Assembly (NCBI GenBank): GCA_050287085.1
Contig: JBNKBE010000005.1
Span: forward strand, 64,001 to 128,000
Length of the DNA: 64,000 bases
Origin: Polyangiaceae bacterium
GTDB lineage: Bacteria > Myxococcota_A > Polyangia > Polyangiales > Polyangiaceae
Direction of reading: 5' to 3'
The position numbers were made by a program, and so were the translations under genes. Numbering within the stretch: the stretch's first letter is position 1; every line of letters starts with the position of its first letter. The notes beneath the pieces are model-generated. The model was not told the DNA's origin. It ran no database searches and worked only from the letters and a program-made list of their open reading frames with translations. Below are positions 1-64,000 of the stretch, piece by piece.

Positions 1-470
1 GCGCGCATCCCAAACGACTGCAGGAAAGCGCCGGCGCACTCGCTTTCGTCGGCCGCCGCGTCGACGTCACAGGGCACGAGCCCAGGCTTCGCGACCACCG
101 CTTCGGCGACTTTGCTCGCGATATCGAGATAGGCGTGCGCCTGCACGGGCAAGACACCCTGGGTGGCGACACCATTTCGGAAGCCACCGGCCTCGGGTTC
201 ACGGAGCAGCCCCTCGGTGGCGGCTCGCACGAAGTCCTCATCGCCAAGCAGATCTGTCAGGGTGTTTCGGTACTCGAAGTGGGTGAGGCGACGGAGGGGA
301 AGCGCGGTACTCCGAGTCGCGGAGAAAGTACTGCCCGCGTCCTGCCCGCGCTCTCCTTCACGCGGCTCGAACTCCGAGCAGGCCGGAGTCGACCCGCCCA
401 GGACCACCAGTGTCAGGGCAGCAGCACCCTTTCGTGCAATCGCACAGACCGCGGGCCGCCAGGTCCTCAC
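1..470 (-). CDS. DUF1587/DUF1595 (DUF1592-family) secreted or lipoprotein, N-terminal part; runs off the window edge
   Basis: Not in the ORF track. The GTG at 470-468 overlaps the TGA of the upstream gene (GTGA). Manual translation gives MRTWRPAVCAIARKGAAALTLVVLGGSTPAC...LRRLTHFEYRNTLTDLLG (DUF1587-type motif)...ECAGAFLQSFGMR (start of a DUF1595-type region), with no stop before position 1. Confidence 0.8.
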   Translation of the reverse strand, partial: MRTWRPAVCAIARKGAAALTLVVLGGSTPACSEFEPREGERGQDAGSTFSATRSTALPLRRLTHFEYRNTLTDLLGDEDFVRAATEGLLREPEAGGFRNGVATQGVLPVQAHAYLDIASKVAEAVVAKPGLVPCDVDAAADESECAGAFLQSFGMR

Positions 471-1486
471 GGCTGACTCCCTGCGTCGCTTTCCGGTGAA
501 ATGCCGCCGTCCCCTTTCGGCTGGGGCGATGCACCAGCGTCCGTTGTGCTTGCACTGGCGTCCATTGCATTTGTGCCGGCGTCCGTTGTGCTTGCGCCCG
601 CATCCGGCGAACCTCCGTCGCCGTCGACGACCGCGTCACCACGCGTGAAACGAAGACCGTCGATCATGAAGTCGTAGCTCTGACTTGGTCCCATTCTGAT
701 CTGCACGGCATGAAGCTCCGACGGGTTCAAGGCCCCAACCGCCACCCCCCAGCCCTCTTGCCGAAACGCACTGAAAGGTAGAACGTGATGCGTCCACGTC
801 TCCGACACTTCCACCTCGACACTATGAGCATCGTAACAACTCGTCGTCGGCGTACAGCGGCCTCCGTCCTCGCGCGGAATGACGTCGAGCGATGTCAGCG
901 TGAGCAGCGGGGAGGGCCCATCGCCCCGAATCCAGAACTCGATGCCCGTATATACCGAGGCGTCATAGAAGCAGAAGGCTTCTCGCTCACTCCAGCGGAG
1001 TGCCGCCCCCACGCCCGACCCCCACTCCGCAAAGTCCTTGGACGTCACATGCAAAGCCCCGGTCATGCCGTCTTCAAAGTCGACGGTCCGCATCTCGAAC
1101 TCCACGCTGCCGCCGGGAGTGCCGTCCCCAAAAGAAAACCACTGGCCCCGGCGTCCTTCGAAGGACCGCGTCAGAAAGTCGTGATCGTCGAAGTCATCGA
1201 TCAAAGACTGACTTCCGTCGGCTACGGCGCTCGCACAGGCGACGAGCGGACGGTCGGCGCTCGGAAGCGACGCATCGTCGCTGTTCATGGCCCCCGCCCC
1301 CCCAACGCCGCTCGTGCTCGGCACGGAAACGTCCGGAATTGCCGGAAGTCCCTCTTGCTCGGGGCCGGCGTCGTCGCGGGATAAGCCTCCAGCATCCGCG
1401 GAGCTCTCTCCTTCGCTCTTTGCACACCCCAAAGCCAAAGCTCCCGAGATGGGCGCAAACAGCCACCAATACCCTAGTCGTCTCAT
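467..1486 (-). CDS. Lipoprotein with a carbohydrate-binding (CBM11/galactose-binding-like) domain and low-complexity tails
   Basis: ATG at 1486 follows GAGGAG. Lipobox ALGC. Motifs IDDFDD..GQWFSFGD, WGSGVG, YDASVYTGIEFWIRG, PFSAFRQEGWG and DFMIDGLRF. C-terminal DAG-rich repeats. Confidence 0.7.
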   Translation of the reverse strand: MRRLGYWWLFAPISGALALGCAKSEGESSADAGGLSRDDAGPEQEGLPAIPDVSVPSTSGVGGAGAMNSDDASLPSADRPLVACASAVADGSQSLIDDFDDHDFLTRSFEGRRGQWFSFGDGTPGGSVEFEMRTVDFEDGMTGALHVTSKDFAEWGSGVGAALRWSEREAFCFYDASVYTGIEFWIRGDGPSPLLTLTSLDVIPREDGGRCTPTTSCYDAHSVEVEVSETWTHHVLPFSAFRQEGWGVAVGALNPSELHAVQIRMGPSQSYDFMIDGLRFTRGDAVVDGDGGSPDAGASTTDAGTNAMDASASTTDAGASPQPKGDGGISPESDAGSQP

Positions 1487-1718
1487 CGTCGCTCCTCGCT
1501 CGCGCATCGAAGGCCACGAACGCAGCTCGGCGCGCACAGCCCTGTGTGCCACCTCGCGCGAGCGCCGCCCTATGTTTCCCCGGGACCCGCAGCTGCGCTA
1601 TCGCAGCCGATGTTTCCCAGAGAGACGCGTCAGGGCGTGGAGACTAGCTCATGTTTTTTTTCAGCGTCGCGGAGCGACGCAGCGCAGACCTCACGAGGCG
1701 TGCCGACTCCACCGCCGA

Positions 1719-1758
1719 AGCGCGCCGCTCGGGGCTCCGCAGCGCGCCGCTCGGGGCT
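1719..1758. repeat. 18-bp direct repeat AGCGCGCCGCTCGGGGCT, two copies (22-bp period)
   Basis: Copies at 1719-1736 and 1741-1758, in intergenic DNA. Confidence 0.7.
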
Positions 1759-1825
1759 GGGGGAGGAACAGGTCCCGAGACGCCCGCTTGCGGCCCAAAC
1801 CCAGCTCGGACCGCGCTTCATGCCT

Positions 1826-2260
1826 GCCGCCGATGAAGGTTGGAACTGCATCGAGAATCTCGTTGTAGGGCCCGAAGCGCCGATAGGTCTTGCCCGCCCG
1901 GATATTGAGATATCCGGGTATCAGCGGTGCCTCGACCCAGGCGTTACGAGCCGCCAACCCTTCGTCTTGGGTGGTACGACCCGCGCCAGGAGCTGCGAAG
2001 TTGAGAGAGAATCGGTATGTCGAGTGAATCGAACCCTACACCCTCACATTGAGGTGCAACACGTCGAACTCATGCGGATTGCTTGCGTAGACAGTCTCTC
2101 CACTGTCGTCGATCCCCGAGGGGGTCTTGGCGACCTTTTCCCAGTATGAATCGATGAAGCCATAGAACTTTGCGTGGAATACGGCCGGGACACCGACCTC
2201 GTCGCCCAACTCATTTAGGTCACCCCAACTAGCGGCGACTAGGTCCGCATCGGAGACGTC
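1826..2260 (-). pseudogene. Remnant of an outer-membrane beta-barrel/porin-like gene (internal TAG, truncated at both ends)
   Basis: ORFs 2036..2329 and 1691..1957 share a frame across one TAG (2038-2036): ...KFYGFIDSYWEK...HEFDVLHLNVRV*GSIHSTYRFSLNFAAPG...RNAWVEAPLIPGYLNIRAGKTYRRFGPYNEILDAVPTFIG. The reading is amphipathic beta-strand-like, has no signal peptide, and decays into non-protein-like sequence after PTFIG. Confidence 0.6.
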
Positions 2261-2410
2261 GAGGCGTCCGAGGCGGGTACAGGCTGTCCCCCTGTCCCCT
2301 CCATCTCGGAGACCATTGCATTCCCGCAAGTACGTACGCTGCGGAGGTCTATTGAGCGCTCCCTTGCTTATCGCGCCGCTCGAGGCTCTGTTTGGTACCG
2401 AGCCGCTGAC

Positions 2411-4348
2411 CTATTTCGATTTCTTCTTCGGCCCCTGGTCGTAGCCGCGGGGCCGATACTTCGGAGCAACTCCTCCGTGCTTCTCGCCATTGCTGAGAAT
2501 GTCTCCGGAAAGGTAGGCGATCCACGTCCCTGGGTAGTCCGAAATCAGCTCCTCGAGTTCGTCTCGATGGGCAAAGATAGCGCGTTCATCCCACATGCAC
2601 TGCAGCGCCAAGGCTATCAGCCCCTGCTGGTTCGGGCCCAACTTGAACCCCTGAAGGTAGTAGGGCCAGGCTTCTTCTACTCGCTTGAGTCTGCAAAGCA
2701 CGTCCCCCACATAGACCAACCCCATCGGCCAGTGCGGCGCCAACTCGGTGGCGCGGCGATTCTCGACTAGGCGAGCCTCGAGTTGCTCGCGTGCCCCCAG
2801 CATAACACCGTAGTTCAGGTGTGCTTTGGCGCTGCGCGGAGCGGCCCTGGAGGTTGAACGCCAGAAATCCAAGTCAGATGAGTAGTCAAAGGCGTGTGCA
2901 CGGGCCCGCAGCGCCTGAAATGTCAGAAATGCCGCGAATAGGCCGTAGCCAAAGCGCTGCGTCGCCGGACGTCTCATGAGCGCAGCGAACGCTAGCGCGA
3001 GCAGCAGAGAGGTACCGACGATGGGCAAATACCAGAAGCGCTCAGCTCTCACCGTCGGGAGCAGCAACGGAATGTTGGAGTGCGGGAAATACGTCACAGG
3101 CACCCAAATCAGCGCCAAGGCGGCCACGACGCGACGCCGACTGTTGAGCGATGATTCACTCGCCTGCAATACGGGTCGTAGCCGCTCGCAGTACACGGAC
3201 TGAAGCCACAACCCAGCACCGACAACCGGCGGGAGTACCATGGCCGCTCCGCCGAGAAGGCTCTCGGGAAATAGCACCTTCGTCGGTATGGGTTCCTGCG
3301 GATAGGAATAGTCACCGCTCAGACGCCAGGGCAACACGACTTGACCTAATCCGCGAAAGTACACCCGCAGGGCCCCCGCGACCCGGTGGGGCAAATCTGC
3401 CTCGACGAGCGGGTTGTTGATACCGTTCTTCGGGAGGGCCGGCTGCCGAAACCACTGCAAGAACGCATGAAACGCCCGGCGCACCCACGAAGCGTCGTCC
3501 GGGAGTGCTTCTACGGAAGGCGCGACCGGAAAGAAGTGCCGCCGAAAATACGTGTACGCCACAACTGCAAGCACGGATCCCACGAAGACCAAGGTGGTCC
3601 GCGACACGCGACAAGGACGTTCCGGATGATCCAGCGGTGCCGTCAAGAGAGCACACGTCGCCAGCATAGGGACGACGGTGAGCATGCTTTCCTTTGCCAG
3701 GAGGCCCAGAAACACACCCACAAAAGCCAGCGGGAGCTGGTACGGCATCGCCAGCCGCAGCGAGTAGAGCACGGCCAGGGTAAACGTTCCACTCAGGACA
3801 TCCGCGATTCCGACGACTCCGCAGACCGCTTCCGTCACGATCGCCGCCGACACCATGATCACCCCCGCAAACCAGGCGGTACGGACCGAACCCACCCATC
3901 GGTAGGTGAGCCCGGCGAGAGCGGCTCCGTTGAGACCGTGAAAGACGACGTTGAACCAATGCGGCAACCAGGCGTGCTCACGCACCCGCCACAACAGACG
4001 CCAGATCATGTTGGGTAGGGGGCGATAGGAACCGATCGTCCCCTTCGGTGGAAGCCCCCAGAAGTCGCGCTCGAACACCTGCCAGAACCCAAGCTGATCG
4101 CCATTGACGTAGGGATTGGCAAGCAGCGCTTCTTGTTCGTCAAAGATGTAGTTGGTCCATAGGCTGCGAGTGAAGAGCAGCGCACTGAGCAGCAGGAGCG
4201 GCGGAAATGCGCGACTGAAGGTCACCGGCGCACGCAGGTAGCCCGCGAGGCCCCGCCCCCCCTCAATGAACCCCTTGCGGACCCAGCGGTAGAACGTCCC
4301 CGCTGGGTGGCGTGGCCCGTACGAGCCTGTTTTGGTGGTGGTTCTCAT
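2411..4348 (-). CDS. TMTC-like GT-C membrane glycosyltransferase with C-terminal TPR repeats
   Basis: Acidic FDE motif after TM1, SYRPL, LSGDYS and AERFWYLP, many TM segments, then a TPR-like region (SAKAHLNYGVML...). Confidence 0.75.
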   Translation of the reverse strand: MRTTTKTGSYGPRHPAGTFYRWVRKGFIEGGRGLAGYLRAPVTFSRAFPPLLLLSALLFTRSLWTNYIFDEQEALLANPYVNGDQLGFWQVFERDFWGLPPKGTIGSYRPLPNMIWRLLWRVREHAWLPHWFNVVFHGLNGAALAGLTYRWVGSVRTAWFAGVIMVSAAIVTEAVCGVVGIADVLSGTFTLAVLYSLRLAMPYQLPLAFVGVFLGLLAKESMLTVVPMLATCALLTAPLDHPERPCRVSRTTLVFVGSVLAVVAYTYFRRHFFPVAPSVEALPDDASWVRRAFHAFLQWFRQPALPKNGINNPLVEADLPHRVAGALRVYFRGLGQVVLPWRLSGDYSYPQEPIPTKVLFPESLLGGAAMVLPPVVGAGLWLQSVYCERLRPVLQASESSLNSRRRVVAALALIWVPVTYFPHSNIPLLLPTVRAERFWYLPIVGTSLLLALAFAALMRRPATQRFGYGLFAAFLTFQALRARAHAFDYSSDLDFWRSTSRAAPRSAKAHLNYGVMLGAREQLEARLVENRRATELAPHWPMGLVYVGDVLCRLKRVEEAWPYYLQGFKLGPNQQGLIALALQCMWDERAIFAHRDELEELISDYPGTWIAYLSGDILSNGEKHGGVAPKYRPRGYDQGPKKKSK

Positions 4349-4493
4349 CTGCACGTCGATCCAGCCTGGCGGCGCGGCCAGTGCCGTCGGTTATACCCAT
4401 CCCGCTCGTCTCGCTCAATCGAGGTCGGGACGCCTGGCCAGTAGCGGTTATGCGGTTGCGGAGAGCCGGGGGTTGTGGGACGACGCTCGCTTG

Positions 4494-5855
4494 ATGAGTC
4501 AGGGCCCCGAGTTCGATGGCTGTGATGTCGAGCGATGCCTTCGCAGTGGGCCGGTCACCAACTGGTACTTGGGCACCCAGCGCGAAGTAGGTCGCCGCGT
4601 CGTTATCAAGAGCCTGAGCGAGAACGTGCTGCCGCAATCGCCGTTTGCGCTTCCGCTCGAACGGGAGGCGCGCATCCTCGGTCGTTTGCAACACCCGGGC
4701 GTGATTGCTCTCTACGATTTGGTCAAGCGCGAGCGACGCATGTGGCTGCTGCGGGAGTACGTCGAAGGGGGCACCCTGGCAGAGGTGCTGCAGGAACGCG
4801 GAACACTCGAAATAGCGCCAGCGCTGGCCATCGCACTGCAAGTGGCCGAAGCGTTGGCGTACGTGCACGCCAACGGCATCGTGCATCGCGACGTTCAGCC
4901 GAGAAACCTGCTCGTGTCGCGCGCCGGCGAAGTCAAGGTGAGCAACTTCTTTCTGGCCACGGAGCGCGCGTCCGTTGCTCCTCCCGAGTTGTTGGAGGGT
5001 AATAGCGGCTTCGCGGAACCCCACTATATGTCCCCGGAGCAGGTCCTGGGTGAACCGCCCGACCCGCGAAGTGATCTCTTCTCTCTGGGCGTTGTCCTGC
5101 ATGAAGCGCTTTCGGGGCAACACCCCTTCGCGGCACCTGACCGCCGTTCCACCACGCAACGTATCCGTCACGACCCGCCAACGGAGCTCCCCAAGCGGCT
5201 AGGAGTGCCGCCCTCAGTAGAGCGACTTCTACAACGTGCTCTCCAGAAAGTGCCGAGCGATCGCTTCGCGGACGCCCGGGAGATGTCGGTATCGCTGCAG
5301 CAGTGCCTGCACGAGGCGGTCGGCGAAAGGTCGCCGCTTGCGGTGGTCGTCGAAAGCCTGAAGTCAGCCCCCGGTGGAGAGCCAAAACCCCGGAGCAAAC
5401 CTCACGCGGAGACCCTGCCACACAGGGAATTCCGACCTTTCCGCGTGAGTCTATACATCGCGCTATTCGTGCTACTGCTCGGCGGCGTGTGGCTCATTCG
5501 GCGCTCACTCGTGCGGGATGAACTGCAGCACAAGAGCGCTGACGCACGCTTGCCGCTACGCCCATCGTCGGCGGGCTCGCTCAGAGTGCTGGCCCGCCCC
5601 TGGGCAGAAATCCACGTCGATGGGCAGACCATAGGAACCACGCCGATCGCCGACTCCATCCCGCTGGCGACCGGCGTACACTACGTGATGCTCGTGCACC
5701 CAGACGCAGACCCCGTCCATCGCAGGATCGTGGTCGGTCGCGATCAGCCTGTGTTGCTGGACGTCGAGATGCCAGTCAGAACTCCCCCCGAAACGATCAC
5801 CAGCGTCCCATCCCCGCCCGTATCGCCGCCGGATGCGGGTTCTCTTTCGCCCTAA
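4494..5855 (+). CDS. Membrane Hanks-type Ser/Thr kinase-like protein with a PEGA-like C-terminal domain; probably a pseudokinase
   Basis: VVIK, HRDVQPRN, SNFF in place of DFG, YMSPE, DLFSLG. One TM segment, then PWAEIHVDG..IGTTP. ATG 4494 is preferred over the longer ORF start. Confidence 0.8.
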   Translation: MSQGPEFDGCDVERCLRSGPVTNWYLGTQREVGRRVVIKSLSENVLPQSPFALPLEREARILGRLQHPGVIALYDLVKRERRMWLLREYVEGGTLAEVLQERGTLEIAPALAIALQVAEALAYVHANGIVHRDVQPRNLLVSRAGEVKVSNFFLATERASVAPPELLEGNSGFAEPHYMSPEQVLGEPPDPRSDLFSLGVVLHEALSGQHPFAAPDRRSTTQRIRHDPPTELPKRLGVPPSVERLLQRALQKVPSDRFADAREMSVSLQQCLHEAVGERSPLAVVVESLKSAPGGEPKPRSKPHAETLPHREFRPFRVSLYIALFVLLLGGVWLIRRSLVRDELQHKSADARLPLRPSSAGSLRVLARPWAEIHVDGQTIGTTPIADSIPLATGVHYVMLVHPDADPVHRRIVVGRDQPVLLDVEMPVRTPPETITSVPSPPVSPPDAGSLSP

Positions 5856-5890
5856 CGCCGGACCCCAAGCTAGCGCCGACGCTGAGTGGG

Positions 5891-6628
5891 CTAGCGCCAG
5901 TACTGGCGCTCCTCGCTTTGCTGCAACGCAAGTCGACTTTGTTCCTGCAGGAACGCGCCGTACGCGGTGGGAACCCGCGAGTCGTTCATGAGCTTGAGCA
6001 AGACGAGGCCTGCGGCGGCCGCGTCATCTGTTGCGCGGTGCGCGTTTTCGAGCTCGACACCGAGCAGTGATGCCATCGCGCCCAGCGCTTTGGACTTCTC
6101 GCTGGCGTGAAGGTACCGCGCCCACGTCAGCGGATCGACCCAGCGCGTACCCTCGCGAAACGCCCCTGGTAGCGCTCCGGTCGCCACCTTCGCGCGGCGC
6201 AGCTCTGCCATTAGAAAGCGACGGTCAAAGTCCGCGTTGTAGGCGACCGGCACCGCGCCGCCGACCGAGGCCAGGAGCTCCGGCACGATTTCGGCAAAGC
6301 GCGGCTTGTCCGCGACGTCGGCATCGCTGATGCCGTGCACCGCAAAAGCATCCTCGGGAATAGGGCATTCCGGATTGATAAGCCAGCCGTGGCGACTGAT
6401 CTCCACGCCGCCCTCATAGACGACGCAACCAATCTCGATCACCCGGTCGTGCTCCCAATCACGCCCGGTCGTTTCGGTGTCGATAGAGACCAGACGCAAG
6501 GAACTTACGGGCGCGGCAGCATCAATGCCATCAATGAGCCCCGCTGCCGCAACCCGAATCAGGTGGGCGATCCCCGGATAGTGTCGTCCGGTCGGAAAAC
6601 AGCCTTCACCCTCGAATGAAAATCGCAT
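5891..6628 (-). CDS. DEDDh 3'-5' exonuclease (DnaQ/epsilon-like)
   Basis: ExoI IDTETTG, ExoII YNADFD, ExoIII HRATDD. Confidence 0.88.
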   Translation of the reverse strand: MRFSFEGEGCFPTGRHYPGIAHLIRVAAAGLIDGIDAAAPVSSLRLVSIDTETTGRDWEHDRVIEIGCVVYEGGVEISRHGWLINPECPIPEDAFAVHGISDADVADKPRFAEIVPELLASVGGAVPVAYNADFDRRFLMAELRRAKVATGALPGAFREGTRWVDPLTWARYLHASEKSKALGAMASLLGVELENAHRATDDAAAAGLVLLKLMNDSRVPTAYGAFLQEQSRLALQQSEERQYWR

Positions 6629-6634
6629 GCTCGG

Positions 6635-7621
6635 CTACTGCGCCACGCCCGTGCTAGCGGCAGCTTCGGCGCCGCCAGCAGGTGCAGCAGCTTGGTTCGC
6701 TCCGGTGCGAAGTTTGATCTCCAGAGCTAGCCACGCCTCTAGATCGTCGGCCAATTCGAAGTGGTCCATGTCAAAGAAGCGACCGTTGATGTAGAGAGAA
6801 GGCGTACCCTGCAACCCGAGAGCCTCAGCTTGCTTGCGATCGCGAGTGACGCGGTCGGCGACTTCCTCGCTCTTTCTATCCGCTTCAAACTGTTTGAGGT
6901 CTAGACCGATACTAGCGGCTAGTTTGAGTAGCCCAGCGTCATCCAGCTCCTGCTGATGGGTGAACAACTCATGGTGCATCTCCCAAAACTTGCCCTGCTT
7001 GGCTGCTGCCATGGAGGCCCGGGCAGCCTGTTCGGCGTGCTCGTGCATGGATAGAGGGAAGTTCTTGAAGGCAAAGCGTACCTTGTCGGGATACTTGCTC
7101 ACGGCCGCCTCGATCAAAGGAGCAGCCATGCCGCAGAAGGGGCACTCAAAGTCCGCCCACTCCACGACGGTCACCACCGGATCGCTCGCGCCTCGAGCTG
7201 GAGAGTCCCCAATGTCGATGCTCTTGACGCTTTCGTCTCCGAATCTCTGGCGAAATGCGGCTTCCGCCTGGGAGCGCGTCTTTCCCCTGGTCACCTGTAC
7301 GGCCAAGAACTGACTTGCGGGGAGACATGCTTCGCAGTCTCGCTTCTCGAGGACACACTGCGCCAGGCTCACTGGCTGATTCGAACAGGGTGCGAGGAGC
7401 TCATTTACATACTTGGACCACTGGGTTCGTTCCCGGGCCGTCAGCTTGGAAGTATCCACTCCTGGCAGCTCCACCGCCTGCGCCTGGGCGCGGTTGACGG
7501 GCTCGCTTTGATTTGGGGTTTGAGACTGACATCCAGCCAAGAACCCAAGACACACAACCAGCCACAGCTGCTGAAGCAGGGGCTGTACTAGGACCGGAAA
7601 TGCACGGGGCCGACTGCGCAT
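6635..7621 (-). CDS. DsbA/Com1-family thioredoxin-fold lipoprotein
   Basis: Lipobox FLAGC, EWADFECPFC active site, KNFPL..H, GKFWEMH and GTP cis-Pro loop. The N-terminal domain has extra cysteines. Confidence 0.85.
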   Translation of the reverse strand: MRSRPRAFPVLVQPLLQQLWLVVCLGFLAGCQSQTPNQSEPVNRAQAQAVELPGVDTSKLTARERTQWSKYVNELLAPCSNQPVSLAQCVLEKRDCEACLPASQFLAVQVTRGKTRSQAEAAFRQRFGDESVKSIDIGDSPARGASDPVVTVVEWADFECPFCGMAAPLIEAAVSKYPDKVRFAFKNFPLSMHEHAEQAARASMAAAKQGKFWEMHHELFTHQQELDDAGLLKLAASIGLDLKQFEADRKSEEVADRVTRDRKQAEALGLQGTPSLYINGRFFDMDHFELADDLEAWLALEIKLRTGANQAAAPAGGAEAAASTGVAQ

Positions 7622-7670
7622 GCCGTGGAGACTAGCGGACGACGCCGCAAGTTGGTAGCCCTCAGCCGCC

Positions 7671-9245
7671 ATGACCTCCGCGGAGACTTCCCTCCCACCC
7701 CAGATTCACGCCCCATCGGCCCCGCCGCCGGGCGTACGACACGTTCTCACTGTAGCCGGAGGGCGCGGAGGAGTCGGCAGCAGTGTGGTCGCCGTCAATA
7801 CGGCGGTCTATCTGGCCCAGCTCGGCCGTCGCGTGCTGCTCGTTGATTCGAGCGCCTCGGGAGCCACTCTGCACACCATGTTGGGGATGCCACAGCCCTC
7901 GCTGCCCCGAGGTGAGGAGACGGAATCCGAAGAACTGCTCACCCTCGAAACGCCCATCCCCGGCCTGCGCCTGCTGCCCCAATTGTATCCCATCGGCAGC
8001 CCCGTCCCACTCCGCCCCGGACGCAAGCCACGCTGGACGAAACGGCTGCGTCAATTGGACGTCGACTACGTGCTGATCGATATCGGCTGCGCCTCGACCC
8101 CTGCAGGACTGGATCTCTTCCTGGGCGCAGACGTCGGTTTGATCGTGAGCAGCCCCGATCCACCAGCGGTCGAAGGCGCCTATCGCTTCTGCCGCCTAGC
8201 GTTTCAGCGCAGGCTGCGGCGACAATTGCTGCGCGATCGCTTTCATCTGCAGATGCTCGACCGCGCCGAACAGTCGCTGGGGCCGCTGCCTGCACCGGGT
8301 GATCTGGTGCGCGCGCTGGCCCGCCTCGATACCGGATTGGCCACGCGAGCGGCCCAGGACCTCGCGCGCTTTCGTCCCCGCTTCATCGTAAACAGAGCCC
8401 GCAGCCGGGGTGATACGGAGTTGGGGCTCGCCATGAGCGACATGGCGGAGCGCTATCTCAGCACCCACCTCGAATACCTTGGGCATATCGAGCGCGACGA
8501 CGCCGTGTGGCTGAGCGTTGCCCAGCTCAAGCCCCTGCTGATCGACAGCCCCACGAGCAAGAGCGCGCGCAACCTCGAACGCATTGCTCGTCGTCTGCTA
8601 TCGGTCGTCAGCCGCAAAGACGCGTCTGGCTTCGAACCGATGGCGCTGACGCATACCGCACCCACGCTTTATGACGTTCTGCTGACACACCGCGGAGCAT
8701 CCGACGACGAGCTGCGGCGTGCGTACAAGCGCCAACGCGAAATCTACAGGGAAAATAGCCTTCCCCTGACCTCATTGCTCGCCGCAGAAGAACTCCCGAA
8801 GGCCAACGCATTGGTCGATGAAGCTCACGACACCCTGTTGGATCCGCTTCGACGTCGAGCCTACGACATTTCCATGTTCCCGGAGAGCGAGAAGAACCCA
8901 CCGGCCCGAGATCCCCAACGGGACGCGGCGCTCGAAGCGGAACGTGCCTTGCTGCGTGAGGAGCTAGCGTCTGAGCTTAGCGCCGACAGCATTTTCACGG
9001 GAGACCTACTGCGCAAGATCCGAATGTCCCAGGCGGTGGAACTGGAAGACATCTCGGAACGCACCAAGATATCCAAAGCCTATCTTCAAGCAATCGAAGA
9101 AGAGCGCTTTGACCTACTGCCCGCTTTCGTCTATCTGCGCGGCTTCGTGTCCGAGGTGGCGAAGTACCTACGCCTGGATGTCATGCAGGTGACCCGGACG
9201 TACCTTCGACGCTATCGGCAATGGCGCAACGAACAAGAGCACTGA
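7671..9245 (+). CDS. MinD/FlhG-like P-loop domain + DnaJ-like domain + RodZ-type HTH fusion
   Basis: Degenerate Walker A GGRGGVGSS, RVLLVD, DYVLID, FIVN. J-like region TLYDVL...ASDDELRRAY...LLDPLRRRAYD has no HPD. HTH region LRKIR...LEDISERTKISKAYLQAIEEERFDLLPAFVYLRGFV. Confidence 0.8.
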   Translation: MTSAETSLPPQIHAPSAPPPGVRHVLTVAGGRGGVGSSVVAVNTAVYLAQLGRRVLLVDSSASGATLHTMLGMPQPSLPRGEETESEELLTLETPIPGLRLLPQLYPIGSPVPLRPGRKPRWTKRLRQLDVDYVLIDIGCASTPAGLDLFLGADVGLIVSSPDPPAVEGAYRFCRLAFQRRLRRQLLRDRFHLQMLDRAEQSLGPLPAPGDLVRALARLDTGLATRAAQDLARFRPRFIVNRARSRGDTELGLAMSDMAERYLSTHLEYLGHIERDDAVWLSVAQLKPLLIDSPTSKSARNLERIARRLLSVVSRKDASGFEPMALTHTAPTLYDVLLTHRGASDDELRRAYKRQREIYRENSLPLTSLLAAEELPKANALVDEAHDTLLDPLRRRAYDISMFPESEKNPPARDPQRDAALEAERALLREELASELSADSIFTGDLLRKIRMSQAVELEDISERTKISKAYLQAIEEERFDLLPAFVYLRGFVSEVAKYLRLDVMQVTRTYLRRYRQWRNEQEH

Positions 9246-10630
9246 GCTCCGGCGATTGGCAGGCGAGCACGGCGCTCGGACTGCTCGCTCTTATCCCGCG
9301 CCTGTACGTGGCCTTGGCCTGGGCGCGCGAACCCGTCTGGGACGGGCACTACTATCACTTTGGGGCCAAGCGCATAGCCGCAGGCTTGGGCTACTCCGAG
9401 GATGTCGTGGTCAATGGCGTGCTTACGTGGAAGCCGTGGTGTCACTACCCGGTCGGCTACAGCGGCTTCCTCGGAGGACTGTACCGCGTCCTAGGACCAG
9501 GGCTCTGGGTCGCGCCCCTAGCCAATGCCCTCGTGGGCACCCTTGTGGTCGTCCTCATCCATCGAATTGCCCGCACGTGGCTCAGCCCTCCTAGGGCGCG
9601 CTGGGCGGGGCTGCTCGTCGCGCTGCATCCGGGTCTGATTCTCTACACGGCGCTGGTCATGACCGAAGGATTGGCAGGCCTGTTGCTCATCGCTGCCGCT
9701 TGCGCTGCGTTGGCCTCGCGCCGTCGAGGTCGCTCCTGGCCGTGGGTTAGCCTCTCTGGGGTTCTTGTAGGGCTCGGGGCTCTGGTTCGCCCGCCTGCTC
9801 TTCTCATGCTTCCGTGGCACGCGTTCCTACTGCCGGGGGGCTGGCGTCGCCGCATTGCTTGGCTTGCGCTCACAGGATTGGCGTGCTGCATGGCGATCGC
9901 GCCTTGGACCGCGCGCAACTGCCGGGTCATGGACGATTGTGCGCTGATTTCTACCAACGGCGGCTGGAACCTCGCTATCGGCGCGATGGGTCAAACTGGA
10001 CGTTTTGAGACAATCCGAGCCGGCATGGGGTGCCCAGGCCCGGGCCAAGTCCGACAAGACCGCTGCTGGGGGGATGTCGGTCGCGCCCGAATCGCGAACG
10101 AGCCCAGCCGATGGCTCGCGCTGATCCCCAAGAAACTGCGACATACCTTCAACCACGAATCCTTCGCCGTCGGGTACCTCCGTGAGGCAAACCCCGGACT
10201 CTTCTCCGAAGCCACATGGGAGCAATTGCGGCGACTGCAAACCGGATGGCATCATCTATTGCTACTCGTTGCAGCGCTCGGCTGCATCGCGCGCCCTAGC
10301 CTCGGGCTGCCCCGACGAGCTCTCGCGAGCCAATCAGCGCTCCTCGTCGCGCTCGTCGTCTTCGTCGGGTGGGCTTTGAACCAAAGTGAACCCCCGTTGT
10401 ACTGGCTTGCAGTCGGCGTGCCCGCACTAGCGCTCATTCCGTGGCCGGGCCGGCCGCCGCTCGCGGGCGTCGCCTACTACGCGCTCGGGGGCCTATTGAT
10501 GACCGCTGCAACATCGGCTCTATTCTTTGGCGAAGATCGCTACCACATGCCCGTCAGCCCGTTGCTCGCTCTGCTCGCTGCCGGCGCGCTACGCTCGAGC
10601 GCGTGCGCGCCGCCGAAGAGCGCCCCGTAA
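9221..10630 (+). CDS. ArnT/PMT-like (GT-C) integral membrane glycosyltransferase
   Basis: WDGHYYH after TM1, YPVGYS.FL, MTEGL, LVRP, TARN and FFGEDRYH, with many TM helices. Start position uncertain. Confidence 0.72.
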   Translation: MAQRTRALSSGDWQASTALGLLALIPRLYVALAWAREPVWDGHYYHFGAKRIAAGLGYSEDVVVNGVLTWKPWCHYPVGYSGFLGGLYRVLGPGLWVAPLANALVGTLVVVLIHRIARTWLSPPRARWAGLLVALHPGLILYTALVMTEGLAGLLLIAAACAALASRRRGRSWPWVSLSGVLVGLGALVRPPALLMLPWHAFLLPGGWRRRIAWLALTGLACCMAIAPWTARNCRVMDDCALISTNGGWNLAIGAMGQTGRFETIRAGMGCPGPGQVRQDRCWGDVGRARIANEPSRWLALIPKKLRHTFNHESFAVGYLREANPGLFSEATWEQLRRLQTGWHHLLLLVAALGCIARPSLGLPRRALASQSALLVALVVFVGWALNQSEPPLYWLAVGVPALALIPWPGRPPLAGVAYYALGGLLMTAATSALFFGEDRYHMPVSPLLALLAAGALRSSACAPPKSAP

Positions 10631-10887
10631 GGGCCGCGCATGGGGACGTCATATTGCGCCAGCGGATCTCCTTGCTGCGGCGGGTCCTTGGAAGCGCCGT
10701 GGCTGGCCGAAAAGCCGAACGCATTGCAGCCGCTCCGCCGGCGCTCGTGGTAGATCGGAGTCGCGTTTTCCGGAACACTGCGTGCCTGCGCTACCGCATC
10801 GCATTGAACGTCATGTCACTTCATTCCAGCTACGGATCATCCCCTGCCGCCTGGCGCCAATGCGTCCCTTCGCTCCTACGCGGACGC

Positions 10888-11796
10888 ATGCGATCACTCG
10901 GCGCGCAACTCGCGATATTGGTTGGGCTGTGCATTCTGCCCGGGCGTGCCCAGGCCTTCGCCCACACCGTGATGCCGGGCGATACACTCGCGAGCATTGC
11001 CGAGACCTTCTACGGCCGCATCCAACACGAGAATCTGCTTGTGGTCGCCAACGCTCTGGAGGCCCAGGGCGGGATCCGGATCGCTCCGGGAATGCGCCTC
11101 GAAGTCCCTGCTTTGAGCTACGTCCGCACGCAGCCCGCCGACACCTGGAAGGCCTTGGCCCTCGAATTGCTCGGGGGAGAGCACCGCGCCGCCGCTTTGG
11201 CTAGCGCCAACGGAACCAAACCCTGGCTACCCCCCGACCCCGACACCGAGATCATCGTCCCCTACAACTTGCGTTACGTTACCACCGGCGACGAAACGAT
11301 TGTGGGCTTGGCCTACCGCTACCTGGGCGATCGCAAGCTCGCCTGGATGCTTGATCAATACAATCAGCGCAAAGGTCGGCGGATTCAGCGCGGAGAGGTC
11401 GTGCTCATCCCGATCACCGACATTCGTCTGACAGCAGCCGGCAAAGCAGCTGCCGAACGAGCAGATCAAAGAGTCAGACTGCAGTCTGGCGGCGACACGC
11501 GGGAACTACAACTGCGAGTTGAAAAGGAACTGGCTCAGCTCAAGGCTGACATTCACCAAGGCCACTATGTTGCTGCTGTCGCGCGAGCCAACCGCTTCCT
11601 CGGCGAAGGCACCCTCACGCAAAAACAACGTGCCATCAGCTATCAACGGCTGGTTACCGCCTACGTAGCACTTGGCACTGAAGGCCTCGCCCGGGATGCC
11701 TGCGCCAAATGGAAGGAAGCAGCCGGGCAGGTCAACCTCGATCCGCTACGGGTAAGCCCCAAGATCCGAGCGGCCTGCGGAGAACCGACGCCTTGA
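10888..11796 (+). CDS. Secreted LysM-repeat protein with a C-terminal TPR-like helical domain
   Basis: Signal peptide MRSLGAQLAILVGLCILPGRAQA, then LysM HTVMPGDTLASIAETFYG...IAPGMRLEVP and two more LysM-like repeats. Confidence 0.78.
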   Translation: MRSLGAQLAILVGLCILPGRAQAFAHTVMPGDTLASIAETFYGRIQHENLLVVANALEAQGGIRIAPGMRLEVPALSYVRTQPADTWKALALELLGGEHRAAALASANGTKPWLPPDPDTEIIVPYNLRYVTTGDETIVGLAYRYLGDRKLAWMLDQYNQRKGRRIQRGEVVLIPITDIRLTAAGKAAAERADQRVRLQSGGDTRELQLRVEKELAQLKADIHQGHYVAAVARANRFLGEGTLTQKQRAISYQRLVTAYVALGTEGLARDACAKWKEAAGQVNLDPLRVSPKIRAACGEPTP

Positions 11797-12731
11797 CGTT
11801 GCCCGCCGCAGAAGGCATCGACTGGGAGCGACTGAGCTCCTTGAGATTGCGAGCCGAAGAACTCGTATCGGGGGTGTACGCGGGAGCGCACCGCAGTCTC
11901 CGCCACGGAGGCGGAGTGGAGTTCGCTGGGCACCGGGACTACGCGCCGGGAGACGATCTTCGACGCCTGGACACGCGGGCTTTGCTGCGACACGGACGAC
12001 TGCTAGTCCGCGAATTTCAGAGCGACACGCAACGCTCGGTATTCGTCGTATGCGACGCAACGCGCTCGATGGACTATCGCAGCTCGCCCGAGTTGCCGAC
12101 CAAAGCGGAGTATGCCCAACTGCTTTGCGCGGGTCTCTTGCGACTCGCTCTGGCCGAAAGCGACGCCATGGCGCTCTCGTTCTTGGGCGGAGGTGGTGCC
12201 CTCCCCCTTGCGCCCAGAGGAGGGAAAATGGCCTACGAGCGCTGCTTGGCCGCCTTGTCGAGCACGAGCGCAAGCGACCAGGACCTGAACGAGAAAACAC
12301 TGCTGGAAGCAGTAGTCTCCATCGCCCGTCGAGCTCGTCCGGGCGCCGCCATTGTCGTCGTCACCGACGGCCTGGACCTACCCCCCAACGCGGAAGGCGA
12401 ACTTGCTGCGCTGGCGACTGGTGGCCGCGAATTGGCAGTGGTGCAACTTCTTGATCCGCGCGAGCGAAACTTCGACTTCGAGGGTCCTCTGAGACTTAAA
12501 GCAAGCCGCAGCGAGCGCGTCGTCGAGACCGATGCGGGCTCGGCTCGGGCAGGCTACTTGCGCGCTCTGGGCGCTCTCCAGAGCCGTTGGAAGAGCGTAT
12601 TGAACGCGCATGGCGCCGGCTTCGTGACGAGCCTGACCAGCGAAGATCCAGTGGCGGTCCTGCGCCGCGTGATCTTCACTTTGCAGCGCCGCGGTGAAAC
12701 ACACGATCCGATGCCGAGGCGCTTGGCGTGA
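11793..12731 (+). CDS. DUF58 domain protein
   Basis: GAHRS..HGGGVEFAGHRDYAPGDDLRRLD and CDATRSM. The TTG start overlaps the LysM gene stop (TTGA). Confidence 0.88.
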   Translation: MTLPAAEGIDWERLSSLRLRAEELVSGVYAGAHRSLRHGGGVEFAGHRDYAPGDDLRRLDTRALLRHGRLLVREFQSDTQRSVFVVCDATRSMDYRSSPELPTKAEYAQLLCAGLLRLALAESDAMALSFLGGGGALPLAPRGGKMAYERCLAALSSTSASDQDLNEKTLLEAVVSIARRARPGAAIVVVTDGLDLPPNAEGELAALATGGRELAVVQLLDPRERNFDFEGPLRLKASRSERVVETDAGSARAGYLRALGALQSRWKSVLNAHGAGFVTSLTSEDPVAVLRRVIFTLQRRGETHDPMPRRLA

Positions 12732-14713
12732 GCTTCGTAACCGCTCTAGCGCTGCTGGTCGGCGTCTTCGTTGGCCTTCCTGTGCTGGCACATATGCTGC
12801 GCAAGGGGCGCACGCGCGAACACGACTTTCCCCCGGCCGAGCTCGTGCCCCCGACGACGACATCGTCGAAAGAACGCCGTCACCTAGATGATCGACTGCT
12901 GCTGGCCGTGCGCGGGGGTATGCTGCTCGCGCTGGCCGTACTGGGCGCCACTCCCCTGGTCACCTGCTCCGATCTTGCCGTCGAACGCACCAACGGAGCT
13001 TCGGTAGCCGTCGCCATCGTACTCGACGACTCGCACAGCATGAGAGGGCTGGTGGGAGATACATCAAGACTTCGCCGTGCTGAGGTTGGGGCAAAACAAC
13101 TCCTCGCATCGGCCCGCACGGGTGACGCTTTCGCCCTGGTCCTCGCGGGCAAACCGGCTCGCTTGTTGCTCAGTGCAACAACGGACCTGAGCGCTGTCTC
13201 ACGCGCCCTGACACAGGTGAGCGCTAGCGATCGAGATACGGATCTCCCCGGTGCCCTGGATCTAGCGCAGCAGTCGCTCGATACGCTGCCCCATAGCGAC
13301 AAGAAGATTGTCGTCCTCAGCGATCTGGAGGACGCGCTGCCCTCAGCGCTGGACGAAAGGGTGCGCTTTCCGCTGCCAGAACTAGCGAAGAAGGCCCCAA
13401 ACTGCGGCGTAGCGAGTGCCACCGAAGAAGGACAGAATGTCGTCGTTACTCTCGGATGCAATAGCCCGCAAGCCGCAGCCGGCAGATCGGTCGAACTCCT
13501 TGTCCGTGGGGATAGTGACGCCCCCGTTCAAGCGGCGGCGACACTTCAAGCCGTGGTGGGGGTACAGAGACAGGTCCTTCGACGTGATGCCCTGGGTCTG
13601 CCACTAGCAGTGCGCCTCACCGGCCGTGACCAACTTGCGAACGACGACGAGGCCCCCGTCGCCGCTGAAGTCCCCAGAGAGACGATCGCCATTGTAGTCG
13701 ACAGCGCGCGCGCGTCGGCTGCCACCGGCGGCCCTACCGTCATCGAACAGGCATTGGGTGCGCTGAACGCGGATGTCGTTCTGCGCCCCCTTGCCACCGT
13801 CCCGGACAACGCCGAAGACCTCAGCACCTTCGATGCCGTCTTGCTCGACGATCCTGCGGGCCTTTCACCCGAGGCGCGAGGCGCATTGACGGCATGGCTA
13901 GAAAACGGTCACGCGGCGCTGGCGCTGCTGGGCCCGAACGCCGCATCATCACAGCTCGCCTCTTCCCTGCAGCCCTTCATTCGCGAAGGCGCCCCTTGGG
14001 AAGCGCACGACCAGGAGCTTGACCCCGATAGTTTGTCGTGGCTCGGCCCCGGCTCGGACACCCTCGACCACGTCAGGATCGATAGCCCAGAGAACGGTCG
14101 CCTCCGGCTCGACGGCGCCGACTTGCCCGATTCGACGGTCGTTGGGCGCTGGTCTGATGGAGTACCCTGGCTGCTACGGCGGAACCTGGGCGCGGGTATC
14201 GTGCTTGCAGCCGGACTCCCCGCGTCGGTAGACAATAGCGACTTGGCACTTCGGCCCGGGTTCTTGACGTTGCTGCAGTGGCTCCTGGACGAGACCCGCG
14301 CGCGCACGGGGGGTCAAATGGGTGGCGTGGGTGATCAATGGCTCTTCCCGGCGTCCGCTCATACCCAGGTTGTCGGCCCAGACGGCCCACTGAAAGGCAA
14401 GTCCGCCGTCCTCGACGGCGTCCATTGGGAGGCTTTTGTCCCGGAACTGGCGGGCCTGTACCAAGTGACCAGCGACGGTACGACCCGCCAGCGCATCGCA
14501 GTGCTCAAGCCCGAAGAATTGACGCGCAGCCCCGCTCAAGTGCCCCGAGAAGCCACGAACACCGCCCAGGGCGGTCGGACCGTCCGTGTTGATGCATCGC
14601 CCAAGTGGGCGCTCTTTGTGTTGGCCCTGTTTGCATTGGAGCTGTTGATTCGCCACCGAACGGGACGCGGCCGCGTCGGGCTGGAGTCGAGCAACGGGTA
14701 CGCAGGTGTCTGA
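12728..14713 (+). CDS. BatA-domain / VWA-domain membrane protein
   Basis: BatA-like N-terminus (LPVLAHM...FP...LLLAVR...LA...P), MIDAS-type DDSHSM, TDL and VVLSD, plus a C-terminal TM. GTGA overlap with DUF58. Confidence 0.82.
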   Translation: MSFVTALALLVGVFVGLPVLAHMLRKGRTREHDFPPAELVPPTTTSSKERRHLDDRLLLAVRGGMLLALAVLGATPLVTCSDLAVERTNGASVAVAIVLDDSHSMRGLVGDTSRLRRAEVGAKQLLASARTGDAFALVLAGKPARLLLSATTDLSAVSRALTQVSASDRDTDLPGALDLAQQSLDTLPHSDKKIVVLSDLEDALPSALDERVRFPLPELAKKAPNCGVASATEEGQNVVVTLGCNSPQAAAGRSVELLVRGDSDAPVQAAATLQAVVGVQRQVLRRDALGLPLAVRLTGRDQLANDDEAPVAAEVPRETIAIVVDSARASAATGGPTVIEQALGALNADVVLRPLATVPDNAEDLSTFDAVLLDDPAGLSPEARGALTAWLENGHAALALLGPNAASSQLASSLQPFIREGAPWEAHDQELDPDSLSWLGPGSDTLDHVRIDSPENGRLRLDGADLPDSTVVGRWSDGVPWLLRRNLGAGIVLAAGLPASVDNSDLALRPGFLTLLQWLLDETRARTGGQMGGVGDQWLFPASAHTQVVGPDGPLKGKSAVLDGVHWEAFVPELAGLYQVTSDGTTRQRIAVLKPEELTRSPAQVPREATNTAQGGRTVRVDASPKWALFVLALFALELLIRHRTGRGRVGLESSNGYAGV

Positions 14714-17579
14714 CGGGGGCAAGGCGTCGTCGCTGCGCGATCCGGCACGCAAGCGCGAGGCCAGGAGCTACGTCGTTCTATTGGCCCTCCTCGGATCCCT
14801 CGCCTGGGCGGGACGACAGCAAGCGCCCGTCCTGGGTATGTTGTGGCTCGCGGTCGCGCTCGCGGTGGCGTGGCCGCGACTCGTTTCATGGGGCCGCAGC
14901 CTGCGCCTCAGTCGCACCGCCGAGCTCGCCATCGCGGCCCTGGTTCTGCTGGTTGTGACGTGGGGATTGTGGCGCCACGTATATGCGGCGGGCCGATTTG
15001 CAGATACGAAAGACCACCACATCATGCTCGAACGAGCGAGAGAACTCGCCCGCTCGCTGCAGACCGGACACATTCAGCACTACACCCATTTTCTCCAGGG
15101 TGGCGACGCATTGTGGGATTTGTACCCGGTACTTCCAGGCGTGGCAGCCGCCTTGATCGACTCGATACTGCCAGGCGATCCGCCATTTGAAGCAGCCTAC
15201 ACGGCCGTGGTCGTAGGCAGCTACTGGCTCCGAGGATTGGCGGTATACACCCTAGGTCGCAGCGTGGCCTCCCGCTACAGCGCCGCGCTGTTGACGGCCG
15301 CAAGCCTGCTCGATGTCGGCAGCGGCGTCTGGGACGGAACTTGGGCCGCCACCATTCACTGGGGTCTCGTTCATAGCAACCTTGGGATCTCGTTTGCGGC
15401 CTTGGCGCTGGCTATCGCCGGCACAAGTCTTCGCACCCGAAGAATCAGCGCCTTGTGGCTTAGCGCGGGGTGCACCTGTGCCGCGCTCATGTCCCACCCG
15501 CTTGCGCTGATCTACCTCGGCGTTACCTTGTCAACCACGTGGCTCGCCGGACTCTCGGAGCGCATCCGTCCGCAACGCCTGCTCTGGTATGGCGGGGGGG
15601 TGGCGCTCGGCTGCACCCTGGCGGGTTGGTGGTTCGTCCCCTATTCGACCGGTCTGAAAGCCCTCGGCGTGCGCTTCCCCTGGCCCGGCGAAGACTTCGC
15701 GACGCTCGGGGGTGGACTGCTGACAGGCCAACGCCCCCTGGGTGACTTCGGAGGCTTCCATGGCTTCGTGCTGCTCGCTTGCCTCGCCGCGCTCCTGACC
15801 CGCGACAGAGCCTCACGCTCGCGCAACGTCTTGCTTCGTGGCTATAGCCTCGGCTCCCTGCTGCTCTTCTGCTTGGTGCTTTCTCCTTTTGCCATCTCAC
15901 TGCAGGCCTTCGAGCTGCTACCGAGTCTGCTCGGAATACAACCCGCCCGGCTATTTATGGTCCTGAAGGTGAGCGTCGTACCTGTCGCTGCCTGGGCACT
16001 AGACCGCCTTTTTTCAGAACTGGGAAACCGCTCTAGCCTCGCTCTTTGGCCCACCTTGCAGCGCTCGCTCCTGGCTCTCCTCCTGCTCTTTGGGATTGGG
16101 CCAGCGCTCGACAGCGCCCTCGGCGGCTTGCGCGTGAAGCTGCAGAGCCAAGCGGTAATGGGCTCACTTGCCGACCCCCTACCGCCCCATGGCTCCGAGG
16201 TCGACGACGACCTGGCCAAGGTAATGCGCTATCTGGGCGAGGTTCGCTCCCGCGAGACCTCCAAGACGCCCTTTCGCATGCTCACGCGCTGGGCCTCCTG
16301 GGAACAGTGGGGGCTGTGGTGGTTCCCGTGGAGAATCAAGGTTCCCATGGTGCTCATGGATCCCTTGCCTGGAAACTTCATGGCGATACGCCCGCAGCAC
16401 CTGACCCTCGAGTGTCTCAGGGAGTGGAACGTGCGTTTCATGGTGCAGCAGGACGCCGAAGATGGCTCGCCGGTGGCGCTCGCAGGAGTGACGGAGCGCT
16501 TTGCCAGTGGCCGCTATCACGTCTACGAAGTCGCGGACTACGACGATCGCTTCGTCGTCCCGGTGAGCCGCGAACAAGACGTGCACATCAGCGATCTCAC
16601 AGTAGAGGGGGACCGCATTCGCTTCGAAGTGAGCGGCGCATCCGAACCCTTGCCCGTGCGGATTCGAGCGGCGTGGTTCCCCCGCTGGCGAGCCGTACAA
16701 GATGGAGCTCCCGTCGCCGTCAGCGCCCTGCCCGCGCACACGGACCCCAGCGGCGACGACTATCAAGGGCACGAGGCACAGCTCGCCTTGGAGGTTCGGA
16801 ATGGCGTTGTCGAGCTACGGTGCGACGGCCCTATGCCGCATCAACGAACGGGGCAGGCTCTGACCTGGCTCGGCCTGGCCGCGGGGTTGGCAACGTCCTT
16901 TCGTCCCATCAGACTGGGCGCGCTGAAGCAAGCTCGCCGTGGCGTAGCTTGCGCGACGGGTTGGTCGCGCGTCATGCGTCGCCGAGGGCTCAAGAAGGTG
17001 AGGGTGGCCGCAGCTTTCGTTGCAAGCCTCATCCTGGGGTTCTTTCTTTTCAAACTCGCTCTCTCGGGTCGGAGCGATCGGCTCCGCCTGGGCGGACCAC
17101 TGCCGAACGATGCGACATGGCTCAGCCACTCCCGCGGCGGAGCGACAAGCCCCTGCCGCCGGGGTTGGCTTCGCAGTAACTTCCACTGCACTTTCGGCAC
17201 GGAAGCGGTGCAAGTCTCTCCGCGCATGGGCTTTACTCGTGGATACCGCGGCGAATTCGCGCAGGTGTGGCCCGGTGTATCAATACGACTGCCGGCCGCT
17301 GGGGACGAGTTGGTGATCGACGCCCCCATGCTTCGAGGCAGAAGCCAGCTGCTAGTACGCTACAATACGAGCGCCCCGACAACCTTCGAGCTCTGGCAAG
17401 GATCCAGCAAGCTGAAGGAACACCATGCGCCCGCTGAATGGTCCAAGCTTAACATCGATCTTCCCGATCAAGACTCGGGGGTCCGCCTGGTGCTGCGAGC
17501 CACCCAAGCGGCCAGCACGGTGACGTTCGACGCGCGGCTCGTCACTCCGACGAATCTGTCAGACGAGCCAGAACACTAG
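14706..17579 (+). CDS. Large GT-C-type membrane protein (PTPS-related/YfhO-like)
   Basis: DHHIM...GGDALWDLYP after the N-terminal TMs, many TM helices, and a YfhO-like tail RIRFEVSG...VRIRAAWFPRWRA. Confidence 0.6.
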   Translation: MSDGGKASSLRDPARKREARSYVVLLALLGSLAWAGRQQAPVLGMLWLAVALAVAWPRLVSWGRSLRLSRTAELAIAALVLLVVTWGLWRHVYAAGRFADTKDHHIMLERARELARSLQTGHIQHYTHFLQGGDALWDLYPVLPGVAAALIDSILPGDPPFEAAYTAVVVGSYWLRGLAVYTLGRSVASRYSAALLTAASLLDVGSGVWDGTWAATIHWGLVHSNLGISFAALALAIAGTSLRTRRISALWLSAGCTCAALMSHPLALIYLGVTLSTTWLAGLSERIRPQRLLWYGGGVALGCTLAGWWFVPYSTGLKALGVRFPWPGEDFATLGGGLLTGQRPLGDFGGFHGFVLLACLAALLTRDRASRSRNVLLRGYSLGSLLLFCLVLSPFAISLQAFELLPSLLGIQPARLFMVLKVSVVPVAAWALDRLFSELGNRSSLALWPTLQRSLLALLLLFGIGPALDSALGGLRVKLQSQAVMGSLADPLPPHGSEVDDDLAKVMRYLGEVRSRETSKTPFRMLTRWASWEQWGLWWFPWRIKVPMVLMDPLPGNFMAIRPQHLTLECLREWNVRFMVQQDAEDGSPVALAGVTERFASGRYHVYEVADYDDRFVVPVSREQDVHISDLTVEGDRIRFEVSGASEPLPVRIRAAWFPRWRAVQDGAPVAVSALPAHTDPSGDDYQGHEAQLALEVRNGVVELRCDGPMPHQRTGQALTWLGLAAGLATSFRPIRLGALKQARRGVACATGWSRVMRRRGLKKVRVAAAFVASLILGFFLFKLALSGRSDRLRLGGPLPNDATWLSHSRGGATSPCRRGWLRSNFHCTFGTEAVQVSPRMGFTRGYRGEFAQVWPGVSIRLPAAGDELVIDAPMLRGRSQLLVRYNTSAPTTFELWQGSSKLKEHHAPAEWSKLNIDLPDQDSGVRLVLRATQAASTVTFDARLVTPTNLSDEPEH

Positions 17580-17697
17580 CCAATGCCGAACCTGGCGGCC
17601 GATTGCCCCGCCGCACTCTGCGCCCGCGATTGCACCGGCTCTCGCGATGCAGTCGTCGAGGGTTGTGCTGGGATGGCAATTATGTCAGGCCTCGGAC

Positions 17698-18534
17698 ATG
17701 TCGCGTGAGCTGCCGTTGGAGGCCGAAGACTTCGAGAAGTACTACCGCTACACACCGGCCGCACTAGCCATTCGCGAGGTCGTGCGACTGCGGGCCGTGC
17801 GCCGCCTCGGACTGAGCGGACCGATCCTCGATGTGGGGTGTGGGGACGGGTTGTTCGCGCGGCTTGCGTATCCAGAGCAGCAAAGCTGGGGGATAGACAT
17901 CAATCCGTCCGAGGTCCAGAGAGCCCAGAAGAGCAAAAGCTACGGCACGCTCATCTGCGGCAACATTTGCGACGTGCATCTGCCGACGGGCTTTTTCGAG
18001 AGCGCTATCGCCAACTGCAGCTTGGAGCACGTTCCCGACATTTCAGGTGCGCTCAGCACCATCTTTCACGCGCTCCGTCCAGGCGGTACCTTCATCATGA
18101 TCGTTCCGACACCGGACTGGGACCAGAAGTTGCTCATCCCAGAGTGGCTCTCCAAACTGGGCCTGAGAGGCGCCGCGCGCGCCTATGGCGATGGCCTGAA
18201 CAACATCTTCAATCACATCCATCTCTACCCCCAGAAGCGCTGGGAGGAGCTGCTTTGCGGAATCGGCTTCACCACAGAGCGCTGCGAAGAAATCGCTTTG
18301 CGCGACACGTCCTGGGCGTTTGACGTAATGCTGTATCCGAGTCTCCTTGGACTGCTCGTAAGAAAGCTCACCGGTCGTTGGGTGCTGGCGCCCTTTCTTC
18401 GCCCGCTTTCCGCCGATCTTACGCGCAAGGTGATCGATGCAATAGGCCGTGCCGTGCACGAGACCGACGGTGCGGCGGAATTCATGTTCGTCTGTCGCAA
18501 ACCGCTAGCCACCGAGAAAGCTCCGGCGGCATGA
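17698..18534 (+). CDS. Class I SAM-dependent methyltransferase
   Basis: ILDVGCGDG, GIDI, NCSLEHVPD, LRPGG. Confidence 0.88.
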   Translation: MSRELPLEAEDFEKYYRYTPAALAIREVVRLRAVRRLGLSGPILDVGCGDGLFARLAYPEQQSWGIDINPSEVQRAQKSKSYGTLICGNICDVHLPTGFFESAIANCSLEHVPDISGALSTIFHALRPGGTFIMIVPTPDWDQKLLIPEWLSKLGLRGAARAYGDGLNNIFNHIHLYPQKRWEELLCGIGFTTERCEEIALRDTSWAFDVMLYPSLLGLLVRKLTGRWVLAPFLRPLSADLTRKVIDAIGRAVHETDGAAEFMFVCRKPLATEKAPAA

Positions 18535-19250
18535 CCTGGCATTCACCCAGAAACAGCCGCTCTGTCGAGGCCAGCACCAGCGCGCAGCCCCCCTCTAGCG
18601 ACGCAGCGGCCCCCTACTTTCAGAACCATACCAGACGCGACAAGTTCCCCTGGTCTCTCTACCACAAGGATCTCGAGCGCCGAGTTGCGCGCGCGCTGGC
18701 ACATCAAGGCGCAGCCCCGCGGGTTCTCGTCGTAGGGTGTGGCCTCGAGCCTTTCGTGCCTGGAGGCCCCGAGCGGGCGGAGTATTCCGGTTGCGACGTC
18801 GATGCCCGAGCGATCACCCGCTGTCGCGAGCTCTATCCACACATGGCCGAGCGCCTGCACGTTTGCCCCGATGGCTACACACTCTTCGACGCGCCAATCC
18901 CAGCTCCCTTCGACGTAGTCGTCGCCAAGGAGGTTATCGAACACACGCTCGAACCGGAGCGCTGGGCGCGCGCGCTGTGTGCCGTCATCCGTCCAGGAGG
19001 TGCGCTCATTCTGACCACGCCCAACTACAGCCGTCTTTCGACCCTAGGGCTGCTCGAACGCACCGTGCTCGAATGGGTCGCTCGACGCGACGGCTACTCG
19101 CGCTCCGACATTCATCCTTCTCGTTTCAACCCTCGCACGCTGCGCGCTCTAGATCTCGGCGTAGATATGCAGCTGCTGAACGTTGAGGTCACGTGGAATA
19201 ACTGGGCTCTCGTAGGCCTCTGGAAACGACGCGAAGGGGCCCGCGACTAG
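18531..19250 (+). CDS. Class I SAM-dependent methyltransferase (UbiG-like motifs)
   Basis: VLVVGCG, GCDVD, FDVVVAKEVIEH, IRPGG..ILTTPN. ATGA overlap with the previous gene. Confidence 0.85.
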   Translation: MTWHSPRNSRSVEASTSAQPPSSDAAAPYFQNHTRRDKFPWSLYHKDLERRVARALAHQGAAPRVLVVGCGLEPFVPGGPERAEYSGCDVDARAITRCRELYPHMAERLHVCPDGYTLFDAPIPAPFDVVVAKEVIEHTLEPERWARALCAVIRPGGALILTTPNYSRLSTLGLLERTVLEWVARRDGYSRSDIHPSRFNPRTLRALDLGVDMQLLNVEVTWNNWALVGLWKRREGARD

Positions 19251-19433
19251 TCGGGCGCTCACGCACCGTTCGACTGCCGACCTGGCCGTGTGGGTAAAAG
19301 GGCGTAGTCGTCAACTCCCACCCGACGCACTTAGGGCCCGCGGATGGGCAACCTTGATTGACGGCAAGAGGATCGGCCGGCGCAGCATGACTTTCCCGTT
19401 CGCAGGTCCTAGGCCTGAGGTACACTCCGCGTC

Positions 19434-20105
19434 ATGATCTGCGACCGAGAGCGCCTGCGCCAACTGGCTCCCACCGTCCTCCTGCTGGGGGGTGGTCTTC
19501 TGCTCCCTGCGGGCTGCGATGCGGCCAAGAAGACCGACGCCGAGACCGCCCCGATTGCGGCCCCTGAAGCACCCAAAGAGGCGTTGGGAGCGGCAGCCGC
19601 TACGCCCTCCTCCGAACAGCCGACGGCAACCCCCACCGTGGCGCGACGCAAAGCGGAAAATATCGCCGAGTTGGTGCTCAATAGCGGGCGTCGCCGCAAA
19701 CTCGAAGCGGCCTTTCCGGAGGCCCAGGGCTTCCTTGAGGTAGGTAAGCTGGAGGAAGCACTCTACAAGAAGAACATTCCACGGGGCAAGGCAGCGCTTG
19801 CGGTCAAGCGCTTCGATGCGCTAGCCAAGGGTAAGTGGGTCCTATTCGTCGGCAACGTCGGAGAAAAATCAGCTGACGGATTTCAACTCGCTGTTCGCTA
19901 CACCCCGCGCGATCCCAAAGACCCGTTTGGCCTGACGTCAAATTGGTTCCCCATCCATTTCTCCGGAGTCGAAGGGTATGTCCCCTCCGAATATGAGCCG
20001 GGGCAGCCGATCGCCGTTCTGGCTCGCTACGAGGGCAAGCAACAAACGAGCAGCGCGCGCGACGTCGTATTGTTGGGCAGCTGGGACTTTGAGGCCGTCG
20101 AATAG
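19434..20105 (+). CDS. Hypothetical lipoprotein
   Basis: Lipobox LPAGC, an Ala/Pro linker and a globular C-terminal domain; GC-rich third codon positions. Confidence 0.7.
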   Translation: MICDRERLRQLAPTVLLLGGGLLLPAGCDAAKKTDAETAPIAAPEAPKEALGAAAATPSSEQPTATPTVARRKAENIAELVLNSGRRRKLEAAFPEAQGFLEVGKLEEALYKKNIPRGKAALAVKRFDALAKGKWVLFVGNVGEKSADGFQLAVRYTPRDPKDPFGLTSNWFPIHFSGVEGYVPSEYEPGQPIAVLARYEGKQQTSSARDVVLLGSWDFEAVE

Positions 20106-20117
20106 GCTTCTCCCTGC

Positions 20118-20196
20118 GACCCTGGCGATTCAAGCGAAGGGCCCGGCGCAGCCCGGGGACCCCGGCGATTCAACCCGAGGGGCCCGGCGCAGGCCG
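20118..20196. repeat. Imperfect tandem duplication with a 40-bp period between convergent genes
   Basis: GACCCTGGCGATTCAAGCGAAGGGCCCGGCGCAGCCCG starting at 20118 and GACCCCGGCGATTCAACCCGAGGGGCCCGGCGCAGGCCG starting at 20158. Confidence 0.65.
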
Positions 20197-20200
20197 AACT

Positions 20201-21004
20201 CTAGCGACGACGGCGGTGGTAGAACGCGAGACCCACAAGCCCGAGCAACATCCAAACACCCGAAGCTCGCGTGCTCCCGCCAACCGCGCGACAACCACAT
20301 GCGCCGGGCTTGTCCTGTAAATGCGCTGGCGGCGGCAGAGACTCATCTTCTTCGGGCTCGGTTGGGCCGCTTGCCCAATAGTCCTCGGACTTGGGATCCG
20401 GCGCGGACCCCTCCTCTTCAGCTTCCGACCGGCCTTCAGGCTGTTTCTCGGGCTGGGCTTTCTTCTTATTCTCAGAAAACACCATGGAGCGACGATCAAC
20501 AGGCTCGTTCTCCCCGTTGAGCGTCAGCTTGGTCGGAGCTCCTATCTTGCGCCCCGATCGCTTGTTGAAGACGGTAACCGTGTATTCCCCCGCAAAGAAC
20601 TCTCGCTCGCGAGTCAGCTCAAAAGTGAAGCGCGTACGCGAAGCAGTCTTGCCCGAAGCGGGATCTGTGAACCCCACCTCGACCGACTCGACCAGGGGTG
20701 ACTTGTTCTCGACCGGTGCTCGGCGCATCACTGGCTCGTCGTGTCCGTCCACGAGATCGCGCTCGTAAATGACCGTCGGCACGAACTCGAAACGCATCGG
20801 AACGTGAGCCACTGCGGGAGGCTTCGACATGTGAAACTCGAGGTCCACGCGCCAAGTTTCAGCTCGCTCCTCCAGCGTGGTGCGGCGCCACTTGATCGAG
20901 TCGGCCAGAGCGGTCGAAGCCACCAGTAGCGCGGCGACCAAGGCCAGCAGACCCGAGAGACGCGGCCAGAGCGGCGAAACACGTGTTGAATGGAATCCGT
21001 TCAT
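20201..21004 (-). CDS. Secreted protein with a MYXO-CTERM sorting signal
   Basis: GGAGG RBS, signal peptide ending ALA, and C-terminal GACGCRAVGG + hydrophobic helix + HRRRR. Confidence 0.82.
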   Translation of the reverse strand: MNGFHSTRVSPLWPRLSGLLALVAALLVASTALADSIKWRRTTLEERAETWRVDLEFHMSKPPAVAHVPMRFEFVPTVIYERDLVDGHDEPVMRRAPVENKSPLVESVEVGFTDPASGKTASRTRFTFELTREREFFAGEYTVTVFNKRSGRKIGAPTKLTLNGENEPVDRRSMVFSENKKKAQPEKQPEGRSEAEEEGSAPDPKSEDYWASGPTEPEEDESLPPPAHLQDKPGACGCRAVGGSTRASGVWMLLGLVGLAFYHRRRR

Positions 21005-21323
21005 TGATCCTCCAGAGGGGCTGCAACCTACACAAAAGGGCAAACGCGCGCGCCCGATTTTTGGGTGTTGGTCGGGTCTCGAGCCTCCTTGGTGCGCCGG
21101 CTGATGTTGCTGCTATCGGTCCGTCCGCAGCTCTTGCACGCTCCAGTTTTGTTGCGACTTCCGGTTTGCATGGGGAGCGGATCTGGAGCGAGCCAGCCCG
21201 GACCTGCGGCGCGACTGATGGGGCGCCCGCGCGCCGCACGCCAGCTCCGGAGCAGTGCCGACAAGAGCAGAAATTCAAGTCTAGGAAGTCGCGCCGGGCA
21301 GTACTACGACCCGAATACTCAAC

Positions 21324-22865
21324 ATGGCCAAGCCCAAGAATGCGATCCAGCCCTCCCGAAGTGAGAACTACCCCGAGTGGTACCAGCAGGTCATCGCCGC
21401 AGCCGATCTCGCGGAGGCGTCCGGGGTACGCGGCTGTATGGTGATCAAGCCCTGGGGGCTGTCCATCTGGGAGAACATCAAGCAGCACCTGGATTTGCGC
21501 TTCAAGGAGACGGGGCACAAGAACGCTTACTTCCCTCTGCTCATTCCGCTCTCCTACCTGAGCCGGGAGGCCGAACACGTCGAGGGGTTCGCGAAAGAAT
21601 GCGCCGTCATCACCCATCATCGCCTGGAAACAAGCGCAGACGGGACTCTCGTGCCCGCCGGCCCCCTCGAAGAGCCGCTCATCGTGCGCCCCACCAGCGA
21701 AACGATCATCGGAGAGAGCTTCTCTCGCTGGGTCGAGTCCCATCGCGATCTGCCTTTGCTCATCAACCAATGGGCGAACGTGTTGCGCTGGGAAATGCGT
21801 ACGCGAATGTTCCTGCGCACATCCGAATTCCTCTGGCAAGAAGGGCACACCGCGCACGCGTCCAAGGAGGAAGCGCTTGAGGAGGCTCAGCGGATGCACG
21901 CAGTCTACGCGACCTTCGCTGAATCCCAGCTCGCCATGCCAGTCATCAAGGGACGCAAGACCGTCGCGGAGCGTTTCCCTGGAGCCGACGAAACCTATAC
22001 CATCGAAGCAATGATGCAAGACCGCAAGGCACTGCAGTCTGGCACGTCGCACTTCCTGGGACAGAACTTCGCCAAGTCGAATAACATTCGCTTCACGGAC
22101 AAAGACGATCAGCTCAAGTACGCATACACGACGTCGTGGGGAGTCTCGACGCGCCTGATCGGAGGCCTGATCATGACTCATAGCGACGACGACGGCCTCA
22201 TCTGCCCCCCAGCCGTCGCGCCTGCGCATGTCGTGATACTGCCGATTACGTTTAAGGCAGACGACCCAGAACAGATCGAGCGATATTGTCAAACGCTTGC
22301 CGAGGAGCTTCGCAAACAACAATTCAACGGCCGCCCGCTGGAGGTCGAGATCGACAAGCGCGACATGGGCGGCGGGGAGAAGCTCTGGAGTTGGATCAAG
22401 CGAGGCGTGCCGTTGCGCGTAGAAGTGGGTCCCCGCGACGTTCAGGCGGACTCTGTCTTCGTTGGACGCCGCGACCAGCCTCATAAAGACAAGCGGAGCA
22501 TCAAGCGAGAAGAGTTCATCGCAACGGTGAGTGACGTGTTGCAGGCGATGCAAGACGGCCTTCTATCCAAGGCTCTGGCCTTTCGAGCGGAGCACACGCG
22601 GGTCATCAACGCGAAAGACAAGTTCATCAAGTTCTTCACGCCCCAGGCGGAGGCCCAAGGTGGCCCTACCCCCATCCACGGGGGTTTCGCGCTGGCCCAT
22701 TTCTGCGGCGATCCGGAGCTGGAAGAAAGCATCAAGAAAGAATATGGCGTGACCGTGCGGTGCATTCCAGATGCCGGGCAACTGGAAGGCACGCACGAAC
22801 CCGGCAAGTGCATCTTCACCGGCAAACCAAGCGCCGTGCGTCATCTGTTCGCCAAAGCCTATTAG
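21324..22865 (+). CDS. proS: Proline--tRNA ligase (archaeal/eukaryote-type, no INS editing domain)
   Basis: VRGCMVIKPWG, RPTSET, QWANVLRWE, FLRTSEFLWQEGHT, QSGTSHFLGQNF, SWGVSTRLIG and C-terminal AKAY. Confidence 0.97.
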   Translation: MAKPKNAIQPSRSENYPEWYQQVIAAADLAEASGVRGCMVIKPWGLSIWENIKQHLDLRFKETGHKNAYFPLLIPLSYLSREAEHVEGFAKECAVITHHRLETSADGTLVPAGPLEEPLIVRPTSETIIGESFSRWVESHRDLPLLINQWANVLRWEMRTRMFLRTSEFLWQEGHTAHASKEEALEEAQRMHAVYATFAESQLAMPVIKGRKTVAERFPGADETYTIEAMMQDRKALQSGTSHFLGQNFAKSNNIRFTDKDDQLKYAYTTSWGVSTRLIGGLIMTHSDDDGLICPPAVAPAHVVILPITFKADDPEQIERYCQTLAEELRKQQFNGRPLEVEIDKRDMGGGEKLWSWIKRGVPLRVEVGPRDVQADSVFVGRRDQPHKDKRSIKREEFIATVSDVLQAMQDGLLSKALAFRAEHTRVINAKDKFIKFFTPQAEAQGGPTPIHGGFALAHFCGDPELEESIKKEYGVTVRCIPDAGQLEGTHEPGKCIFTGKPSAVRHLFAKAY

Positions 22866-22887
22866 GGCGTGGAGCGCCAAGGTCTAC

Positions 22888-25800
22888 GTGTTTGTCCCAG
22901 GCGTATATCTTCACCTGAGCCACGAGACCGAACGGCTCGTTGACAGCCTCAGCCGTGAGCTCGACACCCCCTGTGGCTCACCTCTGACGCCCGAAACAAT
23001 ACTCGTTCAGGGCCCGGGCATGGCGACCTGGCTCAGCATGCGCCTAGCCCGGAAGCGCGGCATCTGCGCGCATATGGACTACGTCTATCCACGAGCCTTC
23101 GTGTGGCGTGCTTTCTCTGCGGTGCTTGGCTCCGAAAGCATCGAAGAAGCCGCGGTAGATGAAGACCGCCTGTTTTGGCTTATCTTGGCAGAACTACCCG
23201 CATTGCTCGAACACCCGAGCTTTGCCGCGGTGAAGCGCTATGTGCGACGAGACGCTGAGGGCTTGCGGCTGTTCCAATTTGCGGAGCGCACGGCCCAGGT
23301 TTTTGACCAATACCTCATCTATCGGCCAGCGCTCATTCGCATCTGGGAAACAGGGCACGACGATGGGGCTGAAGCACACCCCTGGCAACCGCACCTATGG
23401 CGCGCGCTTAGGAAACACATTCGCGGCCACATTGCGGCTCTGGAACATCGCTTCCTCAGCGTTCTGAGAACCGACTCTGGAGCGGCCGCGGGCGCGGCCC
23501 TCCCGGAACGCATCGCGCTCTTCGCTACTACGAGCCTTCCTCCTCTATTCCTGCGGGTCATTGTCGCTTTGGCTCGCCACCGGGCCCTCCACTTCTACGC
23601 CTTCGAGCTAGATCAACAGACGGCATCGAGCGACGGCTTGAGCTCAGCTCTAGGTCAGCAAGGTCGTGACTTTCGTGCCATGCTCCTGGACGCGGTCAGC
23701 GAGTCCGAAGTTCTACTGCACAACGACGAGAACTTCACACAGCCCCCTCCGCATCAGGCCGCACAAGCGCCACCGAAGGCTCCGCACGGGTCGCTGTTGG
23801 CGGCACTCCAGGGCTCCGACGCTTTCGGCTTGGTTGAACAAGCCTCGCGAAGTCAGCGGCGTGCGCCGCGGCGAGCCAACCCCAGACAGCTGAATCTCTT
23901 TGGTGCGGCGCCCGAGGGCGCGCCGCCAGAGAGGCTTGAAAGCTCCGCGCTCCAGCGCCCACGCTTGGCTCCGAGCGATAGGTCCGTGCAGCTACATGCC
24001 TGTCATGGCGCCATGCGAGAGGTCGAAGTCCTCCGCGATCAGTTGCTCGCGTTGTTCGACCAAGATCCAACTCTGCGAGCACACGATGTCATCGTGATGA
24101 CCCCCGACGTCGATGCCTATGCGCCTTTCGTGGAGGCCGTGTTTGGTGCGAGCGCCGAAGACCGCGACTTCATCCCATATCGCATCAGCGACCGCGGAGC
24201 GCGAAGCGATAGCCCGGTGCTGGAATCGCTAGCCCGCATATTCGCCCTCGTCAATACACGGCTCAGCGCGCCTGCTGTGCTCGACCTGCTCACTCTGGCT
24301 CCCATTCAACAACGCTTCGAACTCGACGCCGGGCACCTCGGACTGCTCAGTCAGTGGGTATCGGAAAGCGGTGTCCGCTGGGGCGCCAGCGCCCAACACC
24401 GACAGGAGCACGGTCAGCCCGCAACCGAGTACAATACCTGGCAGCATGGCCTCGATCGTCTGCTGCTTGGATTCGCCTGGCCGGGACAAGGCCTGACGGA
24501 GCTAGACCAAGTTGTTCCCTATGACGAAATCGAGGGACATCATGCTGAGCTGCTTGGCCGCTTCGCTCAGCTGATCGCAACGCTATTTCACCACCTGGAG
24601 ATACTGCGCGGCCAGCACACCCTGCCCCAGTGGAGAGACGAGCTTGGCGAGTTACTCGAAGCGTTGATCGTCAAGAATCGAGATACGGAGCCGGAGCACC
24701 AGAGAGTGTCCGAGGCTCTCGCGGATCTGTGTGCGGCGGCAGAACGCGCGCACTTCCTCGGCACGTTGGATCTCCGGGGGGTGCAGCAACTCGTCGAGCG
24801 CCGGCTCGACCGCGAGGTCCCCGAGCGCGGGTTTCTCCAGAACGGGGTAACGTTCTGCGCGATGTTGCCTATGCGAACGGTGCCCTTTCGCGTGGTGTGC
24901 TTGCTTGGCATGAATGATGGTGCGTTTCCGCGCGGTCACGCTACCGTGGACTTCGACCTGGTCGCCAACGATCCCAACGGACCCAAGCTCGGCGATCGCG
25001 ATCGCCGAAGAGATGACCGTCAGCTCTTCCTAGAGGCACTTTTCGCGGCCCGCTCGCATCTGCTCATCACCTACACAGGACAGAGCATCCGCGACAACGC
25101 GAAACGTCCGCCATCAGTGGTGGTGAGCGAGCTCATCGATGCGGTCGCATGCTACCGAGATCCGGCGACCACACCCAGCAACGAGTCCGAACGCCTGCAG
25201 TTGATCACGCGCGAGCTTACTGTCTACCACCCGCTCCAAGCTTTCAGTCCACGCTACTTTGATGGCCACGACTCGCGCCTATTCAGCTATCGCTCCACCT
25301 TCGCAGAGGCCGCTGGGCTGTTGCGTGCTCGGAAAGAAGATCCCCGTCCACTCTTTCCGAGCGCCGACGCGCTGCCACCACTTCAGCCTGAAACACTGGT
25401 CGCGCTCGACGACCTCTTGGACTTCTGGCGCGCTCCGGCGCGTTCACTCTTGCGCAATCGTCTCAAACTCTCGCTCTCGGAAGAAGAGGCGCCCCTCGCG
25501 GATCGCGAACCCTTGGAGCCCAGTCCTCTCGAACGATATGCTGTCGGGGAGCGTGCACTTGCGCACGTGCTAGCCGGAGTGTCCGTTGAACACGGGGTAA
25601 CGCTCCTGCGCTCCGAAGGACGCCTCCCCCCTGGTGAATCCGGACGACTGTATTACGCAGAGCGCCGGCAATTCGTCCGCGGCCTCGCGCAAGCCGCGGA
25701 CAAACTTCGAGGGCAGCTTCCAGAGAAACACATTTCTTGTCTAGTCGACCTGAGCAGCAACCGAACCCTAGCTGGCACCGTGGACCAGGTGTTCGGCTCG

Positions 25801-26274
25801 AAACGGATCCGCCTTCAGACCGCCAACTTGAGTGGCAAGCACCTTCTATCCTTGTGGATCTCCCACTTGCTTCTCGCGAGTGCCGTTCCTGACTTGCAGA
25901 GCTTCTTGATTTCGCGAAAGACCAATCGCGTTAGCGTCTTTTCGCTTCGCTTCCCAAGCCAGTACGATAGCCACTTGCTGGAGCTCGTGAAACTGCGCGA
26001 TCTTGGTCTACAGGCGCCACTGCGCTTTCAAGTAGACGCCAGCTACGAGTACGCAACCGAGCGATGGCAAAACGGACTGAGCTCAGAAGAGGCTATCCAA
26101 AAGGTCGCAAAGAGCTATGGCTCACGCCTAATTGTGCGCCCAGCAGACGCACGCTTGTTATTGCCGGAGCCTCCCTTCCTAGAAACGGCCACCGTCGGTC
26201 CTGCTTTTGAGGAGTTGGCTGAACGCGTTTTTCGCCCGCTACTCGAACACGGGACGGAGGAGGAAGTGCTTTGA
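22888..26274 (+). CDS. recC: Exodeoxyribonuclease V gamma subunit
   Basis: ILVQGPGMATWL, FDQYLIYRP, LHACHGAMREVEVLRD, VMTPD...YAP, VTFCAMLPMRTVPFRVVCLLGMNDG, PLQAFSPRYF. Start taken as GTG 22888 (uncertain). Confidence 0.93.
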   Translation: MFVPGVYLHLSHETERLVDSLSRELDTPCGSPLTPETILVQGPGMATWLSMRLARKRGICAHMDYVYPRAFVWRAFSAVLGSESIEEAAVDEDRLFWLILAELPALLEHPSFAAVKRYVRRDAEGLRLFQFAERTAQVFDQYLIYRPALIRIWETGHDDGAEAHPWQPHLWRALRKHIRGHIAALEHRFLSVLRTDSGAAAGAALPERIALFATTSLPPLFLRVIVALARHRALHFYAFELDQQTASSDGLSSALGQQGRDFRAMLLDAVSESEVLLHNDENFTQPPPHQAAQAPPKAPHGSLLAALQGSDAFGLVEQASRSQRRAPRRANPRQLNLFGAAPEGAPPERLESSALQRPRLAPSDRSVQLHACHGAMREVEVLRDQLLALFDQDPTLRAHDVIVMTPDVDAYAPFVEAVFGASAEDRDFIPYRISDRGARSDSPVLESLARIFALVNTRLSAPAVLDLLTLAPIQQRFELDAGHLGLLSQWVSESGVRWGASAQHRQEHGQPATEYNTWQHGLDRLLLGFAWPGQGLTELDQVVPYDEIEGHHAELLGRFAQLIATLFHHLEILRGQHTLPQWRDELGELLEALIVKNRDTEPEHQRVSEALADLCAAAERAHFLGTLDLRGVQQLVERRLDREVPERGFLQNGVTFCAMLPMRTVPFRVVCLLGMNDGAFPRGHATVDFDLVANDPNGPKLGDRDRRRDDRQLFLEALFAARSHLLITYTGQSIRDNAKRPPSVVVSELIDAVACYRDPATTPSNESERLQLITRELTVYHPLQAFSPRYFDGHDSRLFSYRSTFAEAAGLLRARKEDPRPLFPSADALPPLQPETLVALDDLLDFWRAPARSLLRNRLKLSLSEEEAPLADREPLEPSPLERYAVGERALAHVLAGVSVEHGVTLLRSEGRLPPGESGRLYYAERRQFVRGLAQAADKLRGQLPEKHISCLVDLSSNRTLAGTVDQVFGSKRIRLQTANLSGKHLLSLWISHLLLASAVPDLQSFLISRKTNRVSVFSLRFPSQYDSHLLELVKLRDLGLQAPLRFQVDASYEYATERWQNGLSSEEAIQKVAKSYGSRLIVRPADARLLLPEPPFLETATVGPAFEELAERVFRPLLEHGTEEEVL

Positions 26275-29200
26275 CGGCACACGCGGATTTCGATGCGCTG
26301 CGGATACCGCTCAAAGGTTGCGCTTTGGTCGATGCAAGCGCTGGTACCGGAAAGACGTACGCGATTACGACACTGGTCGTAAGACTGCTCGTCGAGAACG
26401 AGCTGACCGTCGACCGCATACTCATTGTGACGTTCACGGAAGCCGCGACAGGAGAGCTGCGCGGCCGCGTACGAGAACGCATTCGCTCCGCGGTGGAAGC
26501 GTTTGCCCCCGCCCCCACAAACTCTGGAGACGACGCCCTCGACGCCTACGTGCTGGAATACGAACGCCGCTTCGGCACAGAGGCGCGGAGGCGCGCGGAA
26601 CTGCGGCTACGCGACGCCCTAGCCAGCATTGACCAGGCTGCTATCTCGACCATCCACGGCTTTTGCTACCAGGTCTTGCGCCGCGCCGCTTTCGTCACCG
26701 GCATTCCTTTTGACTGCGAAATCGCGCAGACCGACCGCGCCGAGCTACGCCAACTGGTCGACGACTTGTGGAGCGAAACGTTGTTTCAAGCTTCGCCTGG
26801 CGAAGCGGAACGGTTGTTTGGCAAGAGTGACCCGCGACGGGCCTTGCAGCGCCTCATCGACCAACTCAACAAGAACCCAGAGCTCCTTCTCGTGCCTGAT
26901 GCGCCCACGCGCCCCGAGCACATGGCGCCAATACGAGAGGCCTACTACGCCACGCGGGCGCTCTGGAACGGCCCCCGCATCCTTGAGCTCCTTCAGCGGG
27001 ACGCTCGCCCACGCGAGAACGACAAGCGTCAACGGCTGTGGCAAAGCGTCTCGGACTACTTGGCCCCAAGCGAGCCCCAATCTGAGAGCTTCACAAAGAA
27101 GACCCCGCAAAAGAATCTGCGCGCCGTCGTCAAACAGATTTCGCCCCAGGCTCACGACGATTCTGCCGTCGAGAGTTGGTGTTCTGCTGCGTCGGAGTTG
27201 GCGCGCCGCCTCGAGGGCTATTCACAAGAAACCAGCGACCTGCTCTTAGCTATCAAGCACGAGGCCGCCAAACGGGCCCTCGCGCCGCGGCCTGCGACCT
27301 CGGCCCAAACGCTGACCTTTGACGCCCTGCTTCAGACGCTACGCGACGCCCTATTCGGCCCCGGCGGAGATGCTCTCACCGCGGTGCTTCAAGCCGAGTT
27401 TGGCGCCGCTCTGGTGGACGAGTTTCAGGACACCGATCCCACCCAATTTTCCATCTTCCAACGCGCCTTCGGCTCGGGACGGATGCCCTTCTTCCTGATT
27501 GGTGACCCCAAGCAAGCGATCTACGCGTTCCGAGGAGCGGATGTATTTGCCTATCTGAAGGCTGCCCGAGACCTAGAGGGCGAACGCTACACCATGACCA
27601 CCAACTGGCGCTCCGACCCCGCGCTAGTTAACGCCGTTAACATCGTCTTTTCACACCGGGAAGAGGCTCGGGCTCCCTTTGTCATTCCGCAGATTCAATA
27701 CCCGAAAGTGCAGCCGCGACCTGGCGCCCTCGATCAGTTCGTCGGCGGCGAGAGCGTCGGGAACGCTGCCTTTGACGTATTGTTGCTGCGCTCCCAGGGA
27801 CGCCTCCCCCGAGAGCTCAAGACGCCAGCCCTGAGCGCAAGAGCGACGGAGGCCACCGCCGCAGACATAGCCCGACTGCTCAGCAGTCCCGTCAGGATCG
27901 CAGGCCAGATCGTGCGCCCGGAACAGATCGCGGTCTTGGCGCGCACCAATCAGCAATGCTTCGACCTGCAGCTACAACTACGAAAACGGGGTGTCCCCTC
28001 GGTGGTGATGGGCGACAAGAACGTCTTCGAGACCCATGAGGCCGACGAACTCCTGACGCTATTTGATGCGCTGCTCGAGCCCACCCATGGCACCTACCTA
28101 CGGCGGGCGCTCGCAACCGACCTGCTTGGATTTGACGCCTCCCAGCTGGCAGCGCTCGAGGAGCACTCGGACGACTGGGAAGTATGGGTCGATCGCTTTC
28201 GGCGCCTTCACGTCCTGTGGGCGAGTAGGGGGTTTGTGCAGATGTTCCGGCAGCTCATGGCGGAGACGCAAATCGCGCCCCGCCTGCTGCGCCTGCTCGA
28301 CGGCGAACGACGCATGACCAATCTGTTGCACCTGACGGAGCTACTATTCGTGGCGGCCCGAAGCGCTCACCTTGGGCCAGCCGCGCTCGCCTTCTGGCTC
28401 CGCGACGAGCGCTTCAACATCCGTGAAGGCCGAGATACGAGCAGCGAGCAGATTGAGCTTCGCTTGGAAAGCGACGACGCGGCCGTCAAGCTCACCACGA
28501 TTCACAAGTCCAAAGGACTCGAGTTTGACGTCGTCTATTGCCCCTACCTGTGGGACGGCAAACTGCTGCACAGAGGCGAGACAAGCCAGCCCAAGTTTCA
28601 CGACGAAGAGGGGCGAGCGTGCATCGACCTGGGTTCCGACCAGATGGAGCCCCACAAGAACCTGGCGAAACACGAGGCGCTCGCGGAGAACCTTCGACTG
28701 CTCTACGTGGCGCTGACGCGCGCACGGCACCGTTGTACCGTCTGCTGGGCTCCCGCAGAAAGTGCCGATACGAGTGCGCTCGCCTACCTGCTCGGGCTCG
28801 ATCAGCCACTGGACTCCGGCGCAGAAGACTGTCACGTCGCGTGCTGGAATGCACTTGCGGCGACCAGCCGGGGAGCCATCGGAACCCGTGACGCCCTGTC
28901 CGAGGACGACGACGCTCGGTACGCTTTCGAGGACCAAGACAAGACTACGGGACCGGCTCGAACACTTCGAGAAGCGCTGAGCGCCTGGTGGCGCACCACG
29001 AGCTTCACGGCGCTAACCCGTCACGACGAGGCCCATTGGGGTTCGCTGCGGCGCCGCCCCGAGCGCGACCTTGACAACACAAGCAACGCCGCCGCTGCAG
29101 ACCCAGAGAAGGACTCCGCGGTCGCCCCTGCCATCACCCTTCAGGCCTTCCCCCGCGGCGCTGCAGCCGGCACCTGCTACCATGACCTGTTGGAACAAAT

Positions 29201-29873
29201 CGACTTTGATGAGGCGACTCAATGGGAGACCCAAGTGGCGCTCCAGCTACAGCGCCACGGCTTTCAGGAAGACTTGGCGCCAGCACTCCTGCTCTCGCTC
29301 CAGGAGATCACCGGTACCCCGCTTCGAGACGATGGTACCTTGCGGCTTTGTGACCTTCCGCGCGCAAATACGGTGCGCGAGCTGGAGTTTCATTTACCGC
29401 TTGCGGACTCAGGGGGCCTGTCCGCACTCGAACTCAGCCGAGCGCTGGGCAGCGCCCCGAGCGCAGGTCTGCCGGACGACTACCCCCAAGCCGTCGCCCA
29501 GCTCGGTTTCGAGCAGCTCCACGGCTTTCTCAAAGGTTATGTCGACCTGATCTTTGAACACGACGAGCGCTTTTATGTCGTGGACTACAAGACCAATCAT
29601 CTGGGTGAGCTGCGCAGTCAGTATGACCCAAGTGCTATGCAGCAGGTGATGTGTGAGTCTCACTACCATCTCCAATATCACCTATACGTCTTAGCACTGC
29701 ATCGACACCTTCAAAGGCGCATCAAGGACTACGACTACGAGCGCCACTTTGGTGGCGTCTACTATCTGTTCCTCAAGGGCATGCACCCCGAAGATGAACA
29801 GTCGGGCATCTTCTTCGACCGTCCGCCAGCGCGTCGCATGACAGCGCTCGACGCCCTCTTTCTCGCGGTATAG
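26271..29873 (+). CDS. recB: Exodeoxyribonuclease V beta subunit
   Basis: ASAGTGKT, DEFQD, GDPKQAIYAFRGAD, TIHKSKGLE, YVALTRA. Nuclease domain GYVDL..VVDYKTN..LQYHLY. Confidence 0.95.
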   Translation: MTAHADFDALRIPLKGCALVDASAGTGKTYAITTLVVRLLVENELTVDRILIVTFTEAATGELRGRVRERIRSAVEAFAPAPTNSGDDALDAYVLEYERRFGTEARRRAELRLRDALASIDQAAISTIHGFCYQVLRRAAFVTGIPFDCEIAQTDRAELRQLVDDLWSETLFQASPGEAERLFGKSDPRRALQRLIDQLNKNPELLLVPDAPTRPEHMAPIREAYYATRALWNGPRILELLQRDARPRENDKRQRLWQSVSDYLAPSEPQSESFTKKTPQKNLRAVVKQISPQAHDDSAVESWCSAASELARRLEGYSQETSDLLLAIKHEAAKRALAPRPATSAQTLTFDALLQTLRDALFGPGGDALTAVLQAEFGAALVDEFQDTDPTQFSIFQRAFGSGRMPFFLIGDPKQAIYAFRGADVFAYLKAARDLEGERYTMTTNWRSDPALVNAVNIVFSHREEARAPFVIPQIQYPKVQPRPGALDQFVGGESVGNAAFDVLLLRSQGRLPRELKTPALSARATEATAADIARLLSSPVRIAGQIVRPEQIAVLARTNQQCFDLQLQLRKRGVPSVVMGDKNVFETHEADELLTLFDALLEPTHGTYLRRALATDLLGFDASQLAALEEHSDDWEVWVDRFRRLHVLWASRGFVQMFRQLMAETQIAPRLLRLLDGERRMTNLLHLTELLFVAARSAHLGPAALAFWLRDERFNIREGRDTSSEQIELRLESDDAAVKLTTIHKSKGLEFDVVYCPYLWDGKLLHRGETSQPKFHDEEGRACIDLGSDQMEPHKNLAKHEALAENLRLLYVALTRARHRCTVCWAPAESADTSALAYLLGLDQPLDSGAEDCHVACWNALAATSRGAIGTRDALSEDDDARYAFEDQDKTTGPARTLREALSAWWRTTSFTALTRHDEAHWGSLRRRPERDLDNTSNAAAADPEKDSAVAPAITLQAFPRGAAAGTCYHDLLEQIDFDEATQWETQVALQLQRHGFQEDLAPALLLSLQEITGTPLRDDGTLRLCDLPRANTVRELEFHLPLADSGGLSALELSRALGSAPSAGLPDDYPQAVAQLGFEQLHGFLKGYVDLIFEHDERFYVVDYKTNHLGELRSQYDPSAMQQVMCESHYHLQYHLYVLALHRHLQRRIKDYDYERHFGGVYYLFLKGMHPEDEQSGIFFDRPPARRMTALDALFLAV

Positions 29874-29880
29874 GAGCCTC

Positions 29881-31770
29881 GTGAACCCCTCTCGCTTGCC
29901 ACCAGCCGCAGAAGCCCATCTTGGTCCGCTGCTCGCAGCGGCCGTGCTAAGTCCACTGGACTATCAGCTCGCCTCGACGCTGCTGGCCCGAGGTCGAGAG
30001 GAGCGCCCGGAGGTGGCCCTTGCCATCGCCTTCACGAGCCGTCAACTACGCTTGGGTCACGTATGCCTAGATCTTAGGAGTGGCAGCTTTCTCGCGGAGG
30101 GTGCGATCGCCCCCGAGGTCGACCTAACCGGACTACCTCCGCTAGGGCAGTGGCTCGCAGCCCTGCGTACAAGCCCTCTCGTAGGCCCTATAGAAGGCTC
30201 CGCAACACCTCTGGTGCTGGACACCGAAGGGCGCCTTTACCTGGCTCGCTACGCTCGCTACGAAAGCAGGTTGGCAACGCAGGTCCTCGCCCGACTGGGT
30301 TCACCCGCAGCCGCCGATCCGACGATCAAAGCGGCGTTGCTGCGGCTATTCCCGCAGACTGCCCGTGGCGGCACGAATCTCCAGCGCCTTGCTGCGCTGA
30401 CTGCGGCACATGGCGCACTGACCATCATTAGCGGGGGGCCCGGCACTGGCAAAACCTACACGGTGGCGCGCTTGTTGGCGCTTCTGGTGGAAAGCTGTCA
30501 GCAAAGAACAACGCTCCGCATTCATCTAGTCGCTCCGACCGGCAAGGCCGCCCAGCGGCTCGGCGAATCGATGGCCGCAACGGTTAGCAGTCCATCCTTC
30601 GCGGTGGACGACGAGGTCCGCCGGGCACTCGACATCACCCCCACTACCGTACACCGCCTACTCGGATATCAGCCGCGCACCCCTACCCGCTTCCGTTACA
30701 ACAGCGACAACCCAATACCCGCCGATATCGTATTGGTTGACGAGGCCTCTATGGTTGACGTCGCGCTGATGAGCAAACTCGTAGACGCCATTCCACTTGA
30801 CGCAAAGTTGATCCTTCTGGGCGATAAGGACCAGCTCGCGAGCGTAGAAGCTGGAGCCATTCTGGGCGACATGTGCCAAGGACATTCGGGACAGTACTCA
30901 TCGCACTTTGCCCAATACGTGGCCGCGATGACGGGTGACACCATCCCTTCGAGCCCCGAGCTTCCGGCGGGTGGGCTGGCGGATTGCATCGTGCAGCTCA
31001 CCGAGAGCCGACGCTACAGCAGCACTAGCGGCATTGGCCGTTTGGCGAATGCCATCAACCGTGGAAGCCCCGGCGACGCCTTGGCAGCCGTGCATGAGTC
31101 CGACGACATTGCTCTTTGCACGAACGCCGAGGCTGAACGTCTCCCACCCGAGCTCGCCCAGATGGTGCTCGGCGCCTTCGCCGGCTACCGTGGAGCTGCG
31201 GTCGAAACGCGGCTGAAGATGCTTCAACGCCTCGGTCTTCTCTGTGCTCATCGACGCGGACGTTTCGGCGTGGACACCTACAACCGAGCGATTGAGAAGC
31301 TTCTTGCTGCTAATGCTGAACTGCTCCTCGACACAGAGTTCTACGACGGCCGTCCTGTCATGATCACCGAAAACGACTACGGCCAGGAGTTGTTCAACGG
31401 CGATATCGGCGTAGTGGCCCACGAAGCGACGAGCGGGCGCCGGCGGGTGTTCTTCCCTCGTGGCGATGGAAGCCTGCGCTGGCTCTCACCCTCGCGCTTG
31501 CCCCCGCATGAGACTGTGTTCGCCATGACCGTACACAAGAGCCAGGGGTCGGAATACGATGAGGTGGCCCTGGTGCTGCCCGCGGAAGCATCTCCCATCG
31601 TCACGCGTGAACTCGTCTACACCGGCCTGACACGTGCCCGGTACCGGGTTGCGTTGTTTGCTGACGAGGCGCTCCTACGAAGTGCCATCGCCAAGCACAT
31701 CGCGCGAGCTTCGGGCCTCGGGGACCGCCTGTGGCCGCGCCAATTCTCGGCGCCCGCGGCCAAAGTGTGA
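29881..31770 (+). CDS. recD: Exodeoxyribonuclease V alpha subunit
   Basis: LYLARY..YE, GGPGTGKT, APTGKAA, DEASM, GDKDQL, TVHKSQGSE, YTGLTRA. Confidence 0.95.
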   Translation: MNPSRLPPAAEAHLGPLLAAAVLSPLDYQLASTLLARGREERPEVALAIAFTSRQLRLGHVCLDLRSGSFLAEGAIAPEVDLTGLPPLGQWLAALRTSPLVGPIEGSATPLVLDTEGRLYLARYARYESRLATQVLARLGSPAAADPTIKAALLRLFPQTARGGTNLQRLAALTAAHGALTIISGGPGTGKTYTVARLLALLVESCQQRTTLRIHLVAPTGKAAQRLGESMAATVSSPSFAVDDEVRRALDITPTTVHRLLGYQPRTPTRFRYNSDNPIPADIVLVDEASMVDVALMSKLVDAIPLDAKLILLGDKDQLASVEAGAILGDMCQGHSGQYSSHFAQYVAAMTGDTIPSSPELPAGGLADCIVQLTESRRYSSTSGIGRLANAINRGSPGDALAAVHESDDIALCTNAEAERLPPELAQMVLGAFAGYRGAAVETRLKMLQRLGLLCAHRRGRFGVDTYNRAIEKLLAANAELLLDTEFYDGRPVMITENDYGQELFNGDIGVVAHEATSGRRRVFFPRGDGSLRWLSPSRLPPHETVFAMTVHKSQGSEYDEVALVLPAEASPIVTRELVYTGLTRARYRVALFADEALLRSAIAKHIARASGLGDRLWPRQFSAPAAKV

Positions 31771-31785
31771 ATAACTCGGGCCTCT

Positions 31786-31850
31786 GCTCATAGGTGCACT
31801 GCGCTCATAGGTGCACTGCGCTCATAGGTGCACTGCGCTCATAGGTGCAC
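31786..31850. repeat. Tandem repeat of the 17-mer GCTCATAGGTGCACTGC (3 full copies + 14 bp)
   Basis: Copies start at 31786, 31803, 31820 and 31837. The last copy holds the final codons and TGA of the minus-strand folB gene. Confidence 0.95.
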
Positions 31851-32486
31851 GGCACAGCGAAACAACCAAACGGGCTGCTCGGTCAGATTGCGAAAGACAC
31901 GCCCAGTCCCAGGCTCACAGTTCTCGGCCAAACCAGGTTCACGCGGCGTGCCGCGCTCGTCGCGCAGGGCGCCAGAGATCACCCACGAGCAGGCTCGCAG
32001 CTCAGCGGCATCCGGGTCCGGAACAGATTGCCCGGGGGCTAGAGCGTGCACCGAAAGCAAAGCGTCGCGAGTACTGATGATCGTTCCGGCGCTCTGGGGT
32101 TGGCCGCGCGCCGGCAAGCCGTAGTCGGCTCGGCACCGACGGATCCCGACGGCTGCAGCCCGCGCGCGTCCCTCAAGAGCCCCAGGCTTCTCCAATTGTA
32201 GTTCGACCGCCTCGACGTGGTGATAGGTGCCGAGGACCATCGCACACAACTCCTCAGCCGCCATCTCGACCAGCCGGTAGCGCCGAAAGAGAAGCAGTGC
32301 ACACACCTCGTTGGCGACCCGATCATAGTCGGCCGTGGCTTCGATCCGCCCGCCGATCGCCGCTTCGCGTGTACTCAGCTGAAGCCCGAGATCCAGACGA
32401 ATACGTTGCGCACGAGTACGCTCGTGGGGTCTCAGGCCCACGATGCAATCGAGCTCAAGTCCATGGATCCGCACCCAGTCGCTCAT
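31839..32486 (-). CDS. folB: Dihydroneopterin aldolase with a C-terminal cupin-like extension
   Basis: IHGLELDCIVGLRPHER..AQRIRLDL, DYDRV, LVE and LEKP, followed by about 90 extra beta-rich residues. Confidence 0.82.
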   Translation of the reverse strand: MSDWVRIHGLELDCIVGLRPHERTRAQRIRLDLGLQLSTREAAIGGRIEATADYDRVANEVCALLLFRRYRLVEMAAEELCAMVLGTYHHVEAVELQLEKPGALEGRARAAAVGIRRCRADYGLPARGQPQSAGTIISTRDALLSVHALAPGQSVPDPDAAELRACSWVISGALRDERGTPREPGLAENCEPGTGRVFRNLTEQPVWLFRCAVHL

Positions 32487-32523
32487 GGAGTGTTGTCCTC
32501 GCGCCGCAACACGTCTTCTCCTA

Positions 32524-32955
32524 TCAGTGGGTCACGTGCGGACGTCGCTCCGCCTCAAAAAAGGTCAGCGGCCAGACCGCACTTGCTCGCTGCCAAGGCG
32601 TATCCTCATCAAAGCGATAGTCGACACGCAGCGAGTACTCTCCCATGACCGGCGGCAAGGGCAGCCCCGTCACGCGCATGCGAAAACGTGCGCCTTCCGG
32701 ACGATGCTTGAAAACCGGACTGGACGTCTCGAGCTGCGTCGGCGCCACTAATACCCATCGAAGGTCCATCGACTGCTCCACTTCATGGGGTGTCAGCTGC
32801 CAGTAACTATGCACCTCAACGGGTACGACTTGAGTTTGACCCATAGCCTCGGCGGGAACACGCACGCGTTCCACCAGATTGAATAGGCTGGCGCTGTTGG
32901 TCTGGCGATCCACGGATGAATTCGCCGCGACCGTGAGCAGGTAGCAATGGGCCAC
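32524..32955 (-). CDS. Hypothetical beta-sandwich protein (DUF6941-like)
   Basis: SSVDRQTNSASLFNLVE and GLPLP..GEY.L.V pattern. The family call is tentative. Confidence 0.6.
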   Translation of the reverse strand: MAHCYLLTVAANSSVDRQTNSASLFNLVERVRVPAEAMGQTQVVPVEVHSYWQLTPHEVEQSMDLRWVLVAPTQLETSSPVFKHRPEGARFRMRVTGLPLPPVMGEYSLRVDYRFDEDTPWQRASAVWPLTFFEAERRPHVTH

Positions 32956-33105
32956 CCGCCGCCTCTAGCACCCGTCCCTGGATTTGCCCAGCCTGTAACC
33001 GGAGCCGAAGAGGAGACTCGCTGCCCCATGAACTCCACTGGCCCGGCGGCTCTACTCGCAGGCCGGACGCCACGCTCGAAGGAGCCCGCGCCCTCGAAAT
33101 CGCAC

Positions 33106-33687
33106 CTAGAATGACGTTCCGACGGCCCGCACCAACCTGTACACCCCCGCGCCAGATGCGAGCTGCACGGTGGCATCGATCGGCATTGCGACGAGGAGGC
33201 CGAGCAGGATACGCGTCCCGTAGAGTGCAAAGCGCCCTCGGCCACGCACGTCGCGGCTAGCGATGTAGCGCAGGCAAGTGAGCCCGCCGCAACACCACAA
33301 CCCGATGTGCAGCAGGGCGCTCCACGGTACGAATTGCCAGGTCGCCGAGAAGGTCCGCTGAGCCAAGTAGTAGATCTCCCAGGCATACTCCGGCGTGGCC
33401 AGCACCGGAAGACGAACCCACACGAGAAACGCCAGCGCGTGCGCGCCAAACAAAAGCCCCGGGATCCCCGCAACCCGAAGCACGTCGCGATAGGACGCGC
33501 GGTGCAACCCTTGCAGGGCCGCTCCAAGCAGGGGCAGATAGATGGCTGCGACTTCCAACGCAAACACCACTCGGGGCGCACGAGCACCCAGCGCCAGTCC
33601 CAGCGCGCTCGGACCGAGCTCAGCCGCAAGCGCCAAGCCCGCGCCCTCCACAACCCACGCCCCAAGGGCAAACTGCAACAATCGCAT
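33106..33687 (-). CDS. Hypothetical integral membrane protein
   Basis: Several hydrophobic helices; fills the gap between neighbouring genes without overlap. Confidence 0.5.
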   Translation of the reverse strand: MRLLQFALGAWVVEGAGLALAAELGPSALGLALGARAPRVVFALEVAAIYLPLLGAALQGLHRASYRDVLRVAGIPGLLFGAHALAFLVWVRLPVLATPEYAWEIYYLAQRTFSATWQFVPWSALLHIGLWCCGGLTCLRYIASRDVRGRGRFALYGTRILLGLLVAMPIDATVQLASGAGVYRLVRAVGTSF

Positions 33688-33748
33688 CTCTTTGACCCCG
33701 CCCACTCCTGGGCCTGGTATACCGCCTCACGCCCCCCCACGAGCCAGC

Positions 33749-35656
33749 ATGATTCGCGATCTCAAGTGGCCTACGGGCCTGCGCCCGGATTGGAAGCGAC
33801 TATCGGCCAGTGTGTTGGTGGCTCTTGGGGTCCTAGCCTGCAAGAGTGCGCAGCCGAGCCGGGCCATCCCCGAAGTGGCGGTCTCAAACAGCCGTGGCGC
33901 AGAGAGCCACTTTCAGTCGCTGTCGGCCGCTTGGCATGAACGCGGCGAACAAGGTCGCGGCGAGCTCGAAACAAGCTTTCGCAGCTTCTTGAAACTCTAC
34001 CCAAACGACGGGGCCGCCGCCCGCGCACGTGTGTACTTGGCTTGGATTCTTGCGCGCAAGGGCAAGCTGCTAGAGGCGCAACGCCTGAACGAAGCCGCCC
34101 GCCGCGGACGTCTTGGGACGACGCGTGACTTTGCAACTGTAGTCGAGGCCTCTTTGTTGATCGGTCATGCCCGGCCTCAGGAAGCGCTGAAGGCACTGCG
34201 CGCCCTGCAAGGCAAGATCATCGATCCGGTGGAGCGCTTCCTGGCCACCCAGGAGCTCGTCACCGCAACGATGGCGGCGCGCCTGTATGCCGAATGCCTG
34301 CTCTACATGGTAGATTGGGTCGAGCAGGCCCCTGCCGAACGGGAGGAAGACGTCCGCGCCGGAATTCGGTCGCGACTGTACAGCATGCCGGTGAGGGTGC
34401 TGCGACGTGCTCTGGAAGACTACGCCCAAACCCGGAAGGATGCGCGCGAGTCTCGCATCCAAACCCGCGGGGAGCTCGAAAACGAGTGGCTCTTCGAACA
34501 GGTCACCGAACGCCTCGTGAGCGTCGCCCTGGACTCGGGCGACGCAGAGCTCGCAGAGCAGGTGATCGAGCAAAGCCCCGAGCTTAACCCTTCCGATTCC
34601 TCCGAAGAGCTCGCACGACTCGCCAGCGGCGGGCGACCCGAGCCGCGCGTTCGGCAAGACACGCTCGGCTTCGTCCTGCGCACGGCCGATCGCAACGCGA
34701 TCCGACGTTCCACACAAGTGGTTGCCGGGCTCAGCTTTCAGCTCGGTTCAGACATCGAACTCCTCTCCGCCGAGGACGATGGGGGCATGGGCGCAGTTGA
34801 AGAGGCTTTCGCGGAGCTCGCGGCCCAAGGCGCATCACTCATTGTGGCGGGCGTTGATGAACCGAGCGCCGCCGCGGCGGCTCGCGCCGCGCAACGACTG
34901 AAGCTGCCAACGCTACTGTTGTCCGAACAGGTCACGATCGACGGCGAGTACTTCCTCGGCATCGGCAGCTCTGAGTTTACTCAAATGACATTTGTCGAAC
35001 GCGCGCTCGTCGCGCGCCAACTCGTCCCCTACCGCGTCATAGACAGCTCGGAAGCCCATTGTCCCGTATCCGAAGTGGGCTCCTGGCGCCAGGAAGGCAT
35101 CGCCACCATCGCCCTGCTACGCGCAGACGACTGCGCCGAAAGGATCCTCGTCGCCTGCCGGGAAAGCCGCCGCTGTCCGGCCTTGACGTTTGGACTGTTT
35201 GCCGCGCCGCTGCGCGCCACGCTCAGCCCCGACTGGCAACTGAGGGCAGGAGGCTTCCCGTGGGACGGCACAGGGCCGCAGGCGGAGCCGCAACGCGCTA
35301 ACTGGCGGGCGCGGATCGGACGACCGCCGTCGTGGTTCGAAGCCCTGGGTCGCGACGCTGGGGTGCTCTCTCAGAAGGCCCTCCGCGACGCCGAAGTCAT
35401 CACCTCAAGCGACGCTGGGGTGGTCGCTGCGACCCACAACCGCCTCGTACAAGTCCTGGCATCGAGCCACACCTCCGACTTGTGGACCAGCCAGGAAGGA
35501 CGCTTCGATGAGTCACTGCGGCTCATTCGTCAGCTCACACTCGAAAGTCGCGACGAAGCCGAGTCTCACCCTCCGAGCGCTCGGACGCCCGGACATGGGT
35601 TCCCGAAAGGCACCAACCCCATCGAGAAACTCAACATCGCCAAACACTTGAACTAG
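33749..35656 (+). CDS. Lipoprotein with a TPR-like N-terminus and a type-1 periplasmic-binding-like C-terminus (LpoA-like architecture)
   Basis: Lipobox VLAC, a helical region FLKLYPND..AARARVYLAW, and a C-terminal region LGFVL...GASLIVAG...ALGRDA. Function is inferred. Confidence 0.6.
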   Translation: MIRDLKWPTGLRPDWKRLSASVLVALGVLACKSAQPSRAIPEVAVSNSRGAESHFQSLSAAWHERGEQGRGELETSFRSFLKLYPNDGAAARARVYLAWILARKGKLLEAQRLNEAARRGRLGTTRDFATVVEASLLIGHARPQEALKALRALQGKIIDPVERFLATQELVTATMAARLYAECLLYMVDWVEQAPAEREEDVRAGIRSRLYSMPVRVLRRALEDYAQTRKDARESRIQTRGELENEWLFEQVTERLVSVALDSGDAELAEQVIEQSPELNPSDSSEELARLASGGRPEPRVRQDTLGFVLRTADRNAIRRSTQVVAGLSFQLGSDIELLSAEDDGGMGAVEEAFAELAAQGASLIVAGVDEPSAAAAARAAQRLKLPTLLLSEQVTIDGEYFLGIGSSEFTQMTFVERALVARQLVPYRVIDSSEAHCPVSEVGSWRQEGIATIALLRADDCAERILVACRESRRCPALTFGLFAAPLRATLSPDWQLRAGGFPWDGTGPQAEPQRANWRARIGRPPSWFEALGRDAGVLSQKALRDAEVITSSDAGVVAATHNRLVQVLASSHTSDLWTSQEGRFDESLRLIRQLTLESRDEAESHPPSARTPGHGFPKGTNPIEKLNIAKHLN

Positions 35657-35657
35657 A

Positions 35658-36143
35658 TTGTTCATGTTCATGTCAGTCCCGAGTGAGCTCAAGTTTTCCC
35701 TAGAAACGCGCCGTGCAACGCGCAAGCTGGGTGAACATCTAGGCGACGTCCTCCGCCCCGCTGACCTGGTCGTTCTCAGCGGGGAGTTGGGGGCGGGCAA
35801 GACCTTTCTGGTGCGCGCGCTAGCGCGCCGCATGGGCCTCCCACACGAGTACCCAGTCACCAGCCCGACCTTTGCCCTGCTCCAAGAACTCGAAACAAGC
35901 CCCCCGCTGGTACACGCGGATCTCTATCGCCTGGGAGCCGAAGAAAGCGTGAGCGAGCTAGGCCTCTGGGAGCACCGCAACGAGGGAGCCATCGTCATCG
36001 TAGAATGGGGAGAACCCTTTGTCGCCCAGTTGGGCGGGGATGCATTGGTGATAGCGCTCGACCTATCGCCGCGAAGCGCCCGCGTCAGCGCGACGGGCGA
36101 GACGGCGGCCCAACGTTTGGAAGCATTGCGAAGCAAGCTCTGA
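35658..36143 (+). CDS. tsaE: tRNA threonylcarbamoyladenosine biosynthesis ATPase
   Basis: LSGELGAGKT, VTSPTF, HADLYRL, IVEW. Confidence 0.95.
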   Translation: MFMFMSVPSELKFSLETRRATRKLGEHLGDVLRPADLVVLSGELGAGKTFLVRALARRMGLPHEYPVTSPTFALLQELETSPPLVHADLYRLGAEESVSELGLWEHRNEGAIVIVEWGEPFVAQLGGDALVIALDLSPRSARVSATGETAAQRLEALRSKL

Positions 36144-36164
36144 CGGCAAGCTCTGCGCGCCAAT

Positions 36165-37055
36165 TCAGCGCTGCAGGCGTCGGTAGACAGATTCGACCTC
36201 CGCGCTCTTCGTCGCCACCGCCCCGCCCTCCCGGGTCAGGTAGTGCACGCGGGAGTAGCCGGCAGCCGCGATGGCCTCCAGGCACGCGTCCAGTCCGCCG
36301 CCCACGTCCTGCGGACCGTGGCTGTCGTCACCCAACGTGACTGGAATGTCCATCTGACAAGCCCTAGCCAAGATCGTCGGCCCTGGGTAGACCGGACCAA
36401 ATCCGCGACGTACCGGAGCAGCATTGACCTCCAGCAATGCGCCCTGAGCCCGCGCCGCTTCCAGCGCTCGCTCGATGGCCCTCCACACGTTTGGAACGAA
36501 CTCGACGTCGTGCCCCTTGAAGCGACGGATCAGATCGAGATGGCCCAGCACCTCTGGGCGCAGCTCCGTGGCCACCTGCACAACCTGCTCGAAGTAAGCG
36601 ATGCACAACGCGTCCCACCCGCCCGCCTGCTCCGCGAGCTCCTCAGTCAACTCGGGCTTCAAGTCGATCGGTCGCTCGAACACCGTGTGGGCGCTGCCGA
36701 TGATGAAGTCCGCGTGGTAGACGCGCCGCAGGCTAGCGGTGTGCTCTCGCCATCCGTTCGCCGGAATCACCTCCGACTCAAAGCCCACCAACAGCTCGAT
36801 GCGAGATGCAAATTCCGCCTGCAGCCGGCGAGCCTCCGCCATATAACCCTCGAACTGCGCCACGAGCCCCTCCGGCCCAAGATCCTCTTCACCCGGAAAA
36901 AGGTCCATTGTCCGCAGACGCGGACAGTGTTCGGCCAGGCCGTAGGTTGAAAACCCCAGCTCGCACGCTCGCTCTACGACGGCCCGGAGCGCGCCTTTGG
37001 CGTGACGACAGTACTGCCCACTGTGACCTCCGTGGTAGCTGAATAGCGGCGACAT
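36165..37055 (-). CDS. PHP-family histidinol-phosphatase (HisJ/HisK type)
   Basis: HGGHSGQYCRHA, EH.PR, GFESE, GSAH, GHLD, EVN, GDDSH. Confidence 0.85.
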   Translation of the reverse strand: MSPLFSYHGGHSGQYCRHAKGALRAVVERACELGFSTYGLAEHCPRLRTMDLFPGEEDLGPEGLVAQFEGYMAEARRLQAEFASRIELLVGFESEVIPANGWREHTASLRRVYHADFIIGSAHTVFERPIDLKPELTEELAEQAGGWDALCIAYFEQVVQVATELRPEVLGHLDLIRRFKGHDVEFVPNVWRAIERALEAARAQGALLEVNAAPVRRGFGPVYPGPTILARACQMDIPVTLGDDSHGPQDVGGGLDACLEAIAAAGYSRVHYLTREGGAVATKSAEVESVYRRLQR

Positions 37056-37163
37056 CAAGGCGAATAGTAGACGCAATCACGAGCAGACGGACCGCAAAAT
37101 GCCAGCAAACGCCCCGGCCCTCCCGCTGATCGGCGGCTTGATACTGCGCAGCCGGTCACGCGT

Positions 37164-39737
37164 ATGTTAGGCGAAGCCATGACATCGCCTTCCGAGCGTG
37201 CACCTCTCGAACGTCGCCTTCCCGGCAAGGGAGTGGAGGCCACGGCGGAGCTCCTACTGGAGCGCTTCATGGCGTACTCCGAAGAACGGGGACTCGAACT
37301 GTACCCAGCTCAAGAAGAGGCGATCCTGGAGCTCTTCGACGGCCACAACGTGATCCTGAAGACGCCCACCGGCTCCGGCAAGAGCCTGGTCGCATTGGCT
37401 GCCTGCTACAAGGCGTTGGCTGAACGGAAGTTCGCCTTCTACACGGCCCCTATCAAAGCGCTCGTCACTGAGAAGTTCTTCGAGTTGTGCCGCGTCCTGG
37501 GTGCCGACAACGTCGGCATGATGACGGGCGACGCGGCGGTCAATACGGACGCGCCGATCATCTGCTGCACTGCGGAGATCCTCGCAAACCTCGCGCTGCG
37601 CGAAGGCGCACGTGCGCAGGCCGACATGGTTGTGATGGACGAGTTCCACTACTACGCCGACCGCGACCGGGGCAGCGCATGGCAACTGCCGCTGCTGACG
37701 CTGACGCAGGCGCGCTTTTTGCTGATGAGTGCGACCCTTGGCCAGACAGACTTCTTTCTCCGCTGTCTAGAGGACCTCACTGGAATCCCCACCCGCCTGG
37801 TGAGTTCCGCAGAGCGCCCGGTTCCACTCGACTTCAGCTACAGCGAAGTCCCTGTACAGGATAAGATCCTCAGCCTGAATGAGAACGGTCTGACGCCGAT
37901 CTACATCGTTCACTTCTCGCAGCGTGCGGCATGCGAAGCAGCTCAGAACCTCATGAGTTGCAATTTCATCGACAAAGAGCGGAAGCGGGCCATCGCCGAC
38001 CAGCTGAAAGGTTTCAGATTCGATAGCCCATTCGGCAAGGAACTGTCCCGCTTTGTCCGTCACGGCGTCGGGGTTCACCACGCTGGAATGCTCCCCAAGT
38101 ATCGGCGCTTGGTCGAAAGGCTCGCGCAAAGCGGATTGCTCAGTATCATCTGCGGAACTGACACGCTTGGTGTGGGCGTAAACGTGCCAATTCGGACAGT
38201 GCTGTTCACCCAGCTATGCAAGTTCGATGGAGACAAGACAAAGATTCTAACCGTTCGTGACTTTCATCAAATAGCGGGAAGAGCGGGCCGGCGCGGATTC
38301 GACACGCGCGGCAGCGTGGTCGTGCAAGCGCCGGAGCATGAAATCGAAAACCGAATCATGCGCGACAAGGCCGCGGACAACCCGAAGAAGCTGAAGAAGC
38401 TGCGCTCCAAGAAGCCCCCCGACCGAGGTTACTCGCCCTACGACGCCCAAACGATGCAGCGCCTCATCGAGTCCGAGCCCGAAGCATTGGTGCCTCAGTT
38501 TCGCGTCAATCAGGGCATGCTGCTAAACGTGCTAGCCGGTGAAGACGGCTGTCGACGAGCCAAGGCTCTGGTGCGCGGCTGCCACGAGCCACCCGCTGGG
38601 CGACGGCGCCTGCTGAAGCGCGGCATGGACCTATTTCGCTCGCTCGTTACATCGGGCGTTCTGGAGCTGACGTCCGAAGGCGTTCAGATCAACGCCGATC
38701 TGCAGCAGGACTTTTCCTTGCACCAAGCGCTGTCTCTGTGGGCGCACGAGGTACTCGACACCCTCGATCCGGAGCTTCCCACTCATCCGCTCACTGTGCT
38801 TTCGGTCTTGGAGGCGACGCTCGAAACCCCCTACGCCGTCATCTACAAGCAGATCGATGCCCTGAAGAAGCAGCGATTGGCGGAGTTGAAAGCCGAAGGC
38901 GTGCCCTACGAAGAGAGGCTCGAAGAACTCGAGCGCATTGAGGCCCCAAAGCCAGAAGCGGATTTCATCTACGGGACGTACAATCTGTTCAAGCAACAAC
39001 ACCCCTGGGTCGCAGAGCACAACATTGCCCCTAAGTCCATCGCGCGGGACATGTACGAGCAGGCCGCGAGTTTCAACGTTTACGTCAAAGACTACGGATT
39101 GTCCCGCCTCGAAGGTGTGCTGCTGCGCTACCTCAGCGACGTGTATCGAGCGTTGCGCCAAAGCGTGGCCGAACAGCACAAGACTGCTGGTATTGCAGAA
39201 CTAGAGGACTGGCTAGGAGCGGAGCTACGAGCCGTGGACGCGAGCCTCATCGACGAGTGGGAGCAGCTTCAGCACCCGCAAACAATGCTCGAACGCCGCC
39301 CACAACAACCCGCCAACGACGACATCACCCAGGACGCCAAAGCGTTCGACATCCTGCTTCGAAACGCGAGCTTTCGATTGGTCCAGGCCCTCGCTCGCCG
39401 AGACTTCGACCGTGCCATCCGCTTGCTTTCCGACATGGCCGGCGAGGATGCTAAGTACCCGAAGGATCCGAAAGGTGACGCCTGGACCCCGGAGCGACTA
39501 GCTGAGGCTCTGGCGCCTTATTTTCAGGAGCACGACTACATCGCAGTCGACGGAAATGCGCGCAGCGCGGCGCGCAGCACGATAGAGCGTACCCCAGCGC
39601 GGACTAGCCTCCGGCAGACCCTCAGTGACCCCGCGGACAATCTGGACTGGTACTTTGAGCTGAGCGTGGATCTGGCGGCGAGCGCCGAAGCGTCTCAGGT
39701 GGTCGCGTCACTGACGCTCGTGACCGTTGAGCCCTAG
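37164..39737 (+). CDS. Ski2/HelY-like SF2 helicase with DUF3516
   Basis: TPTGSGKS, DEFH, SAT, HHAG, GTDTLGVGVN, QIAGRAGRRG, and C-terminal EGVLLRYLSD / DASLIDEWE. Confidence 0.9.
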   Translation: MLGEAMTSPSERAPLERRLPGKGVEATAELLLERFMAYSEERGLELYPAQEEAILELFDGHNVILKTPTGSGKSLVALAACYKALAERKFAFYTAPIKALVTEKFFELCRVLGADNVGMMTGDAAVNTDAPIICCTAEILANLALREGARAQADMVVMDEFHYYADRDRGSAWQLPLLTLTQARFLLMSATLGQTDFFLRCLEDLTGIPTRLVSSAERPVPLDFSYSEVPVQDKILSLNENGLTPIYIVHFSQRAACEAAQNLMSCNFIDKERKRAIADQLKGFRFDSPFGKELSRFVRHGVGVHHAGMLPKYRRLVERLAQSGLLSIICGTDTLGVGVNVPIRTVLFTQLCKFDGDKTKILTVRDFHQIAGRAGRRGFDTRGSVVVQAPEHEIENRIMRDKAADNPKKLKKLRSKKPPDRGYSPYDAQTMQRLIESEPEALVPQFRVNQGMLLNVLAGEDGCRRAKALVRGCHEPPAGRRRLLKRGMDLFRSLVTSGVLELTSEGVQINADLQQDFSLHQALSLWAHEVLDTLDPELPTHPLTVLSVLEATLETPYAVIYKQIDALKKQRLAELKAEGVPYEERLEELERIEAPKPEADFIYGTYNLFKQQHPWVAEHNIAPKSIARDMYEQAASFNVYVKDYGLSRLEGVLLRYLSDVYRALRQSVAEQHKTAGIAELEDWLGAELRAVDASLIDEWEQLQHPQTMLERRPQQPANDDITQDAKAFDILLRNASFRLVQALARRDFDRAIRLLSDMAGEDAKYPKDPKGDAWTPERLAEALAPYFQEHDYIAVDGNARSAARSTIERTPARTSLRQTLSDPADNLDWYFELSVDLAASAEASQVVASLTLVTVEP

Positions 39738-39988
39738 GGCCCGCGGTTGGGAAGTCAGTCGCGCGCCGGTCGAGACCGGGCGCGTGAGGGGCGAGCACCG
39801 CAAGGCCACTGGAACATCGTAGCATCAGGTCGACCCCAGGGGTGAGGCCGTCCGAAGGACTTTGCCCTCGCCAATGACGAGCGGCCCAAAGTCTGCGCCC
39901 CTGCGCACCGCCATCGGGTACTAGCCATGCCGCCGAGCTGGCAAGGGGCCAGGAGCGGCACTATTGTGCTGATCATCCAGGAACTTCT

Positions 39989-42112
39989 ATGCCGCACTTT
40001 CCGGTCTCCGCCCCTCGCTCCCTGAACGCGCTTGGACAACGAATCGAAACGACGTTGTCGCTGCGACGTAGCAGCGAAGTGCAGACGGCGCTGGAGTTGC
40101 GCCAGGCACGCTCTTCAGCACAGGCTGAAGCGCTGGCAGCGCACGTGTTGCTGGACCTCGGGTTCGACGCCAGCTCCGTGACGGTGGCGATTTTGCTGCC
40201 AGTGCTGGCACCTGCCGAAGCATTTCCGACGGGGACGGACGCCGCCACGTTGGAGCTGGCCGATAGCGTGCGCCGGCTGGAGCAGATCCGCTGGCAGTCC
40301 GCAGACGAGCAGGCCGCCGAGACATTGCGCCGCATGTTCATCGCCCTAGCGAGAGATCTTCGCGCGGTGGTGCTACTTCTGGCCCTGCGCGCTGAAGCTC
40401 TCGGTCGCCCTGAGCCGGACGATACCCCCGACGAGATAGCTCGTCAGCTGGGCCAGGAAACACTCGACGTCTATGCCCCGCTCGCCAACCGCTTGGGCAT
40501 TTGGCAGCTCAAGTGGGAACTGGAAAACCGCGCCCTGGCCCGGGTGGATCCCGCCGGATATCAGCGCATCATCGACCTGCTCGCGCAAACCCAAGAGCAA
40601 CGGGACGGCTATATTCAGCGGGTGGTTGCGGCCCTCCAGAATCATCTTGCTACCTGTGGCCTCGACTACGATCTAAGTGGGCGCTCCAAGCACGTCTTCA
40701 GCATCTACAAAAAGATGCTGAAGAAACAGGTGGATTTCGGACAGCTCTATGACGTCAGTGCGGTGCGCATCTTGGTGCCGGCAGTGGCTGACTGCTACGC
40801 AATTCTTGGGCTTGTGCACAGCTTGTGGTCGCCGCTTCCTGGACACTTCAAGGACTACATCGCCATGCCCAAAGCCAATGGCTACCAATCCTTGCACACC
40901 GTGGTCATGGCACTCGAAGGTCGCGTTCTGGAAGTTCAGATTCGCACCCGGACCATGCATGAACTGGCTGAACAGGGTATCGCAGCCCATTGGGCCTACA
41001 AGGAGCAGAAATCGGTCGACGATAGCACGTCGAGATTCCTGTCGCTGCGCAAACTCCTGGCATGGGAAGAACTCGGAACCCAAAGCGCCGAGTTCTCGAA
41101 CCAACTGAGTACGGACCTATTCGAAGACCAGGTCTACGTCTTCACGCCCAAGGGTGATGTCCTGGCATTGCCGAAAGGAGCCACCCCCCTCGACTTCGCC
41201 TATCGCGTGCACACGGAGGTGGGACACCGTTGTCGTGGCGCACGCGTCAACGATCAGATCGTCGCCCTCGACTACACGCTGCGCAATGGTGATCGCGTCG
41301 CCGTTCTCACGCAAAAAGAGAGCCGGCCGCGTCAGGATTGGCTCAATGAGAGTTTTGGCTTCCTCAGAACCGCCGGGGCTCGGGCCAAGGTTCGGCAGTG
41401 GTTCAAGGAGCAGGGTCGCGAGGCGGCGACGCGTACCGGCAAAGAGATGGTCGAACGCGAACTCAATCGCCTGGATCTTCAGAGCACGACCCTCCCCGAG
41501 GTAGTTGCCGCCCTGCGTTATGAATCGGCAGAAGACTTGTTTCGTGCAGTAGGCCAGGGGGATAAACGCCTGCCAGCAGTCACTCGCATGGCACTCGAAC
41601 TCGAGCGGGCCAGCGCCGCTCCGGAATTGCCGCCGAGCGTCCCGCCCCCAGCCCGCTCAGCGATTCCAGCCGGAATATCGCTCGAGTCGATCGACGGTAT
41701 TGCGGGCAACCGTGCCGGCTGCTGCCTTGCTGTTCCCGGCGACGACGTCATCGGATTCATTACGCGCGGCCGCGGTGTTACGGTGCACCGGCGCGACTGC
41801 GCTCAGATCCGTGAAACACAAGAACCGGAGCGGCTGGTGGAGATCTCCTGGGGCACGCGCGGCGCGGAGCGTTTCGAAGTGGACCTCGACGTCGTCGCCT
41901 ACGCGCGCCCCAACTTGATCGCGGACCTATGTCATGTGGCCGGGCAAGCGGGGGCGGAAGTGGTCAGCGCTCGGGCCCAAGGGAAAGCGGGAAATGCGCC
42001 GCACGTCTTGCTTGGACTCAAGCTAGTCAGTGCGGAGCAACTCACACATGTACTTGGACGGCTATCTACACTCAGCTACGTGCAGAGTGTCCGGCGCCAC
42101 CATCGCGGGTGA
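39989..42112 (+). CDS. relA: Long RSH (p)ppGpp synthetase, RelA-type with a degenerate hydrolase domain
   Basis: APLANRLGIWQLKWELE, GRSKHVFSIYKKM, KDYIAMPKANGYQSLHT, EVQIRT, AAHWAYK. TGS (VFTPKG, DFAYRVH), CC..PGD zinc finger and ACT-like end. No HD motif. Confidence 0.85.
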   Translation: MPHFPVSAPRSLNALGQRIETTLSLRRSSEVQTALELRQARSSAQAEALAAHVLLDLGFDASSVTVAILLPVLAPAEAFPTGTDAATLELADSVRRLEQIRWQSADEQAAETLRRMFIALARDLRAVVLLLALRAEALGRPEPDDTPDEIARQLGQETLDVYAPLANRLGIWQLKWELENRALARVDPAGYQRIIDLLAQTQEQRDGYIQRVVAALQNHLATCGLDYDLSGRSKHVFSIYKKMLKKQVDFGQLYDVSAVRILVPAVADCYAILGLVHSLWSPLPGHFKDYIAMPKANGYQSLHTVVMALEGRVLEVQIRTRTMHELAEQGIAAHWAYKEQKSVDDSTSRFLSLRKLLAWEELGTQSAEFSNQLSTDLFEDQVYVFTPKGDVLALPKGATPLDFAYRVHTEVGHRCRGARVNDQIVALDYTLRNGDRVAVLTQKESRPRQDWLNESFGFLRTAGARAKVRQWFKEQGREAATRTGKEMVERELNRLDLQSTTLPEVVAALRYESAEDLFRAVGQGDKRLPAVTRMALELERASAAPELPPSVPPPARSAIPAGISLESIDGIAGNRAGCCLAVPGDDVIGFITRGRGVTVHRRDCAQIRETQEPERLVEISWGTRGAERFEVDLDVVAYARPNLIADLCHVAGQAGAEVVSARAQGKAGNAPHVLLGLKLVSAEQLTHVLGRLSTLSYVQSVRRHHRG

Positions 42113-42122
42113 GAGCAGCACA

Positions 42123-43133
42123 CTACTTGATCGTACCACTGAGCTCCAACATAGCCAAGATGCTGCGCTCCGCGCGCTGACGCAGATCCTCGTCCATCAC
42201 CAGCTCCGGCTGCATGTCACGCAGGGCAAGATACACCTTCTCGGGGGTATTCAAGCGCATGAAGGGGCACTCATTGCATGCGCAAGTATCCTCCTCGGGA
42301 GGAGCCGGGATTAGCTCCTTGCCGGGAGCTCGCTTCCGCATCTCGTGCAAGATGCCGGGCTCGGTGGCCACGATGAACTGCTCGGAGTTGTCGTTCTCGA
42401 CAAATCGGAGCAGGGCAGCGGTCGATCCAATGAAGTCAGCCATGTCGAGAAGGGGCTCCTCACACTCGGGGTGCGCGATAACCTTAGCGAGGGGATGGCT
42501 GATCTTCAACGCGTGAAGCTTCTTCTGGCTAAACGTTTCATGGACAATGCAACTGCCCTGCCATAGGTGCATCGAGCGCCCCGTCTGCTTCATCACATAA
42601 CGTCCGAGGTTTTGGTCGGGAGCAAATAGCAGTGGCCTGTCCTTTGGCATTTGTTCCACGATCGCAACGGCGTTGCTACTGGTTACGATGTAGTCGCTCA
42701 GTGCCTTTACCTCCGCCGTACAGTTGATATAGGACAGCGTAATGGCGCCAGGAAACTGCGACTGCCAGGCGCGAAACTCGTCGGCTTTGCAACCGTCCGC
42801 CAACGAACACCCGGCCTTCATGTCGGGCACGAGCACCGTACGCCCTGGATTGAGAATCTTGGCGGTCTCGGCCATGAAGTGCACCCCCGCAAACAAGATC
42901 ACGTCCGCTTCGGTTTCTTGCGCTTTGCGCGCTAGCTGCAGCGAGTCCCCGATGAAGTCCGCGAGGTCTTGAATCTCGCTCTCTTGATAGTAGTGAGCTA
43001 GCAAGACAGCATTGCGCTCCTCTTTCAAACGCAATATCTCACGGTCCAGGTCCAGACTGGTGAGCGCTGGATCGACGGTTGTCGCGGGCGAGACCAGGGG
43101 CAACGAACGAGATGGGTCAACCATAGTGCCCAC
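42123..43133 (-). CDS. nadA: Quinolinate synthase
   Basis: LAHYYQ, GDSL, GVHFMAE, AGCSLAD, TSSN, CIVH, HPEC, CPFM, including the three cluster cysteines. Confidence 0.96.
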
Positions 43134-43174
43134 CTTTTAGCGCGCCTCCCGGGACAGGCGAACAAAAAGCGCCC

Positions 43175-46100
43175 ATGGCCAAAGCTCACGGGAGCAACTC
43201 GGCGTTGCGAAAGCAGCGAACCGTGTACACTGCAACGATGGTTGCTTGTTCGTTGCGTCCTGACCGCAACGGTCCCGCGCGGAAAGGACGCCCGCCGGAC
43301 CCGCGCGGCGCGAGCTACAGGTCGCGGTGCGCCGCCCTATTCCTGATCGGACACCTTCGCTCCGGCACTATCGCTGCCGCTGCGCTCGTCCTGCTACCCG
43401 CGTGTGGACCTGGGCTACGAGGGACGGCTTCAGAAAGCCTCGCCCCCCATGGCGTCCTGGTGACGGAAGACGCGACGACCTGGCCCGCGCAAGCGTACCC
43501 CAGCCTCGAACAAGACGTCACGGATTCATCAGGTGACGGAACCCGGCGTTGGCTCAACCACGGCGAACGTCTGGAACATACTCCCGGACGGCTTCCCACT
43601 CGGGCACACCAACGGCTTCCCGCCGAAGACTATGCCGTCCTTCCATTGCCAGCGCACCTTGGGGGCGGCTTTCTTTTCGGCACCCTCAGCCGTCCGAGCC
43701 GGCTCTGGCACGCCTCCTCGTGGACGGCGCCGCTGCACGCCATCGCCACCGCAACCCAGGCGATGACCCATTGGTTTGCTAGCTTCAATCACGTCTTGTT
43801 GAACGTCGAGGGCGATCTCTTCGAGCTTCAGCCAGACTCTTGGCAAATCGTACCCGCAACGCACATTCCAGCAGCGCCAACCCTGCAGGAATTCGTGGCG
43901 ATTGACGACTTCTTCGGCGCCGCGACCACACCCCCACTTGGCATTCAGGTAACGTTCGATGCTGGAAACAGCTGGAGCTTGCTCTCCGATGCACGTACCG
44001 TCGGTGCCAAGCTCGATCGCGAAGGTCAATGGCTCACCTTCGCCACGGAAAAGCATCGCGTTCTGCTGGCGCGAAGTGGACGCATGTGGGAAGCGCCACC
44101 ATCACCTCCCGAGGTGAACGTGGGAGGGGGTCCCATATCCGAAGCGTCCCGAAGAGCCCACGTCCAATCGGAAAGCGCAGCATTTCCCCTCGGACGCGAT
44201 CCGCTTGCGACCCTATTGAGCAACGGGCTGCCACTGCGTAATCGTCGGGCCCTCGGATACCTGGGAGGCACGCTCGGAATCGTGAACCTGACCACAGGCA
44301 CTCTTACGAGACACCGCCATGACTCAAAACTGGCGACCAAGGACTGCAGGCTGATCAACTGGTCCAACGCGGCAGGCTTGTACTGTTTGGATGCAGAAAC
44401 AAGTCTCTACCGCATCGACCGGAACCTGACTCCACGCTTCGTCCGGCGCTTCCCGACGCAGCGAGCCTTGCTATCGGCTAACGAGTTGGGCCTTACGCTG
44501 AGCGGTGGCTGCAGCTCGGCGCGCGGCAGCAAGCTCTTTGCCCACATCGCGCCCGGCGGCGCTTGCTGGCAGTACCAACCCCACACCCCTGAGGCAGCGC
44601 AGGGCCGAAGCGGAGTCAGCGTGGCAAGTTCCGACGACGGGCAATTCTGGGTGTTGTCCGCTCCCACGGACGACACGAGCGGCACGCTCGAACACTTCAA
44701 GGAAGGTCAGCTCGAGGAGGTCGCGTTGGTCTGGAACGGCGCGTTCAACCGCCAGCTCGCCCAGAAGGGCACCTGGCTCCCGTCGCTACAACTCCTTTCC
44801 GACGGCAGAGTTGGTACGTGGGCGGTTCAGCAGAACCGTTATGCCGGCATGGTCGTCGGCGCCGATGGACGAGTCCAAGTTCATCCAGTGGATCGCGAAG
44901 CTTCGGAAACCACATTTCAAGGCAAGATCGCCGTGCACGCCTCTGCCTTGAGCGGAGCGGTCGCCATCAGTACCGACCTTGGGGCAACGTTTCGAACACT
45001 CGAGCCTCTCAGAGCCGACAACAGCCGAAGCGATGTGCCGCCGGAGCGAGCTTGGTGTTCGCTCGTCGGATGCGAGGTTGGTGGAATCCGCATTCTTGGC
45101 TATGGGATCGACGACGACGCCGTTGTGCCTGCGCCGGATCCTCCCCCGCTATCACTGCGTCCAACCCGCTATGACGACTGGCGTTTTGACTGCAGTGCGC
45201 AGCCGCCCATCGCATCCCCCCATCGGCCACCGCCAAACTCTCCGGCCTCGCGGACGCGTTTCGCCGTGGGTTTCGGGCCCTCCACACAACCCCTCGGCTC
45301 CTTCGAGGGAGCCCCGCCGGCCGCGGATTTCCAGGCCCGTGCCGGACTGCCCCCCCCTCGCGTCGACGCCAGCCTACGGCTTGCCCGGCATAGCGTAGTC
45401 CCCACTCACTACTCGGCCTTTGCCTGGGCCCCTTCCCCCGCAACCTGGCGCAGCGACGCAGAGTGGCGTATTCAGGTAGCCGATCCGTTCAGCGAATCCA
45501 GTTGGCAAACAGCGAGCAGCATGGTGCCCTGGTGGAGTCCAGAGCAGGCTCATGGCATCATGGGTAGTGACCAGCTGCGTACTCCGCGTTGGTCGTTGGA
45601 GCTCAGCACAACGGAAGCGGGTGGCCTGCTGCTCACGGGCGATCTCCGCCATGCTCAGCTTCACGTTCTAGAGCCCAACAAGCCGATTCGGAGTTTTGCA
45701 GATGTCGAAGGCTTCGACATGTCGGGCGCCGCACGCCTCGATGAACGCTGGTACTTCGGGCGCCAGCAAGGGTCGGCGTTTCACATCTTTCGATTGGAGG
45801 CGCAGGGCCCAGCGGAAATCCGAATCTTGGAACTCGGCAATCCACAACACCATGCCCAATTGATAGGTGCCGCCGATGGCTCACAGTTGGCGCTCCGGGT
45901 CCGTGCACAACAGGGCCATTGGTACGTATTCGCCCTGGGCGACGACCTCGAGATAGTCGCCCAACGACACTATGTCCCTTCTCAGTTGGATGCGCCCCCC
46001 AAGCCCTGCGTGGGGCCGCCGCTCGGATTTGTTTCGGTGGAATCAGTACCCTTGATGGGTACTTACACGACGCTGCTGGCGCCGCGCCTTCGAGGCGTCT

Positions 46101-46318
46101 CGCCGGGTCACTTCGAAGGCCAACTCTTTGCACGCGTGGAGCTGCGCGAAAAGGAAATCTGCCTCACAGCGCTTTCCGCACGGACGTCATCGCTGCCCAA
46201 TGACTCAGCGCAAGGGCCTAGTGCCGGCATTCCACTCATCCTGCGCGAACAACAGCGCGGCCGGACCAAGTCATACCGATGCACCGCAGCCACGCGCGGA
46301 CGAACCTTGGAGCCATAG
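43175..46318 (+). CDS. Large hypothetical lipoprotein (beta-rich)
   Basis: 1047-aa ORF with an internal lipobox (VLLPAC), so the true start is probably downstream. BNR-like T.DAG.SW and STDLGATF motifs. Confidence 0.65.
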   Translation: MAKAHGSNSALRKQRTVYTATMVACSLRPDRNGPARKGRPPDPRGASYRSRCAALFLIGHLRSGTIAAAALVLLPACGPGLRGTASESLAPHGVLVTEDATTWPAQAYPSLEQDVTDSSGDGTRRWLNHGERLEHTPGRLPTRAHQRLPAEDYAVLPLPAHLGGGFLFGTLSRPSRLWHASSWTAPLHAIATATQAMTHWFASFNHVLLNVEGDLFELQPDSWQIVPATHIPAAPTLQEFVAIDDFFGAATTPPLGIQVTFDAGNSWSLLSDARTVGAKLDREGQWLTFATEKHRVLLARSGRMWEAPPSPPEVNVGGGPISEASRRAHVQSESAAFPLGRDPLATLLSNGLPLRNRRALGYLGGTLGIVNLTTGTLTRHRHDSKLATKDCRLINWSNAAGLYCLDAETSLYRIDRNLTPRFVRRFPTQRALLSANELGLTLSGGCSSARGSKLFAHIAPGGACWQYQPHTPEAAQGRSGVSVASSDDGQFWVLSAPTDDTSGTLEHFKEGQLEEVALVWNGAFNRQLAQKGTWLPSLQLLSDGRVGTWAVQQNRYAGMVVGADGRVQVHPVDREASETTFQGKIAVHASALSGAVAISTDLGATFRTLEPLRADNSRSDVPPERAWCSLVGCEVGGIRILGYGIDDDAVVPAPDPPPLSLRPTRYDDWRFDCSAQPPIASPHRPPPNSPASRTRFAVGFGPSTQPLGSFEGAPPAADFQARAGLPPPRVDASLRLARHSVVPTHYSAFAWAPSPATWRSDAEWRIQVADPFSESSWQTASSMVPWWSPEQAHGIMGSDQLRTPRWSLELSTTEAGGLLLTGDLRHAQLHVLEPNKPIRSFADVEGFDMSGAARLDERWYFGRQQGSAFHIFRLEAQGPAEIRILELGNPQHHAQLIGAADGSQLALRVRAQQGHWYVFALGDDLEIVAQRHYVPSQLDAPPKPCVGPPLGFVSVESVPLMGTYTTLLAPRLRGVSPGHFEGQLFARVELREKEICLTALSARTSSLPNDSAQGPSAGIPLILREQQRGRTKSYRCTAATRGRTLEP

Positions 46319-46367
46319 CGCCCCTGAAGCGAGCACAGCAGCCCCGCCGCCCCACTCAGCTCAGCGC

Positions 46368-47174
46368 CTAGCTCAACTCGTCAGCACGCGCTGTTGCGTC
46401 GATTACGGCGTGCATCACCGCGGCGCGAAAGCCCCCCTCCTCGAGCGCGCGCACGCCATGAATGGTTGTCCCCCCCGGACTGGTCACCAAGTCTTTGAAC
46501 ACCGCCGGATGCCCATCCTGCTGCTGCACCCACTGCGCCGCTCCGAGGACCGTCTGCTTGGCGAGCTGCAACGCCATGGCGCGTGGCAACCCAGCGTGAA
46601 CACCACCGTCAGCCAGTGCCTCAATGAATAACATCACGTAGGCCGGACCACTTCCGGACAACCCAGTAACGGCGTTCATGTACTGTTCACCGACGACAAC
46701 GACTTGCCCCACCGCTGAGAATATTGCCGCAATCTCAATCTGCAAGGCTTCGGAAACGCCCTCTCCAAAGGCCAGCGCGCTCATACCCGCCCCGACCAGT
46801 GCAGGTGTGTTGGGCATCACCCTCACAACTGGAATGCGCCCCAAAGACCACTCACCCAGGGACGCTAGCGACACCCCCGCACACAAGCTGACCAGGACCT
46901 GCCCGGAACGCAGCCGACTCGAGATACTCGACACTACATCGCGAGACACCTGCGGCTTAACCGCCAGAACTACGATATCAGAGCGTTCCACGACGGCAAG
47001 ATTGTCCTCCTCCACATTGCTGCCCCCTATGAGTGCCGAAAGGGCCTCCCGACGCGCCGCTGACGGGTCACTTGCACACAGAGCCCCCGGGGCTCGCCCT
47101 GACCGGCACAGACCCGCCAAGATCGCCGATGCCATGTTTCCCCCGCCAATGAAACCAATTCGAAAGTCACCCAT
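46368..47174 (-). CDS. proC: Pyrroline-5-carboxylate reductase
   Basis: IGFIGGGNMA, LAVKPQ, RVMPNTP, SGSGPAY, VTSPGGTT. Confidence 0.96.
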   Translation of the reverse strand: MGDFRIGFIGGGNMASAILAGLCRSGRAPGALCASDPSAARREALSALIGGSNVEEDNLAVVERSDIVVLAVKPQVSRDVVSSISSRLRSGQVLVSLCAGVSLASLGEWSLGRIPVVRVMPNTPALVGAGMSALAFGEGVSEALQIEIAAIFSAVGQVVVVGEQYMNAVTGLSGSGPAYVMLFIEALADGGVHAGLPRAMALQLAKQTVLGAAQWVQQQDGHPAVFKDLVTSPGGTTIHGVRALEEGGFRAAVMHAVIDATARADELS

Positions 47175-47212
47175 TACGCAAGCTCCTTTGCTCACCCCGC
47201 ACGGGGTGACGC

Positions 47213-48298
47213 CTAAAACCAATCCCGAATTCGCTCAAACACGCCACGTTCACGGCTTTCGAGTTCAGACCCCAACTGTCGAATCTTGGCGCGCTGCTCA
47301 TCATTGCGGGCCGTCGGCACGGTCACCTTGAGCTCAACCCAATGGTCTCCTACGCCAGATCGATAGCGATGCTCCACTCCAGCACGCCGAATACGCAGAC
47401 GGTCGCCGTGCTGAGCCCCGGCTGGGATTCGCAGCACAGTCTCGCCGCGAAGAGTCGAAACGTTCAACTCCGTGCCGCGAGCGGCCTGACTGAACGATAA
47501 CGTCGCCTGCGAAACGATATCGTCCTCCTCCCGACGAAAGTCAGGATGCGCGCCAACACGAATGACCAGGGTCATGTCACCCCGAGGCCCCCCGGGCACG
47601 GCTCGATCGCCAACGCCGATGATCTCCTGGCTGGCACCGTCCTCGACTCCAGGTGGAACGGCAACAGAGAGCCGGTGTGCTCGTCGCACCAGACCACGTC
47701 CCGCGCAATGTGCGCAGGGCGTTTCATAAGAGGCACCGGTCCCGTGACAGGTAGGACATGGCTGAGAGCCCAAAGACACCCCCAGGAGCGGCGCGACCAA
47801 GTCGAGCCGGCCTCGACCACCGCAGGTAGGACAACGCCGTGAGTGGGTGCCCGGTTCGGCACCACTCCCCTCGCAGCGTTCGCAGTCTTCCATCCGCTCG
47901 TAGCGTACTTCTTTGGTACACCCCAGAGCCGCCTCGACAAACTCGAGCTCGATGACGTGACTGACAGCCGCAGCGTCCGCTGACCGCCTGCGACCGGCGG
48001 AGGAGAAGACCTGACCGAATAGCTCCTCCAGATCGACCCCTGTCGGTGGACCCCACGCCCCGCCCGGCGGTGCACCACTCTGCCCAAAGCGGTCGAAGTG
48101 AGCACGTCGCTCCTCATTCGAGAGTAACTGGAAGGCCGCGTTAACCTCCTTAAAGCGCTCCTGAGCGCCCGGATCGTCTGGGTGTAGGTCTGGGTGGTTC
48201 TCGCGCGCCAAACGCCGGAATGCGTTCCGTATCTGCTCCTCACTCGCACCGCGAGGCACACCTAGAACTCGATACGGATCCGACACGGGACGGGTCAT
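47213..48298 (-). CDS. dnaJ: DnaJ (Hsp40) chaperone, class A architecture
   Basis: J-domain with HPD, four CxxCxGxG motifs and a C-terminal domain. Not adjacent to dnaK, so possibly a paralog. Confidence 0.85.
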   Translation of the reverse strand: MTRPVSDPYRVLGVPRGASEEQIRNAFRRLARENHPDLHPDDPGAQERFKEVNAAFQLLSNEERRAHFDRFGQSGAPPGGAWGPPTGVDLEELFGQVFSSAGRRRSADAAAVSHVIELEFVEAALGCTKEVRYERMEDCERCEGSGAEPGTHSRRCPTCGGRGRLDLVAPLLGVSLGSQPCPTCHGTGASYETPCAHCAGRGLVRRAHRLSVAVPPGVEDGASQEIIGVGDRAVPGGPRGDMTLVIRVGAHPDFRREEDDIVSQATLSFSQAARGTELNVSTLRGETVLRIPAGAQHGDRLRIRRAGVEHRYRSGVGDHWVELKVTVPTARNDEQRAKIRQLGSELESRERGVFERIRDWF

Positions 48299-48371
48299 AG
48301 CAATGGACATCCTGGTCGAAAAGCCCTGGTCGCCAGCGGCGCACCTCTCAGAATCGCGCTACAGTCACCCG

Positions 48372-48752
48372 ATGGCCGCAGAGTCGCTGCAACAAGAGAC
48401 GAAAGCGATCGAGCTGAACGTTGAATATCAACAGATGAACGCCTTTTTCGCTGACTATGCGCGAAATATTTCTCGCGGGGGCAGTTTCATCGCTACGGCA
48501 ACTCCCCTTGGTATCGGTACGGAGTTCCGTTTTTCTTTGCACGTGCCCCAGCTAGCGGAGCCACTCCGCTTCCACGGCACGGTCATGTGGGTCACCGTCG
48601 AAGCGGAAGCATCGCCCGGCAATCCGGCAGGAATGGGCATCGAGATTCGGCCCTTGGACGAGGCCGGACATCAGAAGCAGCGCCACGACATCGAAGCGTT
48701 GATGTACGACGAATTGGGACCGCAGCTCACCGCCCGGCTCCTCGGATTGTGA
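48372..48752 (+). CDS. Myxobacterial PilZ-domain protein (TIGR02266-like)
   Basis: FFADYARNISRGGSFIAT..PL.IGT, G.VMW, PAGMGI. Confidence 0.85.
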   Translation: MAAESLQQETKAIELNVEYQQMNAFFADYARNISRGGSFIATATPLGIGTEFRFSLHVPQLAEPLRFHGTVMWVTVEAEASPGNPAGMGIEIRPLDEAGHQKQRHDIEALMYDELGPQLTARLLGL

Positions 48753-48824
48753 CTCCTCGTTGACCCCCGACGAAGCGAGGCCGAACCGCCCGGCTCTGGC
48801 GGGGTGCTGTCGGGCCGACTCGCT

Positions 48825-51113
48825 CTATTGGGCGGCCGCGTGCGCGGTCAGCTCGCGAGCCATCCTAACCTCGACCAGCTCGATGGCGTCGCTCTGCGCG
48901 ATCTCTTGTAGACGCTCATGGGTAGCCGGAGTGGGCGTCTGGAAATGCTCCCTCAACGCGATGTAGAAGTCAGCCTCTACTCGCTGCACAAACGACCTCG
49001 CGTCCGCTCGAAGCTGCTCCGAGGTCTTCCTACCTCGGAGCCAATCGCGAAGTGCCCCCGTCCAGGCATTTGGGGGTCGAATGGCCATCAGTCCCTCCGC
49101 TACCGAACCATCTGAAGTCGCGTGTTGGCGCTCCTCACAGAGGGCCGTCCAGACCGTGATATAGAGGAGTGTTTCCGGGTCCAGCGCCAAGTCGATCGCA
49201 CGCCGCAATACGCCACGTGCCGCCGGCAAGTCACCCCAGGTCAGCGCGCGACGCGCGGCGTCCTGCAAGGCTGCGGCGAGTGGCCCACTACTATTCCTGG
49301 CGGCCTCTACCGCGCGATCCGTGGCTGCCTCCGCTTCTTGAATGAGCCCTCGTCGTTCGAAGATCTCAGCCAGTGTGGCTTCCGCAAACGCAAGCTCGGC
49401 CCCCGAATGCGCTTCCTCCCGCGCACGGTCGACGGCAACCCGGGCGCGTTCAAGCGCGTCGCCGCCTCCGTGTCGGGAGGCGCGCACCAGGATGTCTTGC
49501 TCGACGAGTAGTGCCCGCGCGACGCCCACGAAGTCCTGCGCTGCGCTCGCGAGCGCCTCCATGCTGTGAGCGGAACGAAGAGCCCCTTCAATGTTGTTGT
49601 CGTGCAGTTCAATCGCACTCAGCAGTCGCAGGGCGTCCCGAGTGGGTCGCGCAACCACCGCCCGTTCCAGATGTTCCCTGGCCGCCTTGAGATTCCCCTC
49701 GCGACTTTCCATCGCGCCCATCAGATGCTCGATGTCTGCGGGCTCGGGACGCAGCTCGAGGTCGTGCGGCAAACGCGCGGCGGCCGACAGAATGGGAACG
49801 GAGTTGCGATAGGTTCGCCGCGCCACCTCGGGCTCACCGCTCGACTCCGCCCGAACCACCGCGCGCCCCAACATGCGTAGCACTACACCAAACGCCTTTT
49901 CGTTGGACTCCGCCAGCAGAGCGTCACCCACGAGAAGCGGCATGACCTCACCCATCCCGAACTCATCCACCAGCAGGCCCGCCAGAGGTAGCGCCCACCG
50001 GAGTTCCTCGGGTTCAGCTCGGTGCAGCTGAATCGCAGTCCCGAAAGCGGCAGCTCGTGACAATAAGGGATCCGTCTGAGGGCCTTCAGGAGCGCTCGAC
50101 AGATAGAAGCTGAGCAGCGCGGCCCACGCTTCCGCATTGCCATCCGCCGCCTCCTCCAAGCGCCGAGCCAGGGCGGCTCCTAACGGCAACTCATTCGTCT
50201 CAGCTTCCAACTCAGCGGCCGCGCCCGCGGCGTCGCCACTGCGCAAGAAGGAAGCCACCAAATTGGTCGGGCCCATTCGATACGCCCGTTCGGCCGACAG
50301 TCGCTCGTCTTCTTCAGCCTGGGTGGTGGGTACTTCGCCGCGGTCGCGCAGCTCGATCGCTTCGACCATCCAAGCGTTGGTCAGGCGGCGAGCCTCCTCC
50401 AGCACCTCCACCCTGGGCTCCAAGATCAACTGTCCGACGGCGGCCGTATGCGCTACCTCCAGACTTCGTACCGAGCCCCCGCGAGTCGCTTGTTGCCACG
50501 CGGCCAGCGCCTCCAGGTGAGACTGCACCAACGCCCGCCTGGGGTCGGATGGGGGCAAAGAGCTCAGCGCTGCATGATAGAGGGCCTCCGCGCGCCCCTC
50601 GTCGCCGCGGCGCGCCACCGCCGCGGCTCCCTGGATCAGGGCCCCCTCGAGGCCGGTGAACATCTCCGTTCTGAGCTCGCCCACGCGCACCAAGAGAAGC
50701 GCCCCCTCCAAAACACCGAGCGCGGCTTCGTCCTGTCCGGCGGCAAAGAGGTTTTCCGCACGTTCAAGCTGAAAGCGGACCACGCCCACCAGACGCCGTA
50801 GCGTTTCAGGCGATGCTTGCGGAGAACCCAGGACAGCCAGCGTCTCGGACGCAAACAACTCCGCATCGGTAGTCTTTGGCGCCACAGCTACGCGGCTTAA
50901 CGTTTCCGGCACGACCGCCCCAATCGCCCCGGCGCGCGAGCCACAGCCGTAGCAGGCGGCCCCCAGCAGCGCGATGGGAAGCAGCGAAACCCAACGACAA
51001 CGGCGCATTAGACACTTACAATGGTGGGAGCGGCCGTGCGTGGCAAGGCGTGACGCCGATGAGCGTGCTACGGCCAGCAAGAGACTGGCCGCAAGCCCGG
51101 ACCTCGGGGCCAC
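48825..51113 (-). CDS. Hypothetical all-helical/TPR-like exported protein
   Basis: Ala/Leu-rich helical repeats and a possible lipobox (LLGAAC). The start is probably downstream of the ORF start. Confidence 0.65.
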   Translation of the reverse strand: MAPRSGLAASLLLAVARSSASRLATHGRSHHCKCLMRRCRWVSLLPIALLGAACYGCGSRAGAIGAVVPETLSRVAVAPKTTDAELFASETLAVLGSPQASPETLRRLVGVVRFQLERAENLFAAGQDEAALGVLEGALLLVRVGELRTEMFTGLEGALIQGAAAVARRGDEGRAEALYHAALSSLPPSDPRRALVQSHLEALAAWQQATRGGSVRSLEVAHTAAVGQLILEPRVEVLEEARRLTNAWMVEAIELRDRGEVPTTQAEEDERLSAERAYRMGPTNLVASFLRSGDAAGAAAELEAETNELPLGAALARRLEEAADGNAEAWAALLSFYLSSAPEGPQTDPLLSRAAAFGTAIQLHRAEPEELRWALPLAGLLVDEFGMGEVMPLLVGDALLAESNEKAFGVVLRMLGRAVVRAESSGEPEVARRTYRNSVPILSAAARLPHDLELRPEPADIEHLMGAMESREGNLKAAREHLERAVVARPTRDALRLLSAIELHDNNIEGALRSAHSMEALASAAQDFVGVARALLVEQDILVRASRHGGGDALERARVAVDRAREEAHSGAELAFAEATLAEIFERRGLIQEAEAATDRAVEAARNSSGPLAAALQDAARRALTWGDLPAARGVLRRAIDLALDPETLLYITVWTALCEERQHATSDGSVAEGLMAIRPPNAWTGALRDWLRGRKTSEQLRADARSFVQRVEADFYIALREHFQTPTPATHERLQEIAQSDAIELVEVRMARELTAHAAAQ

Positions 51114-51288
51114 GGGTCGGCTCGTCGCGCTGGCGCGGGGGGCCGAATCCCTGGCTAGTTCCGCGCGCGCCCCGCCAGGATGGTGAGCGGAGCGATTCAG
51201 GCTAGGAAGTTCTGACCGGGACCACTACGGTGCCTCGGAAACCAATCGTCTTGTCGGACTCGGATCGCGCAGGATCCGCCGTGAAAGA

Positions 51289-54200
51289 ATGGGCAGCTCC
51301 GAGACGCATACGCCACGCAAGCTAGCGGACTTCGACGTCATCCGACGTCTGGGCGCGGGTGGTATGGCGGAGGTCTTTCTCGCCAAGAAAGACGGCGCGG
51401 AAGGAACGTACAAGCTCCTCGTCCTCAAACGCATTCTGCCCAAGCACGGCTCTTCAGAGCGTTTTCGAGCGATGTTCGCGGAGGAGGCCATGCTGGCCAC
51501 ACGCCTCAACCACCCCAACATCGTGCAGGTATACGACTTCCAAGACTACGGTCCGGAAGGGCTGCTCCTCAGCATGGAGTTCGTAGACGGTCCTGACCTC
51601 CGTCGTCTGCACCGTGCCGCTAGGAGCAAGCAAGCGCGCTTGCCCGTATACCTGGCCGCTTGGATTGTCGCTGAGGTGGCCAAGGGACTTCACTACGCTC
51701 ACGAACGCAAGGACGAAGGAGGTCGACCACTCGACATCGTCCACCGAGACGTGTCGCCGCAAAACATCCTGCTGAGCACCGACGGCTCGGTCAAAGTGGC
51801 CGACTTCGGCATTGCCACGGCCAATCTCTTTCGTCAGGACGGCGGCACGCTCAAGGGCAAGACCGCCTACATGTCGCCGGAGCAGGCCAACGGACTCCGA
51901 GTTGACCGGCGGTCAGACATCTACTCGCTGGGTGTTGTGCTCCACGAGTTGCTTTCTGGCCGCCCGCTCCACGGCGATGCGGACGGGCAGGAACTGCTCG
52001 AAGCGGTGCGCGCCGGGCACGTCGAGCCCCCAGGTCTCTACGTACGAGGTATCCCGGCCGAACTCGAAGCCGTGGTCATGAAGGCTCTTAGCATCGAGCG
52101 CGAGAATCGCTTCAGCACAGCACGCGAGATGGCCAGTGCCATCACTCGCGTGCTGCTGGAGAAGCGGCAGCTGGTCGACGCGCAGACACTTGAGGCGGTC
52201 ATCGCCGAATACGCACCACGCTCGGGCCCGAAGGCGGTTGCGCGGCCGCACCCAGCCGCCTCTCTACGAAGGGCAAGCGACGCCGTGAACCTCGAATTGC
52301 CCCCTGCATTCGGTACCACGACAGGCGAGCTCAATACCGGCGAGTCCAGCGGTCCGGAACTCCGGGAGCGGGCACGCGCGGGGCGTGAGTTCCGACATGT
52401 CGCGGTGGTTGGCCTGCGGGTGTACGGCAGGCAAGCGGTAGAAGAAGCCATCGGCCGCTCGCAAACAACACGCCTACTGGATCAGGTGCGCAATACTCTC
52501 AACGAGATCGCCTACAAGCACGGCACGCATTGGTCATGGCAAGATGAAGACGACACGCAAGGAGCTGGGGGCCCAGGACTCGAGCGCGCGCGCACGGTCG
52601 CTGGGCTCACCGCTAACCCAGCGCGTGCCACGTCCGACGCCGCCGACATGGCCCTGGACGTGCACGAAGCTCTTGCGGGCGCGTGCGACGGCCTGCCTCG
52701 AACCCTCTCGGCCAGCATATGCTTGGTGCGCGGCGTTGCAGAAGGGCGGCGTGACGCTCGGGGGCACCTGACAAGCTACCGCCTTCAAGAGGCGGCAGGT
52801 CATATTGTCGACTACCTCGGCGACCTGGTCCCCCAGGGCGCAACCTGGGCCGCAGGCGGCCTCTATCGCGTGATTCGCCGCGAGTATGTCTGGACCGAAC
52901 TCCCCGCGCTCACCCTCGACCCCCACGTGGCGGGTCTAGCCCGCGGCTCGATACGGGTGTACTCGCTGCTGCGACGCCTCACTCGCGAGGAGGAGCGAGC
53001 CCAGCTGGCGGTCGCGCCGCGCGATCTGATCGGGCGCAATAGCGAGCTCGCTGACTTGCACGCCGCCTACCATCAAGCAGTGGGTCACGATCCGGGCCGC
53101 TTCGTGTGTCGCCGAGTGGTGGGAGAAATCGGCGTCGGGAAGACGGCCTTGTTGTCTTCCTTCTTCGCCGAACTTCCACCAGACGCCAAACGCCTGCGCG
53201 TGGAGTGCTCACAACACCGCAGTGAACTGCCTTTTGCCGCCGCAGCACAGTGGTTGCGCGAGCTGACCGGAATCGGCCACGACGACTCACTGGAACAGGC
53301 AGCGGAAGTGCTGCGCGAGCCGCTCGAAGGCCTGAAGCATCAACGCCATGCTGAGCAGATCTTGCAGCGCATGAGCGAGCTTGCGGTGGGCCGACTATCG
53401 GAAGCCATGGACGAGGCGGACGCCGCACTGCGCCGGCGTCTGCTGACCACTGGTCTTCGTCACCTCTTCGCACGCGCCGCCGAGGATGCACCCTTGGTGG
53501 TGATGCTGGACAGTCTGCAGTGGATGGACCTGCCGAGCCTGGAACTGCTCAGTGCCATGATCCAACGCGGCGGCGAGCTACCCATCTTATTGTTGCTTGG
53601 CTCCCGCCCCGACGAACGATTGGGGCGCTTCTTCGAAGACATCGTCACCATTGAGCTTCGGGGCCTGTCGCCAACCCATCAGATCCGTCTCGTCGAAGCC
53701 CACCTGGGCGCCGATGAGGGCGCGTCTACGGCGTGTGCGGATCTCATCCCGCGAGCCGCTGGCAACCCGTTCTTTCTTCTCGAAATGGTGGACGCACTCC
53801 TCGAACGGGGCGTCCTTGAACTCCGCACCTCTGAGTCGGGTCGCCTCGTTCTACTCCGCAACATGCCCCCCGAAGAGATGCAGGCACCACTGCCGAGCAC
53901 GCTCGAGCAGTTGATCGCCGATCGGCTCTCGGAGCTACCGCAGCCGGAGCATCACATCATCGACTGGCTTGCTGTCGCACGCGGCCCCCTGAGTCCTACG
54001 GACCTCGCAGCGCTCGCGGGCGACAACTCAGTCGATGCGGTCGCGCGCTTGTGCGCGCGAGGGTTGTGCGATCAGAGTCGACACTCCGTCGACGTACGAC
54101 ACCCCCTCACCCGCGACGTCGCCTACCACAGCATCGACCCGGACACGCGTCGGCTCATGCACCAGCGACTGGGAGAGCATCTGATGCAGCTCGGCGAAAG

Positions 54201-55635
54201 CAGCGGCCTCGAAGCAGCACTGGTCGCTCGCCACCTCGCCCGGGGGGAGCACCCCGAAGCGGCCGCCGACTACTACCTCGAAGCCGCCGCCGTCGCGCGC
54301 CTGAGTTTTCAGCTCCAGGTGGCGGCACGCTACTACGTCAGAGCCCTGGCCATACTTCCGGCACACGACTCGCGCAGACTCGAACCCTACAGCGTCTTGG
54401 AGGACATCTGCCGCGTCCAAGGGCGATGGCAAGACCGCGTCACGTACCTTAGAGCCCTTCGCGCCTGTGCGCTTGAAGCGGGGCTGGGCTATTGGGTTGC
54501 GCTCGCGTTGCTACGGCACGCCCAATTCGAGTTTGACTCCGGCCGACTGACACGCGCCCTGCACCTGGCCGGGCTCGGCCAGCAATGTGCCGAACAAGCG
54601 AGCTCTGCGCGCCTTCGAGTGCGCGGCGCGACGCTGACCGCTGAGATACTGGGAGGCTTGGGTCAAACACACGAAGCGCTCGCCGCGCTCGAAAAGGCGG
54701 AGGCGCTTGTTGAGAGCGGCGAAGTCCCCGCGCGCGTGCGCGCCGAGCTTCTACGGGCACGTGCAACCCTGGTGCTGCGCACTGGTCGCCTCGAGGAGTC
54801 GGTACACGTTTGTGCTCGCTCGATCGCGCTCTTCCGCCATACAGGCGCACGCCGCGACGAAGGGCGCGCCAAGTACTCGCTGGCTCGCGCGCTGGCCATG
54901 CGGGGTGACTACGAAGATGCGATCGCCCTGGCCTTCGAAACGATCCGCATCGACCTGTCATTGGGGGCGCGCTTTCAGCTCGCAAAAACGCTGAGTCATA
55001 TTGCTCAGTGTTACGCTCGTCTCGGCGCTTTCGAGCGAGCAGAACTGTATTTCGAGCGTGCGACCGAAGCCCACGCTCGCTACCAGGACGTAGACGCTCG
55101 CCACGACTCGCTCGTTATGTGGTCCGAACTCGCCCTTGAACGAGGAGAACTCGACCAGGCTAGTGATCTGCTCACCCGCGCACGACACGCGCTTGAGTCG
55201 GATGAACGTGCCTACGATAGCGTGCGCCAAGGCCTGGCCGGCACTTCCCTTCTGCGTGCGCAAGGAAGCGCCGCTCGAGCCGCGGCGCAAGCCCTCGAGA
55301 CACGCAAGCTCGCCGAATCCAAAACCTATATCGCCTTGCACTTTCAGGCCATGGCGCTGGAAGCCGCTGCACGCGCTGACTTAGGAGAACGGCATGACGC
55401 CATCTTGCTTGCCACGACCGCGCTCGGAGCGCTCGAAGCACTTGAAGGCTCGGACTACGCTATCGAGTCGCGTGCACTCTGCATCGAAGCCGTGACGCGT
55501 GTGGGACTCCCCACCGCCGGGACGCTGAAGGAACGCGCCGCAGCATACGTTCGAGAACTCAACGGCCGGATCCGGGATCCCCATCTGCGCGCGTCTTTTC
55601 AAGCGAGAAAGCCGGTCGCTCTGCTCCTGACATAA
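51289..55635 (+). CDS. Ser/Thr kinase + degenerate cyclase-like domain + STAND-type ATPase + TPR protein
   Basis: LGAGGMAEV, HRDVSPQN, DFG, YMSPE. Then LIGR..EL, Walker A GEIGVGKT, Walker B VMLDSLQW.D, GNPFFL, HPL.RDVAY and TPR repeats. Confidence 0.9.
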   Translation: MGSSETHTPRKLADFDVIRRLGAGGMAEVFLAKKDGAEGTYKLLVLKRILPKHGSSERFRAMFAEEAMLATRLNHPNIVQVYDFQDYGPEGLLLSMEFVDGPDLRRLHRAARSKQARLPVYLAAWIVAEVAKGLHYAHERKDEGGRPLDIVHRDVSPQNILLSTDGSVKVADFGIATANLFRQDGGTLKGKTAYMSPEQANGLRVDRRSDIYSLGVVLHELLSGRPLHGDADGQELLEAVRAGHVEPPGLYVRGIPAELEAVVMKALSIERENRFSTAREMASAITRVLLEKRQLVDAQTLEAVIAEYAPRSGPKAVARPHPAASLRRASDAVNLELPPAFGTTTGELNTGESSGPELRERARAGREFRHVAVVGLRVYGRQAVEEAIGRSQTTRLLDQVRNTLNEIAYKHGTHWSWQDEDDTQGAGGPGLERARTVAGLTANPARATSDAADMALDVHEALAGACDGLPRTLSASICLVRGVAEGRRDARGHLTSYRLQEAAGHIVDYLGDLVPQGATWAAGGLYRVIRREYVWTELPALTLDPHVAGLARGSIRVYSLLRRLTREEERAQLAVAPRDLIGRNSELADLHAAYHQAVGHDPGRFVCRRVVGEIGVGKTALLSSFFAELPPDAKRLRVECSQHRSELPFAAAAQWLRELTGIGHDDSLEQAAEVLREPLEGLKHQRHAEQILQRMSELAVGRLSEAMDEADAALRRRLLTTGLRHLFARAAEDAPLVVMLDSLQWMDLPSLELLSAMIQRGGELPILLLLGSRPDERLGRFFEDIVTIELRGLSPTHQIRLVEAHLGADEGASTACADLIPRAAGNPFFLLEMVDALLERGVLELRTSESGRLVLLRNMPPEEMQAPLPSTLEQLIADRLSELPQPEHHIIDWLAVARGPLSPTDLAALAGDNSVDAVARLCARGLCDQSRHSVDVRHPLTRDVAYHSIDPDTRRLMHQRLGEHLMQLGESSGLEAALVARHLARGEHPEAAADYYLEAAAVARLSFQLQVAARYYVRALAILPAHDSRRLEPYSVLEDICRVQGRWQDRVTYLRALRACALEAGLGYWVALALLRHAQFEFDSGRLTRALHLAGLGQQCAEQASSARLRVRGATLTAEILGGLGQTHEALAALEKAEALVESGEVPARVRAELLRARATLVLRTGRLEESVHVCARSIALFRHTGARRDEGRAKYSLARALAMRGDYEDAIALAFETIRIDLSLGARFQLAKTLSHIAQCYARLGAFERAELYFERATEAHARYQDVDARHDSLVMWSELALERGELDQASDLLTRARHALESDERAYDSVRQGLAGTSLLRAQGSAARAAAQALETRKLAESKTYIALHFQAMALEAAARADLGERHDAILLATTALGALEALEGSDYAIESRALCIEAVTRVGLPTAGTLKERAAAYVRELNGRIRDPHLRASFQARKPVALLLT

Positions 55636-55664
55636 GGGCGACATCCACGATCCGTTCACACGCC

Positions 55665-56849
55665 TCAGCCCGCGTGCTGCGCCACCCGCCGCAAGAGCGC
55701 GTGGATCCCAGCCCGGAAGAGCTCGGGCGCCGTTAGGAGACTGACCACAACGACCGGCGTGAGGGGGATGTCGTACCACCAGCCAGGTTGCACGAGCACA
55801 CGGCCTTCCTCTAACAAGTCGAGGCACCAGGTATCCTCGTCCAATACGGAGGGCAAACGCAAGACGACCGACCACCCGCCTTCAACATGAAGGGCGCTTG
55901 TCGGCGTGTTGTCGGTCACGCCTCTCAGCCATTGGTAGTTGCTGCGAATACGGGCGGCGATCGCGGCCCGCCGCGGTCCGGAGCGCGCCAGCAGTTCCGG
56001 CAAAGCCCCCTGCACCGGGCCCGAAACAGAAAGAAAAGCGTCAGCGATGTACTCGAGCCGCTTGAACGCTTCCCGAACGAGCTCAGCGGGTCCGCGAACC
56101 ACAGTCCAGGCGGCCTTGTGCTGCGGCAGTCCGGCGCTCTTGCTAAGCCCGTCCAGGCAGAAGGCCAAGCCGTGGCGCGCAGGATCATGGACCGAAAGCA
56201 GACCGGTGTAGGGGCGCCCCGGCTCAATCGGATAGTCCACGAATACCTCATCGCTGATCAGCGGAAGCCCCATCCGCAGCAGTTGGTCAAACTCCGCGGC
56301 CGTCGTGAAGTGGCCCGTCGGATTGTTCGGGGAGACTACGATCACCGCCCGCGTACGCTCCGAGCGCGCAGCGAGAAGCGTTGCGTCATCAAGGGCCCAC
56401 GCGCCATCGTAGTACAGAGCGTACGGCACCAAGCGGATCTGCTCGTAGCGGGCAAGCTCCTCGAACAAAGGATAGCTCGGCTCTGGCACGAGCACCTCAT
56501 CCCCCGCGTCGCACAACAACTTGAACAGGTGTGCGTATGCCTCACTCGTGCTGCTCGTCAGAAATAGTTCAGCCGGCTCGACGCGCGGACCTCGCTCAGA
56601 CCAGTGTCGAGCACATGCGGACAGCGCCGCTGGCGGCCCCAGGGGCGTTGGTCGGTATTGTGCTCCCCCCGCATCCCCGAGCGGAGCGAGCAGAGCCGAG
56701 GCCGTCTCTGGCGGTTCATCCAGCCGGACCGCGGTGGGATTTGAGACCGTCAAGTCCAGGAGCCCCCCCCCCTGATGTCGCATGCGTTGCATGGCAACGC
56801 TCAAGGGATTGTGGGAGTCGAACGTCTCGGAGCGCCGGGAAAACACCAT
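55665..56849 (-). CDS. PLP-dependent class I/II aminotransferase
   Basis: LTVSNPT, P.PSYPLF, SPNNPTG, SDEVF, GLSK (PLP lysine). Confidence 0.9.
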   Translation of the reverse strand: MVFSRRSETFDSHNPLSVAMQRMRHQGGGLLDLTVSNPTAVRLDEPPETASALLAPLGDAGGAQYRPTPLGPPAALSACARHWSERGPRVEPAELFLTSSTSEAYAHLFKLLCDAGDEVLVPEPSYPLFEELARYEQIRLVPYALYYDGAWALDDATLLAARSERTRAVIVVSPNNPTGHFTTAAEFDQLLRMGLPLISDEVFVDYPIEPGRPYTGLLSVHDPARHGLAFCLDGLSKSAGLPQHKAAWTVVRGPAELVREAFKRLEYIADAFLSVSGPVQGALPELLARSGPRRAAIAARIRSNYQWLRGVTDNTPTSALHVEGGWSVVLRLPSVLDEDTWCLDLLEEGRVLVQPGWWYDIPLTPVVVVSLLTAPELFRAGIHALLRRVAQHAG

Positions 56850-57015
56850 GATGAGCGTATGGCGCCAAACACAGATCGTTCCGGGACGTCAAGGCCTGGT
56901 GTGGTTGCACTGACCCGAACCCTAGAACCGCCCCTTGGTCGCTCCCCAAGCGACAGTAACGACGGCGCAAGAAACGCCCCACCAAGACGCGTTTCCGCGA
57001 TAAGAGCGACAAATC

Positions 57016-58218
57016 ATGGACAGTGGGACCGAGCCCCCGGAAAGTAGCAATGCCTCAGCGGCGACGTCGAGCAACGTCGTTCTCCTCAAGTACCAGGGAA
57101 AGGAGATCCATCTGATCGGGACGGCCCACGTTTCGCGCGCCTCAGTCGAGGAAGTAGCTCGCACGATTCGTCAAGTCCGGCCCGATACCGTATGCGTCGA
57201 ACTCGACCAGACTCGATATGACGCCATGGTCGACGACCATCGCTTTCGCAAACTGGACATCTTCCAGATCATCCGGGAGAAGAAGGTTCTCTTCTTGCTG
57301 GCCAATCTCGTCCTGACATCGTTTCAGCGACGGATGGGAGAGCGGATGGGGGTGGCTCCTGGGGCGGAGCTCATGGCGGGAGTTGAAACCGCACGCGAAG
57401 TCGGAGCCGAGTTGGTGCTCGCGGACCGAAACATCCAGGCAACTCTCAAACGCACGTGGCACAGCCTCCGCTTCTTCGACCGCATCACGTTGTTGGGCGA
57501 GATGTTTGGCGGCATGTTCGGAGGTCAGGAGCTCACCGCTGAAGACATCGAACAGCTCAAAGATCGAGACACGATCTCCGAGGTGATCTCCGATTTTGCT
57601 CAGCGCATGCCCAGGCTCCAGCGCCCGCTGATCGACGAGCGGGATCAGTTCTTGATGAGCACCATCCAAGAGGCGCCGGGCAAAGTGATCGTCGCCGTGG
57701 TGGGGGCAGGTCACGTCCCTGGGATGCAAACCTATCTGGGCAAGACCGTAGATCGAGACGCCCTAAGCGAAATCCCTCAACCCTCCTTATTCAGTCGTTC
57801 GCTGAAGTGGGTGATTCCGATTGTCATTCTATCGGCGTTCTATTGGGGGTTTCGCGAGCATCAAGGCCAGGGCCTCAGAGACATGTTGTACGCGTGGATC
57901 ATTCCCAACAGCGTTGGTGCCGCCCTGCTCTCCGCAGTTGCCGGAGCACGCCCCTTGACGGTCGTGACGTCCGCGATTGCTTCTCCCATCACCTCGCTCA
58001 ACCCAACTGTGGGCGCCGGGATGGTGGCCGCCTTTGTTGAAGCGTGGCTTCGGCGCCCCACCGTCGAAGACTGCGAAGGCGTCAACGAGGCGATGATGTC
58101 TCTCGGCGGAATGTATCGCAATCCCTTCACTCGCGTCCTATTGGTCGCGCTCGGCGCCACCCTGGGCTCAGCCCTCGGCGCATACGTCGGTGCCGCGTGG
58201 GTCGTCAAGCTGTTGTGA
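57016..58218 (+). CDS. TraB/PrgY/GumN-family protein with C-terminal TM helices
   Basis: LIGTAHVS, VCVELD..R, PGAE, LADR, ERD.F, VVGAGHVPG, TSLNP, RPTVED. Confidence 0.9.
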   Translation: MDSGTEPPESSNASAATSSNVVLLKYQGKEIHLIGTAHVSRASVEEVARTIRQVRPDTVCVELDQTRYDAMVDDHRFRKLDIFQIIREKKVLFLLANLVLTSFQRRMGERMGVAPGAELMAGVETAREVGAELVLADRNIQATLKRTWHSLRFFDRITLLGEMFGGMFGGQELTAEDIEQLKDRDTISEVISDFAQRMPRLQRPLIDERDQFLMSTIQEAPGKVIVAVVGAGHVPGMQTYLGKTVDRDALSEIPQPSLFSRSLKWVIPIVILSAFYWGFREHQGQGLRDMLYAWIIPNSVGAALLSAVAGARPLTVVTSAIASPITSLNPTVGAGMVAAFVEAWLRRPTVEDCEGVNEAMMSLGGMYRNPFTRVLLVALGATLGSALGAYVGAAWVVKLL

Positions 58219-58302
58219 GCGCACTCCGACACAAGGAGCCCCAGCGATTCGGAAAAACCTGCGCGGCGAAACCAGAAGAGCTGCGCTAGGGTACTTGAGG
58301 TC

Positions 58303-59151
58303 ATGAGCGCTGCCCCCTCCCGCCCTTACCTTGGCCATGGCATCGGCCTCCGGGTTCCCCACTACGCCCAGGCGCTTGAGGGGGACTATCCGGTCGACTG
58401 GGTCGAGTGCATCACGGAGAACTTCCTCGGCCCCGGAGGGCGCCCTCGGGCGGTGCTTGAAGCGCTGCACGCCCGCATGCCCGTCGTATTTCACGGAGTT
58501 GCCATGGGTATCGGCTCGCCAGAGCCGCCTCACACCCGGTATCTCGACGAATTGAAACGGTTGTTTGCCGACTTTCCTCCAGCATGGGTGAGCGACCACC
58601 TGTGCTGGACACATCTCGGCGGCGTACACTCGCACGATCTGCTGCCGCTCCCCTATACGGAGGAGAGCCTGCGCCGCGTGGTCGCTCATACCCGTCTTGT
58701 GCAGGATGCCCTCGGACGACAGATCGCTCTGGAAAACGTGTCGAGCTACGTAGGCTTCCGCGCGAGCTCCATGAGTGAATGGGAGTTTCTAGGGCGCGTC
58801 GCAGAACAAGCCGATTGTATGCTGCTGCTCGACATCAACAACGTGATCGTCAGTGCAAAGAATCATGACTTCACGCCAGAGGACTTCGTACGTGGTGTAC
58901 CGCATGAACGTGTGCTGCAGTTTCACCTCGCCAATCATACGGATCGAGGCCACTACAAGTTCGACTCCCACCAGGGGCCGGTGCCCGACGAAGTGTGGGA
59001 GCTCTATCGCTTTGCGCTGCAAACCCTAGGCCCCGTGTCCTCGCTCATCGAGTGGGACGAGGAGGTCCCAACCCTGGCCCGGCTATGTGAGGAACAGCAG
59101 AAAGCGTCGCGGATCGCGCAGGAAGTTGCCGCCCAGGAGACGAGGCCATGA
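58303..59151 (+). CDS. DUF692 multinuclear non-heme iron oxidative enzyme (MNIO, BufB-like)
   Basis: GIGLRVPHY, E..TENF, HGV, VSDHLCW, HDLLPLPY, LENVSSY, LLDINN, HLANH, DSH, IEWD. Confidence 0.95.
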   Translation: MSAAPSRPYLGHGIGLRVPHYAQALEGDYPVDWVECITENFLGPGGRPRAVLEALHARMPVVFHGVAMGIGSPEPPHTRYLDELKRLFADFPPAWVSDHLCWTHLGGVHSHDLLPLPYTEESLRRVVAHTRLVQDALGRQIALENVSSYVGFRASSMSEWEFLGRVAEQADCMLLLDINNVIVSAKNHDFTPEDFVRGVPHERVLQFHLANHTDRGHYKFDSHQGPVPDEVWELYRFALQTLGPVSSLIEWDEEVPTLARLCEEQQKASRIAQEVAAQETRP

Positions 59152-59972
59152 CGCTCCGCGGCGCTCCGACCTTGGACGCGATGCAGCGCGTGTTTTGGGA
59201 TGCCATCGTGCATCCGGAGGGGGTTAGTGCATTCCTGCGCGACGCCTCCGACGAAGAGCGGGTGCTGTTTGCGGAGACCTTTGCCGAAACGGCCGAATTT
59301 CAGCGAACGGAACGGGTTGAAGTCTATGCAGAGGCGTACTTCTACCGTTTGCACGACGTCTTGGCGGAAGTGTTTCCCATCTTGCGACACGCGATCGGAC
59401 GAGCGCGTTTTCACAATCTGGTAACGGACTTCCTGCTCAGCCACCCCAGTACAGCCGGAAACCTTCATCGACTGGGGGACGCGCTCCCTGATTTCGTGCG
59501 GGGGCAAAGCTCCCTACCAGGACATCAGCAGTGGGCCGACCTCGCCAAGTTGGAGCTCGCTCTTCACACCTCACTCGATGCAGCGGACGCCGTGCCGCTC
59601 AGAGCTGAAGAGGTGATGCAGTGGGAACCGGAAGTGCTGATGGGTTCCCAGTTCCGCCTGGTGCCGTCGGCGAGCCTGGTGTCCGGTGGACACCCAGCCG
59701 GGCCCTGGCAACAAGCGCTGCGCGAGGGGCACCCTATACCGGAAGCCACCAGCACACCGGCAACCACCGGACATGTTGTGTGGCGGCAAGGCTTCCGGCC
59801 GCTCTTTCGCTGGGTCGCGTCTCCCGCGGAGTGGGCGGCCTTAACGGCCCTGTGTGCGGGCTCGCCATTTGCAGAAATTTGCGCGGTCGCCCAGAGCCAC
59901 GGCGCAACACCGATCGTCGCAGCCGGGTATCTGAAGCGCTGGCTGCAGGACGAATTGCTGACCTCAGCCTGA
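59148..59972 (+). CDS. DUF2063 MNIO partner protein (BufC/HvfC-like)
   Basis: ERVEVYAEAYFYRL..VL...FP, G..RF..L...F...HP, DLAKLE, VVWR. ATGA overlap with the MNIO gene. Confidence 0.9.
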   Translation: MTLRGAPTLDAMQRVFWDAIVHPEGVSAFLRDASDEERVLFAETFAETAEFQRTERVEVYAEAYFYRLHDVLAEVFPILRHAIGRARFHNLVTDFLLSHPSTAGNLHRLGDALPDFVRGQSSLPGHQQWADLAKLELALHTSLDAADAVPLRAEEVMQWEPEVLMGSQFRLVPSASLVSGGHPAGPWQQALREGHPIPEATSTPATTGHVVWRQGFRPLFRWVASPAEWAALTALCAGSPFAEICAVAQSHGATPIVAAGYLKRWLQDELLTSA

Positions 59973-60214
59973 GGGCCCGGGAATGGGAACCTAGTGCGTC
60001 GGCCGATGCTCGTGCCGTGGCGTGCGGGTTCGTCGAGCTACTCCAATAGCCCCGCGGGGCTCGCTCCTCGCGCGCCCACCTCGCGGTCGCGACCGGCTCG
60101 CGACTGCCCCCTCTCCGTGGGCTCTACGCTCGAGTCGCGGAAGCGGAAACACTTGGAGCCCGCGAGACACGCACCGGTCCGAGCAGCTCTTAGCGACGCG
60201 CAGCTTAACGATGG

Positions 60215-60254
60215 AAGACAAAGGGCGGCTTGAGCATGATCGCCAAGCCGCCCT
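60215..60254 (-). terminator. Intrinsic terminator candidate for the cytochrome-precursor transcript
   Basis: 11-bp stem AGGGCGGCTTG (60222-60232) / CAAGCCGCCCT (60244-60254), ending in TTTGTCTT on the minus strand, about 50 nt after the precursor stop. Confidence 0.65.
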
Positions 60255-60306
60255 CCGCATCCGCCGCCAATACTTCCGAGCCATCGCCGGCGGCAACGCC
60301 AGCTAC

Positions 60307-60582
60307 TTACATTACCGTGCCACCGGCGGTGGTGCAGTCTGCGCTGGACATCTTGACCCAGCCCTTGCCCTTGCACTCGTTCTGGCCAGCACACCCGTGC
60401 CCGCCCTCAACACCACACTGCGAATGCCCTTTGCATTCGTTGGCACCAAGGCACTTCACGGTTTCATCAGCGGCCACGGCGTCATCAGCGGATGCGGGCT
60501 CGGGCGTGCTGCTGGCACACGCGCTGGCGAAAAGCGCGGCGGCCGCGCTGGCAAAAGCTGCTTTGGTCATCTTGTTATGCAT
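60307..60582 (-). CDS. Bufferin BufA2-like Cys-rich RiPP precursor with a lipoprotein signal
   Basis: MHNKMTKAAFASAAAALFASAC-linker-VKCLGANECKGHSQCGVEGGHGCAGQNECKGKGWVKMSSADCTTAGGTVM: six core Cys, GAAGGA RBS, next to DUF692/DUF2063. Confidence 0.88.
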   Translation of the reverse strand: MHNKMTKAAFASAAAALFASACASSTPEPASADDAVAADETVKCLGANECKGHSQCGVEGGHGCAGQNECKGKGWVKMSSADCTTAGGTVM

Positions 60583-60595
60583 TGTTGTGATTCCT

Positions 60596-61057
60596 TCATT
60601 CCGATGTCTCTGCCTCGTGGCAGTTGAAACAGCCGAACTCTTTGACGGGCTCCATCTGCATCAGTTCGGCCATCCTGGGAACGACCTTGTCCATCATGAA
60701 CGCGGTCACTTCCTCGTCGTACTCCTTCGAAGCCGGAATCGGATCCGGCTTCTCTAGAGCGAACAAACCGTTCGGTAGCTTGTAGTCAACCTCCTGCATG
60801 TTCTCCCCATGGCAGGTCTGGCACTTGAAGTCCTTATAGCCCTCAGGATCAGCCTCCTGGAAGAGCTTTTTCATCTCGGGCAGCACAGTCAGCCCCATGA
60901 ACTCCATCCGCTGGTCGCGATCCATATCCTTCCACGCGAGCGCTTCGGTCCCCGCCGCCTGGGCTTCTGAGTCAGGTGTTTCCGTCGGCGTTTGACTACC
61001 CGCGCAAGCGGCGACAATGGCGCCAACACAGGGAATGATGAGGGTACTTATCTTCAT
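60596..61057 (-). CDS. Di-heme c-type cytochrome lipoprotein
   Basis: GGGAGAG RBS, lipobox IVAAC, CQTCH and CFNCH motifs, Met-rich helices. Confidence 0.85.
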   Translation of the reverse strand: MKISTLIIPCVGAIVAACAGSQTPTETPDSEAQAAGTEALAWKDMDRDQRMEFMGLTVLPEMKKLFQEADPEGYKDFKCQTCHGENMQEVDYKLPNGLFALEKPDPIPASKEYDEEVTAFMMDKVVPRMAELMQMEPVKEFGCFNCHEAETSE

Positions 61058-61074
61058 GGGCTCTCCCGTTGTGA

Positions 61075-61100
61075 TTCACCGACTAGGGACGACACGTTCC
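61075..61100 (-). promoter_or_regulatory. Putative ECF sigma promoter GGAACG-N16-TGAA
   Basis: The minus strand reads GGAACG tgtcgtccctagtcgg TGAA tcacaacgggagagccc ATG, 17 nt before the cytochrome start. Resemblance to ECF promoters only. Confidence 0.3.
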
Positions 61101-61456
61101 GCGCGAAGCTCCGCGCGACGGCGCCACTTGGACGCGGCCCAGCGGGCCGCCGCCTACCAGACGGCAGGCGCTCCAATTGGACTACTCCGATACTGGGCCC
61201 TCGGCCCGCTGTGTGCTTCACGGCTCAAACTACGCCGTCCCCTTGGGTTTGGTTTCAGTTTTCCTTCCGTCATTATCTCGGATGGGAGCCAGCTACACAA
61301 AAACCGGAATAGACTCGGGCCAGGGTCCGGACTTGCGCCCGCAAAGTCCCGTCGCTCGCTGATGCGCGCTGCGTACAAGTATGCTCAAAGTACCCCGTCA
61401 TGGCTGCCACCTCGATCGCGCGAAGTCCGGTTCCGACGTGCTTCAACGGCACTCCA

Positions 61457-61732
61457 ATGCGGGGCAACACGTGGCATAAGGCGCTCCTCACGGTTGCCGC
61501 ATTGACGTTGGGCTGTCACCGCGAAGCCCCTACGCCAGAGCAGTGCTTGGGACTCGCACAGGGAGTACTCAGCTCGGCCCCGGGCCGAGCTCTAGACACG
61601 GCCAGTCTGCGCTCGCTGACGCTGCGCTGCATCGATGAACCGTTTGACAAGCGCGTGGTTGAATGTGTGTCGGACGGCTACTCCGCGACCACCTGCATGA
61701 CGCTAGTGCCCCCTCAAGCAAGTGAGCGCTGA
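61457..61732 (+). CDS. Small Cys-containing lipoprotein
   Basis: MRGNTWHKALLTVAALTLGC lipobox and four further Cys. Confidence 0.6.
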   Translation: MRGNTWHKALLTVAALTLGCHREAPTPEQCLGLAQGVLSSAPGRALDTASLRSLTLRCIDEPFDKRVVECVSDGYSATTCMTLVPPQASER

Positions 61733-61961
61733 CGTGGAATCCCCGTGTGGGGGCCGGCCCAAAACGCACATTCACCAGCAGAAATTAACACGGATCGACT
61801 GCACCATGGTCGTCGATGACCGGAACGCGTTGACCACCTGTCACACTCAGGCTGTGAGAGCCGAACGGTGTCCCGCACCACTCTGGCGCACTCGTAACCT
61901 GCAGCCTCGGTCGGCAAACAAAAGCGGCACCCCCCCGTTGGACGCGCTACGCTAATAGCGC

Positions 61962-62774
61962 TTGGCACGAGACAATGATAATTCCTTGCGTTGGACTTCA
62001 CCTCGAGGCATTTCACCTCTGCGTGCAGAGTCCGCAACGTCGGTTCGCAACATCGAGGAAGGCGAAATGCGTGTCGCCTTTCAGCCGATCGTCAGCCTAG
62101 CTTCAGGCAATACGCTCGCGCACGAAGCACTGGCACGCTGTACCCTCGAACCGTTTCGCTCACCGGCTGTTCTGTTCGAACGTGCTGCACAGGAACAAGC
62201 CTGTGGGCGCTTAGGTCGCGTCGTACGCAACGTTCTTTTTGAGACCGCGCCCAACCTGCCGGTCTTCATCAACCTGCACCCGCAGGAACTGGAGCAGCGC
62301 TGGCTAGTACAGCCTACAGACCCGCTCTACATGCATGACGAAGCCGTGTATCTAGAGATAACGGAGAGTGCGGCATTTCAACACTTCAATTTGTGCCAAA
62401 TGGTACTCACCGAAGTGCGTTCCCGCAGCAATGCCCGTCTTGTGGTCGACGACTTTGGCGCAGGCCACTCCGATATGGATCGAGTACTCATGTTGAGGCC
62501 CGACTTCGTAAAGCTCGACATGTCACTGATCCGCAACATCGACAGTGATCCGGAGCGCCAACGGGCTGTAGACGTGATTGTCCGACACTGCACTGACCTT
62601 GGCTGCCTTGTGGTGGCTGAAGGCATCGAGACAGTCGGCGAGCTGCTCACGGTTCGGGACATGGCGATCGGCTACGGGCAGGGATACTTGCTAGGACGCC
62701 CCGCTTTCACACCGGTTGCCGGAGAGTGGCCCGCGGACGCCCCGAAACTGGGACTTGCCTCCGGTCAATCCTAG
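61962..62774 (+). CDS. Stand-alone EAL-domain c-di-GMP phosphodiesterase
   Basis: FQPIV, EALAR, FIN, EITE, DDFGAG, KLD, AEGIE, QGY; the catalytic motifs appear intact. Confidence 0.92.
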   Translation: MARDNDNSLRWTSPRGISPLRAESATSVRNIEEGEMRVAFQPIVSLASGNTLAHEALARCTLEPFRSPAVLFERAAQEQACGRLGRVVRNVLFETAPNLPVFINLHPQELEQRWLVQPTDPLYMHDEAVYLEITESAAFQHFNLCQMVLTEVRSRSNARLVVDDFGAGHSDMDRVLMLRPDFVKLDMSLIRNIDSDPERQRAVDVIVRHCTDLGCLVVAEGIETVGELLTVRDMAIGYGQGYLLGRPAFTPVAGEWPADAPKLGLASGQS

Positions 62775-62834
62775 GCAGCAACCCCCAGACCTTCTGGTAC
62801 GGCGATACGGTAGCCTCCGCGACACGCTGGCCGG

Positions 62835-62864
62835 CAGCAAGCGCTCACGATGGAGCGCTTGCTG
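62835..62864. terminator. Perfect 12-bp hairpin between convergent genes
   Basis: CAGCAAGCGCTC-acgatg-GAGCGCTTGCTG. No clear U-tract. Confidence 0.5.
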
Positions 62865-62872
62865 TAGCCTAG

Positions 62873-63691
62873 CTACTGCATTTCGATAACGCCGCAGGAC
62901 GCCTTGGCTCCTGCGTTCTCCGCGCTGCTGAGCGCGTGGATAATATACGAGTAGCGCGTAACGTCGGTATCGCCCCCGTCGCCAACGCTCCATACTTCCG
63001 CATTTTCGGTATGGGAATACGTCCCGACGCCAGCGCTACACTCGATGTCTTCGAGCACCTCGCCGTTCGGAATCCAATGGCCGCCAGCGGCCTCCCCATC
63101 GGCCCCGCACGCGTGATTGGCGTGAAGATGGGAGATGTGCAGACCGTCTGGACAGCCCGTCAGCTCGACAACCAGTGTCGTCTCGTCGCCAACTTGGGTC
63201 CACGTGGCGGTGGCCTCAAAGTTTTCCCAACCAGCCGGCGCGGCCGTCGTCGGGGTGACCACAGCGACTGCTTGGGGCCCGCTGTCGGCACCGCCATTGC
63301 CGGCGCCACCCACCTCGTTGCCCGCGCCTCCCACGTCAGCCCCCCCGCTGGCAGTCCCGCTGGTGCCGCCCATCGCTGCCGCTCCGCCCGTGTCGGGAGC
63401 GCCTGATGCGCCGCCCCCGCCGGCGGTTGCGGGTGGGTCGGCCGCGCCTGCGCTTCCGCCTGCTCCAGCCTCGCCCGTCGGAGCCGCACCGCCGCCGCCC
63501 GTTTCGGCTCCGCCTACGTTCGTATTGCCGGCCTCATTCGTATTGCCGGCAACACTGGTAGAGCCAGCAACCTCACCCGCTCCGCCGGCACCCGCAGAGG
63601 GCGTGCCTACCGGCTTATCGGCCGGCTCATCACTACACGCCTGCGCAAAAACCACACCGAGACATAACCCGGCGACACATACACTTCGCAT
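62873..63691 (-). CDS. Cu/Zn-superoxide-dismutase-fold lipoprotein lacking the Zn loop, on a long Gly/Ala linker
   Basis: GGAGG RBS and lipobox-like FAQAC. SOD motifs GLHISHLH...C...AGGHW.P, IIH and GAKASCGVI. Confidence 0.8.
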   Translation of the reverse strand: MRSVCVAGLCLGVVFAQACSDEPADKPVGTPSAGAGGAGEVAGSTSVAGNTNEAGNTNVGGAETGGGGAAPTGEAGAGGSAGAADPPATAGGGGASGAPDTGGAAAMGGTSGTASGGADVGGAGNEVGGAGNGGADSGPQAVAVVTPTTAAPAGWENFEATATWTQVGDETTLVVELTGCPDGLHISHLHANHACGADGEAAGGHWIPNGEVLEDIECSAGVGTYSHTENAEVWSVGDGGDTDVTRYSYIIHALSSAENAGAKASCGVIEMQ

Positions 63692-64000
63692 TCGACCTCC
63701 CAGCACAACCACACTCACCTTGAAGAAATGACGACCGAGCCGTCGGTAGCGGCCTGGGCGACGATATTGATGGGTCGCTCACGAGCGCATACCCTGCCCA
63801 GACGCTAGACGGAATAGGGCTCATTGCCGGCCAACGCCACCCCGATCATCGAGCGCGCAATTTGGCGCTCACAATGTCTGTGCCCAGGGTCTACCAACAT
63901 GCATCCGCGAATTTTTTGCGCAGGGCGTTCATCGGGACTACCCGGAGCCGGTCGCCAGGCATCCCGATACCATCCATTCTGCGCCCCACCCCTTCTTGTT

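Follow-up and report, generated by a model that had tools for sequence, protein, structure and literature searches.

A Buf2-type bufferin cluster of a Polyangiaceae bacterium whose predicted precursor gene immediately follows a conserved gene for a putative di-haem cytochrome

Introduction

Bufferin 2 clusters are a known type of copper-defence locus. The closest described relative of the locus analysed here is the buf2ABC cluster of Caulobacter vibrioides (BUF_6/12Cys), which combines a six-Cys precursor with the MNIO enzyme BufB and a DUF2063 protein and contains no DoxX gene (Leprevost et al.; bioRxiv 10.1101/2024.03.18.585515, PMC11626156). In Caulobacter, the buf2 cluster lacks bufD, Buf1 functions in the absence of BufD, and Buf2 does so without any fourth gene (bioRxiv 2024.03.18.585515). 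According to Antoine et al., Buf2 clusters are devoid of sigma/NrsF genes, about 16% of the Buf2 precursors carry lipoprotein signals, Buf1|Cytochrom_C fusions are known in silico, and extra conserved genes occur in bufferin clusters at extremely low proportions (PMC12452194). In the sections covered, no mention of a separate cytochrome gene was found, and the word fragment “cytochrom” is absent from two of the supplementary spreadsheets (PMC12452194). The legend of Fig. 5C of a further source lists, as its cluster IX “hypothetical protein”, a recurrent unannotated non-RiPP lipoprotein of 50–160 aa in bufferin clusters (PMC13056109).

Composition of the locus

The window, i.e., the whole stretch of 64,000 nucleotides that was analysed, contains the features listed in Table 1. 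In the profile search, BufB scored 331 bits against NF050167 (cut-off 310) and also exceeded the PF05114 cut-off, BufC reached 62 bits against PF09836 (cut-off 27.2), and BufA2 reached 74.4 bits against NF050166 (cut-off 60), so that the bufferin-type assignment of the preliminary description is borne out for all three proteins. Judged from its sequence, the locus is a Buf2-type bufferin cluster in which bufA2 stands directly behind a conserved gene for a predicted di-haem cytochrome. The reading frames of bufB and bufC overlap by 4 nt (ATGA), in line with the translational coupling proposed for them, and the di-haem lipoprotein gene and the six-Cys precursor gene lie 13 nt apart on the minus strand, as had been noted; this gap contains an AGGA motif.

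Table 1. Features of the bufferin locus, with positions counted from the first letter of the window.
Feature	Position	Strand	Details
SigF-like promoter candidate for bufBC	58268..58293	+	GAAACC-N16-GGTA
bufB, MNIO (DUF692) bufferin maturase	58303..59151	+	282 aa; NF050167, PF05114
bufC, DUF2063 (PME-type 1) partner protein	59148..59972	+	274 aa; PF09836
Candidate intrinsic terminator, hairpin and T-rich tail 3' of bufA2	60222..60254	-	
bufA2 precursor	60307..60582	-	91 aa; NF050166
Di-haem c-type cytochrome lipoprotein	60596..61057	-	153 aa; two CxxCH
SigF-like promoter candidate for the cytochrome-bufA2 unit	61231..61256	-	GAAACC-N16-CGTA

By profile search the window has neither a DoxX nor a sigma-70 region 2 match, as previously stated; the single match to PF07681 (DoxX) in the genome is weak and lies on another contig, and the cytochrome itself gives none. 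The preliminary description counted the missing DoxX gene as a departure from the characterised loci, which it is not, since Caulobacter buf2 has no bufD either. Its other supposed departures, the missing local ECF pair and the lipidated precursor, are likewise not new, because all three traits have already been described for Buf2 clusters. What does distinguish the locus from Caulobacter buf2ABC is that the precursor gene is split from bufBC and convergent with it (divergent in a family of another order, f34), and that the precursor has a lipobox, a conserved His before CysIV and a cytochrome gene ahead of it. A neighbouring gene for a Sod_Cu-like lipoprotein (62873-63718) was rejected as a locus member, as none of the 98 loci that were compared for their neighbourhoods contained it.

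BufA2 and its transcript

BufA2 consists of a lipoprotein signal, a linker and a six-Cys Buf2 core, with the core cysteines placed by alignment at C44, C50, C56, C64, C70 and C83 out of seven cysteines overall. The signal has a basic N-terminus, a hydrophobic stretch and a lipobox-like FASAC; the lipoboxes of both BufA2 and the cytochrome were called by eye and regex. All 41 linked precursors fit a loose lipobox regex, precursors missed by regex having been left out (seven in the linked and cytochrome-free sets, six in the outside set). The His two residues ahead of CysIV is present in 37 of the 41.

The cytochrome gene and bufA2 are likely co-transcribed: among 29 distinct loci the distance between them was 6 to 110 nt, and, genome G283 apart, bufA2 has no separate promoter motif. 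A perfect inverted repeat of 11 bp with an 11-nt loop, followed by a minus-strand T-rich tail, lies some 50 nt downstream of bufA2. The standard terminator scan of the locus, which covers loops of 3–8 nt only, found none, since the loop of this hairpin is longer; the shared terminator proposed for the two genes is thus plausible, with this hairpin as the candidate. A scan of the locus for sigma-70 promoters also found none.

The di-haem cytochrome

The cytochrome carries a lipobox-like IVAAC and is built of two units of a Met-bearing helix followed by CxxCH, M54/C79-C82-H83 and M121/C143-C146-H147, which are invariant across 141 aligned sequences; M54 and M121 lie on predicted helices (model pLDDT 85.5). 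PufC, the reaction-centre cytochrome, is likewise built with a Met on the helix ahead of each CxxCH. A weak profile likeness to PufC was detected (5b5m_C, E 0.0034), and atlas leads pointed to PufC/PF02276-like di-haem proteins at 0.84–0.86. In contrast to PufC, the cytochrome has two predicted haems and no PF02276 profile match, and its haem-free model gave no Foldseek match at E 0.001 and a best Z of 4.1 in a wide fold search. It reaches no Pfam or NCBIfam cut-off and is assigned here to an unnamed myxobacterial family with predicted haem binding, at most a distant relative of PufC/PF02276-like proteins.

Clustered at 50% identity, this family has about 1,000 representatives; it occurs in 147 of the 201 genomes of the order, with three copies in the source genome. 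Order-level loci are mostly far from bufferin genes (0/29 top loci linked). Charge complementarity between the cytochrome and BufA2 was not seen, as both cores are acidic on average (-6.2 and -1.8, respectively).

With BufD1, the DoxX protein of buf1ABCD, the cytochrome shares the position of a fourth, putatively redox-active gene, an analogy of position and presumed role only; BufD1 is an integral membrane protein, whereas a haem c lipoprotein is encoded here. Like cases described in silico by Antoine et al., the locus has a putatively membrane-anchored Buf2 and a bufferin associated with a c-type haem domain; unlike the fusions reported there, which are rare, Buf1-type and PF00034, the cytochrome is a separate gene (PMC12452194). 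With 153 aa it would pass the size filter of cluster IX; if that cluster corresponds to the cytochrome family, the association would already be listed there, unrecognised as a cytochrome (PMC13056109).

Recurrence of the pairing

The neighbourhood analysis proposed earlier found the cytochrome linked to such loci in many other genomes, contrary to the first refuting condition named in the preliminary description. A cytochrome gene followed by bufA2 was seen in 45 genomes, which represent 13 genera in two orders; bufBC may be convergent with the unit, divergent from it or located elsewhere. Within the genus it is present in 13 of the 15 genomes holding the ortholog, and two further genera of the same family are linked (2/38 loci), namely G226, which has the exact layout of the window, and G283. 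In family f34, 30 of the 47 genomes with a match show the unit and 27 of the 47 a divergent bufB; the corresponding numbers for metagenome loci are 16/34 and 12/34. In the genus the upstream neighbours are equally conserved (clpB 12/15, a divergent small gene 14/15). The reading of the pairing as mere genus-level synteny was rejected in view of the linkage in other genera, metagenomes and family f34. The unit was kept through three layouts, and no other flanking family around it is common to the two orders. The part of the literature covered by our search contained no description of this pairing, and none was known to the preliminary description.

In the BufB tree, all 31 linked BufBs and six displaced orthologs form a 37-row clade tied to the cytochrome (SH-aLRT 89), to which the BufB of the window belongs, and 46 others fall outside. 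All 57 linked cytochromes lie within one clade of 93 rows, 36 of which have no bufA2 behind them; duplicates and partial matches were dropped from the trees (eight rows in one set, four in the cytochrome tree). The linkage counts are explained by a single origin with subsequent inheritance, and kin are not independent in them. That the pairing has been kept by selection for any shared function is, in our estimate, highly probable.

A second di-haem lipoprotein, unrelated to the first, follows bufC in the DoxX slot in 17 of 20 other myxobacterial Buf2 loci examined (12/15 among loci that had not been pre-selected). It is fused to BufC in G432 and never occurs in a locus of the cytochrome-linked clade. 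None of the 46 ORFs after bufC in 26 loci is a DoxX.

SigF-like promoter motif

The motif ahead of the cytochrome-bufA2 unit, located 173 nt before the cytochrome start, resembles the Caulobacter SigF motif GTAACC-N16-CGAA (PMC3511200). The bufBC candidate is weak, because it agrees with 9/10 consensus positions, with one mismatch, and of the six convergent bufB orthologs for which upstream sequence is available, only that of G203 is preceded by the strict motif. The preliminary description was right that the window holds no ECF sigma/anti-sigma pair; a sigF-nrsF pair (an ECF sigma gene and a PF06532 gene) is nevertheless present elsewhere in the genome (G000:C9:107596), with the same motif upstream, which would correspond to the regulation in trans of Caulobacter buf2ABC as far as the motifs indicate.

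The strict motif, which was derived from these cytochromes, precedes 5/5 sigF-nrsF orthologs, and 9/28 and 15/38 bufA2 genes outside the genus (two slightly overlapping sets), against a background of 0.16% per 450 nt. Its relaxed form, widened after family f34 had been seen, was found ahead of the cytochrome in 25 of the 45 loci with the link, in none of 48 without it and in none of the 10 of genus g195, with three short upstream regions left out; the other 20 of the 45 linked loci have no motif. Genome-wide, the motif is not enriched (43 matches vs 29–43 at other spacings), and 42 sigma factors of the genome could read it. When word pairs were enumerated de novo in the regions upstream of bufA2, only GC-rich words came out, because no background correction was applied. 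For a Haem_bd gene that also shows the strict motif (G000:C18), regulon membership was rejected, as none of eight other loci had the motif co-oriented in strict form and two of the eight had it at 9/10. Judged by sequence comparison, the locus appears to represent a novel Buf2 variant, in which the haem partner is conserved and probably under shared regulation.

Discussion

The reading that we favour, tentatively and at somewhat less than even confidence, is that the cytochrome would be the periplasmic one-electron partner of BufA2, replacing DoxX/BufD and most likely taking electrons from the Cu(I)-loaded bufferin. Copper or thiol stress would act through the SigF/NrsF pair in trans on the cytochrome-bufA2 transcript and probably on bufBC, as the motifs suggest. 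By analogy with Caulobacter Buf2, BufB/BufC would oxidise the four central cysteines (-4 Da each), presumably to 5-thiooxazoles, and a CysI-CysVI disulfide would form. The lipoboxes predict export and lipidation of cytochrome and BufA2, both of which would be tethered through flexible linkers, and the invariant Met...CxxCH pairs predict two His/Met haems. His/Met ligation usually gives high potentials. Such haems may take electrons from Cu(I) on the bufferin, leaving Cu(II), and feed them into the respiratory chain. The Cu(II)/Cu(I) cycling put forward in the preliminary description is likewise a hypothesis. Linkage, co-phylogeny, the motif distribution and the convergence on a second di-haem family were counted for this partnership; the general nature of the cytochrome family, the repeated loss of the link, the separate occurrence of the two parts in g195, the single origin behind the counts, the equally conserved upstream neighbours in the genus, the limits of the motif, the lack of charge complementarity and the function of Caulobacter bufferins without BufD or a fourth gene were counted against it.

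A less probable explanation, which still deserves weight, is that the cytochrome belongs to a SigF stress regulon with a redox job of its own and never touches the bufA2 product; when copper or thiols cause stress it might, for example, feed an enzyme of repair or detoxification. The Caulobacter SigF regulon does include a separate periplasmic oxidoreductase, YedY (PMC3511200), G208 retains the motif ahead of the cytochrome after the loss of bufA2, G283 has one motif ahead of the cytochrome and another ahead of bufA2, and the acidic cores do not complement each other. However, the motif is usually gone once bufA2 leaves (kept in 1/6 and 0/10 cases), and the occurrence of two unrelated di-haem lipoproteins within Buf2 operons, one of them fused to BufC, is a tighter association than regulon membership needs.

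Electron flow in the reverse direction is improbable: the cytochrome would donate electrons, either to reduce Cu(II) to Cu(I) so that the metal can be loaded or to reset thiooxazole thiols that have become oxidised. Linkage speaks for it just as it does for electron uptake from Cu(I)-bufferin, but high-potential haems would be poor disulfide reductants. Copper loading of Buf1 is poor in vitro and full in vivo, and minor -2 Da forms of Buf1 suggest redox-active thiols, yet the in vivo loading was seen in E. coli, which is without this cytochrome (bioRxiv 2024.03.18.585515).

Still less probable is a passenger origin, in which an ancestral rearrangement placed a cytochrome with a housekeeping role between bufA2 and the buf promoter, where it stays because a break would separate bufA2 from its promoter: the single origin in both trees, the wide occurrence of the family without bufferins and repeated clean separations (g195, G661, G205, G208, G558, G765, G738) fit this, whereas the unit was kept across two orders at 40–60% sequence identity with intact haem ligands and changed flanks, also where the motif is gone, a second di-haem family was recruited independently, and four genomes of g229 retain a six-Cys bufA2 behind the cytochrome despite a second bufA beside bufBC. 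In g195 the cytochrome stands apart in 10/10 genomes and bufB-bufA2 are adjacent without it in the 5/5 checked, so that neither cytochrome nor bufA2 needs the other.

Bufferins are the largest family of MNIO-modified RiPPs, and the locus bears on what their fourth gene does and on what becomes of the copper that they bind. A small soluble haem protein travelling with the precursor offers an optical handle, as haem spectra would directly reveal electron exchange with Cu-bufferin, something that is harder to follow with a membrane protein such as DoxX. The partnership, if true, would give the unnamed cytochrome family its first function. It is a rather unlikely but far-reaching possibility that myxobacterial Buf2 is not a passive copper sponge and would supply the copper site to a cuprous oxidase of two lipid-anchored parts, in which the metal sits in a thiooxazole RiPP and is connected to the respiratory chain by a di-haem cytochrome dedicated to this task. 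Were this so, the independent recruitment of two unrelated di-haem families would point to DoxX/BufD doing the same elsewhere.

Gene content of the locus

The four open reading frames of the bufferin 2 (Buf2) locus lie where the preliminary description had placed them, and its assignment to the bufferin family is supported by profile comparison, in which BufB, BufA2 and BufC all exceeded the cut-offs (NF050167, NF050166 and PF09836, respectively). On the plus strand, bufB and bufC overlap by four bases; on the minus strand, the cytochrome gene precedes bufA2 with a spacing of 13 nt. Judging from its relatives, the source is a myxobacterium, presumably one of the Polyangiaceae. The reported absence of DoxX (BufD) and of a sigma factor gene was also confirmed, as no match to DoxX or sigma-70 was found within the 64-kb window. 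However, these absences and the predicted lipidation of the precursor, previously regarded as features of a variant, are ordinary for Buf2 according to the accessible text of the literature (bioRxiv 10.1101/2024.03.18.585515; PMC12452194).

Features of the Buf2 locus (window coordinates) and of related loci elsewhere in the same genome (G000; C, contig; L, locus)
Feature	Position	Strand	Remarks
bufB (MNIO, DUF692)	58303-59151	+	NF050167 331 (cut-off 310)
bufC (DUF2063)	59148-59972	+	passes PF09836
Hairpin with T-rich tail, 3' of bufA2	60222-60254		
bufA2 precursor, 91 aa	60307-60582	-	NF050166 BufA2 74.4 (cut-off 60); lipobox Cys and six core Cys
Di-haem cytochrome gene, 153 aa	60596-61057	-	two CxxCH motifs
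SigF-like promoter candidate upstream of cytochrome	61231-61256		motif match
Small Cys-containing predicted lipoprotein	61400-61732	+	no family; divergent from cytochrome in 14/15 genus genomes
Lipoprotein, long Gly/Ala linker and Cu/Zn superoxide dismutase-like domain	62873-63718	-	domain 28.4, just below Pfam cut-off (28.9); on the upstream side of the cytochrome at a distance of 1.8 kb, a neighbourhood not conserved at other loci
ECF sigma and NrsF anti-sigma pair	G000:C9:107596-108986 (L143:3608-4986)		same motif upstream
Second, orphan BufA2-like lipoprotein precursor (L008)	G000:C11:64400-64734		
Two more MNIO genes	G000:C13:174320; G000:C32:50145		no adjoining precursor found

The buf2 cluster of Caulobacter lacks bufD and is SigF-controlled and copper-induced, its product shows a shift of -18 Da with -4 Da for each central Cys, and BufD1 is dispensable (bioRxiv 10.1101/2024.03.18.585515; PMC11626156). 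As far as its accessible text goes, PMC12452194 describes Buf2 clusters as devoid of sigma/NrsF genes, with lipoprotein signals in ~16% of the precursors, many bufferin precursors as unlinked from MNIO genes, a few fusions of Buf1 with Cytochrom_C, and the chemical identity of the Buf2 modification as not yet established. Since lack of DoxX, lack of sigma genes and a lipoprotein signal are thus each known for Buf2, only the cytochrome needed testing. In agreement with the earlier statement, no description of this pairing was found in the accessible texts, including PMC13097082, PMC13038864, PMC13056109 and PMC12636315, while the unnamed lipoprotein cluster IX that PMC13056109 lists from bufferin clusters or the supplements of PMC12452194 and PMC13056109 may cover it.

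Linkage of the cytochrome gene and bufA2

At the order level, bufA2 was within 1.5 kb at none of the 29 other top cytochrome loci, and the cytochrome gene at none of 29 other bufA2 loci. Within the genus, 15/18 genomes contain a cytochrome ortholog, followed by bufA2 in 13 and with convergent bufBC nearby in 7; clpB lies upstream in 12/15, and because such neighbours are equally conserved, linkage at genus level shows no more than synteny. When bufA2 was searched for across the family (38 loci), the pairing emerged in two further genera (G226 and G283), the former with exactly the layout of the window. Among metagenome loci, the cytochrome gene precedes bufA2 in 16/34, and 12/34 show a second layout with divergent bufBC, which a class-wide search traced to a family of another order (f34); the organisms named as sources for a cluster of related precursors point to Nannocystaceae. 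In f34, 47 of the 71 genomes searched gave a match, with the pairing in 30 (10 genera) and divergent bufB in 27. The expected linkage of cytochrome homologs to MNIO loci elsewhere was thus found, the pairing occurring in 45 genomes of 13 genera, with gaps of 6 to 110 nt at the 29 distinct loci measured, and no flanking family other than the buf genes is common to both orders. Frequent neighbours of the cluster in f34 are ccsA-hemA-hemC, lnt and a lipoprotein of the AhpC/TSA redoxin type (L358, L362, L364, L355, L359, L365), an arrangement that may be ancestral synteny.

Phylogeny and properties of the cytochrome

In the BufB tree, all 31 linked BufBs and six displaced orthologs form one clade of 37 rows (SH-aLRT 89) that leaves out 46 other BufBs, and in the cytochrome tree, which has few columns and moderate support, 57/57 linked cytochromes fall inside one clade of 93 rows. 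On the evidence of these clades, the link arose once and was lost several times. In 36 of the 93 rows, some from short loci, no bufA2 follows the cytochrome; these include 10/10 genomes of genus g195, and in the five of them inspected, bufB and bufA2 are still a divergent pair, but the cytochrome gene is not with them. In four genomes of genus g229, a six-Cys bufA2 stays by the cytochrome and a second copy accompanies bufBC (L381-L384); the two of these second copies that were parsable have eight Cys, with a CC pair, and are extended at the C terminus.

The unnamed cytochrome family has a match in 147/201 genomes of the order, comprises 1001 representatives at 50% identity, and is present in three copies in the genome of the window. 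M54, C79, C82, H83, M121, C143, C146 and H147 are invariant in an alignment of 141 sequences, which contain no conserved distal His, so two His/Met haems are predicted. The predicted structure is confident (pLDDT 85.5) and matched no solved fold in structure searches. The top profile match, only a lead, is the reaction-centre cytochrome PufC (E 0.0034), whose tetrahaem build is paralleled by tandem duplications of the di-haem unit with four CxxCH (P0035, P0037).

Candidate promoter motif and possible role of the cytochrome

The motif G[AT]AAC[CT]-N15/16-CGTA occurs upstream of the cytochrome in 10/15 genus orthologs, a circular count since the motif was derived from these sequences. Independently of this derivation, it precedes bufA2 outside the genus at 9/28 and 15/38 loci, with a background of 0.16% per 450 nt in the genome of the window, where it is not enriched genome-wide; upstream of bufB, the match has one mismatch. 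It also precedes the ECF sigma/NrsF genes on contig C9 and 4/4 close orthologs of the pair; the C9 pair probably regulates the Buf2 locus in trans. The SigF motif of Caulobacter, GTAACC-N16-CGAA, is similar (PMC3511200, accessible text). Two loci of the window's genus, L211 and L219 (G207:C187, G205:C221), show the textbook layout, in which sigF-nrsF and a separate bufABC operon point away from each other. A relaxed form of the motif, defined once the f34 sequences were known (background 0.8% per 350 nt), precedes 25/45 linked cytochromes, 1/6 that lost bufA2, 0/10 of g195 and 0/48 others; 20 of the 45 linked loci lack it. In the bufB/cytochrome intergenic regions of L271, L324, L272, L277 and L320, the motif is near-palindromic (GTAAC...GTTAC or GTTTC), so that one element could serve both divergent transcripts.

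We tentatively propose that the cytochrome would be a direct redox partner oxidising the bufferin, taking electrons from its Cu(I)-loaded form, a reading held at somewhat less than even confidence. The analysis itself establishes family identity, gene linkage, co-phylogeny and the distribution of the motif; transcription, modification, lipidation and haem ligation are predictions, as is any contact or electron transfer between the two proteins. A cytochrome co-regulated with bufA2 and independent of it in function we consider rather unlikely. Direct partnership in the reductant direction, to which the linkage applies equally, is improbable, and a passenger role is slightly more improbable still.

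A second di-haem lipoprotein family

Outside the linked clade, another di-haem lipoprotein directly follows bufC in 17/20 Buf2 loci (L395-L398, L400-L410, L413 and L257, from G379, G219, G455, G432 and others), or in 12/15 without the five picked because this family had already been seen there. By profile it is unrelated to the cytochrome of the window (10 sequences, no better than E ~0.002), its middle part is carboxypeptidase-regulatory-like, and it was absent from every linked-clade locus examined. G432 encodes it as a fusion with BufC, in G405 the gene is duplicated, and two unlinked relatives lie on contig C3 of the window's genome. G403 has a window-family cytochrome that falls outside the linked clade as the third gene after bufC, in a co-directional run (L407:2319-7636) of bufA2, bufB, bufC, the second-family protein, a planctomycete-type cytochrome with three CxxCH, and this cytochrome. 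DoxX was not found among 46 ORFs after bufC (26 loci). There are thus two DoxX-less Buf2 lineages, each with its own di-haem lipoprotein.
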